A stretch of DNA of 64,000 nt from Cyanophora paradoxa CCMP329 (GCA_004431415.1 QPMI01000241.1:62001-126000); one strand, 5' to 3'; counted from the first letter of the stretch, positions 1-64,000 are shown. Notes: generated by a model not told the origin, from the sequence alone. Program-made: numbers and translations.

Positions 1-3000
1 CGCTGGCGGACCCGGCCGCGGGCGGCCACGGGGTCGCCTCGGCACCAGGCGCAAGCGGGGGCGCGAGGCTGCGTGGCAAACGGGAGGAGGGCGGGGCGTG
101 GGGGAAGGGGGGCCGGGGCCTCCGATTCAGCCGGGACCTGCTGGCGGGGGCGGACGCGACGCGGGCGCTCAACCTGCGCGAGCTCGCGTCGCCATCCAAG
201 CAGCAGTACACCCTCGTCTTCCCCATGGTGCAGTCCGCGACAGGAGCCGCACGTGGGCTCTCGCCGACGGGGCGGGGGCGGGGCGGGGCGGGCAGGTGGC
301 CTTCTCGGACAACAACGATCGCGAGTTCCTGGCGAACGTCGTGCTCCTCAAGTGGCGCGAGGCCCGCGACCTCGAGTCCGACGTCATCAAGGCGCCCGCC
401 CCGCCAAGCTGAAGGGCGCCTCCCCCGGCCCCGCTGATGGCGCCGGCCGCGGCGGGCGGGCGGCAGGTGCGGATCGCGGCGAACGTGTGGAACGTGGCGA
501 ACGACCGCCTCTCCCGCCCCTCCATCAAGCGCACCGCCGACAGGACGTACACCGGCCACACGGTCCGCTCCCGCGCGCCCTTGCCGGCCGCCTCCGAGTT
601 CCTTAGCGAGGGCCCGGGGCAGGAGAGCGTCCGGACGCCGCCCGTGAAGCGCTTCATTCCGATCGCGGAATACGTGCGCGCCGGCACCCATGCATATGGC
701 CAGCGCGCAGGCCCGAGCCCGCGCGCCCGTCTCCTCTGACGCCGACGCCGGCTGGCGATCGCGGGCAGGAGGTCGAGGCGGACCTCGACGGCTTCATGGA
801 CGCCGTCGTCGACTTCAGCGGTGCCGCCGCTTTTCGCATTAAAACATATCGGCCTCGTCGCCGCTTCTGTTGGCATCAGCGCCGCTTCTGACGTTTACAC
901 TATCTATAGCTATAGCTATAGCTATGATTTCGTTCGCTCCGCACCATTCTCGCCCCTTCTGAGCTTGAGTCGGGCGCAGGCAACGTCTTCCTGCGGACTG
1001 TGAGCTTTATCAGCGACGGGCAGGAGGTCACGCAGGCGTTCACGAAGGACCGCTTCTACGTGAACCTGCCCAACGGCACCTGGACCAAGTACGACGCCGC
1101 CGTCACGCCCGGTGCGCCTGGATTCGCAGAGTCGTGGAACCCGAGGTCGACGTCGTCTGAGTGCAAAACTTTGCGCCTCAGGCAAGACGCTCACGGCGCT
1201 TTCGTTCCAGAACAGTGCGTGGTTTCTAACGTCAACGTCGATGCTTTCGCGAGTTGCACTCGGCGTGCACGTGATTGCGCCCTGCAGACGATCTCCGGCT
1301 CGTCAGCCAGATCGAGGACTGGACGTCCTTCCCCGGCACCAACTTCCTCGCGCCCGGGGCGGAGGAGTGGCGCCCCAAAGACGACCGAGACCTCAAGGGC
1401 ATCCAGGTGCGTGCGCAGTGCATCAGACCTAGACCGACTGCGTAGAGCTTGCTCAGTACGGAAGCTTGCAAACTCAAGTTGCATTATTGATCATGATATC
1501 GATGCATATATATGGGCGAGCAGGTGCTGCTGAGCTCGTCCACGTGCCGGATCAACGACGGGCCGGAGGCCATCTTCGCCTGGCCCCGCAACTCCAAGGA
1601 CCACTTCAACTTCATCTACCTCGTGCGCGCACGCCCCGCGCCCCTCGCCACGGTGGGAAAGTAGGGCGACCCGCGCCGCGGCCGCAGTACGCGTACGATG
1701 CGAAGGACGCAACGACGCCCCTCAAGCTGTGGGCGCGCTTCAACGTGGAGGCCGTCATGAACGAGCTGCGTGCCCAGAAAGGCTCGGATTGGGGCTACAA
1801 CAACGAGCGCATGGTGGCGCGCGGCGACTGCTCCGCACTCTTCATCGTCAAGAACGACAAGATCAAGGTGCGCGCAGTTCGCGGACTTAGATGTACTAGC
1901 TGCAATCCAATCCGATGATCGTTCCATCCCAAGCGCTCTGACACGCAAGCGATGCGCGTTCTGCAGGTCGGGGGAGATGAGCAGGGCAACTCGGACACGG
2001 AGGGGAACATCGCCATTTTTTCGATTGCCGTCAACCCGCCGTTGCAGTTGACCTCCAGCACAATCAACCTCGCTGCCACGGCTTTTAACCGGGTCTGACC
2101 GCGAGATTTGTCCCGATTCCAGACGCGCGCCACCGTCGCTAACTCGTTTCGTGCGCCCCGCTCGCGATCGCGCGCAGCTCGCGAACATGACGCTGGCGAA
2201 ACCACCAATAGCGACTCTGAGCGGGGACCTGGAGGAAGACTACCCGCGCATCAAGGACCGGGGGGCCCTCCTCGTCGGCTTCGTTAAGGAGGAGAGGGGC
2301 GAGGTGAAGAACATTTACGAGGGCCAGGTGCCCGCGAGACCCGGGGCTCGCGTTTGGCTGTAGCACTGCACGAGCGTGTCATGATGGTGCCGCCCGAAAT
2401 TAGGTGGGAGGCCTGCAAGATATCGCCAAGGCCGGCTACGGCGCCGTCTTTGCGACCAAGATGCGGTCGCCCATCGGCTACGACCCGCTCTGCATCCGGT
2501 CCGCAAATCCGACGAGCCCGATCGAGAATTCGAAACCCCTGCGTTAACGCTACCGCTTTGACGACACTGCGTATGCCGCTGCGCAGGCACGCCCTCTTCT
2601 ACTCGACGCTCACCGTCCACGAGGTGCCCGCCGCCCGGCCCCGCGCGCAACGTCAACGCAGAGCCGGCTGTCGCGATCAGCGCCCGGCCGCGGCGGCCCC
2701 TCACTTCGAGCCGGCGTGCGCGCGCAGTCCGTTTACGATAAGTTCGGCCTGTCCGTCGCGAGCGTCTGGCCCATCGCGGAGCTTGACTGCTCCTACGGAA
2801 ACGACCTGAAAGGTGCGCGTGCGGCAGTGAAGTTAGAGACCCTGGAGCGGCGACCATAGCGGGAGAGTAATTCGGGCCCGGCCCGGTCCCAGGCCTATAG
2901 CTAGGTATCGGCCGAGGCTTAGAATTCGAATCGAGAGCCTAGGCTTGGAATCGGGCGCTCGGAAGGCGGCCTTGTGACCTGCGTCCCGCCGCTCGCAGCG

Positions 3001-6000
3001 TTCGGAGCGCAGGCGGGCGCCCTGTCCGTCCACCCCGAGGGGCCCTTCGTCGCCGTCGGGACACAGAGCGGCGTGCTCAAGGTGCGCAGGCGCAGGCCAT
3101 CACTTTGCGCCAATTATCTAATTATATAATTGTATTCGCAATGTTAACCAGTAAGCTAAATAATAGCGTAGCCAAAGCGACTCACCCGTAATAAGCCTAC
3201 GCTCAGTTCCATGGTCATAATATAATTAATTTCCAAGCTCGCGAATTTCCGGTCCCGGCCTGGGGACGTCGAAAATGCGGCTGAAGCGATCCCGCGACCT
3301 TGGACAGGTCTACGACACGCGAAATGGCCTTTATGCGTCTCCACTGGCGCCCACGACGCTGAGCCTCTTTAACGGAGCAGTCCGCGCCGTCTCTTTCTCG
3401 AAATCGGTGCTGGGCCACTCAGAGTCGTGCATCGGAAACCGCCTCCTGACCGCGGCCTCCAGACCAACGAGAGTCCGACTTCGTACCTGGCCGCAGGCGA
3501 CGTCTTTGGGAACTTCGTTCTAATGAAGGTTAGACCGCGATAGGATATCGATTGTGCGATTTGATAGCTATAGGTGCCATCGCATCTATTTACGTATACT
3601 CTCCTTGGTCCAGACTGTGAGCGACGGGTTCAGCGAGCCGATCACCCGGCAGCCCTCTGTCTCCTACGACGGCAGTCTCGTGCCGCGCGCGCTGAACGTG
3701 TGGCGGCCTTCGTACCGCCTGCGCCCGGCGCGCGGCCTCTTCAGCCCCGTCGGCGCCGGCTGCGCCTTCATGCTGGTCGGCGACGCCACGCCGACGATGT
3801 GGGACGGCGGTTCGCCCCGCGACGTCCGCACCACCGTCTGGGTCCGACCCCCGGCCCACTCCCGAATAGAAGTCGAGATTGCTGGAGTCCGATGCGATAC
3901 CTGGTTTAGAATTTTCGAGCAATTGTTGAGATTCCTCTGAACGGCTGGACAGGTCTACCCCCTCGACAAGACCCGCACAATCCGCACCAATTTCGTCGAC
4001 CCGGTGCGCATTTGTCTACCCGATGAAGCACAGAAGGCTCTATATCTGATCTGCTCCACGCATGAACAGTGCCTGGATTGCAACACGGACAAGACAAAGA
4101 ATTCGAGATGTGAGCGTGGCCCTGCAGAGCGCCGTCTTTACTCAAGCTTACCGACCCCTTGCAATTGCGATCGCGCGCAGCGTACAGCTGGTCGATTGAC
4201 GGGCGTTTGCTCGGGCACCTCGACTTCAGTAACGTTATCGCGTGGAAGAACGCCAACAAGGCGTGCGCCTACCCCTACAAGTACCAGCAGGACTCGACCT
4301 GGTGCGCGCGAGAGCCCGGGGGGTGTCGCGCGAAAGACTTTCGGGCCCTCACGCGTCGCGGACGCGAAGGACGTGGGTGCGGCCGCTCGGGGCGCGGGAC
4401 CTCCTCACGCAGGAGCCGGCTGAGGCCGTCGCGTGGACAAAGGCGTCGGGCTCCGGCTACGTCGCCGCCGCCGGCGTCGTCTACCCCCTCACCTCGGCCG
4501 TGCGCGCGCGCCTGCGCCCTGCGCCAGGCATTGTCTCTCCTTAACTTGTGCAGGGGAACCCGGACGTGAGCAAGGCGACGGTGCTGGTGGACAACGAGAT
4601 CGAGGCGCCGGCGACGGGCGACTTCCTCTTCATGAGCAGCGCCGCCGCCTTCTCCGTGAACGGCACCCTCCTCGCCGGCTGCCACTCCTTCATCGAGAAG
4701 AGTGCGCGCCGCCCAGGCCCCGACATGCACATTTGAAGCGTCTCCCTGAGCGAGGCACGTCTTTGCGCGCGCAGACGAGGCGGGGACGGGCATGTGCAAG
4801 ATCAGCAAGCGCGGCGTCGACTGCAGCACGAAGATCATTTTGTATCTCGCCCAGCTCGTCGACGGCGCCTGGAAGATCGTGTGGAAGCGGCCAGCGATCG
4901 GCTTCAGCTCTTCGCGCTGCCGCCGCGCCCTCGTCTCCACTAACATCGACGCCGCCGACGCCGGCACCGCTTACGGGGCCGCCTACACGAGAAGCCTCAA
5001 CGGGCCGGCCTCGTCGGCAGCGACGACGCCGTTCCTCGCCTTCGACACGCGCTCGATGATTCTCTTCGCGCCCTTCGACCGCGCCACGCTCGAGCCCCTC
5101 GTCGACTCCAGCCCCGGGAACACGGCCTCCGTCGTCCGCGTGAGCCCGACGGCGGCGCGCGCGCCCGAGGGCGTGCCGGCCGACCCCGAAGACTACGTCG
5201 ACTACAGCGCCGCCAAGAACAACTCGAAGGTGCCGAGGGCGCAGCGATTTCGAGCTCGACGTTAATATTTGTGTGACACGTGCCCTGTCGGCGCGCGCAG
5301 CTGTACGACCCGCAGGGCCCGGCATTCACGGACATCTCCATCTACAACCCGCCCGGCACGAACGTGCTCTACATCACGGGCCGCAGCGTGCTGCGCGCCT
5401 ACAGCGTCAACGGCAGCACGATCAGCGCCGTGGCGTCCAAGGAGATGACCTTCTCGACCCCCTACGAGGTGACGGGCTCCGATCCCGCGTGCGTGTTCGC
5501 TAATGCCCGTCTGACTCGATCTCGCGGCAGCTCCGCGCCTCGAACAACGGGCGCTACCTGGTGGAGTGGTCCTCCTACACGGCGGTCAAGATCTTCGACC
5601 TGGGGCAGGACTCGCCGGCCTCGACGCCCATGCTGTACGAGTTCGGGGCCTTCTACAAGGGCACGAAGCGCTCCGCCGGCATCCCCGTCCTCCCCTTCAT
5701 CGATATCTCCGACGACGGCGAGCACATCGCCTTCGAGTACTACCCGCCCGAGTCGACGCGCATCGGACTCGCGGCCGACACCACGACGTTCCTGAACAGC
5801 GGCTACGAGCAGACGCTGAAAATGCGCATCGTCGACCTCAACGTGAAGCAGCTGCCCGCAAAGGCCTGCTCGCTCATATCCCGCGACGTCACCAACAGGG
5901 AGTGCGCGCGCCTGCCGCCGAAGGCTTCCATACGCGTTCGAGTTCGCGGCGCTCTGATCGGCGTCGAGCGGCAGGTACCAGCTCGTGTTCAACGAGAGCA

Positions 6001-6456
6001 AGCCCTACGCGCCCGGCCCTGCGACGCGTACCGCGTGCAGAGCTTCCTCGCGCTGACCGGCGACCCGTGCAAGGGCCGCGGCACGTTCAACGACGCCGAG
6101 GCGAGGTGCACGTGCACCTTGCCCTACGGCGGGCTCTATTGCGACGAGGAGCCCCAAGGTGCCCAGCGCTTTATAATTAAACTCCCTTGTTGTGCACCAA
6201 TAAGCAGATGCATCCCAATAATAACCATTGAGAATCCCTATAGCTAGCCCCAGCAAGTCGCGATACGTGTTGACGGTAAAACGGCCGGGCAGATGCGAAC
6301 AATTGCAAGAACGGGGGCAAGCCGGACGCCATCGACGGCGGCTGCTCCTGCAACGCTGGGCGGGCAGGCGGGCCGTTCTACTACGGCGCGGACTGCTCCA
6401 AGCAGTGCCCGAACGTCAATGAGGACTGCTCGTCGCGGATCATTGGACGCCTTTAA
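1..6456 (+). CDS. Large multi-exon protein (5'-partial) with WD40-like/beta-propeller segments and C-terminal EGF-like repeats; probably secreted or cell-surface
   Basis: More than 25 short exons join in frame across GT/GC-AG introns. WD40-like blades include GALSVHPEGPFVAVGTQSGVLK|VYD (~3015-3320) and SYLAAGDVFGNFVLMK. EGF-like motifs are CKGRGTFNDAEARCTCTLPYGGLYC (6068-6142) and CKNGGKPDAIDGGCSCNAGRAGGPFYYGADC (6304-6396). The 3' end is uncertain: there is a stop at 6454-6456, but a further YKCKC-containing exon near 6877 is possible. Confidence 0.7.
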
Positions 6457-6965
6457 CACATGATCATGATCATGATCATGATCAGCGCTAGCGCTGCCGC
6501 TTTTTTCGAAATAGACAGGTGAAGCATTTTAGGTGTATTGTAATGACAGCTTTTTGGGAAATCCTTTTGATGACAGCTGCAGCTTGGCTAGCCACAGATC
6601 AGTGGCTTATAGCTTACTATATATGTACGATTTTTTATCGGACCCGCGGCCGTCACTTGTTTCCATATGCGCATGCATGTACCATGCGTAGTCACTTTTT
6701 CTTTTTCGATCCAATAGGGGCCACCCAAATAAGGGCCACCCACCGGTATCCGGACCCCAGACGGCAATTTATATGCATATGCATGGTTCGGCAGGCCCTC
6801 ATGTTCAAGCCTAGCCTTCAAGCTATAGCAGCTAGAGCCTTCGATTCCTGCTCAATTTCGTGTCTTTGGCTCGTAGATATCGGTGCCTATAAGTGCAAGT
6901 GTGCGGATTCTTCGACAAGCCGCAGGCCTTTGATTCCTTGTTCTTCAATTCGTTTGATTTCAATA

Positions 6966-7037
6966 CTAGCAGACCGCGCCCGGCCCTGTGCAAGTGCGGC
7001 AAGTGCGGGCCGCGCGCGGAGGTGCAAGGGGGGGTAC
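6966..7037 (-). repeat. 3' terminus of the Helitron: subterminal inverted repeat, GC-rich hairpin and CTAG
   Basis: Minus strand reads GTACCCCCCCTTGCA-cct-CCGCGCGCGGCCC-(20-nt loop)-GGGCCGGGCGCGG-tctg-CTAG|T; 12 of 13 stem pairs are complementary. Confidence 0.85.
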
Positions 7038-7167
7038 GGGTGGAGAGTGCAGGGCACATGGATCACGTAAAATTAGAAATTGAGCTATAGAGTTATCTAG
7101 CATGAGCTTGTGCTTGAGTTGGATCTGGACTTCGTAGGAAGCACGCGCTTGCGATTGGGGGAAGCAT

Positions 7168-9648
7168 CTATCTTGAGGTTGTTATGCAGAGCAAGGACGA
7201 TGCTGACTCTGGACGGAAGAGAGTGTGAGGCATGTGGCAGGAACCAAGTGCAAATGGAATGGCAAACCGGTCTTGTGTGTTCGGACGCACTTGTACGAGA
7301 TGCTGGATAAGTTCACTCTGCAGATTTTTTGTCAAACGAGCTTTGCTGGTATTAAAGATAGAGAAAGCATGCACATGGAGGAGAACGAGATCGCCATGGC
7401 GTGGCGTGATTGAGATGCCCAGGTGAGGGAAGCAGATTGGATGTAGGTCGACGCTGGCTCGGCTAAGGGGGTCGATGAAGAGGATGGGGGTCAAGCAGGG
7501 ATCATGGTCAGTCTTGTCTACATGTACGCCAGATCGCCTGCAGAGAGAGCAAGATTGGGAAGAGAAGAGATGAGGAAAGATATTTGCAAAGCGTTTCGCA
7601 CTGACGAGGAGAGTTGATCCAGCACAGTCCAAAAAGACCTGCAGCTTGCAGTAAAGAGTTGGAAAATCGGGGAAGGAGGCTTGCTTGCAAGCACCGAAGT
7701 TGGCGGGGAGCGGAATGAGGCGCATGCAGCCGACAGTTGTAGCTCCCATTGAGTTATAGACTAAAGGAGAGAGGTGTTTTATCGCTGAGAGCATGTCTAT
7801 AATTGCAGGTGCTAGAAGCCTGCATACTGTCTGGATGCGGATGTCGGCCTTAGCTTTGTGTACTGCGCCCGCCAGGTACCCTGGGTGGACGAGCACGGGG
7901 GTTGTAGTGTATTTCCTCCAACAACCAAAGTCGGTGGATACTCCATGCGGATCTGTTGACTCGGGAGCATTCAGAATGTCTGGAGAGATAGAAGGACAGG
8001 GGTCCTCCAGAGCTGATGCACAAGCAGCCTTCAATCTAGATTCCTGAGCAGGCATGAGAGGAGAAGGTGCAAGAAGGAGCCATTGTATAGCCGAACACGC
8101 AGGCACACCTCCGATTTGCTGATGGGTTTCGTGGGCTTGGCAGATTCAGGAGTTGGAGGTAGTCCCGCGAAGGCGCAAGCAACCGCCTTGTGAGCTTGCT
8201 CTCGCCCTTGGGGGTCGAGAAAGTTGGGCAGCCAGACAATGGCGGGACCACTGACATTAGGAGCCTGGATGAGAAAGTCGACGCCACGCCGCAAGCCCCC
8301 TCCTGGAGTTGTTAGGGAGTTGGCGTGAAGCTGTGCAATTTGTAGAGTTAGCTGTAAACTGATAGGAGGACACAGCTACAAAGCTTACAACAGAGGGCAT
8401 GGACTTGGCGAATGATCGGAAGTTGAGAGAGGTGAGTGTTGATTTGGGGAACTTGCCGTTGGAGGGACGTGGAAGTGGGTAGCACAGGTCGATAGGGGTG
8501 GAATGCACGGCGGCGCGAACAGAAGCTAGTGCCGCTGCCCGTCCAACCCATGCACCCTTCTCGTATTCGGAGGCAATGAGCAGGGTCAGGCCAGCAAAGT
8601 CGATGCCCCCAGCATATGTTAGAGCGGGCTGATAAGAGCCACAAGTCATTGCCGGTTTGAGTACTGGAGGTACCTAATGAGGTAGTGTGAGATTGAGATG
8701 GATGAATTCGAGACGAGATGCAAGTAGAAGCACATGCACCGACATCGGGATTCCATCGTAGAAGATGTGTGAAAGCACTGAAGAAGCCGAGCGGTTGGCG
8801 ATGCGCGAAGGGATAACCGAGACTCCGGACGCCTTCAGTATGTCATGCTCGAGGAGATGGTTGAAGAGCTGTGAAGGTTCTGAAGCATCATCAAGTCATG
8901 CAATTGCAATCAAGGCGTGGCAAGGATGCGACCGCCCGCCCTGCATGCGCAAACCTGTAGCACACGGAGCTGAAGGCGTAGGCGATGTCGGCGATGAGCT
9001 CGAGAGCTGGGAAAAGCGCCGCGCCAGGCCAAGCGCGTCGGTATCATGTACTTGAGGGGCATCGTCGATGTTGCAAGGCACAGCTGCGGTCCTAGGATCA
9101 GGGATGCCTATGAGCAGTGAGGCGCGCGCCCTTAAGCTTCCTGACCAGTGGCTGTAACTAGCGCGGATCGAGCAATGCGCACCGCTGTGATCAAGAGGAA
9201 GAGGCATCGATGTCTCTGGGCAGGGAATGCCGGCGCCAGCAGCGATAGCAGTGCCGGCAGCGACGGCATGCGCATGCGTAGCTGCAGTTCTGCCTGCGGC
9301 GGCATGTGCAGCTGGAGATCTAGAGCCGGCGGCGGCGGCGGCCGCGGGCGCATGTGCAGCTGCAGATCTAGAGACGGCTGCAGGTGCGTGCGCAGCTTGA
9401 GAGCCGGCTGCATCGGTTGTTGATCTGTTGGCTTGATAGCGATCGAAGCCGGCTCTAAGCGCTGCAAGGTGGGTGCGCTTTAGCTCTCGCATCACGGCTG
9501 CCTGTTTCGTCGCGGCCGCTGTCTTAGCTATAGGATGGCTGTGGCTGGACGCGCTGGCTTCTGGAGTGATAGTAGCTGCAGTTGAGTGCTCCTTTGGCTC
9601 GCGGGCAGGCGCACGAGGCGGCGGTCGAAGTTTCGATCGGTTGTCCAT
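7168..9648 (-). CDS. TET/JBP-like 2-oxoglutarate/Fe(II)-dependent dioxygenase encoded by the Helitron (6 exons, 719 aa)
   Basis: Exons 9648-8955, 8879-8740, 8673-8389, 8330-8109, 8043-7375 and 7317-7168 join via GT-AG introns into 2160 nt with no internal stop. C-terminal motifs: IVWLPNFLD, FGCWRKYTTTP, NIFPHLFSS...GVHVDKTD (HxD, 7516-7524), FPHLGISITPRHGDLVLL, distal His in ELIQHLV (7300-7302), and RFAIPF (Arg at 7267-7269 with an aromatic at +5). Confidence 0.78.
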
Positions 9649-10109
9649 CGATCTTCTATCGCGCGTCGCGCGCGTATTCGACTTGATGTCGGGGGCGCTG
9701 AGGAGTGCACAGTGCAGAGCAGGAGAAGCTCTTTTGGACGGATCCGATGGCTTCGTTAAGCGTCCGTGCTTTCCTGAGAAAACTAGGAGGAAAGTGTTCG
9801 CTCTTCAAATCTTGAAGGGAAATCTTTTGCAATGTAAGCTTTGCGTACGTGCGCATGCGCATAAGTAGCTAGCGCTAGCGCTATAGATGTGCATGCGCAT
9901 GTGGAAGAGTGGGCTCACGCTCGAGTGAGGCCAGAGCTTGGACAGGCTGATGGAAAGGGACAGAGCTAGGAAAGCTGTGAACAATGTAGTGTCATTGTAC
10001 ACAAAACCAAAACCTAACTAGTGCCAGCTACGGGGATCAGCACGCCCTAGCTAGCAATAGCACTAGCTACATAGCTAGCGCTGCAGCGTCCCCTCGAGGC
10101 GAGGACACT

Positions 10110-11580
10110 TCACTTGCGGGACTTCTTGGCCTCCGAAGATGAGGCGCTGGCTCCAGATGCGCGCTTGGAGCTGGATGCCTGCGGGGCTGCAGAGGCAGCC
10201 GGAGTCTGCGGGGCCGCAGCCGGGGCCTGCGGGGCCGCAGCAGCGGGCGGCGTGGCGGCGAGGGAGGTGGTCTTGTAGATCTCGAGTCTGATTGAAGAGC
10301 ATGAGGTTCAACAGTGACACACAAGGCCTAGCTATAGAGAGAAAAGCTCACCCGGCCTCGATGGCCTCAACGGCAGCTGGCGTGACGTCGCTGCCAACAT
10401 TGTAGGTGGTGCAGGGCCCGGTGGTGATGGTGATAGACCCGTTGTCCTGCTCGATGCGGACCCAGTCGAGGTAGAAGTCAGTCTTGATGTTGAAGTCCAG
10501 AGCTTCTTTTCCGTAGAGGTTCAGGGTCGCCATGCGGCTGAGGACAGGCAAAGATGTGTCAGAGTAAGCCGATGTTCTCAAAAAGGAAATTCGAATGCAC
10601 CCAGAAGTGTCGACGACCTGGAAGGAAGTGCGCTTGGCACCGCCCTTCGTGGGAGAATCCCACGATGTCTCGGACTTGGCAATCACGCGGCCAGCGACAG
10701 CTGTGTGTGGAAGTCAGCCAATAGGGACACAGAAGAAATAACAAAGCACGGGAGCACCGGCGATGATACGGCGCTTGCCGGTTTGCAGGAAGTCCTCCAG
10801 AGGTGTGAAAATATCAACCACCTCGAGGCCGACTTCCTCAGCCGTTTTCTGTACAGAAGTTATGCAATTAGCCTTTCGATTCGAAATTTGATTTGAAAAG
10901 GATCACCTCGGGATAGGGCATGAAGACAGTGTTCGTGATCCCCACAACCCTGTCCCCAATGGTGTACTTCAGGCCCTCGTAGTCATCGTACTCCTTGTCC
11001 GTGAGCTCCACAATATCTCCACAGAGCTTGACGGCGCAGTAGCCCTTTGCGTCCTGAGGTTTCGATTTTGAGCTCAGTACTGGAGTGTCAGGCCGGATTT
11101 CAAAGTAATACTTACAACAGCAGCGCGGGAGGCGTCGAGTTGCGGCTGGAGATGGTTGATCGTGTCCTGGCCCAGAATAGTGATGGTGGAAACAGGGCAG
11201 AAAGCCTCAGACGTCTGCGATTGAAAGACATGCATGAGCTGAAAGAGCCGAATTCGAAAGGCTTTTGCTTCGTTGAGGTGGGAGATTACCGTGCAAGAGA
11301 GGAGCATGATCTTGGCCCCAGCAGCAGAGTTCCGGAGCTTCACGAGCTCCCCATTGCGGACGATGAGAGCATAGCCATCCGCAAACTGGCCAGGACGGGC
11401 GAGATCCTTGGGTTCAGTAGGGGTGAGAGAAGCGCTGTTGCGAGAGCGTCTGCTCACGCATATGCTGAAGTCAGCAAGGCACAAGGCCTCGCAGCGGGCG
11501 CGCGTGCGCGCGCAGAGCACAGGATGGCTTGGCGTGGGCGCTTACCCAGAGACCTTCTTGGAGGAGTTGAACAAAGACAT
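10110..11580 (-). CDS. RPA70-like OB-fold single-stranded DNA-binding protein encoded by the Helitron (8 exons, about 335 aa)
   Basis: Spliced ORF from MSLFNSSKK to KKSRK* with GT-AG introns. The second domain FTPLEDFLQTGKRRIIAAVAGRVIAKSE...GGAKRTSFQVVDTSGRMATLNLYGKEALDF fits the RPA70 OB-fold pattern (D-x-SG...L-x-L-W/Y-G-x-x-A). An Ala/Pro-rich tail ends in a bipartite NLS-like KR...KKSRK. Confidence 0.75.
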
Positions 11581-11745
11581 GATGAGCGCAAGGCAAGAAA
11601 GCTACAGCTGTAGAGCGCTGGGCTGCGGCAAACGCCGAGGTCCTGGAGGAAAGTGTGGTCTGCTCCCATCGCTCGACGGGTTTTGAGGGTCCGTATAATG
11701 AGAATATGATTACAATCCATCGTTTGGTGATCATGGCGCTATCAT

Positions 11746-11920
11746 GGCGATCTGGGAATTCGAAACTGCGATCTGGGAATATGCGATCTGTAGCTGGATG
11801 ATCTGGGAATCTCCGATCTGGGAATAATAGCAGCTGACAGATCTTATCCGAAGGGGGGAGAATCTGCGAATCTGCAGCTGATCTGGAAATCTGCGATCTG
11901 CGAATTGGCTACCTGCGATC
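11746..11920. repeat. Cluster of short degenerate repeats (GCGATCTGGGAAT core) upstream of the RPA-like gene
   Basis: About ten GATCTG/AATCTG-containing units, e.g. gcgatctgggaatt, gcgatctgggaata, atgatctgggaatc, ccgatctgggaata. Confidence 0.7.
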
Positions 11921-12154
11921 TCCGTAGCAGGCAGGCAGTCTTGCTGGCGTGAATTTGTATACTGCATTCTCTCTGCATCTCTGGAACTGTGCTTGCAAAG
12001 CTGAAACGGTTGCACAGCTGCGTTTGTAGGGGTACACCAAGTAAAGTGGGGGATGAACTCAGGCGAAGCAGCTTTCAGTGTTTGCAGTGATCATGATTGC
12101 AGGCGACTGCAATTGAGCGCGGCGCATCGCAGAGCATCCTTATCGGTGATCGTT

Positions 12155-12650
12155 AGCGCGCGGCGGCATGCGCACTTGGTAAGCGCGCGGCGGCATGCGC
12201 ACTTGGATCACAGGGACTGGACGAAGCTTCAATGTGTCTGGCTTAGTACTTACGCCACGCCGCAGCATTGCGCAGCGCTAGCTACGAAGCCAAGCACCCC
12301 GAGCAGCAGCTGCTTTGTGAGCATCGAAACGCATGGACTGCGTGAGGAAGCTGGACGCGCACCATGGCGCGCTGACGAAGCTTCAATGTGCGGAGCTGCA
12401 TGTGACGCCACGCCGCCGCGTTGCGCAGCGGCCTGCGTTGCGCAGCGGGCTGCGCGTACGTTGCCCACTGGCCCGCGCGGCACTTGAAGAGCACCTTCAC
12501 TTGGTGAGCACACTCATTCGCTTTTGGTTTGCAGGGCCGGGCTTGAGCGAACCTTAAATGTGCCTAGCCGCCGCCGCGTTGCGCAGCGCTAGCTGAAGAG
12601 CATGATCAGGTTGACATGGAGCCACACCTGCATGAGGAAGCTGCACTCGC
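12155..12650. repeat. Internal direct repeats between the RepHel and RPA-like genes
   Basis: Exact 25-bp duplication AGCGCGCGGCGGCATGCGCACTTGG (12155-12179 and 12182-12206). Three degenerate longer units sharing aatgtg...cgccgc...ttgcgcagcg start near 12220, 12375 and 12555. Confidence 0.65.
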
Positions 12651-12874
12651 TGGCATCGCACACGGGGGGCGTAGCGCATTTCTCAATCCCTGCTGGATCA
12701 GGCAAGTCGCGCGCTAGCCGACTCTCAAGGCCCTCGAGCTCTGCAGATCTAGATGTACCTCCTGTTTGGACCCATCTCTAAACGTTTACATGGTTTTGCA
12801 GGAGAAGAGAAATTTTTCGAAGCAATCGAAGGTGTAAATTGCAATTGCAAGGAGCTACAAGGAGAGGAGGATGA

Positions 12875-15800
12875 TCATGAGCTTGCAATGCCAAGCTCGG
12901 CTAAGGTTTGCTTCTCGAGCTTCTCCAGGCGCAGGTACTCGTCATTGATCTTCTTGCGGGTGTCTGGGTGACTCATGAAGTGAGACGCTTGTAGGGGCTG
13001 GCGGAGTCGAATGCCGGCAAGTGTCTTGCAACGGCTGATTGCGACGTAGACCTGGCCGTACGCGAAGGGCCGGTCGGCATCAATGTACACTGCATCACAT
13101 GTCGAGCCCTGGCTCTTGTGGATTGTGATGGCGAAGGCAAGTTCAAGAGGGAACTGGGAGCGGAACATCTGTACTCCCTGATAGCTGAGCTTGCTTGTAC
13201 AGGGAATCAAGGGCACAACAGCGTAGTCGGCCTCAGGAGGAACAGGGATGAAGGAGGCTCCGCGGTACTGGGCCTTCGGGATCCGGACAAGGAGAATAGG
13301 CGGCTGGTACGAGCAGCGCTGTTTGACCATATCTGCTGCTGAGTGCGGAAGGGGCTCAGACCCGGGTGCGAGGAGGATGTCGTGAACTTCGACGATCGTG
13401 CCATTGGTAAGGCCCAGCGCTACATCCACATTTCGAGTGATCATCACCCTTGCCCCTCGCGCCAGGGTCACGCTGGCTGGGAGGCCGTTGCGCTTCCACT
13501 TCGCATCCTTGCCGAGGACCGATGTGAAAAGTCGTGCAGCACGTTCACTTCCAAGTGGAGGTGCAAGAACTTGTCTCTTCTTGCGGCCACGACGCTGTGG
13601 CTTTGCTGCGTATTCATCTAATGTTGCATGCAATCATCAGTGAAGGAAAGAGTCTTCGGAGTTGGGGCAGGCACTGTACCATCATCGCTGTCATCAGCTG
13701 CACGAGCCTCTGCCTCAGCATCAGCTGAATCGGCGAACAGGTCCTCGTTTGTCTCTCCCTCTTCATTGAGCTCGGGATCCGCTTGCTGATTTCCGTCACC
13801 ATGGGCCCGGGTTGCTGGTGCGAAGGACTCAGAGCTGAAGGCGTGGTGTGCGTAGATGGTCATGGGTGCATGAGCACGTCCATGTGAGCGCAGCTCTCTC
13901 ATGGAGCACGCATTCAACTCGTCCTTGATAGCATGCGTTGTGGCAAGCAAAAGCGAGCCATTGGGGGGAGGCTGGCCAGGCATGTACTGCTTGTTCAGCT
14001 CAGCCAGATCGGAGAGCAGAGTTGATGTCTCCCCTACCCTCCTTCTGGTAAGGATCCCTCCAAGACGAGCACATCCATCCTGCCTGAATAGTTTCCGCAG
14101 GATGATTGCTCTCGGGATTCTCTTCCAAAGCCGGAGACCAGCCTGCAAAGACAAAAAGCATGAGCACAATTCAAGGTTCCCGCCATGCTAAAAGTACGCA
14201 CATTCGACTCTGGGACACCAATCTCGTTAGCGGCATAGCGTTTAATAACACCCTCGTACAGGGCGCGGTCAAGAACGGGAGGCAGCTGGTGAAAATCTCC
14301 AAACATGATCACATGGAGGCCTCCGAAGGGTCGATTGCCGTCGAGGATGCTACGGAGCCGCTCATCAATACGAGCAAGCAGCTTTGCTCCAAGCATGCTG
14401 TACTCATCGATGATGAGAAGCTGCACGTCTTTGAGCTCCCTCAACAGAGCCGTCCGGACGTTGTCGGTCATGATGGTGGACCTGCGAATGCCGAGGTGTA
14501 GGAACTTGTGGATGGTCATTCCGCCCACAAGGGTGGCCGCCTTGCCAGTTGTTGCACACACGACTACTGGCCCGTGTGTTGTTGTGCGTTCGAAAGGACA
14601 TACCATTCGAGCGCCCCGAACAACAGCACGAATGACCTTGCTTTTTCCAGTGCCCGCAGCCCCTCCGACAATGAGCTCCAGCTGCTCTGTGCGCCCATCT
14701 GAATCGATTCCACGTCGCTTCGTAAGGAAGTCCATGGCCAAGTCGTAGATAACCCGTTGACCGCTGGGGTCCAGATCTGCACCTGGGTCATCGGCTGTAC
14801 CACGAGGATCGCAAGGCCTGTGATAAGGAAGAAGACCAGATCAGGCCCAATTTTGCATCCAGATCTGCAGTAAGGAATGAAGGAACGTACTGGCTTTGAT
14901 TGCTGAGGTTATGCTTGTCTGCATCAGCCTCAAGCTCAGCACGGAAAGCAGCTCTGACTGCTTGTCCTTGCTGGATCAGAAAGGTTTGTGCTTCATGGTA
15001 CATCCTTGTTGAGGCATGACGTAATTCTGGGGGACCATCCTCAGCATCATCTCCTGCAGCATCGCTGCCGGCATCGTTGTTGTCAAGCAGGGCGTCCTCG
15101 AACGTGTACTCATCTTCATCATCGCCGTCATTTTCTCCCTGAGATGAGGCATGTGCTCCTTGGACGCCTTTACTTGCATTAGCTTCACGTTGCTTCAGAT
15201 GTTCCTCACGCATGCGTCGCAGACGAATCTCCTTCTGAATGAGCTCCCGCATGTCGGCATCGATGTCATTGTAGCAGTCGCGCAGGTGCTGTACTGCTGT
15301 CTTGCCCTCAGGAACAATGTCAGACAAGCGGCGCCATGGTTTGTACAGGAAGAGGATGTTGTAGGCCGAGTCTTCATCATCGATGTTGACCGGGACATGA
15401 GGATGAACAAGAACCACGGCATCCTTCTCCCTACGCATGATGGTGCGATTTGCAAGATTTCTGGCCCTCGCCGTCCTGTGCTGGCTGTGAGGAATATTGC
15501 AGGTTTCTCACGTGTATTTCAAGTCTTGTGCACCTGCCTCTGTTGACGTCATCTTCTCGGGAACGCTTCCATCGGGATGCGTACTTGTAGCAACATAGGT
15601 CTTCCCATTGCTTCGGCTCTGCGTCATTTTAGAGGAGGACTAGTGCCCCATTTTGAGTGAAGCTCAAGGTTCTAACCTTCGTCTTGCAAGGGGACTGCAC
15701 CACCAGGCCGCTGGGAGTACTCCTTTGCAATGGCTGGGAGGAGGTCCTCGTCCTCATCATCTGGAAGCATGGAGTCGTTGCCCTCAGAAGCAAACGTTGC

Positions 15801-18800
15801 AGCTGGAGCAGGTGCCCCTGATTGCGACGCAATGACGACGTGCCCCTCACCAGCCCGACGAACGCTGACGTGCACACATGGGCGTGGCTTTTCAGATAGG
15901 TCCTTGCGAAGCAAAAGCAGAGCAGCCATTTGGCTGTGCACAACGCGAACGCCAACGAGGGAGTTGCCAACGGCCTGAATGAGACGTCGGCGAGGAGCGT
16001 TGCGCTCAACATGCGCTGCAAGCTGCTCCCGGATGTGGGCAAGGAGGTCCTTGAAATCCGGCTCGCACTTGGTGCTGTAGTTGGCCACATACTGAGCAAC
16101 ACCATAGGCGTTGACTACGACCTTCAAGTTCATGTTTGCCCTCCAGATGATGAGAAGGACAGGAGAGTACTCTACGACGTGAACATTATCACGTTTGAGG
16201 TGAATTTCAAGCTTCAATTCCGCTTTGTCCTCCTCTTCTTTGAACTCGATCCAAGTTGCTTCAACCTCGCCTTCTTTAGGGAAGTTGAAGCGACAAGTGC
16301 TGCCTGTGAAAGAAGACAGATCTTAGAAAGAAAGGCCTAGGGAGGTCACTTTCAAGGAAAGAGCAAGGCGCACCCTTTTTAAAGCAGGTGCCTCCTGGCT
16401 TGCATTTGTGGATCTGGCATTCACCAACAAGCTCATGCAGGAATCTGAGCAATGCTGGATTCGAAAAGGATGTGGCTGGAGGATCTTGGGCGCAGGCTTG
16501 TGGGGTGCATGGATGGGGTGCTGGTCCCGCATCTGCCTCGGCGTGGTCTCCTTCTGAAGATGGATCTCCAGGCTCTGGTGCTGCTGTCTCCGGCTCCCAT
16601 ACCCTCCATGCTGACACATACATGTCCAGCACCTCTGCAAGTACTTTTCGACCTTCTTCATCCGCAATGAAGTCGCTGGGGTCCTTCCACTCTCCAAGAG
16701 ATGCAAAGAACAGCATGCACCACAGAAGGGCATGTACGTGCAGGCTGCCGCGTGCCTGTATAGAAACAAACTCAGCAGTTGTTTGAAAGCCTTTCTGACT
16801 CAATAGCCTCACCTGACACTCATACCGCCAGAAGAAGTCCGTTAAACGTCCCAACGGGTGTGCAATGTGGTCTTTGATCACCTCTTCAAAGAAGGTCTGC
16901 CACCTGCATATATAGCAAGAATGTCGGAATTTGTCAAGCATATGAGCTGAATCGTCATACCTACGTGTGAAGAGCTCAACACAAAGTACAGGGTTGGCAG
17001 CAACAAGGCGAGCCCGCTGAGCTCTGGAGAGAGCACGAGCTTCCTCTATTGTGGCAACGAGGCCGGCAGCAACAGCGAGCTCAGGCCAGATGGTGTCCGC
17101 CGCAGAGAGAGTGAGAAACCAGGTGGGAACTTTCACCTGTGCATGTGTTTCACTACCAATTTCTGTGGTCATCATATGCTGCCTCATGCACACCTCAGAG
17201 AGTGCCGGAGAGTTGATCATTGCCATGATTTCTGCTCTGCGACTCTTCCAGTATGCAAAGGTATCACGAAGGCTGACGAACACAGCGTCACCAATGACTG
17301 TAAGCATATTTGAAATCAATCAGTGCACCTGTCAAACCAAGGCATCAGTCGTTGCATAAGCTCCTTGGTTCTTTCCTTTGTGACTCCATTCACAACATCC
17401 ATTATGTCTGCCATTGATGGAAGCTTGCCATTGTTAATGCTTTTGTCCAGGCGATAAGCAACTTTGCTGGCCTTCTGCCTCTGCAAATCGGGTGGGATTT
17501 CAGAGGTGAGTCATTGTAGTACTGCATGAAGAAATTAAACCTGAGTCAAGTTGATGCAGTAGAAAAGGAAGGTGTGATCACGGGCAAAGCGTTGATCGTA
17601 GAATCGAAGGCAATGCTCAATGTACTCATCGAACTCGAGAAGATCTGGGTTGTCGCTATACGCTCCCCGTCCATTCGGAAACAGGTGCGGACAGATGAGC
17701 GCAAATAGATTCCGATTCTCGTACTCATTGACAGGGCTGTCCAGCCTCGGAATCTCCACTGTTGGACGTTGGGCCGACCTGCTGTATCGTCATTTTCAGA
17801 TTGAATTCATCGATCAGATTGGGATGATGGACACCTTGTCTTCTTCTGAGTTTCTGAAAGAATGCGCTGGACACTCTCGTCAGGGTCTTCATCAGTAGTA
17901 GAAAACAGCACGCAAGACTGATGCTGGCTCAGTGAAGCAAGAGCCTCGTCGCCCATTTCCTCATCAGGACCATCCTCGTCGAGGAGTAGCTCAGCAAGCT
18001 GCTCAGCTGGTACGTCCCCTGCTGGCGTTGGAACAGTGCTCTCTGCAACTGGTATATCAATTCGCCCTGAATCATAAGCACGAAGGTTCTCTTCGCTGAT
18101 TTCAACTCCTTCATACAGGGCATTGTTCTTCAACTGCATGTGCAGTGTGAGAACCTTAGTCAGGCTCTTATCCATTAGAATGCGAACCGTTACCAACCAA
18201 CGCAGAGCCGAGCGAAGTTTCTCTGGCCGAACTGTGAGTTTGGGAGGCCGGGAGTCGCCCTCCGTTCGAATGTACACCATGTCAGCCTCATCGGGAAGGC
18301 GTGGCAGCCTGCTTATGACGGTGCCAAGCGGGTTCCAGTAGGAGATGCAGTTGCCTCTGGAATACCGCTGACCAGAAGGATGGTGAGTGAAAACTTTGAC
18401 AAGAGCACAGGCCCGAGAGATGAGCCTGATCTCCTGCTCGTTCAGATTGCTGAGTGCGTCAGGGATCCTCCCGAAGTCGAAAGCTGCTATGGATGTCTGA
18501 GGTGCACATTTCTTTGCCACAAGGATACCGGTGCACTTATTGCAAATCCGGAAATGTGGAACGTCGCATCCACATGCAGAGGTGCACAGTTCGCAACACT
18601 TGCTTCGATGCGTCCCATGATGGCTGTCTTCCTTCAGCACAGCGAGCACCTTGCCGTCTTTTTCACGAATGTATGCTGGAGGCATAAGAAGGGATCCAGG
18701 CTTGTCAATATCCTCCCTGCGAATGAAGATTTCTTAATGTGCTGCGACTCATGAGTACCATTGGTGGCTAACAATTTGAAATACAGGTACTGAAGAGCAG

Positions 18801-19815
18801 GATGGTCGACTGGGAAGAAAGGATGGTCCGAGAACTGAGATGAAGGGTTGAGCTCTCCGCAACAGGCACATATGTTGAAGGTGCTCTCCTTCCCCCACCG
18901 CTTCATAAATTTAGATATAAGTCGGGCCACTGAATCTGCAGGAGGGAGCTCTGTACGGCAGAGTTAGTGATCCTCTGGTATGCAACCACAACAAGGACTC
19001 ACTGGAGCTGCTGTGCGAGCGCAATTGATGAGAACGCAGGCTGGCTGCTGATGCATACGAATTGCCACAGTCGGCACAGAGATGCAATCTCTCAGACCCA
19101 CGGTGTTCTGATGGTTCAGAATCGATCTCCTCTCTGTCCACGTATGCATGGCATTTGCCTCGCCGCCGATGGCGCTGGAAAGCAGCTGGATCCATTTTCT
19201 TGTGACACGTTTCACAAGTTTGCATAGAGCCTTCTCCAACTCCATGTTCATTCTGTAGTCAGCATTAGATGGGTACTGAAGTGTAAATTAAAGGAAGACT
19301 GAACATCAACTACCACTGACCATTGTGGATGTCCAGTACCTTCCTGCTCCCTTGAACTCCAGTGTCCGTCGGAGTCGGCGAGGTCGGTGGTCATGATCAG
19401 ACTCAACGTCATGATCGTTTCGGGCCGCAGCGCTAGCAGCAGCTGCAGCCAAGGAGGAGCTGGCATCGTCCTCCAAAGCATTGCCCTGATCTTGGGCTTG
19501 CGCCCCGTGTATAGAATCAGAATCAATGTCCATTGGCATTGCAGCATCATTTGCGTGTGTGCTGTCATGCGTATGCATGTGGTTTGCATGTTCACATTCA
19601 TGAGCACATTCAAGAGCATTGACAGCAGTCGGAAGAGCAGGGCTCCGATGCACAAGATAGTGCCACCGTCCTCTGTTTCGCTCTTGAATGCACACACGGT
19701 TTGCTGCAATGATATAGATGTCAGGAAAAAGATAAAAGAAAGGAAAAAAGAGACGCACATATGCTGGAAAAAGTTTGAGGGTGTGGAAGGGATGGTGAGA
19801 TCGAATCGCGGCCAT
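12875..19815 (-). CDS. Helitron RepHel transposase: zinc fingers, DUF6570-like region, HUH Rep domain and PIF1-family helicase (multi-exon)
   Basis: C2H2 finger CADCGNSYASAASLRSHQLRSH. DUF6570-like FDFGRIPDALSNLNEQEIRLIS...VRPEKLRSALRWL...NNALY. Rep motifs PTWFLTLSAAD, ECQ|ARGSLHVHALLW (HUH) and YVANYSTK. PIF1 motifs GAAGTGKS, ATTGKAA, LIIDEYSM, PFGG...GDFHQLPPV, QFPLELAFAITIHKSQGST and GQVYVAISR. The exon joins I checked are in frame. The start may lie further upstream, because a splice acceptor precedes the ATG. Confidence 0.95.
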
Positions 19816-19895
19816 ATCCGCCTGCAGCAAGCAAAACAATAGGAGAATAGGAGCAGCGTGAGCTCGAGGCCCCACCGGAGAAGAGGCGCGCGAAG

Positions 19896-20430
19896 AGGCG
19901 CGCGAACTCACCGTGAGGCTGAGAAGAAGATGCGCATGAGGAGCTGTTCGACGACAGGCCGCGATCTGCAACCGGGCGCCCAATCAGAGAGGTGGCCGCG
20001 CGTGGCGCACGAGCTCTTGGCGCGATAGCTAGTTGTGCGGCCTGCGCGCGAGCTCGCCTTCTGGTTGAGAAGAAGAAGTAGTGCTCGGAGCGACAGCAAA
20101 CGACAGGCCGCGATCTGAAACCGGGCACCCACTTAGACAGGTGGCCGCGCGCGGCGCACGAGCTCTTGGAGCTAGTTGTGCGGCCGGCACGCGAGCTCGC
20201 CTTCTGGTTGAGAAGAAGAAGTAGTGCTCGAAGCGACAGCAGACGACAGGCCTCGATCTGCAACCGGGCGCCCAGTCAGAGAGGTGGCGGCGCGGAGCAG
20301 GCTAGCTAGGGGGCCGCTGGATCGTGAGCTCTGCGGCCGCCGGCTCGCGGGCTCACCTTGCGGCTGAGAAGAAGAAGATGCGCAAGACGAGCTGTTCGAC
20401 GACATGGCGAGATCTGCACCCGAGAGGTCA
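19896..20430. repeat. Tandem array of about four degenerate ~145-155-bp units inside the Helitron 5' region
   Basis: GAGAAGAAGA...CGACAGGCCGCGATCTGCAACCGGGCGCCCA.TCAGAGAGGTGGC recurs at about 19921, 20067, 20210 and (more degenerately) 20366. Confidence 0.85.
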
Positions 20431-20570
20431 TGCGCCGTCGGCGTCTATGCACACCCATCTCGGGATTGCCGGGCGGCATGGGAGTTCACCTTTCATCTCG
20501 CAAGAGAGTGTCATGTTTGAAGAAAACGCAATCGACGAGCTCGGATCTGCGGGCGGCGGACGCGGGGCAG

Positions 20571-20822
20571 TCAGAACCATCCGATGATCGGCGCACACTC
20601 GGCCAAGCGGCGCGCACCGGAACGCGGCGTCGCGGGCGCCTTCTTCCTGCACTGGCGAACGTGCTTATACAGGTTGTCCTGCCGAGTGAAGTGCTTCCCG
20701 CAGCGAGTGCATTTGCCGCCCGGATGGCAGCCGCGCGGGTCGGAGCAAGGCTGCAAGCTCGAGCAAAGCTCAACTTCGCTTGCGACTACGTCTGTCGGCC
20801 GCGGACCCGGGCGAAGGGCCAT
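20571..20822 (-). CDS. Zinc-finger exon (C2H2-type fold ending in Cys) inside the Helitron; a small gene or an upstream exon of RepHel
   Basis: KCTRCGKHFTRQDNLYKHVRQC has the C-x2-C-x3-F-x5-L-x2-H-x3-C spacing. An in-frame ATG lies at 20822. Downstream splicing is unresolved. Confidence 0.55.
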   Translation of the reverse strand: MALRPGPRPTDVVASEVELCSSLQPCSDPRGCHPGGKCTRCGKHFTRQDNLYKHVRQCRKKAPATPRSGARRLAECAPIIGWF

Positions 20823-21194
20823 GACGACGCAGAAGAACGAAGTACGGGTACGGCAACACGATCTCCTCCAACTCTCAGGAGCGCTTTTTCTCGGCGCCCG
20901 GTACAACAGGTACTTGAGGCGGCCTAGCGCGCCGCACGCCGCTTCTCGAGCCCGGGCATGTATGACAAAGTTTGTAGAGCGCGTCGAGAGCAATCAGGAG
21001 CACGTGGTCCGGCGTGTATAGCGATAGCAGGTGAGGCGCGACTTCGACATGTTTGCGCAGCCCCGCCCCTGCATTTTTTTCGGCCGCTCGCAGCGGCTAC
21101 GATGCGATCACACCTATACGAGAGCGCATGCAAAGAATCGCATCTTACAAAAATTGCTAACACAGAAAGTACGCCGCACCAACTCACCAGGGGA

Positions 21195-21221
21195 GCAAGG
21201 GAGGGGGTACCCCCCCTTGCA
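21195..21221 (-). repeat. 5' terminus of the Helitron: terminal inverted repeat folded with an adjacent partial inverted copy
   Basis: Plus strand GCAAGGGAGGGGGTACCCCCCCTTGCA is self-complementary apart from a 2-nt bulge; its last 15 nt are the exact reverse complement of 7023-7037. Confidence 0.85.
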
Positions 21222-21267
21222 ACTTAGCCATTCCTGTTATGACCATGTGTACGAGCTGCGCGCGGGA

Positions 21268-24200
21268 CTACGGGGCGGGGACTCGGAGGTAGGTCGTGAT
21301 CCAGGTGGCGAAGGGCTGGCGGCACTCGGGGCACTTGCGTGCATTTGCTTGAACTGGAAGCGACTCAACGCACTGCCTGCACCACGTGTGGCCGCAGTGG
21401 AGCGTGACGTTGACGGGCCTCTCCTGGCACACGGCGCACATCAGCGACTCGTGCACGGCTGCCCGGGCGCGCCGCTCCGCCTCCAGCTCCGCCGACGCCG
21501 CGTCCCGCTCCCGCTTGGCGGCCTGGACGCGCAGGTTCGCGGTGCGGCGCATGACGTCCGGCAGGCGGTCGCTGAGGTGGTCGAGCTGCTCCACGCTGAG
21601 GCCGTCGAGGTGCGCGTCGTCGAGCCGCAGCGCTGCCGCGAGCTGCCGCTGCACCGCCGCCAGCGCCGCCTCGAGATCGCCGGCGCGGCGCTCGGCGGTG
21701 GCGGCGCGGGCCTCGGCCTCGGCCCGGGCCTCCTCGGTGCGCTCCGCGCGGGCGCGCAGCTCGAGCACCTCCGCGTCGTCCTCGCTCGTCCCCGCCCCGC
21801 CCTCTCCGTCCCCCGGCGCCGCCGCCTGGGACCGCGGCTGTGGCTGCGGCTGCTGCGCCCCTCCGGACCCGGGGCGTCGTCTGCTTCGTCCCGCCGGCCT
21901 CGGCCTCCGAAGCCCGCTGGCCACGCAAGGCCTAGGAGGAGCTCTAGTGAGCGGGGAGGAACGGGGGGGGGGGGGGAGGAGGGGGTAGGGGGGAGGTGGG
22001 GGGTGGAGCGCAGGGGGAGGGCGCACCGCGAGGCGCGCGAGGAATGCCGGCGGAGGGCGCTGTAGAGGCAGCGGCCCCGTCGACCACACGATGGACGTCT
22101 TGTCCTCCGAGCAGGCCACAATACGGCTACTATCCTATCGCCCATCATGATCAGCGCCAGAACACGACATGGCTTAGGACTGGAAAGAGCGGATCGAGAC
22201 TTGCCTCGGAGAACGCGACGGCCCAAACGCGTCCGCTGTGCCCGTTGAGCTCGCGCACGTGCAGCCCGGATGGCTCGTACAGAATGACAGTCCCGTCATC
22301 CGTCGCGGCAGCGAGCAGTGTCCCGTCCTGCAAACACGAAGTCACTCGAGCGCGAGCGCCCGGAGGAGTGCCGGCAGAGATCTAGAGTCGAGCGGGGCGG
22401 GACCTTGGAGATGGCCAGGGCGTTGATTCCGGATCCATCCCGGAGATTCCCGCGGGGGAGTGTGCGCAGAAGCTCTCCGCTTGCCGCGGCCCAGACGTGG
22501 ATGGCCCCGTCGTCGCCAGCAGAGAGCAGGGTGCTTCCGGCCTGCCCAGGCATTCCTAGGTCAGAACGAAATGCATGCGCATATGGCAAGCTTAAGGACG
22601 CCGACAGGAACCTATGATCATGAGCCGAACTGGCACAAGTACGCACCCCGCCGCGGGTGACCTGATCCGGGCACCATACAAGACCCCGCACAGCGCCAGA
22701 GTGGCCAGTGAGGCAGAAAAGCTCTCGCCCGCTCGCGAGCCCGCTCTCGCGATCGATGCTCCACACCCGCACCGTCATGTCGTCCGACCCCGAGGCAGCC
22801 AGCTTTCCGTTCTGCAGGACAAAGGTGCTGCGATCAGCATCGATCTCTGCAAATACGGGCGCACACCGCACCCGCGAAATCGCCACGGCGTTGACGCGCG
22901 ACGAGTGGCCTCTCAGGACCTGGACGTGCTCTGACCGCTCGTCGAAGACCTCGGTCGCCACGGTGCTCCAGATCCAGCGGTCCAGCGAGCGCCAGACGAC
23001 CACGCTGCCGGTCTCGTCGCCAGCAACAACCGTCTCTCCGTCCTGCGCATGCCAAGGAAGGGAAATCGATCAGCAATTCCTCTCGAATCTCACGGAGCAC
23101 AATTTTTCAGGAGCGGACCTGCGACACGTCGACGGCCCAAACGACGCCGTCGCACTTCAGTGCAGCCAGCTGCTCCCGCGTCGTCAGGACGGTGTGCCAG
23201 ACGCGCACGTGCCGGTCGGAGCCGCCCGAAACGACCCTGTGTCCCTCGGGGAAGTATCGGACAGCGTTGACGGCGTCCCCGTCGTGGGCCCCGAGCAGGG
23301 GAAGGCTCTGCGTGTGGAACTCGGAGATCTTGCGGTGGTAGAGGGTCTCCGCGACGTCCTGGACGTTGATGGACCCCCCGCAGTCCTGCCCCTCGACGAG
23401 GAACTGCCCGTTCTGCGTGCACGCAAACACAATTCGAATCAAATCAAATTCGATGAAGCAAGGGAACACAATTAAAAAATTCGCAGTGTCGCACCGGCGA
23501 GATATCGATGCTCAAGATCGAGTGCGCCTCGTCGCGGTCAGCGCCCCTGCGCACCGCTGACGGGATCGAGCAGTGGTTGACGCGGCCCCTCGTCCAGCGC
23601 GCCACCGCCGGCACGGCGCGCCGCACGAAGGCGCCCTCGGCTCTCTCCTCGCAGTTCCAGATGAGGATCTGCCGCAAGCTCGAGACGGCAATGACGCGGC
23701 TCCCGTCCTGAGCACTCAAAAGGTCAGAAATCATTGCACGAGGTCCCGAATAAAGATAAATTTAAACCAGAAATCGCGATTTTGGCCGGAATAAAGCATT
23801 TGATCATTACACTCTTAGATTCATGCGCACCGCCGAGAAGCGAATTGAATGGTCGTTCGCGAACGCATGCTCCTTGTATCGAGAGGAGTAGATCTTCTTG
23901 CCGGATTGCGCGTCCCAGAGGCAGAGCTTGTTCTCGTTCCCGGTCGAGGCTATGAGGGTTGCGTCCTGCCACGTCGTTGTTGATCGCGACCGCCGAGGCC
24001 AGCTGCAGTGCTCGAGGCGAGCACAGATACGGGCGCGCACCGGAGAATGCGCAAGCGCGAAGACGGAAAGCGTGTGCGCTTCGATGACGCGCCGCTGAGC
24101 GCCAGTCGCCGCGTTCCACACTCGCACAGACGTGTCTCTCCCGCCCGAGAACAGGAGCGACCCGTCCTTCGACGCGACAGAATAAAGCAGCGAGAAATCA

Positions 24201-25377
24201 GGAATAGATAAGCAGATAAATGGGTATATATCGAAGCAAAGTGGCAGACCCGCGAGAACTCGAGGGCGTTGATGCTGTCGAAGTGGCCCTCGAGCTTGCA
24301 CAGCTCCGAGCCGGAGGGCGCGTCCCAGACTCGAATGTGGCAGAGCCGCCCCGAGACGGAAGCGACCCGAGTCCCATCCTGCCGGGAACGGTAAGGGGAT
24401 GCTCACAGCTTAAGGATCCGAAAACGATTCTAGATCTACGGCACCGGGGAGACTGCGAGCTGAACTACGGGCGGAGCACTGTCCTCGAGCTCGTTGCCAG
24501 CGAGTCGAGAAGGGAGCCCCATGCGGCGAGCAGCCACGGCCATCCGCTGGCCATGTTCTGGATTCTCGAGCTCGTCGTCCTGGATCGCAATCCGAGAAAG
24601 AGGTTCGCAAAGTGAGATTGCGATCACGATCATGTGTGGGTATGTGAGGGAGGTATAACGATCTAGAGGGCACGGGCGCACGGGCAGCCCGGCTGCAGAT
24701 CCGGGAACAGGATGGTGTGTGTTCGTGTCGATCACACGCACGGAGTGGCCCTCCCGCCACTTCCAGACCGTGACTTTCCCATCTTCGTCGCCAGTCACGA
24801 TCGTCCCGCCATCCTGCTCCGAGTTCCATGGTCAGGAACTCCATACGCATGGAGATCTAGAGCGCAAAGCAGAGAACTAGTTGCAGCTGGTCCTGAAAGC
24901 GCACCCCTGAGACGTTGAGGGCGCGCACGCTGCCGCCGCCCATGAATGCGACCTGCTGCTTTGTCTCCAGGTCCAGCACGAGGAGGTCGGTCTCGCCGCG
25001 GAAGCCGTGCGCGACCAGGGCGGCCCTCTTCCCGTCCTCGAACGCGCGGATCTTGCGCACGGTCTTGTAGGCGGGGAGGGGCAGCCGCTCGACGGTCGCC
25101 TTGTCGGCGACGGACCAGACCTCGACCGCAGCGCTAGCTGCAGCTTGAGCGTACGGACGTCGAAGGCCGTGGCCAGACACGATCAGACGTCCGTCCTGCG
25201 CTTGCAATTGCGTTAGCGCTTCAGGTGAACGCATTGGACGCGAACCTAACCGCGCGCGCGTCGCGCGCGCGCAGACCACACCTTCGAGATGTCTGCACAT
25301 GTAGCTGACGCGGAACCCGCCACAAAATCGACGGTCGGAGCGCCGCGCGACCAGCGATCGAGACTAGTGCCGGGCAT
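21268..25377 (-). CDS. WD40-repeat protein with a coiled coil and C-terminal C3HC4 RING finger (putative E3 ubiquitin ligase)
   Basis: Many WD40 repeats, e.g. LRGHSSRVNAVAIS|NGKLAASGSDDMTVRVWS, GAHDGDAVNAVRYFPEGHRVVSGGSDRHVRVWH and LNGHSGRVWAVAFSE|DSSRIVACSEDKTSIVWS. These run into the frame carrying CAVCQERPVNVTLHCGHTWCRQC...CPEC. The ATG at 25377 is preceded by an in-frame stop. Confidence 0.85.
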
Positions 25378-27764
25378 GACTCAGTGATCTTCGAGCTGAA
25401 AGCGGGCGAGCTGAAGAAGACGACGCTGCTGCTCTTGTCTGCAACGAGCGCTTCGCCCGACGCGCGCGCGCGCGGCTGCAGCTGGCTGGCGAATCACTCA
25501 ATGGAAAGCTGCAGGCAATTGCAAATGGACCGGACTGCGCCACGGCCTAGCCGAGCGCAAGCGACGGCGGCTGACTGGTCGGCAAAGTTGCGGATGTAAG
25601 TGCTAGCTGTGCCGCGGTCCCTTGCCGGCCCTGGGCTTTTCGGGTGAAGTCGGGCGAGTGCTTCCAGCTGCAGGTGGACGTGACTGTACCCGGGGTCAGC
25701 TCCAGCCGCATGTCGATCGTCCAGGGCAGGCGCACACGTAACTGCTTATATTGGCGCATCGATATCGCTAGCGCATGCATCAGCCCGCTGCGGGCTGCGC
25801 CGTCGATGGCCGGACTCGAGCTCGCACGCGCAATAGCGCGCGCGCGCGCTGGCGAATGTAGCGAGACATCGATATGAATTCCTGTGCTCTCGCTATCGCG
25901 ACCGCGATCGGCGCCGGACGCGGGTACGCATGGCGCTGGAAGCGGCCGCCGAGCGCGCGCGAAGGCCCGGGGCGCGCGCGCGCGCGTGCACGTGCCGGCC
26001 TCGACGTGCTCCGCGCCGGCGCACCGCGCGCCCCAGTCTCCTGACTCGAGCTCTAGGCCTCGAGCTGAACAGCGGACTCCGCGCGCGCGCCGGCGCGCGC
26101 GCGGTGCGCATGCGCCGCTAGCGCTAGCGCTTGGCTCCGCGCGCTCCCAGCCATCGCCCCCGGCCCAGCGCCCGCCCCGCTCCGCTCGCTCCGCCGCTGG
26201 CTGCTGCGCCGCCCCCGCCTCGCCGCCCTCGCCGCCTGGCGCTACGCCCCCGCCCGCCCCTGACCCGTCCCCGCCCGCCCCGCGGCCGCCCGCCCCGCCC
26301 GCAGCCCGCCCTTGCGCTCTTGTAGGCATTCTCCGCCCGGCGCCCTCACCTCCCTCCGCTGTGCGCCCTACCCCCCCCCCGCCCCCCCCCCCCCCCCCCC
26401 CCCCCGCGCCCTCGTTCCCCGCCCGTCTGAAGCGCCCTGCAGCGCCACACTTCAACCCAGCCGTCGGGTCCCTCGAGCTCGTTCATCGTACCCCGGCCCT
26501 CACCCGCCTGGAGCATCTGCGGGTACCCCTCTCCGCCTCCACCGACGCTTCCCCCCCCTCCTCCTGGGCCCCACCTCCGTTCCCTCTCCTCACGCTATCC
26601 CGCTAGGCGCTCCCCCCCCCCCCCCCCCCCCCCCCCGGTTCGCCGATCTAGCCGGCGCCCGGGTACAGCGGGGGCGGGGGAAGGCGGGTTGGCGGCGCAG
26701 TGGCGGCTCGAGGAGGTCCTCGCCGCGGCCGGCCGCCCCGGGCCCACCCTCGAAGTCCGGGGGGGTACGCACCAGTGCCAAGGGGCCGGGCGGGGCGCCA
26801 GGCGCTGGAGCTCGAGGCCGCGCCGGGCTGCATCGAGGAGGTCGCCGCCCTCCGCACCGCCCGCCTCCAGGTTCGGCTCCCCGCGGGGCCCCTCTAAGCC
26901 CGCCTCACGCGAGCGACCCCCAGCGCCCTAGGCCTTGAATGTCGCCCCCCCCCCCCCCCCCCCCCCCCCAACGCGGAGGCCGTCCCCCTCTAGCCCCCCC
27001 CCCCCCCGAGCCCCCGGGGCAGCGGCTGCTGTAGGAGGCGCCGGCGCTGCGCATGCGGGATCTGGAACTGACGTCCTTCTCCCCCAGCCCTCCGCCCCGC
27101 CGCGGCTTAAGCTTCTCCGCGCCTTCAACTTTGACTCAGCGAAAGCTGTTACGTCCACTACAAGGGGAATCCAATCACGACAGGATATCGATCTTGAATC
27201 CTGCGAAAAAGAGCTAGAGTACACATTGACTTGCATTCTGGATCTTAGAAAAAAAGCTAGATACACACATATGCACAAGCTTAAGCTTGCTTTCTGCAGT
27301 TGCTGTAATCTGAATTTTGAGCCTGTAAAGCTTGGTATAGTAGACGAAATTCTTAGCGGCGGAATTCTAAGCGGTTGCCGATCATGGCTCAAATAGGTGG
27401 GAAATACTAGTACTGGTAATAAACTCCGGTCCTACGGACGGTTAAATAAGCAAACACGGAACTTTCGGAAGATCTCTAGAAATTAAAGCGAAGATCGCCG
27501 TACGCTGCAGCACTAGGGAGATCGATTGAACGACGAAGGTTTACTAAGTTATCTACGAAAGATATCTATATAGCTAGAGCGTGAAGAACGTTCAGCGATG
27601 GCGGGAGCGATTCTGAACGAAGCGATTGAAGCGAACTCGTGCCTAAAACTAGCTACGGGCTGGTCGTGATAATGAGGCGAGCTGAACTGAACGATGGAGA
27701 GCGGCAACAGGCCCTGAGGGCTGGCATCACAGCGGCCTCCGGGCTGACAGTAAGCAGAGACGGA

Positions 27765-28581
27765 TCACAGCTGGATCTGCAGAGGCGACCCGGAGGCGAT
27801 GATGCTCGGGACGGGGCGGGGCGGGGCGATGGGGAGGACGGCGGGCCCCGGGACGGAGGGGCGGCGGAGGCCCGGGGCGGCCTGGGGCCGGCGGGGCGCG
27901 GCGGGGCCGGCCCCCGCGCCGTACACGTCGTCCCCGTCCAGCGCCACGTCGACCTGCGCGACACCCAGGCCCGCGGCGTGGCCGGCGGCCTCGCCCGCCC
28001 CGCCGCCCTCCCGCAAGCCCGGCCCCGCGCTGCGGCGGCGGCGGAGGACGACGGCGGCGATGGCGGCGGCGGCGGCGAGGGCCGCGACGGCGCCGACGAC
28101 GGCCCCGGCGACGGCGCCGGCGGAGACGCCCGACGAGGAGCCGGCGCCGCCCGAGGCGGGCGTGGCCGCGGGGCGGCGGCGGCGTCGCCGGAGGGCGCCT
28201 GCGGGGCCGCCTGCACCGGCGCGGCGGGGCCGCGGCGGACGTCCCGACGGTCGCGGCGGGCAGGCCTGCGCGCGCGAGCCGCCGCCCGGCGTCAGCGCTA
28301 GCAGGGCGACCCGCTTCGAGTTCGCTGCCCTCGGGGCGGGGCGGGGCGGGGCGGGGCCCGGGCGGACCGGCGACAACTGCGCGGGAGACTTGGAAGCGGA
28401 GGACGGCGAAGGCGGGCCCGAGGGGAGGCCGCCCCGGCCGCCTCCAGCCGCGCGAGCGCCGCGAAGACCTCCTCCAGCGACTTCTCCCCACCTGCGCCCC
28501 CGGCCCGCCCGCCTCGGCCCGCGCCCCCGCTGAGCCCGCGGCGGGGGCGAGGCGGCGCGCACCGGCCAGGAGGGCGCGCCC

Positions 28582-28616
<35 letters not shown>

Positions 28617-31600
28617 ACGGGCGCTCGCGGATGGCGAGCTCGACCTCGACGGCGCCTGCGCGCGCGTGAGCGGCGGCCCGACTCGGCGCGGCAGGGCGGC
28701 GGGGCGGCGGGGACGGCACCGGACTCGGCGGCGGGGCGGCGTTGCGGACGACGATGCGCGCGGGGGAGATCTGCGGCCGCCCTCAGCGGCGCGGGGCGCG
28801 GGGCGGGGCGGGGCGGGCTGCGGGGCGGGCCTCGAGGAGGTCGGCGAGGGCGCGGGCGAGGGCGGCGGCGGCGGCGTCGCCCCACGCGCCGCCGCTCGGG
28901 CGGACGGTCAGCTTCAGCAGCACCACCGCCTCCGGCGCCGCCGTCGGCTGCGGCCGCACCGGCAGCGCCTCCCCGCCGCCGGCGCCGCGGCCGCCTCGCC
29001 CGCCGGCGGCGTCGCCTCGGGCGCAGGCGCAGGCGGCAGTGCTGTCGGCTGAGCAGGCGCCTCCGCCTCGTCGGATGGTGCAGGCGCCACCGGCGGCGCT
29101 GTCGGCTGCGGGGTCTCCTCTTCCTTAGCCTCCTCCTCCGCTGTTTCCTCGACAGTCGGCGGCGCTGTCGGGGCCGGGGCCTCCTCGGTGGGGGACCCGG
29201 CGGGGGCCGGGGTCGGGGCCGGGGCGTCGGCCACGGGGGTCACGATGCGCGCGCCCCGTGCCAGGCTCTCGTCCACGTCGCGCAGCTCCACGCCGCCCCT
29301 GCGCAAAGCGCGCGCGGCCGGCTCAGCGGCTCGGCCGGCGGCAGCGGAGGGCGGGGCGGCGGCGGGGCGGGGCGGGGCGCACCGCAGGCGCCGCTGGCGT
29401 CGGCGATGGTGAGCGTGAACTCGCCGGCGTCCTCCCGCGAGAAGCCTGCCGCCCCGGCCCGTCGGCGCCCGGCCCCCGCGGCCGCGCCCTCGCCCGGGGG
29501 CGGGGCCGCACCCTCGACGAGGATCTGGTAGGGGACGTTGGCCGCGAACTCGCCCTGGAAGCTCGCCCCGCGCCGCCCGCCCCCGCACCCGCTGTCTGCT
29601 CCCGCGCGCCCCGCCTGAGCGGAGCCGGCGGCGCGGGGCGCGGCGGCCTGGGAAGGCGCGCACGGTCGAAGCGGTACGTTGTGAGGTCGCAGCCGGCGAC
29701 GACGCCGACGAGCGCGTCGAAGGCCGGCGGCGCGGCGCAGAGGCTGACGATCAGCTTCCGCGCCGTCGGCGCCGTCAGCGTGTAGGCCGCCCCCGAGAAG
29801 CCCGGGAAGAAGCGCGAGGGAGACGCCGCCGTCGTCCCGTTCACCGCCGCGTCCTTGCACGGCGAGAGGACGGGCAGGTCGGCGCAGAGGCCGCTCTGCA
29901 GCGCCGCGAACGGGTCCGCCGCCGCCGAGACGGGCAGCCCGCCCGCCGCCTTCGCGCTGAAGACCGACGACGCGACGGCGCCGCCGGCGGCGCCCGAGCC
30001 CTTGCCCGAGCCCGACTCGGCTGCGACGGCCGTCGGGCGAGGAGGCGGCGGGGGAAGCGGGCGGGCGGCGCACCGGCGGTGATGGACGCCAAGCGGTCTG
30101 CCCCCAGGGTGGAGGCGGTCGCCGTCACCGGGCAGGAGCCGTCCGAGTACGTCACCTGCCGCCCGCGAATGCTCGGGAATCCGACGCGCGCGCGCGCGCT
30201 CGCAGAAGCGGGGCACCGTGAGGGCGAAGCTGCCGGCGCGGGTCCAGTAGCCCTCCACGGCGATGGTGTACTCGACGCCGGCGGAGAGCGAGACCGACGC
30301 GATCGTCGACGACAGCGTCGCCCCCGCGATCGCGCACCCGTCGTCTGCGCGCGCGCGCCGTCCGTCGGCGGCCGGCGCGCGTCGGCGGAGCGCTCGACGC
30401 GCCCCCGCACCGTTCATGGCGAGGACGTCACTGGTGGAGGCGGCGCCGACCGGGCACGAGCGCGACACGGAGATGTAGGAGTCGTACGTCGTGCTCGCGT
30501 TGCACGTCGAGATCCGGTACATCGCTGCGCCGGCGCGGCTCACGACACCGCAAACGCTGCGGGCGCGAGCGCGGGGGCGCGGGGGCGGGCGCACCCGTCG
30601 TCGGAGGCACGAAGGAGAAGAAGCGCTCGCCGCTGGGCTGGAGGCTCGGGAAGAGGTCCGGGGCGCCGACCGTCGATCCCGTCACCGTCCGGCACATCTC
30701 GACGCGCGTCGGGTTGCACGGCGAGGCTGTCGCGCGCCGGCGCCGCATGCGTCAGCTGCAAACCAAAGCAAAGGGTGCGGGGGTCTGCGCACGAGGCGGG
30801 GTGGGCGAGGGCGTCGGGGAGGGGGACGCCGACGGGCTCGGGGTGGGCGTGGCCGACGGGCTCGCCGACGGCGTGGGCGTCGCCACGGCCGGCGGCGGCG
30901 TCGGCTGGGCCACGGGCGTGGGCCGGGGCGAGGCGCTGGGGCTGGGGCTCGGCGTCGGGGCGGCGAGGCAGACGGGGTCCGTGACCCGCAGCGCGTAGGT
31001 GCCGGTGCGCGAGCTGTAGCCGCTCACGACGACCGTGTACTCGGTGTTCGCGGCGGCCGGGAACTGCAGCCTGGAGCGGATCGAGCCGCTGCATCCGTCG
31101 TCGTCCCTGTAAAGCACCGGCAGCGCCGTGTTGGATAGGGGGCACCCGGCGAAGACCTGCACGGGCTCGGCACGGCGGGCTGGAGCGGCGACGGCGGGCG
31201 CGCGGGGCGCACGTAGAGGTAAGTGTCGTAGGAGTCGCCGACGGTCGGGTCTCCGCAGAGGTCGAGCGTCACCGTCCTGCGGGGACGGGCGTGGGCGCGC
31301 CGCTCGGCGGCTGCGGAGCGATGGCGGCCACACGGCGCGGCGCGGCGCGCGGGCGCACCGGTCGGAGGGGACGGAGAGCTTGTAGAAGACCTGCCCGCTC
31401 GTAAAGCTGGTCACGCTGGTCGGCAGCAGCACCGGCGCGCCGACGTTGGAGCCGTGCACGACCGGCCCGCACGGCTGCAGCCGCGTCGCCCCCGCCGCGT
31501 CGCACGCGGCGCCCGGCGGCGGAGTCGCCCCTGGCGCTGCGCGGAAGCCGATCAGGCGCGAGGGGGCTCGGGCCGGCGGGAGGCATGGGGGCGTGGAGGG

Positions 31601-34600
31601 GCCGCACTCGGGGTGGCCACGCCGGCGCAGAGGAGCGGGTCGTTGATCGAGAGGCGGAAGTTGCCGGCCGACCCCGAGTAGCCTGCGGGAATCCGTCACG
31701 CTAGCTGGTGCCGGCATATGCATGAGCCGAGCGGCACGCACCCTCGACGGCGATCACATAGGACTCGCCGGCCTGAGCGCGGGGCCAGTCAGCACTGCTG
31801 CCGCTCCCGTTGGCACATACGCGTGCACGTGGCACCTGGGCGTTGAGCGTGACGGTAGATGCACGAGTGTTCGAGCACGAGAAGTCGTCGTCGTTCCGGA
31901 TTATAGCAGGCGGGTTCGAGCCGCCCGCAACGACGGGGCAGGGTTCGCGCTGGAACACCGCGATAACCGTGTCTGGCCGCAAAAGCGGATCAGTTCGGAT
32001 GCGCGGGTTTGGAGCGCAGGGCGGGGCGCACCGAAGTCGGCGCCGCCGACGCCGCAGGTGGTGAAGGCGACGGTGCGGGTGGTGGGGGCCGTGTAGACGT
32101 AGAGCGCCTCTCCGCTCGGGAACCACGTGAAGAGGTTGGGGGCCCCCACGTTGGAGCCCGCCACCGACGGCGACGCGCACGTCGGCGCGAAGACCGGCAG
32201 TGCGCCGCACCCGACCGGCGGCGTCGGGCTCGGAGACGGGCTGGGCGATGGGCTCGGGCTCGGCGACGGGCTCGGGCTCGGCGACGGGCTCGGGCTGGGC
32301 GACGGGCTCGGGCTGGGCGACGGGCTCGGGCTGGGCGACGGGCTCGGGCTGGGCGAGGGGCTGGGCGACGGGCTCGGGCTGGGCGACGGGCTGGGCGACG
32401 GGCTCGGGCTGGGCGACGGGCTGGGCGACGGGCTCGGGCTGGGCGACGGGCTCGGGCTGGGCGACGGGCTCGGGCTGGGCGACGGCTGGGCGACGGGCTC
32501 GGGCTGGGCGACGGGCTGGGCGACGGGCTCGGGCTGGGCGACGGGCTGGGCGACGGGCTCGGGCTGGGCGACGGGCTCGGGCTGGGCGACGGGCTCGGGC
32601 TCGGCGACGGGCTCGGGCTGGGCGACGGGCTCGGGCTGGGCGAGGGGCTCGGGCTGGGCGAGGGGCTCGGGCTGGGCGACGGGCTGGGCGACGGGCTCGG
32701 GCTGGGCGTGCGACTAGGCGACGGGCTCGGGCTCGGGCTAGGAGTGCGACTTGGCGACGGGCTCGGGCTCGGGCTAGGCGTGCGACTAGGCGACGGACTC
32801 GGGCTGGGCGACGGGCTCGGGCTGGGCGACGGGCTCGGGCTGGGCGTGCGACTAGGCGACGGGCTCGGGCTCGGGCTAGGCGTGCGACTAGGCGACGGGC
32901 TCGGGCTAGGCGACGGGCTGGGCGTTGGCCGTGCAGCTGCAGGGCGCGTAAGAATGCCGGCCGGCGGGGCGGGGTAATGCTTGGGAGGGCAGTGTCGCAC
33001 TCAGCACGCAGACCGCGTCGGTGACTTCCATCGCAAAGCTGCCCGAGGCCCGGTTGTAGCCTGCGCGAAAACCAGTCACATCGACGCCTGCGCTTCTCTG
33101 CAGCAGCCGCGGGACGGCGGCGCACCCTCCACGGCGAGGAAGTAGTCGGTGTTGCCCTCAGCTGTGAACGTGAGGCGCGAGGCGCGCCCGCCACAGCCGT
33201 CGTCGTCGAACGCAACGCGCGACGCCGGCGGCAGCGTCCCATCGATCGGGCACCCCGCAAAGACGTGGATGTAGCTCTGCGCGCGAAGGGCGATCAGAAT
33301 CTACGATCAGCTCTGCTCCGGCGAGATTGATAATAGCACGGACGTCGTAGGTCGTGAGCTGCGGGAGCGGGGCGTCAGGGTGCGCGCGGAAGCGGGGGAA
33401 GAGTGAGGGGCACCGAGGAGCAGAGGGAGATGGTGACGGCGCGGCTGGTGGGGACCGAGAAGCGGTACCACGCCTCGCCGCTCGCGTACGCGTAGTCCGC
33501 CTGCACGCGCGACAACGAGTTCGACGTCGGTATACGTAGAGACGTACGGGGTTAGGGATGGAGGGGGCCTATGGCGCCACCACACCTGGAGCAAATCGGG
33601 TAGGCCGGCGGTGGAGCCGCTGACGACGCCGCTGCAGGGGACGACGCGGGGGAAGGCCGCGCACGAGGGCGACCCGGCGCAGGCGTGCTCGGTCACCGTC
33701 ATGCCGAACAGGCCGCTGGCGCTGCCGACGCCCTCGACGACGATGAAGTAGGTCTGGCCGGCGACGACGCTCGCCTGGAAGCGCGGGGAGACGGTCTCGT
33801 AGATGAAGCCCGCGCCGCAGCCGTTGTTGTCCGACGCGACGAGGGTGCCGCCCTGCAGGGGGCAGCCGGCGTAGAGGTACGCGACCGAGTCGAAGTTCGT
33901 GTCGGGAGAGCAGAGGCTGACGGTCACCGTCCCCGTGTGCGCCGGCACGAACCGGTAGTACGCCTCGCCCGAGGGCTGGCTCGCCAGCAGGCTCGGCGTC
34001 GACGCGTTCGTCGAGCCGAGGCGCGCCCCGGTCGGGCACGACGGGATGACGGGCGCCGCGGCGCAGGCCGCCGGCACCGCCACCGGTGTGGGGGACGGCG
34101 TCGGGCTGGGCGTCGGCGACGGGGACGACAGCGTCTGCGACGGGGACGGGCTCGGCGACGGGGACGGGCTCGGCGACGGGGACGGGCTCGGCGACGGGCT
34201 GGGGCTCGGCGTCGCGGCGGGCGGCAGGCCTGCGGCGTCGGTCTTAGACGCGGCGGGCGGGCGCGGTGCAGCCGCGGCCCTGGCCACGGGCCCCAACCGC
34301 ACGCACGGCAGACGTCGTCCTTGACGGTGAGCGAGAAGTTCCCGACCTGGTCGTTGTAGCCTGCGCGACGCGCCGGTGCCGGTGTCGGACTAGAGCTGTA
34401 GGGCAGAGCAAGGATCTAGGAGTGGCGGGCGGCGGGCCGGGGGCGCACCGGTGACGAGGAGGAAGTATGTCACGCCGCCTTGCAGCTCGTACGTGAGCTG
34501 GCTGTGCCAGCCGTTCATGAAAGGGCATGAAGCCAGGCCCATGTCGTCTGCGGCGGACACAGAACCGGCGTTCAGAGCCCGCGCCGCGCTCGGCGGGGAG

Positions 34601-37600
34601 TGCTCGGACTCCCGGGCGCACCGTTGGAGGCGAGTTGCGTGTTGGTCCCCAAGGGGCACGCGGAGAGCAGTGATAGCATCGTCTGCGGGGAAGAAGCGTC
34701 GGTCGGAAAGCGAGCGGAAGCGGAGAGGAATCTCGGGGCGTCTCGGTCTCACGTCGAACGTGGTGCGCTCGGAGCAGGTCGTGAACGTGACGGAGCGTGT
34801 TGTCGGAACGCGGAAGCGGAACTGGCTGTAGCGGTTCGACGCGTACTTGTAGACGGCCGCCGCGTTGCTCCCGAAGATCGACGTCGACGCGCACGTATCC
34901 GCGATGGGCGTCGAGCACTCTGCGGCCAGGCCGAGCTCGAGTCAGAGAGGGGCGGGCCGGGGCGGCGCTGGAAACGATCGCGAGGCCCGGCGCGCCGATG
35001 GTCACTGTGAAGACGGGGCTGCTGGAGAGGGCGAGGAAGGGGCTCCCGCTGGAGATGCGCAGGAAGTAGCTTCCTGTGGCGGGCACGCTCTCCGGCGCCG
35101 TCCACAGATAGCTCCCCACGTTCGGGATGCCGCCGGCGATCGGCCGCGTCTGCGCGCGCGGGGCGCTCAGCGGCGCCGGCGGCGGGGCGGGGAGGCTGGG
35201 GGCAGGCGCGCCCAGGGCTGCTCGTCGCGATCGGGGGCCGTCACGCGGACGAGGTCCAGGCTGACCGTCGCGCGCGCCTCGCGGCCGACGTACGTCCACG
35301 CGACGGCCATCGTCTGCGGCGCGCGTCGGGCGGAGCAGGGCGGGCTGCGCGCCGCGGGCGGGGGCGGAGCACCTTTCCCGACCCGGCGTCGATGAACGCG
35401 CCGGCGGCGGGGGCGCTGAACGTCCAGGGGGAGTAGACCTCGCAGGAGCGGCCGGAGTAGCCCGCGGGGCACTTGCAGAGGCCGAGCTCGCATTGGCCGC
35501 CGTTGATGCACGCCGGCGCGCACGGCGCGCACTGCAGCCGCATCGCGTGGCCCGCGCCGAACATCCCCCGCGACTGCAGCAGCCGGTTCGGCGAGCCCTG
35601 CGCGCCCGCCGCGCGCGCTTCAGCCCATGCGAGGGCGGCGGCGGCGGCGGCGGCGGACCTCGCCGGGGTTGGTGACGCGGTCGCGGAGGGCGAGGCTGAG
35701 GAGGACGGCGAGGACGTCGCTCTGGTTGGCCGTCGGGTTCGCCTCGAGGTACAGTGCCGCCACGCCCGACACCAGCGGCGTCGCCATGCTCGTCCCTGCC
35801 GCCCCGGGCCCGCCCCGCCTCGGCTCGCACGCCCCGGCGGGGAGGGCGCGGCGCCGCCCGCCACGGCGCACCGGAGATGGTGTGGACCATGGAGGGCTTG
35901 GTGGGGTCATCGCTGAACATCCACGTGGACGGGATGTCCTGCCTGCGCCGGCCCCTTCTCGGGACGGGCCCCGCCCGCGGAGCGGGGCGCGGGCCGCGTC
36001 GCGGCGCCGGGGCCGCACCCCGGTGCGAAGATGTCGACGCAGATGCCGTAGTTGGAGAACCAGGCGCGCGCGTCCCGGTTGTCCGTCGCAGCCACCGTGA
36101 TCCCCTGCGCGCCGCCGAATCCGGGCCCGGCCCCGCGCGTGTCGGCAAGGGTGGCGGTGGAGGCGGGCGAAAAACGCACCAGCGGAGCGGAGGCGGGGGA
36201 CTGTTTGCACGCTGGGGCGCGGAGGAGGGGGAGGGGGGGGGGAGCGGTCGGAGGCAATAGAAATCGGCGTGCGCAGACGAGGCGGCAGGTAGAGGGGGCA
36301 TTGGGGGCTGGCGGGCGGTGTGGGCTGGCGGGCGGTGTGGGCGAGCGCACCGTCGGAGCCGGCGTTGCCGGCGGAAGCGACGGATATGACCCCGCGCTCG
36401 ACCGCACTGCGCGGCCGCAGCCCGTGAGCCTAAGCCTCGAGCCTGCGGGCACGGCGCGGAGCGCTCGCCTCTGCACCGCCGCGTCGATCGGGTCCCACCT
36501 CGGCTCCACCTGCTCACAGCGGCTCGGAAACCGAGCGGCGCGCGCGGGCCGGGGGCGGGGCGGGGCGGGGCGGGCCCTGAGGGACATGCTCATGATGGCG
36601 GGCTTGACGTGGTTCGCGACCACCCAGTCCATCGCCGACAAGATCGCCGACTGGCGCGAAGGCGTCACGAGGGTGCGAGCGCCGGGGCGGCGCGGCCGGC
36701 GGCTGGCGCGCACCCCCGAGCCGCGCCCGTCGCAGCCGAAGACGCGAAGGCCGTGGATCGTCGCCTGCTTCGCCGCGCCGTACGTCCGCGACCCGATCGT
36801 GCCCGCCACCTGCCCGCCCGCCCTCAGCCACGCCCGCCCCGCGCGGCGGCGGCGACACGAAAGCTGCGCACATGCGTCCCGTGGCCGCTACAGTCCCCGA
36901 AAAAGTTCTCTGAGGGACGCGCGGGGGCCGTGGTTCGGCGGTCTGGCGGGGCGGGGAGGGGCGGGGCGGGGCGGGTCGGGGCACCGCCGGTGGCGTCGAG
37001 GATGTTGCGGGCGCGCCCCTCGAACTCGGGGTGCTCCGTGAAGATCCCCGAGTCGATCACGTACCTGCCCCACCAGCGCCCCGTCGGCCCCCGCCGAGGG
37101 GGGGGTGCGGGGCACGTCTACGTACACGTTGACCCCGCAGCCCGAGGCGCTGTAGTTGTACCTCTGGTCTCCCCCCAAGCTCCACGCGTCCTGCGCACGC
37201 CCGCCGTCAGCGGAGGGTACGAGGGCAGAGCAGCGCAATGCGGGTACCTGGTCGATCCGGTCCAGGTTCCAGGGCGCTGCGCGCGGCGGCGCCGGTGAGG
37301 GCGGGGCGGGGCGGGGGCGGGCGTGGGGGCGCACGGGAGGCCTGCTGGAGGGTGTCGAGGGAGGCCGGGACGTCGCGCCAGACCCCGAGCACCGTCTCGT
37401 CCGCCGCCGCCGCCGCCCGCACCTCCTCCCCCATCCTGCGCCCCGCCCGTGTCGGGACGAGGGGCGAGGGGAGACCGCGTAGAGGGGCGGGGCGGGGGCC
37501 GGGCACCGCGCCGAGAAGCCGGGGAAGACGCCGCGGTACACGTCGCGGACCTGCGCGGGCGAGCGGTAAGAGTGTTTTCATGGTCGACAGGGGGGGGGGG

Positions 37601-38277
37601 GGAGCGGGGCGGGGGTACCTCGAGGAGGGGCTCGGGAGCGGAGGGGGTCGCGGCGCCGGCGCCGGCCTTGGCGGAGGGCCGGAGCCCGGTGCGCCGGGGC
37701 CGCCCTTGGCGGCGCGGGGGGCGGCGAGGCGCCGGCGGAAGAGCTCGAGGAGGGTCTGCGAGGCGGCGCCCAGGTCCTCGTCGGCCAGCAGCCGCCGGCC
37801 CAGCGCCCGCTCCGCCGCCTCCGCCTTGAACCGCTGCGGCCGGCCCCGTCAGCGCTTGTCCGGCGGTGGGGGCGCGGGTGCGGGGCCCAAGCGGTCGACC
37901 GCGCGGTCAGATTGGCAACGCTAGGAAGGCGAAGGCATGCATATGTGTGTAGGGAAGTGAAGGGAAGGGATTTGGGACACGCGCGGCGGCGAAGCGGGGC
38001 GCGGGGGGCAGCGGGGCGGGCCGGGGCGCACCACGACGTAGAGGTCGCGAATCGGCAGCTCGGCGTCCTCGGACCGGAGCTGGCGCGCCTTGCCGGCGCC
38101 GTCGGGCTTCGAGGGCTCGCCCGCGGCCACTGCCGCCGCGAGAAGCGCGAGGAGCGCCGCCGCCATCAGCGGCGCCCCCGGCCCGCGGGCCCGAGGGAGC
38201 TGCCCCGCGGCCGCGGTCGACGCTCCGCCGCCGGCGCCGCGGCGCCCCGCGGCACGACGCGCTGCAGCGCGCGCCAT
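27765..38277 (-). CDS. Giant type I membrane subtilisin (S8, proteinase K-like): signal peptide, propeptide, protease, EGF, Ig-like domain, seven repeated beta-sandwich modules, (Ser-Pro)n linkers and a TM helix
   Basis: Signal [15 protein letters not shown] (ATG at 38166; alternative start 38277). Protease motifs [10 protein letters not shown], catalytic VIDSG, GHGTH|VAG and SG|[10 protein letters not shown], oxyanion AGN, and [70 protein letters not shown] near 28035-28125. Apparent 1-nt frameshifts near 32485 and 28972. Confidence 0.85.
32222..32925 (-). repeat. Coding minisatellite (6/12/18-bp units) encoding an extensin-like (Ser-Pro)n linker of about 230 aa
   Basis: Plus-strand GGGCTCGGGCTGGGCGAC units translate on the minus strand as PSPSPS, with interspersed SRTP variants. 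Confidence 0.9.
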
Positions 38278-38915
38278 CAATCCGCGGCCGAACTCGCGGC
38301 GCGCTGAGGATGCTGGATCCGGCCGCTGCCGCGCGACTGCGCCGAATTTAACGGGCCGAGATCCAGAGGTCGTCGCTTTTTTACGAAAGCGGTGACGGGC
38401 GGCGCTGCGCTGGGCGCCAGGCTGCTGCTGCTGCCTCGATCGCTGCTCCGAACGCGCAGCTGGTGCCGCGCGGGTGCGCTCCTCTTCACAGCAGTGACAG
38501 CAGCGTAGGATGCCAAGCATGCGCAGGCGAGGAGCTGCGCATTGTGCAAGAGCACGGTACCCGGGCAGCCCGTTTAATTTTTTGATGCACGTCCGGATCC
38601 AATCGAATCGTTCCAGAAAAAACACTGAATCGAAGCAACTTGAAGCCTCAAGTCGCGCCGGTGGTCTACCGTCTACCCCTTTTCCGTAAAAACAATCGGC
38701 GTATCGGTTCCGTTCCTTCCGCGTACCCAAGTAGTAGCCGGTGAAGCCGGCTGGAGCCACCGCCCACGCGCACGCAGCTGTACTGGAGTTGACGCCCGTC
38801 GTTAGCTAGAGGAATCTGCAGCAGGCGGCGCTCGCCGGAGGGGCACAGCCGATTTCCGCAGAACTGGTCTCTCCAGTGATGAGCGCAGCCCGGCGCTAGC
38901 GTCTTTCTTACTGGA

Positions 38916-41900
38916 ATGGACCGGCTTGTCAACGGGATCGGCCGGAAGATCAGCGGAGGCGAGCCGCTCCGCTACGCCTTCGAGGTTACTTTCAGTTCTG
39001 CGACTATCGCGGAGCGGGAGCTCGCAAAGAAGGCGAAGAATGCTGAGCTCATCGTCGAGTGGAAGCGCGGGAGCAAGGTGCGGCTGCCCGCGCGAGCCGC
39101 TGACCCTCGAGGATGCCGTGAATCGCTGGAGCCGGCCCGCGCGGATGCTAGTGCCCCACATTCTCACGCTGTTTCGCGCCTTCTTCGCAGTGCGTCAGCA
39201 CGAGGAAGGGAAACGTGCGGGAGGCGGTCAGCACCTCAGTCTTCTGGGCTGAGACGAAGTCGATGGAGTGCACCCTCTTCCGGAACCCGAAGACACGCCA
39301 GTTCGACATGAAGGAGTCCAAATTCAGTCTTAAGATGGTCGGCGAGGCCCGCGCGCGCCTCGCCGCCGCAGCAGCTAACAATCCGGCTTCATCCGGACAG
39401 GATGGGAAGTCGATCGGCAGCGTGTACTTCAACCTGTCGGACTTTGCGGGAGGCGGCACAGGCAAGAGCTCCGAAACGCAGGTCTTCACCCTCATCAAGG
39501 GCGGCAACAAGAAGTCCAAGACCTTCATCAAAGGCGGCCTCAACAAGGGCCAGGACAAGAGCAAGGGCATCCAGCTGAAGGTGCCGGCTTCCGTTACTCA
39601 TCAGCACGCTTCGGGGCGCGCGGCGCTCACGCGCGGCGGCCGCGCTGCAGGTCACGTTCAGCGCCACATGGTTGAAGGACTTTAAGGGCGGGTGCGCCTC
39701 GGGCGTTCCTTTTGCGGGGCCGGCAGCGGCGTGGAGCGCGCTGAAATCGCGCTTTCCTTCCTTTCTGGCAGGGCGGACGACGCGTATTCGGACATGCGCT
39801 CGATGGCGACGTCGAACGACTCGCGGAGCGACCCGGGGGAGGAGGACCGGGACGACCCTGAGGAGGACCAGGACGACGAGGACGAGGACGACCGCAGGAA
39901 GCCCGCCGCCAAGCCCAAGCGTGCGCCCCGCCCCGCGGCCAGGCCCCCGCGCCCCGCGCCGCCGCCGCCGCCGCCGCCGATGCCCGCCGGCAGCCAAGGT
40001 GGGGCCCCTCGGCCTCAAGGGCTCGAGAAGAGAGGCGGACCCGCGGGATCCGCTCGGCTCGCTGCGGGTCCGCCCGCCCGCACCCCCGCTCCCGCCGCTC
40101 GCCGCCGACTGCGCGGGCGCAGGAGGACGAGGAGGAAGAGGAAGAGGAGGAGGAGGAGGACACGAGGAGGAAACCGGTCGGGAGGGGCAAGCCCCCGCCG
40201 GGCAAGCCGGGAGCCAGCAAGGCCGCCGCCGGGCGGTGCGCCGACCCGCGCCGCCGGCCTGCCGTCCCGCCGTCCCGGGGTTGACGGTGGGCGGGGCAGC
40301 GGTGGGGCCAAGTCGAAGTACGATGAGGAGGAGGAAGAAGAAGAGGAGGAGGAGGATGATGATGAGGAGGAGGAGGATGACCGGGACGCGAAGAGGAGGT
40401 GCTCGGGGCGGGGCGGGGCGGACGGCTGGGCGCCGGCGCGGAGCTGACGCCCGCGCAGGCCCCAGTCGCGGGCCGGCGGCCGCGGCCGGAAGGACGAGGA
40501 CGAGGACGAAGAAGAAGAGGAGGAGGAGGAGGAGGACCACAGGGGCCGGGGCAAGGCAGGGAGCTCGGCGAGCGCGGGGGCGGGGGCGAGTCGGGGCGGG
40601 GCCGGGGGGCGGACGGTGACGTTCGGGACGACGCGGGTCGAGAGCCCCGGGATGGGGAGCGGGCGGGGCGGGGCGGCCGCCAAGCCCGGCGCCTCCAAGT
40701 CCCGATACGGCCACGACGAGGACGAGGAGGAGGAGGAGCACGACGAGGAGCACGACGAGGACGAGGAGGACGGGTACAGGCCCGGCAGCAAGGCCCGCTT
40801 CGCCCCGCCCCGCCCGCCGCCTACTCGTCGGGGCGGCCCCGCTCACGCCGGGGCGCGCAGATCACGAGCGGCCCGGGCCGAGGGGGCCCCTCCTCCTCCT
40901 CCCCCTCCTCCTCCTCGAGCAAGGAGCTCGAGGCGCGCCCCACCCCGCCCTCCCCGCCCCTCTCTGTCTTACGCGGGCGCAGGAGCTGCGGGGCAAGGTG
41001 GCGAAGCTCGAGAAGGAGCGGGACGCCCTGGAGAAGAAGCTCCGCGCCGCCAAGGTCCGCCCCTCCCCCGCCCCGCCGGCCCGCGGCCGACGGCGGCCCC
41101 GGCAGGACGACGACGTGGACGAGCTGCTGGAGGCGGCGCGCGAGGAGGGCCGGCGCGCACTCCGGCCCCTCCCGCCCCGCCCGCCCCGCCCTCTCTGACG
41201 CCGGGGCGCAGGGCGGAGCGGGACGAGGAGGTGGAGGAGCTGGAGGCGAAGGTCGAGGAGCTCCAGAAGCAGCTCGACGAGGCCCGCAGGGGCGCCAAGG
41301 GCGGCGCCAGGGTCCGCAGGGGCCCCACGCGCCCCGCCGCCTGTTGCCCCGCCCCGCCGCGCCGCGAGCCTCTGGCGCAGGGCAAGGCCGGCTCCTCCTC
41401 GGCGGACGACGAGGAGCTGCGGGACCTCCGCGCCCAGGCCGGCAAGGTCGGCCCCCGCGCCCCGGCCCCCCCCCTCTTCCGCCCCCCCGGCCCGCCGAGC
41501 CGGCTCCGGCCGCAGGCGAAGATGGACGCGGACGTGCTGAAGCGGAAGTGCGCGAACCTCGAGGCCGACAACGACGCCCTCCAGGTGCCCGCAACCCCGG
41601 CCCGGCCCCGGCCCCCAGCGCGGCGCGGGGCGGGGCCGACGTCCGCGCAGTCGCAGATCAAGGCCCTCGAGGCCAAGGCCGCCAAGTTCGAGGAGGAGAC
41701 CCGCTCCCGCGTGCGCCCTCTCTCCCCCGGGGGGCCGGGGGCGCCCCCCCTCCCCTTCTTAGGGCCGACGCCGGGCGGGGGCAGGAGACGGCGCTGCGGC
41801 CGCTGGAGCAGGAGCTCATCGCCGCGAAGATGGCCTTCGCCACCTCCGAGTCCGACAAGGAGGAGGCCCGCCCACTACCCCCCTGGCCCCCCCCCCCCCC

Positions 41901-42017
41901 CCCGCCCATGACGCCGGGTACCCCCCGCAGATGCACAACAAGCTGATGCAGATGAAGAAGAAGGTGGAGGCCCTCGAGGGGCAGCTCTTCAAGGCCAAGC
42001 GCGCCCTCGCCAAGTAG
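38916..42017 (+). CDS. NT-C2 (EEIG1/EHBP1-type N-terminal C2) domain protein with an acidic low-complexity middle and a C-terminal coiled coil
   Basis: LIVEWKRGSK...VFWAETKSMECTLFRNPKTRQFDMKESKFSL...IGSVYFNLSDFA matches the NT-C2 pattern. It is followed by poly-E/D tracts and heptad-rich exons ending LEQELIAAKMAFA...KRALAK*. Confidence 0.85.
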
Positions 42018-42960
42018 CCCCGCCCCCTCTCCCCGCCCCCGCGCCCCGTCAAGCCCCCGTCTCCTCTTCCACCACAGTCGCCCCCCCCCCCTCCCCCCCC
42101 CCCCCCACTCCCTTTCCACGGCTCCCGCCCCCCCTTCCCGGCCTTTCTTTTGATGTGCCTTTCGGTGCTGTAGTGCTCTAGTTACAATCCCTAGTCACGC
42201 GTCTGAGCTGCGGTGCTGCGGGGCGGGGCGGGACTTGTGGGCGATGTGCGGCGTTGCCGGCGCCTGTGTGCTCTCGCGATTGGATTTTCGGATCTAGAGT
42301 CCGACTCCCGGACTCTCCTGGCCGGGGCAACGCGCGCGCGCATTATATATTTAATTTCGCACTCTAATTTACGTATACGTTCGCACACATCGATATCTCT
42401 GACGTCGATCGACTCGCGAACTTCGAATTCGGAAGACTTACACATGTACATGCATATGTGCGGATCCGGAGCGCGTCAGCAATGCACCAGACCGCGACCG
42501 CCCGCGAAATAGGTACAGTTACAACGCACAAGAGATCACGTACTTATTCCGTCTGATAACTCGTTGAGTACATGATACGATGAATTTGAAGAGATACGAA
42601 GGTACGCAGCACATGTGACAATCTCGGGGAGAAAGCGGGCAGCACTTTCTCGGCAACTCTAAGCCTTTTCGAATGCAAGCACTACTTATGCACCTACATG
42701 CTCCAAGGATAATGACGTCGACCCACTTAAAATCGAGAAAGACACAAATATTAATATGTATACGTATACGTATACTTGGCACATAACTGAAGACCGAGGC
42801 GAAGGATAAGACGACCGTCGGACATCGATACATGCACACAGAAAACAAATAATGCAGAAAACCAAATCACACTGGGCAAAGCGCTGCGGGCGGTCTACTC
42901 TATCGGCCTCCTAAAGAGCGTTTTGAATTCCGTGTTTGCGAAACTCTAAAAGACTTTTCT

Positions 42961-43324
42961 TTGCCTCCTGCGACTACGTCTTCTAGTTCTGCTGTTAGCT
43001 CTGTCTTGTCGTCTTCGTCTAGATCTTCGTCTTCGACTGTAGTTCCTCGTGCTCGTTCTCCTTATTTGCTGCGTCCCCGTGCTCCTCGTCGTTCTAGTGT
43101 GACTAGTACTTCTGCATCGACGCCCTTGAGCTCTTCTACTCCTTCTCCTCGTGCTCGTTCTCCTTATCTTTTGCGTTCTTCTGATCGTGTCCCTTCTCGT
43201 GATCCCTCTTGATTCTGTATATATTTTGTGCTAGTTTACTGTATCTTTGATTTGTGATTGCTTTGTTGTCTTTAATATCACTACCTACGGGGGGTTCGCC
43301 CCACCGTAGTCTCTCAAAAAAAAA
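42961..43324 (+). mobile_element. 5'-truncated non-LTR retrotransposon (LINE 3' end) or SINE-like insertion, 364 bp
   Basis: Flanked by a perfect 14-bp direct repeat TAAAAGACTTTTCT (42947-42960 and 43325-43338). Ends in A9 (43316-43324), preceded by the stem-loop CTACGG-GGGG-TTCG-CCCC-A-CCGTAG (43285-43309). The T/C-rich body has an open frame ending at 43212. Confidence 0.8.
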
Positions 43325-43438
43325 TAAAAGACTTTTCTCGAGTGCAAAACTACAAAATTAAAGCCACGCCGGCATTAATTAGCCGACTCCTCTTAGGCGA
43401 CGATGGACGGGACGCGCGGGCGTGCCGGCATGCCAATG

Positions 43439-46400
43439 TCAACCTGCGGCGGGCACACGATCAGGGGAGCCGGCGAGAGGGCTCGCGAGGCGGGGGCGGA
43501 CGGCGCTGGTGGAGAGGGGCGAGTGGCGGCCGGTCTCGGCTGCGTCGGCGGCCTGCGCGACCTCCGCCTCGGTCGGGGGCATGAGCCCCACGAGCGAGCT
43601 CGACCGGTAGGAGCGCGGGCCCGGCGGGCCGCTGAACGAGCCCGAGCGCCCCGACGGGCCGCTGAAGGAGCGCGAGCGGGCGGCCGCGGAGGCGCCGGCC
43701 GCGGGGGCCGGCGGGTAGCTCCCGTTCAGCGCCTTCTGCTCGCGATCGCCCGGCCCCGCGTCAGCGGCGGCCGAGCGGGCGGGCGGGCGGGGCCTCGGGC
43801 CGGGCCGGGCGGGGGCCGCACGGCGGTGGCGATCTCGACGTTGCGGGCCTTGGCGCGCGCCACGACGACGACGACCGCCACGACGCCGATGACCACCGCG
43901 CCCACCGGCACCGCTGCGCGCGGGGGGGTTGCATGAGCGGCGCGGCTCAGGCGTGCAGGGGCGGATGAATATTCGAGCGGGGGCACCGACGGCGACGGCG
44001 ACGAGGGTGGTGGACATGGAGGAGGAGGTCGAGGCGGAGGCCGTGTCGGCGGCCACCGCGCCCTCCACCTGCCCATGCCCCGCCGTCAGCCTGGCGTATG
44101 CGTCGAGGGACGAGCCGGCGGCCGACTCGCCTCGGGGCCGAGGTAGGGGGAGACGTCGACGAGCTTGGCGCCGACGGCGAGGCCGGCGGGGCGGCCCATC
44201 CCCTCGCACGACGTCTTCTCCGCCGCCACGTTCTTGTTGCTCGGCATGTAGAACGAGTCGCTGCGGCGCCGGCGGCGCGCCCCCGTGAGCGGCCGCCAGC
44301 GTCGTGATCGCAATGGAAATTAAACTATTTCGCAGCCGCGCACCTGAGGCCGGGGTCGCTGGCGGGGTACTCGGTGGCGGGGGTCTCGCAGCACGAGTGC
44401 GCCGTGCACATCCGCACGCCGAAGGCGAAGCAGTGGGCGCTCCAGAGGCCCGTCACCTTCTCGACGTTGACCACCGAGGGGGCAATGTTGTTGTCGCCCG
44501 TCCCGTCCGCCGGGATCTGCGCCAGAGGCGATTTCAGCACTCGAAAATCAAATTTATTATTGTAATGGCAATCAGTGGCGCACGGCGAAGAGCTGGTACT
44601 TGTTGATGGCGAACATGTCGGTGGACTTGGCGGCGTTGCCCTTGACGTAGCGCCGGAGCATGATGGACGTGTTGCGGAAGGGCGCCCCGCCGTAGTACGC
44701 GAGCGACGGCCACCAGAAGAGCGCCGTCTTGTAGTCCTCCGTCCCCGAGACCAGGTTCAGGTAGTCGGACTGCGGACCCGGTGGAATCTTTTATTTGTGG
44801 CACTCGCTCGCAGGGGCGGGCTCGGGGGGCGGGCGCACGCTGGGCAGGGTGCTGGTGAGCTTGACGGAAGTGGCGCCGAGGTTGCCCGTCGCCTTTGCCC
44901 CGCACTGCGGCGTGACGGCTGCCGCGGGCGCCATCAGAGGCGAGTGCCATGGACAAACACAAAGAAGCTGGGGCCGCACGTCCGTGGGTGAAGGCGGCCG
45001 ATGAGGTGTCCGAGGCGCCACCGCAGAGGCCGGCCTGGGTCGCCTTGTTGCACGCCTTGATCCTCACCGTGTACTTGAAGCCTGCGCATGCCTCCTAGAT
45101 CAGCGGGAGGGCGGCGCGGGCCGGCGTGGCTGGGGCGGACCGGGGCAGAGCTGGGCGAGGGCGGCCAGGGACGGGATGGCGACGGTCTTGGCGGTGGCGT
45201 CGACGGCCACGGACGACTCGAAGGTGAGGAAGTCGGCGCTGTCGGCGGCCGCCGCCAGGGGCCAGGCCGTCGCGCTGTTCTTCTCCCCGGCGGGCCCGTA
45301 CGGGCACAGGCCGATGGGCTCGCTCTCGGGGTTCGTCATGACCACCTCGACCACGACCTGCGAAGAAGCCCGGCCCGTGAGATTCATGATCAAGCACTAT
45401 TGGTTTAAACAACGGTCGGCTCTTCGGTGCCCACCTTGGTGAGCTCGGCGCCGCCGTCGTAGTCGAGGGCGTCCCATGTGGCGTTGAGCGAGTAGCCGGC
45501 CGCGTAGGTGAAGGCGTCGCGGACCGCCAGCGCCAGGCCCGTCATCGCCTCCGGCGCCACCGCTGCCGGCCGCGTCAGTGCCAGCGCCGCGGAGACGGGC
45601 GGAGGAGGCGAGGCGACGCGGGCGCACGGTCGACGATCTTGGGCTCCGCCATGGTGACGAGGGCGCTGCAGTCGGTGCCGCCGGGCCGGCACGCCTTGAC
45701 CGTCGCCGTGTACTTGAAACCTGCGGGTGGAGGCCGATCGCGAGTCAGACTCTCTGCTTCTCGCGATCGTGGGGGCAGGGGCGGGGGCAGGGCCGGCACC
45801 GGGGCAGAGCGTCGTGCTGACGACCATCTTGCCGTCCACGATCGTGAAGTCGGCCTTCACGCCGGTCTTGGGGAAGGCCGTGGAGGACGGGTGCCAGGGG
45901 CAGGGCAGCAGGACCTCGCTCGCCTCCTTCTGGACCCACGTGATCCCCACCGTGTGCTGCGCCGCCGTTTAGACGGCGACGGCGCCGGCGCCGGCGCCGG
46001 CCGAGCTCGGACCTGGAGGGTGCTCTCCTCGGCGGCCATGGTGGAGGAGGGCGTGAAGCGGATCTTCGCCGGCTGCCCGCCGCTGTACGTGAAGTCGGCC
46101 GTCGTCGTGTCGAGCACGATCTCGAGGCCCGTCGGGGCCGCGGGGACGCCCGCCGGGCACGCCGTCTCGAACGTCGTGTACGCGTACCCGAGGCGCAGCG
46201 CGCTCGGCGCCTGCGGAAATCAGAGCGGCCCATGATCAGCGGCTTTGCCGCACGCAGGGCGGGGGGCGGGGGCGAGGGCGGACGTAGACAGCGACGCTGT
46301 AGCTGTTGGCGCCCGTCTGGCACTTCTTGAGGCCCGTCAAGTCGTGGGTCAGCTTGCCGTTGCCGCCGCTGGTGGCGGTGATGGTCGCCGTGCCCGAGCC

Positions 46401-48013
46401 CTCCGGCGGGTTCGTGTCACGAGCGGCGTCCTGCGAATTCCAGGCGGGGGGTCGGCGCCGCACAGAACGCGCGCGATCGCGAGAACGTTAACGGGGCCGG
46501 GGCGCTGGCGCACGCAGATGCTCTTGGCGAGGGCGCTGGCGCCGGTGCCCTGCGTGGGGGGGGCGGCCATCCAGCAGAGGACGAAGCCAGCGAGGCCGTT
46601 GACGTGCGTCCACTGCGCTGTCGCCGTCGTCTCTGTGGGCGTCCCGATCGTCGCGATGTCGAAGGCCTCGTCCTTGGCGAGCTTGCCCACCGTGAAGTAG
46701 CTGTTTGAGCCGATGCACGCCCGCGCGTCCTGCGCGCGATCGCGCGTCCCGCGTCGGCCTCGGCCGCCCGGAGCGGATTTCAATTTCAATCACGAGTTCC
46801 GCACCTTCATGTCTATGTTGATCGTGGACGCGGAGAAGCCGGGCAGGCCGCTGTTCGTGATCCTGACGACGATCTCCGCGTTGGTGCGCGAGGTGATCGC
46901 CCAGCCCGTGCCCGAGGCCGTCGCCGCGCTGGCCGCCGCGGTGACGGTCGTCGTGAAGATCGACGCGGCCTTGACGCCCTCGCTGTTCGTGTTGGCGACC
47001 TCGAACGTGGCCGAGAGCGGCTCGGAGAGGCGGAAGGGGTTGTCCGCGCGCGACGCGAGCGCCAGCGTGCACTCGAAGACGTGCGGGCCGGTGGCCGAGT
47101 CGCCGACCCGAGAGCACGCCGTGTTCGCGTTGCTGGTGACGTCGTTGTTGCGGCCTGTGCATGCGATCGAGAGCCATCAAAATGCGGCTCAAGGGAAGAG
47201 ACGTTGCTGCGGGAGCGTAATTGATAGCGGCGGAAGGGGGAGGATTCGCGATCGATAGCCGTCATATGCATGCGGTACCGGTAACGATCGCGAATTCGAA
47301 AGAGCTTGAGCCTCAGAGGCAGGACAGGGCGGGGCCGGGGGCTCCCCAGGGAAGAAGGGAAAGGGGGCGAAGCTCGAGCGGGCGGCTCACCGCAGTCGGG
47401 GCCGGTTGAGATGAGCGCTCCCGTGCAGCCCGTTTGCTGCGCGGCTGGTCGGGAAGGGGGCGGCCGGGGCCGGGGGCCCGAGGGCGATTGCAATCACGAC
47501 TCGGACCTGCACGCGGACGGCGCCGGGCTGGGCGGCGAGGTCGGCGACGGTGACGGTGAAGACGGTGCCCGAAAGGGAGGCCGTGATGCCGGCCGCCGAG
47601 GAGGAGCCTGGGTCGGCGGTCGGGAGGGCGATGGTCCACGAGGCCGCGTCCGCCGAGACGGTCACCTCCGCGCCCTGCACCTCGCCGACCTTCCCCGACT
47701 TCGCGTCCATCGTAACGACCAGCTTGAAGGTCGACCCCGTCGCCACGACCGAGTACGATGGGTCCGAGTCGAAGTGCGAGTTTTTGCCGGCTGCGCAGCG
47801 GGCGCCGTGGCCGGTCAGGAGTCTAACGGCGGAACGAGCAGGCCTAGGCGAGCAGCGCTCTAGCAGCGGGCGGAGCCACGAGAAAGGGCTGTCGAGGCAC
47901 TGCGGCATGCTATAGATCGCGCGGCATGTCGCACCGCAAGCCGCGGAGGTGAGGCTGACCACGGCGAAGAAAGCCAGCACAGCGGCCAGGCGCGCCGCAT
48001 AGTTGCGATCCAT
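43439..48013 (-). CDS. Type I membrane protein with a signal peptide, fibronectin type III/Ig-like beta-rich repeats and a Ser/Pro-rich cytoplasmic tail
   Basis: Signal MDRNYAARLAAVLAFFAVVSLTSAA. FN3-like strands HDLTGLKKCQTGANSYSVAVY, GFKYTATVKAC and GFKYTVRIKACN. TM AVPVGAVVIGVVAVVVVVARAK near 43850-43915. Confidence 0.7.
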
Positions 48014-48842
48014 CCTGAAGCCTCGCTGACTGACGTCCGATGCGAGTAACCGCACGAACCGCCCGATCGGGGAGCCGTCCGGCCTGGGAGCTCCGAGACT
48101 CGACTAACTGCCGGCGAACGCTGGGCGCACTGCAGGCTGCAGCTGCTCAAGCCTAGTAGTAGATCTGCCTTTGCCGGCGCTCGCGTCGATCGCTGACTGC
48201 GGAGCGGCGGTCGGCGTCGTTCCGACAGCGTAAAAGCAGTGGCTGCTGTTGCAGCCTGCAGGCACGCCGCTTCTTGTTGTTATTCAGGAGACTGTACCCC
48301 AAACTCAGGAAATTCTTCGGCCGAACACACGAACGGGTCCGCGGCGACTCCGCGCACACGATCCTGATTCCTGATCATGCATATGCGTGCAGATGAGGAT
48401 CGGAGCGACGGAGCTGCATCGAGCCACGAGAAAGGGCTAGCGCTAGGCGCCGCTACCCGGTAGCGCGCGCGCGCTGTCGGCCCAGTGTCGGGGCACTGCG
48501 GCTGCAGTGCGGCATGCTCTAGATCTAGCTCTAGATTTCGATCTAGATCGCGGCCGGGGCGAGGGAACTGATTGAGGGAGCTGCGCATACAGCGCTGCAA
48601 CTGCGCATGCAGCGCTGCACGGCTGCGCGCATTCATGCCAGTGAAGCTGCTTAGTGTGTACGCTGCCGGGCCGCCAAAATTGAGCTACAAGCTGCGAAGG
48701 AGGTTTAGGGATGACCGCGGCCCGATCGCGGGGCCGCAGCCCGGGCGGCTCGGCGCGCGGACCCCCGCGGTGCCCGCGGAAACGGGGAGAGGGAAGGGGA
48801 GGGGGGTGGGGGGAGGGAAGGGGGGAGGGCGGGCGATGACGA

Positions 48843-51800
48843 TCAGCCCCTCCTCTTCTCGATGAAAGACTGCGGGGGCAGGCGTCGGGGGGCGCAGGGG
48901 GAAGAGAGACGCAAGGACGGGGCCTGGCACCTTGAACCAGTTCCTGGCGAGCTTCCCCTCGGGGCTCGCCCCCGCCGCGCTCCCCGTCGCCTGCCCCGCC
49001 GCCGCCTGCCCCGCCCGCCCCCTGAGCGCGGCCAAGCGAGAAGCCAGAGCGGAGCGGGGCGGGGCGGGGGCACCTGGATGGCGGCGAGGAACTCGGCGGC
49101 GGCGGCGGCGTCGCAGCGGGGGAGGCCCGGCAGCACCCGCTCCGCGAAGTGCTGCCCCGCACGCTCGGCCTCGCGGAGGGGGGGGGGGGGGGGGGGGAGG
49201 GGAGGGGGGGGGGGGAGGGCTACCTGCGCGATCGGCTGCCCGATGCGGACCCAGGCCGCCTGCGGAGCGGGGCGGGGGGCGGGGCGTTAGGGGGCACACG
49301 CCTCTGGCGGGGAGGCGGGGGAGGGGGAGGGGGCGTGCCTTGAGGACGTTGAGGGCGTCGCCGACGACCTGCGGGGCCCCGAGAGGGGTCAGAGAGGGGC
49401 GCCGAGGCCGGGGCCGGGGCCGGGGGCGGGGGAGGCGGGGCGGGCGGGCCTGGTTGGCGACGGCGTCGGCGAGGTTGAAGGCGGGGCGCATCGGGCACCG
49501 CAGCGCCGCCGGCGCCATCTGCTCCACCACGAACTGCGCCCGCCTCAGGCGGCGGCGCGTCGCGGGGCGGGGTGGGGCGGGCGGGGCGGGGCGGGCCTGG
49601 TTGAAGCCGGGGCAGCGGGAGGCCTCGTTCGGGCCGCCCCAGAGCTCGATCAGCTTCAGCATCGCCAGCAGGCACTGCCGGTTCGCCTGCGCGCGCGCCC
49701 CGCCCCGCTCGCACGCCGGCGCGAGCCCGGGGCCGAGGCGGGGCGGACGGCGGGGTCCGGGTGGCTGCAGCCGGCCACGAGGGTCCCCAGCACGTCGTTC
49801 AGCGACTTCACGTTCCCTGCCCGCGACGCGCCGCGTCAGACCGAGCTCCAGCTCCCGCTCGGAGGGCGGGGGCGTGCCCGGGGAGGTGAGGACGGTGTCG
49901 AGGCCGTTCTGGACGAGCATGCAGAGGAGCGTGAAGTAGGCGCGCTGCAGCTCCGCCCGCTCCCGCTCCTCCTCCGACGGCGCCCCCGCCGCCGTCGCCG
50001 CCGCCGCCCCCGCCGCCGGCGTCCCCTGCGTCGCCTGCACGCCTGTCAGAGGCGATGTCGCGGGCGCGGGGGCGGGCTCCGGGAGGGGGGTACGGCGCGC
50101 CTGGACGACGCGGCGGACGAGGACGAGGATGGACTCGTTGACGACCGGGAAGAGGGCCGCCTGGCGGTGGAAACGTGAGGCGTGGGCGCGGGGCCCTCCG
50201 GAGGGGCGCGGGGCCGGGGCGGGCCTTGAACTTGATGACGAGCTGGTTGTAGAGGGCGAGGAACGCCAGCAGGTCCTGGGCGGGCGGAGGTCGGCCGCGG
50301 GGAGGGGACCGGGGAGAGGGGCACGGCACCTTGACGGAGCAGTTGGAGAGGAGGTGGGAGACGCAGCCGGGGAGGTAGGCCTGGGGGGCGCGGCGGCTCG
50401 GGGGGCGCGGGGAGCGTGCCGGGGAGGGGTACGGCGCACGACGACGTCGGGGCCGAGGACGTCGACCATGCGGTGGAGGAGGAAGATGACCTGGCGGCGC
50501 GCGCACGCGGGGTCGGCGGGGCACGGGAGCGAAGGACGAAGCGGGGTTACGCGGGCGCGCCTTCTGGTGGATGGCCTCGTTGGCGCGGAGGGCGACGGAG
50601 ACGCGCAGCACCGCCTCCAGGAAGCGCTGCGAGGGGGGTACCGGGTCGGACAGGAGGGAGGGAGGGAATGTCTGGGGGAAGGGCGGGGGGTACGGTAAAG
50701 AGGCCCCAGGAGGCGTCGCGGCGGGAGCCGACGCCGCCGCCGACGGCCTGCGTCGCGGCGTGCGCGGGGAAGCCTGCGGGGCGTCAGGCGGCTGAGCTCG
50801 AGCCGGCTGGGGGCGGGGCGGGGGCGGGGGCGGGGGCGGGCCCTTGGAGAGGTGGCCGACGGCGGTGACGACGTGGCAGACGAGCGCCTCCACGTGCGGC
50901 GCCCCGATCTGGGGGACCCGCCGGGGGTCAGCCCCCGCGCCCCTTCTCACTCCGTCGTGCGCGCGCGGCGCGCACGAAGTCGCCGGGGGCGGCGGAGGCG
51001 GCGACTTGGGCGAGGAGCTCGAGCACGGGGCCGATGATCGCCTGCGCCGGGGCGCGTGAGGGGCCGGGGCGGGGCGGGGCGAGGCGGAGGGGTGGGGGCG
51101 GGCACGGAGAGGTAGGCGGCCTGCTGGTCGGGGGCGCAGATGTCCGACCCCAGCAGCTGCCCCACCGCCTCGTACAGGTTCACCTGGTCGTCGTCCTACG
51201 AACAAAGTTCGAGGGGCGGGGGCGGGGCTGGAGCGGGGCGGGCGGGGCTTGCCGGGATGGGCCCCTCGGGCTTGCCGGCGGAGAGGCGGGCGCCGGGGGC
51301 GCGCGGGGCGGCGCGGGCGGCGCTGACGGCGAGCAGGTCCTGGATCCCCTGCAGGATCGTCCCCGTGTACGGCGCCAGGCTCGTCCGCAGGCTCTGGGGG
51401 GTACGCGTCAGGCCGCAGGGGGGAGAAGGGAAGGCTGGGGTACGGGCGGGCCTTGGCGAGGCGGAGGAAGAGGTAGGCGGCGCGGCTGCGGACGTGGGGC
51501 GACGCGTGCCGCACGCCGCTGCGCCCCGCGCGGTGAGGCCGCGCGCGGGGCGGGGGGGAGGGGCCGAGGGGCACCGGTCGTCGAGGAAGGCCTGGAGGGT
51601 CGCCTGCACCCACGCCGCCTGCTGCCCCAGCGTCTGCGCCCGGGCCCGAAGGCCCGCCCGCGTCGGCCCGTGCGCCGCGGGGACGAGAGGGCCCACCCAG
51701 CCCCGCCCGCGCCGCGCGGACCTTGTAGTAGCGGACGGCGTTCTCGAAGAACATCAGCTGTACGGCGCGGTGCGGGTACCCCGCCACGTCTGCCCCGCCG

Positions 51801-54569
51801 CCTAAGCGGGGGCGGGCGGGCGGGCAAGCGCGGCAGCCGGGGGCCGGGGGGCGGGCTCACTGGACAGGACGATGCGGCCGAGGACCTCAGCGAACGCCGC
51901 GTCCTTCGAGAGCGCCTCCTCTGCGGCGGAGGCTCGCGGCGGGCGGGGCGCGTGGGGCGCGGGGCGGGGGCGGACCGGTGAGGGCCTCCCCGAGCTGGTA
52001 GACGAGGGCCAGAGCGGCCTCCACCGGCGCAAACGGGAGCGACTGGCGGGGCCGGCGGGGGCGGACGTCAGACGCCGGGCGGAGGTCCAAAGGAGGAAAG
52101 GCGGGGCGGGCGGACGGCGAGCTGCTGGCAGACGCCGGCGGCGGAGGTGTAGACGAAGGACTTGGCGAGCTCCGGCGCCAGCCGCGCCACGTTCTGCAGC
52201 GACGCCGGCGCCCGTCAGCCCGCAGTGCGCCGGGGCGGGGCGCCGGGGCGGGGCGGGGCGCTCGCCTTGAAGACGGTGGCGAGGTCCTTGCGGAACTCCT
52301 GGAACTCCGCCTCCTCCTCCCCCTCCCGCTCGAAGCTGTACGTCTCGTCGTACTGCAGCCTGCCCCGCCCCTCGGGCTCAGCCGGCTGCGAGGGGCCGGG
52401 GGCCGGGGCCGGGAGCGGGGCGGACTTGCGGGCGATGGCGGCGAGGAGCTTCTGGAAGTGCTCGCCCTCCAGCGCCGACACCGCCGCCCCCTTCTTCACC
52501 TGCCCCCGCCCCCTCGCTCGCGCCCCGGTGGGGGGCGGGGTCGGCGGGGGGTACGCTCGCTCACCTGGGCGGAGACCATCGCGACGTACGCGTGGACGAA
52601 CGGCAGCGCCGCCGACGAGACGTCGTCCTGCGCGTCGGGGGCGCGCGGTCGGCCCCCCCGGGCGGGGCGGGGCCCCCGGGGGGTACGGGCGCACGTCCTC
52701 GCTCTCCATGAACTGGAAGACGATCGGGATGAGCTCCACCACCGCCTTCTCGCACGTCTCTGCGCCCGTACCCCGCGTGGGGCGAGGGCCGAAGGCGGGG
52801 GGCACAGGCGGGCGCGGGGCGGGGGCGGCGCGGCGCACCGACGACCTCGGCGGTTCCCGGCCCGGGCTTCTCCATGAGCTGAGGGAGGGAAAAGAGGCGG
52901 GCGATCAGGCTCGGGAGGGGGAGGGCCGCGGAGGGGCGGGGAGGGCGCCTTGTCGATGATGCCGAGGAGCTCGAGCCCGACGCCCTGCGCCGCCAGCGTC
53001 GAAAGCTTCGCCGAGTCGTCGCCCCACTTCTGCGAGGGCGTCACGGGGGTACGCGGTCTGGCTCCTGGGGGGTACGCACCGGGGCGATGGTGCGGATGAC
53101 TTCGATGAGGCGGAGCTGCGCGGGCGGCTCGCGGGGGGGAAGAAAAAAGGAAGGGAAAAGGAGGGGAGAGGAGGGGGGCGTGCCCGCTCGATGAGGGAGG
53201 CCTTGAGCACGGGGTCCATCCCCTTCCCGACCATCTGCGCCCCCGGCCGCGTCAGGCAAGCGGAGAGGGCGGGGCGCAACGAAACATGAAGGCGGCGCAC
53301 CTCGAGGAGGCAGTCCGCGGCCTCGTCCCGAAGCTGCGGGCTGCGGCGGGGCTCGCGGGGGTACAGGCGCGCGGGGTGGGGTCGGGGGCGGGGGTACGCG
53401 CCTGGAAAGGAAGGTGAAGAAGAGCTGAACGAAGCGCTCCGTCGCGACCAGGCCGATGTCGATCCAGGCTGGCGGGAGGGGGGTACACGTTATGCTCGGG
53501 CCCCGGCGGCGTCCGGACGAGTGGACGGGGGGGGGTACGCTCTCACCGACGTAGCGGGCGAGGGTGGTGAGGCAGGCCTTGGCGAGGTCCGGGGCGCTCG
53601 CGTGCGTCCCCAGCAAGATCGTGTACCACGCGTCCACAAGCTGCGGGGGTACGCCGTTACTTCCTTTTCGGGCACGCGGATTCCTTTTGCAGAGGCGCGC
53701 ACCGCCGGGACGCTGGTGTGGCGCATGGCGTTCTTCTGCAGAGGGCGTAAGAAGGTAGGGGACGGAGGGGCGGGAGGGTACGCGCGATCTGGGCGTTGCG
53801 CTGGAGCTCCTGCTGGGGGCGGGAGAAGTCGAGCGAGGCGATCTCGTCGTCCACCGTGTTCAGGATGCGGAAGAACATATCCACGAGCGCCGGCACCCCC
53901 GTCTGCGGCCGGGGTACGCGTCGCTCGGCGCGGGCGGCAGGGGAGCGCGGGCGGGCGGGCCTGGGCCATTCCGAGGAGGTCGTGGAAGAACGAGGGCCAC
54001 TCCTCGGGGTACTCGAACTTGGCCAGCAGCACGATGCACTGCGCGAACTTGTTCTTGAGGAGTACCGCGCGGCGTCAAGGGCGGCGCGCGGCGGGCCGGC
54101 GCGAGGGCGGTTCGGGGCGCGGGCGGGCGGCTGCGAGGATATACTGCCGGTCGGGCGAGAGGCCGGGGACGACATCGCGCAGGTACTGCAGGAATGCGTT
54201 CCTGAGCGCCGCGCGGTCGGACGCGTCGATCTGGGCCAGCCTGCCGGCCCCGCGCGATCGTCAGCCGTGCGGCGGCGAGTCGTGCCCCGCGCGGGCAACG
54301 CACCGCTGCTGAATGACCTCTTGGATCAGTTGCATGCACCAGAACGTGACTTGCGGCGGCGCAGTGGCCGACGTGAGGATCTGCTGGACGCACACCTTCC
54401 ACGAGTCTGCACCGCCGCCCGGGCGTCAATCGCGAGCGGCCGCGGCGATCTTGCAGAGCGCACCAGGCTGCGTCTTCCACTGATCCAAGAACGCCGACGC
54501 CTGCGCCTTCACCGCCGGGTCCGCCGTCGGGTTGAAGACGAGGGAGACCGCTTGCTCCAGGCTCCCCAT
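48843..54569 (-). CDS. XPOT: Exportin-T (tRNA exportin; XPOT/Los1/PAUSED family)
   Basis: Importin-beta-like N-terminus MGSLEQAVSLVFNPTADPAVKAQASAFL. Family-typical segments LKNKFAQCIVLLAKFEYPEEWPSFFHDL, WIDIGLV, MVGKGMDPVLKASLI, EEEAEFQEFRKDL, FFENAVRYYK and HVRSRAAYLFLRLAK. Confidence 0.92.
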
Positions 54570-55532
54570 CGCTGCGCTGCGGTAACGCAACGCACGTCAG
54601 CACATCGCGCTCCCGTCGCACCCGCCCGCTTGGCCGCACGTCACCGTGATGTGCGCTTGGCGCTCGCCGGCGTCGGTCGCGAGATCGGTGGCGTCGGTCT
54701 GCTATGCCTCCATCGTGGCCTTCGTGTTCGTGAGAGTGTCCCTGGTCTGCACCGGCGGTTGGAGGAATTGCTTGCTGGAGGGGTATACGTAGAGGGCGGC
54801 CACCTGCAGTTGCGCGGCGAAAACAAAGAAGCGGATCGATGTCTCCATCATGATCAGAGCTCGTGACTGGCGCGGCGGATCGCCGCGGCGATTTGCCGTT
54901 CGCCGCGGCGCAGCTGCAGCAACTGCAGCCGCCGCACGCGTTCGATCGCTTGAGGACGCGGCCGCGGGCATCGATGTCGGCGCGAGTGCCCGGCCTCGAC
55001 GTCGGCGCGCCATGGCCCCCGCGCGCCTCGACGTCGGCGCGCGCCGCCCTGGCGCCCGCGCGCGCCGCGGCCGCAGGCCGCGTCGGCGCCGGCCCGGCGG
55101 TGTTCGCGCGCGCATGCAGGGGGCGTAAATTTCGATTTGATCGAGGGGAAATTAATTCGATGCTTGATCATGAGGGGGCTCTATATAGCTAGCTAGCGCT
55201 AGCTGCGCGCTAGCTATAGATCTAGATTATAGATCGAGCTCGAGGGGGTGCTAGCTAGGACCGGAGGGGCCGGGGCGCCCCGGCCCGGCTGCATGAGCTC
55301 GAGGGGATCGGATCCGGATCCAGAGTGCATATATGCATGAGGGGAGCGCGCATGCGCATGCATGCGTGCGCGCGCATGCTCGCGAGCTCGAGATTAAATT
55401 CGAAGGCAACCTATATATATAGGCCTTATATTTAAGAGCTCGAGACGTATACATCGCGCATATCGGTATCTCGATCGACGAGCTCGAATTGGAAGCACCG
55501 CAGCAATTGCAAACACGTCCTTCCACCGACAC

Positions 55533-56320
55533 ATGTCTGACTGGCTATCCTGGCTCGGGACGAACCGTCCCCACGACGTCCGGCAGGCGGTGCGCGCACC
55601 GATTTCTTCGAGCGCGAGTGCTTCTCGCGTCGTACGTGATCTTGAGCGCGGACTGCAGCCCGAGACGAATCAGCCCCGCCGCCGGAGCCTCGTCGACGCG
55701 CTCCTCGGCAGAAACAAATCAGAGCCGGAGCCCGTCGTGCGCGCACCTTGCTCAATATTTTAATTTAGGCCACGTGAGAGCACGAGAGAGCGAGCAGAAT
55801 CCTCGCTGCGGAACCTCAATTTCTTATGCCTCCCCTTCCAGTTGAAGTCGGAATTTCTGACGCCTCCCCTTCGCGATCCAGCACGGCCCGAGCGTGTACA
55901 GAACTGGGCACGAGAACACGTGGGCTGACGTGTTCGACCCCGCGCGCATGCGGCGTGTGGGAGACGGTGCGATCGCCCCGCGCGCGCTCCCGCTGTGCCT
56001 TCGCGCTTCCTCACAGCTTCTTCGCCGCTTCTTCCGCAGACTTCTACGACAATCCCAAGGTGGACATGCGCAGCATCGACCAGATCATGGCTCAGTCCCG
56101 CGCCGGTGCGGTCTTTGCTGTAGGTGTCAAATTAATTTGATCTCGCCCTTGAATTTGATTCGGCCCGTCGGCCCAGGCAAGTCGAACCTGGACAAGCAAG
56201 AGGCGCTCCAGGAGCAAGCGGCCGCGAAGTGCGCACGAGCGCTGGGCGCTCTTTCCAAGATCGCGTGCTGATCCCCCCCGGCGGCGCAGCCGGGAGATGG
56301 CGAAGGAGCGCGCGGACTGA
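55533..56320 (+). CDS. Small hypothetical protein (multi-exon)
   Basis: Exons appear to join as MSDWLSWLGTNRPHDVRQA|PETNQPRRRSLVDALLGRNK...|LKSEFLTPPLRDPARPERVQNWAREH|DFYDNPKVDMRSIDQIMAQSRA|GKSNLDKQEALQEQAAAK|REMAKERAD*. Confidence 0.6.
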
Positions 56321-56365
56321 AACTGGCCGATCGTCCATGTACAGTAGACTGGGAAGGAGCAGTCG

Positions 56366-57351
56366 CTAGGCGATAACGATGCGCTTGAGATTGTGTACAT
56401 AAGAATAGCGAGTCGATGAAGAAGGGAACTGCGGGGGTGGGAAGAGCCTGGGCGAACGGGCAGGGATGGGAGGCCGAGGAGGGGGCATGGCCAGAGAAGT
56501 TCGGAGCGGGCACTCCGGCGGAGCCGGCGGAGGTGCTAGTTGAACGATTGCCCCGGGACCAACGTCAGATGGACTGCGGGGCACGTGGATCAGAGGGGAC
56601 CGGGGCTCGGGGCGCGGCGGCGCGCACTCCTGAGCTTGTGCGAGTATACAATGGAGGCCAGCTTGACGCCTGCATGCGGCGCGTCGAAGGGCGCGGCGGG
56701 GCGGGGCGAGGGCGGGGGGCGAAAGGGGCCCGCACAGGACTCGAAGAGGTAGAGAAGGATGGCGCCTGTGACGGCCGCCCCGTACTTCCCCGGGGAGACC
56801 AGGCCCTGCGCCGCCAGGCTCGACGTCACCAGCGTCACCCCGTCCACCAGCACTGCCACCCCGCCTTCAGCGGGCGCGGCGGGCGCGGCGGCGGCGCCCC
56901 GCGGGCACCCGAGATCGCCGAGAGGACTCCGTACACGTAGAGCGCGTGCACTCGCAGCAGATCTGCCGGCGAGCGTCGGCGACACGCGCGGTGCGGGCGG
57001 ACGCGCGCGGGGCGGACCTTGCGCGTAGTACCTGCAGGCGCGCGCGCGCCTCCGAGTCAGGGGCAGCGAGGCGTCCGGAGCGGCAAGCGCCGCACCCGAG
57101 GAAGAGCAGGCCCATGTCGACCGCCGAGAAGTTTGCGAGAACGAATGACCCAATGAAATAGTAGATGACCTGCGGGCCGTCGGCGGCGGCGCAAACGCGC
57201 GCGCGGGGCGTGGGCCGGTGTAGTCTCACATCGAGTCCTAGCATGAGAGCGAGGGAGCGCCGGAACTTCTTCGACAGGTCTTTCGAGATGAGGCTAGGCG
57301 TTGGATGCAGCGCCTGCGCAAGATGCAGCGTTCGTGTGAGCGTGGAACCAT
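56366..57351 (-). CDS. Hypothetical multi-pass membrane protein (about four TM helices, Pro-rich C-terminal tail)
   Basis: Hydrophobic exons VIYYFIGSFVLANFSAVDMGLLFLG, LLRVHALYVYGVLSAIS, GVAVLVDGVTLVTSSLAA and YGAAVTGAILLYLFE are bounded by splice signals. Confidence 0.6.
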
Positions 57352-57909
57352 TGAATAGCTAAGGGGCGCGGAGGGGCGCCGAGTCGCGCTAGCTGCCGCC
57401 GGCGGCACGACGAAGCGTGTGTTGTGTGCTCTGCAACCGCCGGACCCGCTGACCACACGCGAGCTCGGAACACAAGCCGCGGCCGACCACATCGGCGCAT
57501 ATGACCGGACGCGCTTTAGGGGGGGCGTACGCGCTTAAAGGGCATACCGTCGCATCACTTCTCGCAGCGCCTGAGAAGAAGTGCTCTGGCGGGGCGTCAG
57601 GCCGTGAAAACCGGTCCGGCGTGCTCGCCAACCACAAAAACGTACCCTGAGCTTCGGGATCAATGCGCGGGTCGTTTTCAGGAGCGCGCAGGAAGTCCCC
57701 GAAGCCAGAGAGACTCATTGTCCACGCTCCTGCTGCAAACTTGTGTGGGAACGAAGTCTGCGCGCCTACCCTTGCAGTCCTCGACACTGCGTACCCCCGA
57801 AGTGTGGCGAAGCGAGCGAGGCGTTGCTCCGCAATCGCCTTCCTTCGTTAGCTAAGCTTTGGCGGGAATACGTCGTCCAGAGTATATGCTGTGCTGAACA
57901 GCCGTAGGG

Positions 57910-59802
57910 ATGCGCAGCCCGCGAGCTTCGGCGGGGGGCCTTCGCGGCCGGTTGGAGTGTCAGCTGCACGCCGCAAAGGGCCTGAACGAGCTCTCGAAGC
58001 CCTTCTTCAACCTGCGAGTGCGCGGACCGGATCGCTCGATGATGCGCCGCGCGCAGCACAACGGGGCCGGCGTTGATCGATCTCTCGCAGGTTGGCTACT
58101 CACAACGACAGAGCGGCCTCGGCAGTCCGGTCCCGGCCAACTCCAGCCCGGCGACGGTGCACCCCAACGATGCCGTCCCCATGGGCGCTGTCTTCAGCTG
58201 GGATGAGCGTGAGCACTGCCGTTGGCATTCTTACGTGTGCTATTATAACGGAGCGAGAGCAGACTTCCGTTTCGACGTCTCCGCTCTGACCGAGCCTGTG
58301 CTCTACATCAGGCGAGCACCGGCCGGCCGTTTCGGAACGCCCCGAGGGCGGCTAACCGCGCGGCACGCAGCCTGTGGGACGCAGCGACGGGGAAGCAAAC
58401 GACGCGCATGGAGCTCGACTTCCAGAAGATGGCGAGCCGCGACCCGCCGAAGGTACCGTCCCCGCCGCACCCCCGCCTCGCCCCGCGCGCGCGCGTGGCT
58501 CACGGGGCGGGCCCCGCAGGCCGATCTGTGGGTAGGCCCGCGCCGAGCTCCGCGGCGCCGCGGCGCCGGGCAGCGCCGCCGCCTCACGCGCCTCAGATCC
58601 CCCTCGTGGCGCTGACGCGGGAGCAAGCCTCGCCGGGCTCAAGCGGGGCGGCCCCGGGCCCCGCCCCCGTCTGCGGCACCGTCCGCATGTCCTTCGGTGC
58701 CGCACCTCCCGCAACGGCCGCGGATCCGTACCCCTCACGCGCCGCGCCGCGCCGCGCCAACCGCCAGAGTTCCACCACAGCGCGGAGGGGACGCCGCGGC
58801 TGCCGTCGCCGCGCGACCTCTTCCCGCTGATGCCCGTCGCCTCCGAGGCGCCCTTCACGCTCGTGACCGCCCCGTGCGGCGAGCCCGAGCAGGCGCACGC
58901 CCCCGTCCCCGCCGCCGCCTTCCCCCCCTCGCCCCAGCGCGGCCTCCCGCGGCGGCCCGACCTCCCCTCGCCCCTCCGCGTCGTCGCCTCCCGCCGACCG
59001 TCCAGGACGACCTGGAGGCGGCGCGGGCGGCGGCGGGGAGCCCGCCGGCGGAGCCCGGCACGCCCGAGCGCATCCAGTCGGCCGCCACGTCGCCCCCGCC
59101 CAAGCAGCGGCCCTCGCCGAGCCGCTGCAGCCCGTCCGGCGACCTCGACGGCTGCGAGCGCGCCTTCTCCTCGTCCGCCAGCGCCCTCACGTGCGCCCGC
59201 GCCCCGCCCCGCCCCGCCGGCCGACTCTTTCCCCCGCCCGCGCGCTCCGACGCGGCCCCCCCGCAGGCCGCGCAAGCACCGGGCCCTGCTCGAGTCCAGG
59301 CTCCGCGGCCGTGCCGGCGCCAGCTCCACGCCGCCTCCTGCCGGCGGTCCGCCCCGCGCCCCGCCGCGCCCCGCCGGCGCGCCCCGCGGCTGAGGCCGGC
59401 GCGGCAGGGTGCGCCCCGGCGTGGTGCGAGCGGCATGGGTGCACCTCTCCGCCCCGCGTCGACGTGCGGCCCCCGGCCTACCGGCAGGCCCTCCCCCGCC
59501 CCTGCGCCTGACGGCGGGCGCAGGCGCTGAGCGGCATCCTCCTCCCCGCCTGCCTCGGGGGCGCCTGCTTCGGGCCCTCCCGGGGCGTCCCCGCCCGCGG
59601 GCGCGCCCCGGAGGCCAACCCGGGGAAGGACCCGGCGGCCCTCGAGGCGCCGGGCACGCCGGCCTCGGCGGCGGCAACGGCGGCGGCGACGCCGAGGACG
59701 CCGGGGAGCCCGGAGGGGGCGGCGGGGCGGGGGCGGGGTAGAGGCCGCCGATCTCGAGCCGGAGGGCGCCTGGGCCGCCGAGCGCCTCTTCAGGAACCTG
59801 TA
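57910..59802 (+). CDS. C2-domain-like protein with a Pro-rich C-terminal region
   Basis: GRLECQLHAAKGL...KPFFNL|VG...VFSWD|DFRFDVSALTEPVLYI|SLWD...WIPL...GTVRMSF follows C2 strand order. The start and 3' exons are uncertain. Confidence 0.6.
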
Positions 59803-60104
59803 GCAGCCAGCGCTGGGGCCCGACACCCCCCCCCCCCCCCCCCCCCCCCCCCCCGCCTTCTTTTCCGCTCTAGACCTCCCGTGTGGCTCCTCTCGCCCGC
59901 CCCTTCCCGGCCCGTCGCCTGCTCGGCCACCTTGTCTGCCTTCTTTGAAACGGATCGCGTTGAATCACTACAGCGCCGCATCAGAGACGGGGCGGGTCAG
60001 CCGGCGCGGCGGCGGGGGTGCGGGGGGCGGCGAGGCGGGCCAGAGCGGCCTCGACGGCGGGCAGGGGGCGGCCCGCCCAGGCGGCGTCGACCGCGATGCC
60101 GGCT

Positions 60105-61952
60105 TTAAAGCGCGCCGCCCGCGGCGGGTCCGCCGCTATCGCGTCGAGGGCCGCCGCCGTCTCCGCCTCCCGCCAGCTGCGCGCCGGCCGGATCGCATCC
60201 GCAGGGGCCGGTTGAGGGGGCGGCGCGGCGGGCGAATTCGAAGGGCGCGCACGATCTCTCGAGGCTGAGCTTGACCTTGACGCCGGCTGGCAGAGTGAGG
60301 AGGGCCCCGAGCACGTCGCCTGCGCGCGGGCGCGGGTCAGGCAGGGCGGGCCGAGGGGGCCCACGGGGGCGGCGCACCGGGGGAGACGCCCTCGAGCTTG
60401 CAGAGGAGGACGAGGGAGCGCAGGGTGGGTACGTGCGCCCCGCCTGCGCCCGAGGGGAGGAGGGTACGGCATCGATATCACGAGCGACCGAGGAGAGCCG
60501 CTCGGGTCCCGGGCCCGGGCGCACCGACGAGCCACTGCAGCGTCGGCGGGCGGAGCGGCGAGCCGTAGATGGTGAGCCTGCGCTCGGGGCGAAGGCGTCC
60601 CGGGTCAGGGCGGGGCGGCCGCGGGCGGCCGGGCACGCGGCGCGGGGCGGACCGCTGGAGCCCGGCGAAGGCGCCCTCGGGCCAGGCCTCGGGGAGGGCG
60701 CAGGCGTGGAGCTCGAGGCAGGGCGTCTGGGGCGCCTCGGGGCTGCCGTGCGGGAGCCGCCCCGGCCGCACGATCGCCGCCAGGGCCTCGCCGGCGCCGC
60801 GCTCCGCCAGGTCGGAGCCGTGCAGCTCGACGCGGCCGAAGCGGAGCGGGCGGGCGGCGAGGGGCCGGAGGAAGGGCAGGGCGGGGAGTGTGCCCCCGCC
60901 GAGGCCCGCCTCGAGGCGAAGAGCGAAGCAGGCGCGGAGGGCGGGGAGGGCGGCCAGCGCCGCTTCCAGGCGGGCCGCGTCGCGCGGCGAGCCCGGCCAC
61001 AGGCGCCACTCCGCGTGCAGGTACTCCACCCGCGCGTGCGCGAGGAATGGCGCCTGCGCGCGCGCCGCGTCAGCGAGGCTCCACCGGCTGGAAGGGGGGC
61101 GGGCGGGCGGCGCGCCTCGGAGAGCTCGGGGAGGTAGACGAGGATGCCGTCGTCGCACTCGACGATCAGCTCGCGCAGGCCCGGCAGGGGCGACTCGGGG
61201 CCCCCGATGGCGGCGCCCAGCAGCCAGAGGAAGGCCTCCGTCATCGCCGCCCGCTCAGTGTAGTAGCTGTCTGCGCGCGCGGGGCGCATCGGCGGGGCGG
61301 GGCGGGCGGGCGGGCGGCGGGGCGGGCGGGGCCGGGGCGCACGCGGGTCGAAGGCGAGGGCGACGTGGAGGCGCTCGAGGGAGCGCGGGGCCGCCTCGAG
61401 GGCCCCAGCGCCTCGTCCGTCCCGAGGGCGCGGAGGGGCCGCCGTCGTCCCTCGCGCCCCCGCGGCCCCGCCGCGCCTGCTCGAGGCGCAGGTGGAGCCG
61501 CAGGCGGCGGAGGCCCGCGCAGACGGGGAGCGCGAGCACGTCGGCCGCCGAGCGCGGCGCGCCGCCGCCGCCGCTGCCGCGCATCAGATCGTGCCGGCGC
61601 GCGCGTGCGCGCGCGCGCGCGCGGCGGAGGCGGCGCACTCCGCCCCTTCTTGCGGCTCCTCTTCCACCACACAGCCGTAGGCACCGCGTTGGTCCGCGTC
61701 GGACTCGCCCACGCGCCGCGGGACTCGCAGATCGAGGGACTCCGAATGCGGCGCTTGCGACGCCGCGGCGCGCCACTGCCTGCACGCCGCCGCAGCCCTG
61801 CAGCGCTCACGCGCGTCGAGGAAGCTGAGGCACAGGCTCAGCAGCTCCCGCGGCAGGTCTCCGATGCCGGCGCCGGCCTCGACGCCGGGCGCGCGCGGAG
61901 GAGCAGCCGCGGGCGCCGTTCCATCGACGTTCTCTGGCTCGCGATCGTTCAT
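60105..61952 (-). CDS. F-box protein with a Leu/Ala-rich C-terminal region
   Basis: F-box motif IGDLPRELLSLCLSFLDARERCRAAAACRQWRAAA (~61765-61865). The stop is at 60105 or 59981 depending on the last-exon frame. Confidence 0.8.
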
Positions 61953-62332
61953 CCTGCCGTTGTGCTCAGCCAGCTTGGATCGACCGCGGCTGCTTGTGGC
62001 GAACTGAACCGTCGGACACCGGCCCGCTTGGCTTGCTGCAACCACATGTACATCCACAGCGCTTGCAGCGATCGTCGACGGCGCCCGGCGTTAGGTCGAC
62101 TGCAAGTACTCTGCAACGCACTTGGGCGGGCACCGGGCCGCACGGGACCAGCCTGCTTGCCAGCGTTGCGTTATCCCCCGCATGTCTTCCCCCGCTTCGG
62201 GCCAACTTGCACACATGCTGTACCCGTCAAGCGGCCTTGTATAAAAGGCGCACAGATCCACCAGATCTCCGCTATCGAAGCACACCCAACAGCGACCACA
62301 ACCGCGAGAAGAGCAACCGTACAACTAGCGCG

Positions 62333-64000
62333 ATGAAGTTTGCCAAGTTTGTCGGGGAGCCTGGTGAGCCCGTGGCCCGCCGACGGCGCGATATCCGCGT
62401 GACGTGGCGCCCCCCCGCCCGCGTCCAGTCGACGATCGCACGCTCAAGATGCTCCAGCACACCGATCTGCATGCTATCTGTGCGCCGCGCGCCTCCCTCG
62501 GCCCGGATCGGCCATTCCGCTGTTGCGTACGTGCCCGATCCGATCCGACCCTCTCGCCAGGCAAACACAAGCACATCGAGGCGACGTCAGACAAGGAGGC
62601 CATCGAGAAGATCAAGGGAAGTCTGTGGAACGAGCTCCCCAAGGCGCGCTTGCCCACCCTGATCCGGTTTGGTGACGCTGACGGCAATCCGTGCAGGAGG
62701 TCTTGGCGGAGATCTGCATTGTGCTCGGCGCGAAGATGAACAGCTGGGACACGCGCGAAGACATTCTCCAGAGGATCTGCCACATCAAGACGCACAACTG
62801 CGACGGACAGGACTGCCGGCACGGCTCTGAGAGCGGCTCGTCCGAGGGAGCGAGCCCCGCGCTAGAGGGAGAGGAAGCCAACGTGCTCGACGAGGAGTGC
62901 GACGAGTCCTCAGTAGGTTTGCCAGACGCGAAACCCCACCGCTTGCGGCGTTTCCCCAACGACCGATTCGCTCTCTGCTCGCAGGCGACGCGGAGTACGA
63001 TGAGTTCTACAACGAGGCGGTGATTGATTGCCTTACGGCCGAGGAAACACAGGTGCTCCCAAGCTTGCCGCGCGATCAGACTTTGGATCAAATTCTGACT
63101 CGAGACCGCAGAATGGCCTGAACGTCGCATGGGACGAGAAGCTGCGGGAAGAGGTGATCTTCCCCTTCGTTGCTCGCCACAGCGGCCACGAGGTGCGCTC
63201 GATCTATAGCCGCTCCCCCGCTTTGCCCTCGGCCGCTTTCGGGACCAGGGGTCCGGGTCGGGCCGGGGGCCCGGGCCGCACCGTCCGTGTGTGCCGCGGC
63301 TCTGCCGCGGTCTCTGCGGGCCGTGTTCCCGCCACGGAGACCTCTGTTTCAGAAGACGTGCCGCTGCGCGCCCGCGTTCCTGACCCCGACGCGCCCTCAG
63401 CTGTGGCCGCCCCTCTGCCGTGCGCGACGCGCGCCACCGCGACTGCAACGCGGGCAGGGGGCGCTGGAGCAAGTCGAAGCCTGGAGCCGGCCCGCTTCTC
63501 GGGCCGGCGGAGACTGGGAGCGGCCCCGGGACGGGCGGGATAGACGCCAGCCAGGGAGGAGAGGCGAAAGGAGAGACCATCTAGCTCGACGCCCCCGCTC
63601 CATCGGCACAGCCCGTCCTAGCCGCGACCCCAGCCACAGCCCGCCACGCCCGCCCCCACTCACACTCCCTTGCACACCTTTCATCCAAGCCCCGGCCCTT
63701 TCCGCCCGCCCACGCCTCCGCATCACTCCGCTTTCTTTTCTTTCCTTTTCCTCGCGGCTCGCGCCTGCGGCGCCTCGTTCTCACGCGGCGGCGGCCAGAT
63801 CAGCGTGACGGGCTTCGTCAAGGGTGAGAACCCGCCGGTGCACGTCGAGGCCGTCAGCAAGAGCGACGGCAAGACCATGCGGCCCCGCCTCGCCGACGTC
63901 CAGGTGCGCGGCCCGCGTGGCCCTCTTTCCCCGTCCCCCGAGCTCCGCTCACGCTTCCACCGCAGTTTGTGAAGCCCTTCCCGAAGGGGTACAAGTGGAT
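62333..64000 (+). CDS. Hypothetical protein (multi-exon, 3'-partial)
   Basis: Exons MKFAKFVGEP|VDDRTLKMLQHTDLHAI|GKHKHIEATSDKEAIEKIKGSLWNELPK...|EVLAEICIVLGAKMNSWDTREDILQRIC...|NGLNVAWDEKLREEVIFPFVARHSGHE. Further exons at about 63800-64000 run off the window, and their linkage to the earlier exons is uncertain. Confidence 0.55.

What the first reader, a model, noticed from the sequence alone, without database searches (positions are those of the whole stretch)
6966..21221. Complete Helitron encoding its own TET/JBP-like dioxygenase alongside RepHel and an RPA-like protein: a candidate self-unsilencing rolling-circle transposon
Seen: three co-oriented spliced genes lie inside one pair of matching termini and share the element's lower GC content and intron style. 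The dioxygenase stop is about 200 bp from the 3' end. Known: TET/JBP enzymes oxidise 5-methylcytosine or thymine in DNA; in fungi they travel with Kyakuja-Dileera-Zisupton transposons, and plant Helitrons carry RPA70-like genes. I do not know of a described Helitron lineage with a resident TET/JBP gene. Inference: this is a stable module rather than a captured host fragment, and it may erase or rewrite repressive methylation on the element or mark its DNA intermediates.
Basis: partly seen in the sequence, partly recalled or inferred. Interest (0 to 1): 0.95.

Follow-up and report, generated by a model that had tools for sequence, protein, structure and literature searches.

The report
Algal Helitron carrying a TET-like enzyme
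A complete rolling-circle transposon in what is probably the alga Cyanophora carries its own spliced, transcribed gene for an enzyme of the family that oxidises methylated DNA; the pairing is real but is already described in fungi and in Chlamydomonas, so this is a new example rather than a new kind.

Summary
Confirmed: a 14.26-kb Helitron2 (HLE2) on the minus strand, 21221 to 6966. It has 15-nt terminal inverted repeats, a 3' hairpin, a T^T target and DUF6570. It holds three co-oriented genes: RepHel, an RPA-like OB-fold gene and a TET/JBP-type dioxygenase.

The protein is 683 aa, not 719, and the corrected core shows the TET pattern HxDxxD...H...RxS...H. One base-stacking aromatic is replaced by Ala. 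HMM searches found nothing and the fold failed, so the family call rests on motif spacing and ESM-Atlas neighbours.

The novelty premise fails. TET-carrying Helitron1 and Helitron2 are described in fungi (PMC12730594), and Helitron2-2/2-3_cRei carry TET/JBP genes in Chlamydomonas (bioRxiv 2022.06.16.496473; 2026.10.09.758095), with the same anti-silencing hypothesis.

What is new is a third host lineage (probably the glaucophyte Cyanophora paradoxa, which CpG-methylates its repeats) and a very divergent enzyme. A 'stable module' is unproven: the interior is single-copy, and only the last ~70 bp is multicopy. The scan noted other TET/JBP-like genes elsewhere in this genome, several near mobile elements (unchecked). 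New member of a known kind.

The parts
6966..21221 (-). Complete Helitron2 (HLE2) element, 14,256 bp, inserted at T^T, 46 bp after the stop of a host RING-finger gene
   Evidence: loose ends of other copies at 6962-6967
21207..21221 (-). 5' terminal inverted repeat (15 nt); can fold back on 21195-21205 (this hairpin is not better than shuffles, z -0.67)
7023..7037 (-). 3' subterminal inverted repeat, identical to the 5' one
6966..7019 (-). 3' GC-rich hairpin followed by the terminal CTAG; the last ~70 bp is present in many other genomic copies
   Evidence: z -2.88; tables 2, 7, 8
12875..20822 (-). RepHel transposase gene (start and exon structure inferred, not RNA-checked): C2H2 fingers, DUF6570, Helitron_like_N, PIF1 helicase
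   Evidence: a stop-free parse is possible but not unique
17810..18685 (-). DUF6570 domain, the HLE2 marker
   Evidence: E 2.8e-20; marker status PMC11417382
16068..16830 (-). Rep HUH motif (YECQ|ARGSLHVH across a 57-nt in-frame intron) and catalytic Tyr motif YVANYSTK
13031..14663 (-). PIF1-family helicase motifs: GAAGTGKS, IIDEYSM, GDFHQLPPV, AITIHKSQG, GQVYVAISR
19951..20294 (.). 143-bp tandem repeat (2.4 copies) in the 5' part of RepHel; looks like a duplicated exon+intron unit
   Evidence: exon reading inferred
10110..11580 (-). RPA-like OB-fold gene, 331 aa, 8 exons, 7 introns seen in RNA contigs
   Evidence: Atlas first hit REPA_OB_2 0.93; no Pfam hit
7097..9648 (-). TET/JBP-type dioxygenase gene, 683 aa, 9 exons: 9648-8955, 8879-8740, 8673-8389, 8330-8109, 8043-7695, 7638-7602, 7537-7375, 7317-7268, 7208-7097
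   Evidence: Atlas Tet_JBP clusters 0.95
7184..7926 (-). Catalytic core: R490 (in GCWRKY), N572, H581-x-D583, D586, G624-D625, H636, R647-x-S649, A653, H655
   Evidence: residue map of CMD1/TET2/NgTET1 from PMC7854593

Best explanation
An autonomous Helitron2 whose RepHel nicks and peels off one strand for rolling-circle transposition, with its RPA-like protein binding the single-stranded intermediate. It carries as long-resident cargo an Fe(II)/2-oxoglutarate TET/JBP dioxygenase. The most likely job of the enzyme is to oxidise host-laid 5-methylcytosine at CpG, which weakens silencing of the element and probably of other repeats too, since nothing shows it is targeted to its own locus. SHOWN: termini, gene anatomy, splicing and transcription of the TET and RPA genes, the catalytic motif pattern, and CpG depletion of the element. 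INFERRED: enzyme activity, 5mC as substrate, any effect on silencing, RepHel expression, host identity.
For: HLE2 hallmarks met. The RNA-corrected core has HxD, the N4-reading Asp at H+5 (as CMD1 D350, NgTET1 D234), the distal His, the 2OG-binding Arg and His at R+8 (as TET2 H1904, NgTET1 H297). GD-to-H spacing equals that of NgTET1. 24 of 30 Atlas neighbours are Tet_JBP clusters and the other 6 carry no common family. Element CpG o/e is 0.72-0.85 with TpG/CpA excess, against 1.1-1.4 in host DNA of similar GC, the footprint of past CpG methylation. C. paradoxa has 32% CpG methylation on repeats, and its methylated genes are mostly silent. The same architecture recurs in fungi and Chlamydomonas, and CMD1 and CcTET from transposons act on 5mC.
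Against: No significant HMM or phmmer match to TET/JBP and the fold failed. The base-stacking aromatic at R+6 is Ala653; the same change cuts CMD1 activity eightfold. Transcripts were seen in one study only; eight other RNA-like runs hold 0-7% of the words. The element is CpG-depleted all the same, so protection is at best partial. One autonomous copy cannot show a stable module.
Confidence: 0.55

Rival explanations
1. Mobile passenger: a real TET/JBP gene of a family that moves between unrelated mobile elements of this genome, as in rust fungi. This Helitron holds it for now, and the enzyme acts genome-wide or barely at all, with no special benefit to this element.
For: Kojima reports frequent passive transfer between transposon superfamilies. 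Scan notes list at least six other TET/JBP-like genes in this genome, beside other kinds of element (unchecked). The interior is single-copy, and the many other Helitron notes for this genome do not mention TET.
Against: The gene is intact, spliced at 8 introns, and shares the element's GC, CpG footprint and intron style, which suggests long residence under selection.
Confidence: 0.25
2. A TET/JBP-fold enzyme with another substrate or chemistry: thymine, 6mA, RNA, or the single-stranded rolling-circle intermediate held by the RPA-like protein, so that it marks new copies rather than erasing 5mC.
For: Ala653 replaces the conserved stacking aromatic. The sequence is extremely divergent. The ~250-aa region before the core (residues ~232-480) is unassigned. 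CcTET also acts on 6mA and CMD1 adds glyceryl groups.
Against: Asp586 at H+5 favours cytosine over thymine. His at R+8 is the TET type, and the CMD1-type Trp at H+13 is absent (Ile594, by spacing only).
Confidence: 0.13
3. Not a nucleic-acid dioxygenase (for example a prolyl hydroxylase-like 2OG enzyme), or a recently captured host gene.
For: No statistically significant profile match, and no usable structure model.
Against: The HxDxxD and RxS-x5-H pattern fits TET, whereas prolyl hydroxylases bind 2OG with Lys and AlkB with RxxxxxR (own knowledge). No Atlas neighbour is of another 2OG family. No second locus at 85% identity or more appears in two DNA runs, and the composition is element-like, not host-like.
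Confidence: 0.07

Closest known systems
Chlamydomonas reinhardtii Helitron2-2_cRei and Helitron2-3_cRei (TET/JBP-carrying Helitron2; bioRxiv 10.1101/2022.06.16.496473, 10.64898/2026.10.09.758095)
   Same: Helitron2 in a GC-rich alga with resident TET/JBP genes; 8 of the 11 TET homologues of the reference strain sit in Helitrons; anti-silencing role proposed.
   Different: Different host lineage (probably a glaucophyte); one autonomous copy here against several polymorphic copies there. Whether the two TET genes or RepHels share ancestry could not be tested (no sequences at hand).
Fungal TET+ Helitrons (Kojima 2025, PMC12730594): Helitron1 of Puccinia and Pezizales, Helitron2 of Agaricus bisporus
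   Same: TET/JBP gene inside complete Helitron termini; same proposed escape from methylation silencing.
   Different: Non-fungal host. The motif here is HxD, not the HxE of the PE type that covers the fungal Helitron2 and Pezizales cases.
HLE2 (Helitron2/Helentron) as defined in HELIANO (PMC11417382)
   Same: Short TIRs, 3' stem-loop after the right repeat, T^T target, DUF6570, RPA/OB cargo; an AlkB-type 2OG domain is also known as HLE2 cargo.
   Different: No AP-endonuclease domain seen (so not Helentron); RPA lies downstream of RepHel, whereas HELIANO finds it mostly upstream in HLE2; the dioxygenase is TET/JBP-type rather than 2OG-FeII_Oxy_2.
CMD1, NgTET1, TET2, CcTET
   Same: Fe-binding triad, N4-reading Asp, C-terminal Arg and R+8 residue at matching spacings.
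   Different: Stacking Phe/Tyr replaced by Ala; no CMD1-type Trp at H+13; no detectable overall sequence similarity.

Membership tests
Helitron2 / HLE2 | RepHel with HUH Rep and PIF1 helicase | tested here: met
   Pfam Helitron_like_N 5e-12, PIF1 6e-23; all catalytic motifs located
Helitron2 / HLE2 | 12-16 nt terminal inverted repeats | tested here: met
   15-nt exact pair
Helitron2 / HLE2 | 3' stem-loop downstream of the right repeat | tested here: met
   z -2.88
Helitron2 / HLE2 | Insertion between T and T | tested here: met
   T on both flanks; other copies diverge just beyond 6965-6962; the empty site itself was not seen
Helitron2 / HLE2 | DUF6570 marker | tested here: met
   E 2.8e-20
Helitron2 / HLE2 | RepHel falls in the HLE2 clade of a tree | not tested
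   No close relatives found; metagenome helicase matches mostly 27-46%
Helentron | AP-endonuclease domain fused to RepHel | tested here: not met
   The last exon ends just after helicase motif VI; Pfam shows no endonuclease domain
Helitron1 | 5' TC start, A^T target, no TIR | tested here: not met
   Starts TG, T^T target, TIR present; only the 3' CTAG is shared
TET/JBP dioxygenase | HxD...H iron triad | tested here: met
   H581, D583, H636 in RNA-confirmed exons
TET/JBP dioxygenase | 2OG-binding Arg in the last strand (RxS) and Asp/Asn at H+5, His/Arg at R+8 | tested here: met
   R647-V-S649, D586, H655 against the map in PMC7854593; matched by spacing, not by structure
TET/JBP dioxygenase | Base-stacking Phe/Tyr at R+6 | tested here: not met
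   Ala653; F416A lowers CMD1 activity eightfold but does not abolish it
TET/JBP dioxygenase | Significant match to the Tet_JBP profile | tested here: inconclusive
   None for exon-sized pieces; the core is split over five exons and the joined search was left out; Atlas neighbours are Tet_JBP at 0.95
TET/JBP dioxygenase | Double-stranded beta-helix fold closest to TET/JBP structures | tested here: inconclusive
   Single-sequence model of the unspliced ORF had pLDDT 32; not searched
TET/JBP dioxygenase | Oxidation of 5mC or T in DNA | not testable with these tools
   Needs an enzyme assay
RPA70-like Helitron cargo | OB-fold of the RPA type | tested here: inconclusive
   Atlas REPA_OB_2 0.93 with all named neighbours OB-fold; no Pfam hit

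The most novel reading that the evidence does not exclude
An independently acquired, deeply divergent TET/JBP subfamily of glaucophyte mobile elements with a remodelled base pocket (Ala for the stacking aromatic) and an unassigned N-terminal domain. It would make a new DNA modification or act on the single-stranded rolling-circle intermediate together with the element's RPA-like protein.
Probability: 0.12. Interest if true: 0.75.

Novelty: new member of a known kind. Interest (0 to 1): 0.33.

Why it matters
It extends TET-carrying Helitrons from fungi and green algae to a probable glaucophyte, which suggests that rolling-circle elements pick up methylation-oxidising enzymes repeatedly wherever hosts silence repeats by CpG methylation. 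The host has published methylomes and is culturable, and this element is complete and single-copy, so the still untested anti-silencing hypothesis can be checked at one mappable locus. The enzyme is divergent enough to be worth one assay, since the other algal transposon TET (CMD1) turned out to have new chemistry. The concept itself is not new.

Tried and rejected
Searches for relatives of the dioxygenase, by reference on unjoined pieces, gave nothing: Pfam, phmmer of 1.84 billion representatives, the word-indexed search, PDB sequences, phage tblastn (chance hits only). A phage TET/JBP profile built from Cooper gp2 relatives did not detect the exon pieces; it barely detects NgTET1 itself (E 0.01), so this is no evidence against. 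AlphaFold on the unspliced ORF failed and was not searched. A Rep-domain homologue search gave nothing. The 3' end pattern is absent from metagenomes. 48 distant helicase loci hold no detectable TET or RPA relative, but most are short and too distant to be informative. An ab initio splice parse of RepHel was stop-free but not unique.

Full report
OBSERVATION. Between 6966 and 21221 the window drops to 55% GC, against 63% and 70% in the flanks. The 15-mer TGCAAGGGGGGGTAC occurs twice in 64 kb, as an inverted pair: at the extreme 5' end of a minus-strand element (21221-21207) and 57 bp inside its 3' end (7023-7037). 0.12 matches are expected by chance. Between the inner repeat and the end lies a GC-rich hairpin (z -2.88), then CTAG at 6969-6966; both flanks are T. 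DNA contigs of two runs show many other loci that share only the last ~70 bp and diverge at 6962-6967, which fixes the 3' boundary and points to a family of non-autonomous or diverged copies. The interior lies on one unbranched 8.6-kb contig at about flank depth, and no second copy at 85% identity or more was laid on the TET and RPA genes. The element sits 46 bp after the stop of a host RING-finger gene.

GENES. All three are on the minus strand. RepHel (about 20822 to 12875) has C2H2 fingers, DUF6570, Helitron_like_N and PIF1 matches. The HUH, tyrosine and helicase motifs are all present. A stop-free parse exists but is not unique, and its transcription was not checked. The middle gene (11580-10110) has 7 introns seen in RNA contigs and codes for 331 aa; the ESM Atlas places its C-terminal part with RPA OB-folds (0.93), Pfam does not see it. 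The product is 683 aa and the stop is 131 bp from the element end.

IS IT TET/JBP? The corrected core reads, in order, R490, N572, H581-V-D583, D586, G624-D625, H636, R647-V-S649, H655. PMC7854593 maps the same positions in CMD1, TET2 and NgTET1: HxD...H, an Asp/Asn five residues after the first His that reads N4 of cytosine, a 2OG-binding Arg, a stacking Phe/Tyr six residues after it and a His/Arg eight after. All are met by spacing except the aromatic, which is Ala653; that change lowers CMD1 activity eightfold. The Trp that excludes 2OG in CMD1 (H+13) is Ile594 here, so 2OG is the likelier co-substrate (inference from spacing). The GD-to-His spacing equals that of NgTET1. In the Atlas, 24 of 30 neighbours are Tet_JBP clusters at 0.95, the rest have no common family, and many members are basidiomycete. 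No HMM or phmmer search was significant and the single-sequence fold failed. I put TET/JBP membership at about 90%.

HOST. Run names are coded. An earlier scan note names Cyanophora paradoxa. The window's GC, the short introns, contig sets of 68-116 Mb and runs of 2012 and 2019 fit the published genome (67.6% GC, 99.9 Mb, mean intron 86 bp). I did not verify the species directly. C. paradoxa methylates 32% of CpGs, preferentially on repeats, and its methylated genes are mostly silent (PMC12344493). The element has CpG o/e 0.72 (RepHel body), 0.74 (TET core) and 0.85 (RPA) with TpG/CpA excess of 1.2-1.4. Host stretches of similar GC have CpG o/e 1.1-1.4. That is the footprint expected from long exposure to CpG methylation. 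It also shows the TET gene has shared the element's history rather than being a fresh host capture.

MECHANISM. Most likely: RepHel drives rolling-circle transposition, the OB-fold protein binds the displaced strand (established Helitron biology, inferred here), and the dioxygenase oxidises 5mC laid by the host, loosening silencing of the element and probably of other repeats in trans (0.55). Caveats: activity is untested. The element is CpG-depleted despite the enzyme. Rivals: a passenger from a TET family that moves among this genome's mobile elements (0.25); other chemistry or substrate (0.13); not a nucleic-acid enzyme or a recent capture (0.07).

COMPARISON AND NOVELTY. The element meets the HLE2 definition of HELIANO on every structural point tested, lacks the Helentron endonuclease and is not Helitron1. 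Kojima 2025 reports complete TET+ Helitron1 in Puccinia and Pezizales and TET+ Helitron2 in Agaricus, and proposes escape from methylation silencing. The Chlamydomonas v6 preprint says most of at least ten further TET/JBP genes lie in Helitron2-2_cRei and Helitron2-3_cRei, and a 2026 preprint counts 8 of 11 in a Helitron. I found no paper naming both Helitron2 and Cyanophora, and the Cyanophora methylome paper does not mention Helitrons. So the host lineage and the divergent enzyme appear new, within the library searched.

VERDICT. A real, well-formed element; a new member of a known kind. Interest 0.33. The most novel reading not excluded is new chemistry or a single-strand substrate (probability 0.12).

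Noticed in passing
window 6966-7037: The last ~70 bp of the element is shared by many other loci: 85 contigs laid per DNA run, about 30 only partly fitting, summed depth about 90-100 times the flank in that bin. One variant end carries extra bases beyond CTA. Suggests a large non-autonomous or diverged family.
   Followed up: partly
window 6966-11700: Only one of six RNA-like studies (runs X15, X16) holds the TET and RPA transcripts; eight other runs hold 0-7% of the words. Expression may depend on condition or culture.
   Followed up: no
window 19878-20422: 143-156 bp tandem repeat in the RepHel 5' region that looks like a repeated small exon plus intron, with GC donors in some copies, coding Ser-rich units.
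   Followed up: partly
window 11770-11915 and 12150-12650: Short GATCTG-rich repeats and three ~155-bp-spaced repeats between RepHel and the RPA-like gene. RPA transcript contigs run about 220 nt beyond 11800, so this is probably its 5' UTR and promoter.
   Followed up: no
window 6451-6965: The 0.5 kb beyond the element's 3' end is AT-rich (46% GC), mildly CpG-depleted and shares short motifs with the element's intergenic DNA; possibly a remnant of another element.
   Followed up: no
window 8109-8879: Residues ~232-480 of the dioxygenase, between an Ala-rich low-complexity N-terminus and the catalytic core, have no Pfam match in the exons tested; a possible targeting domain.
   Followed up: partly
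window 10110-11580: The RPA-like gene lies downstream of RepHel, the arrangement HELIANO reports for HLE1 rather than HLE2.
   Followed up: no
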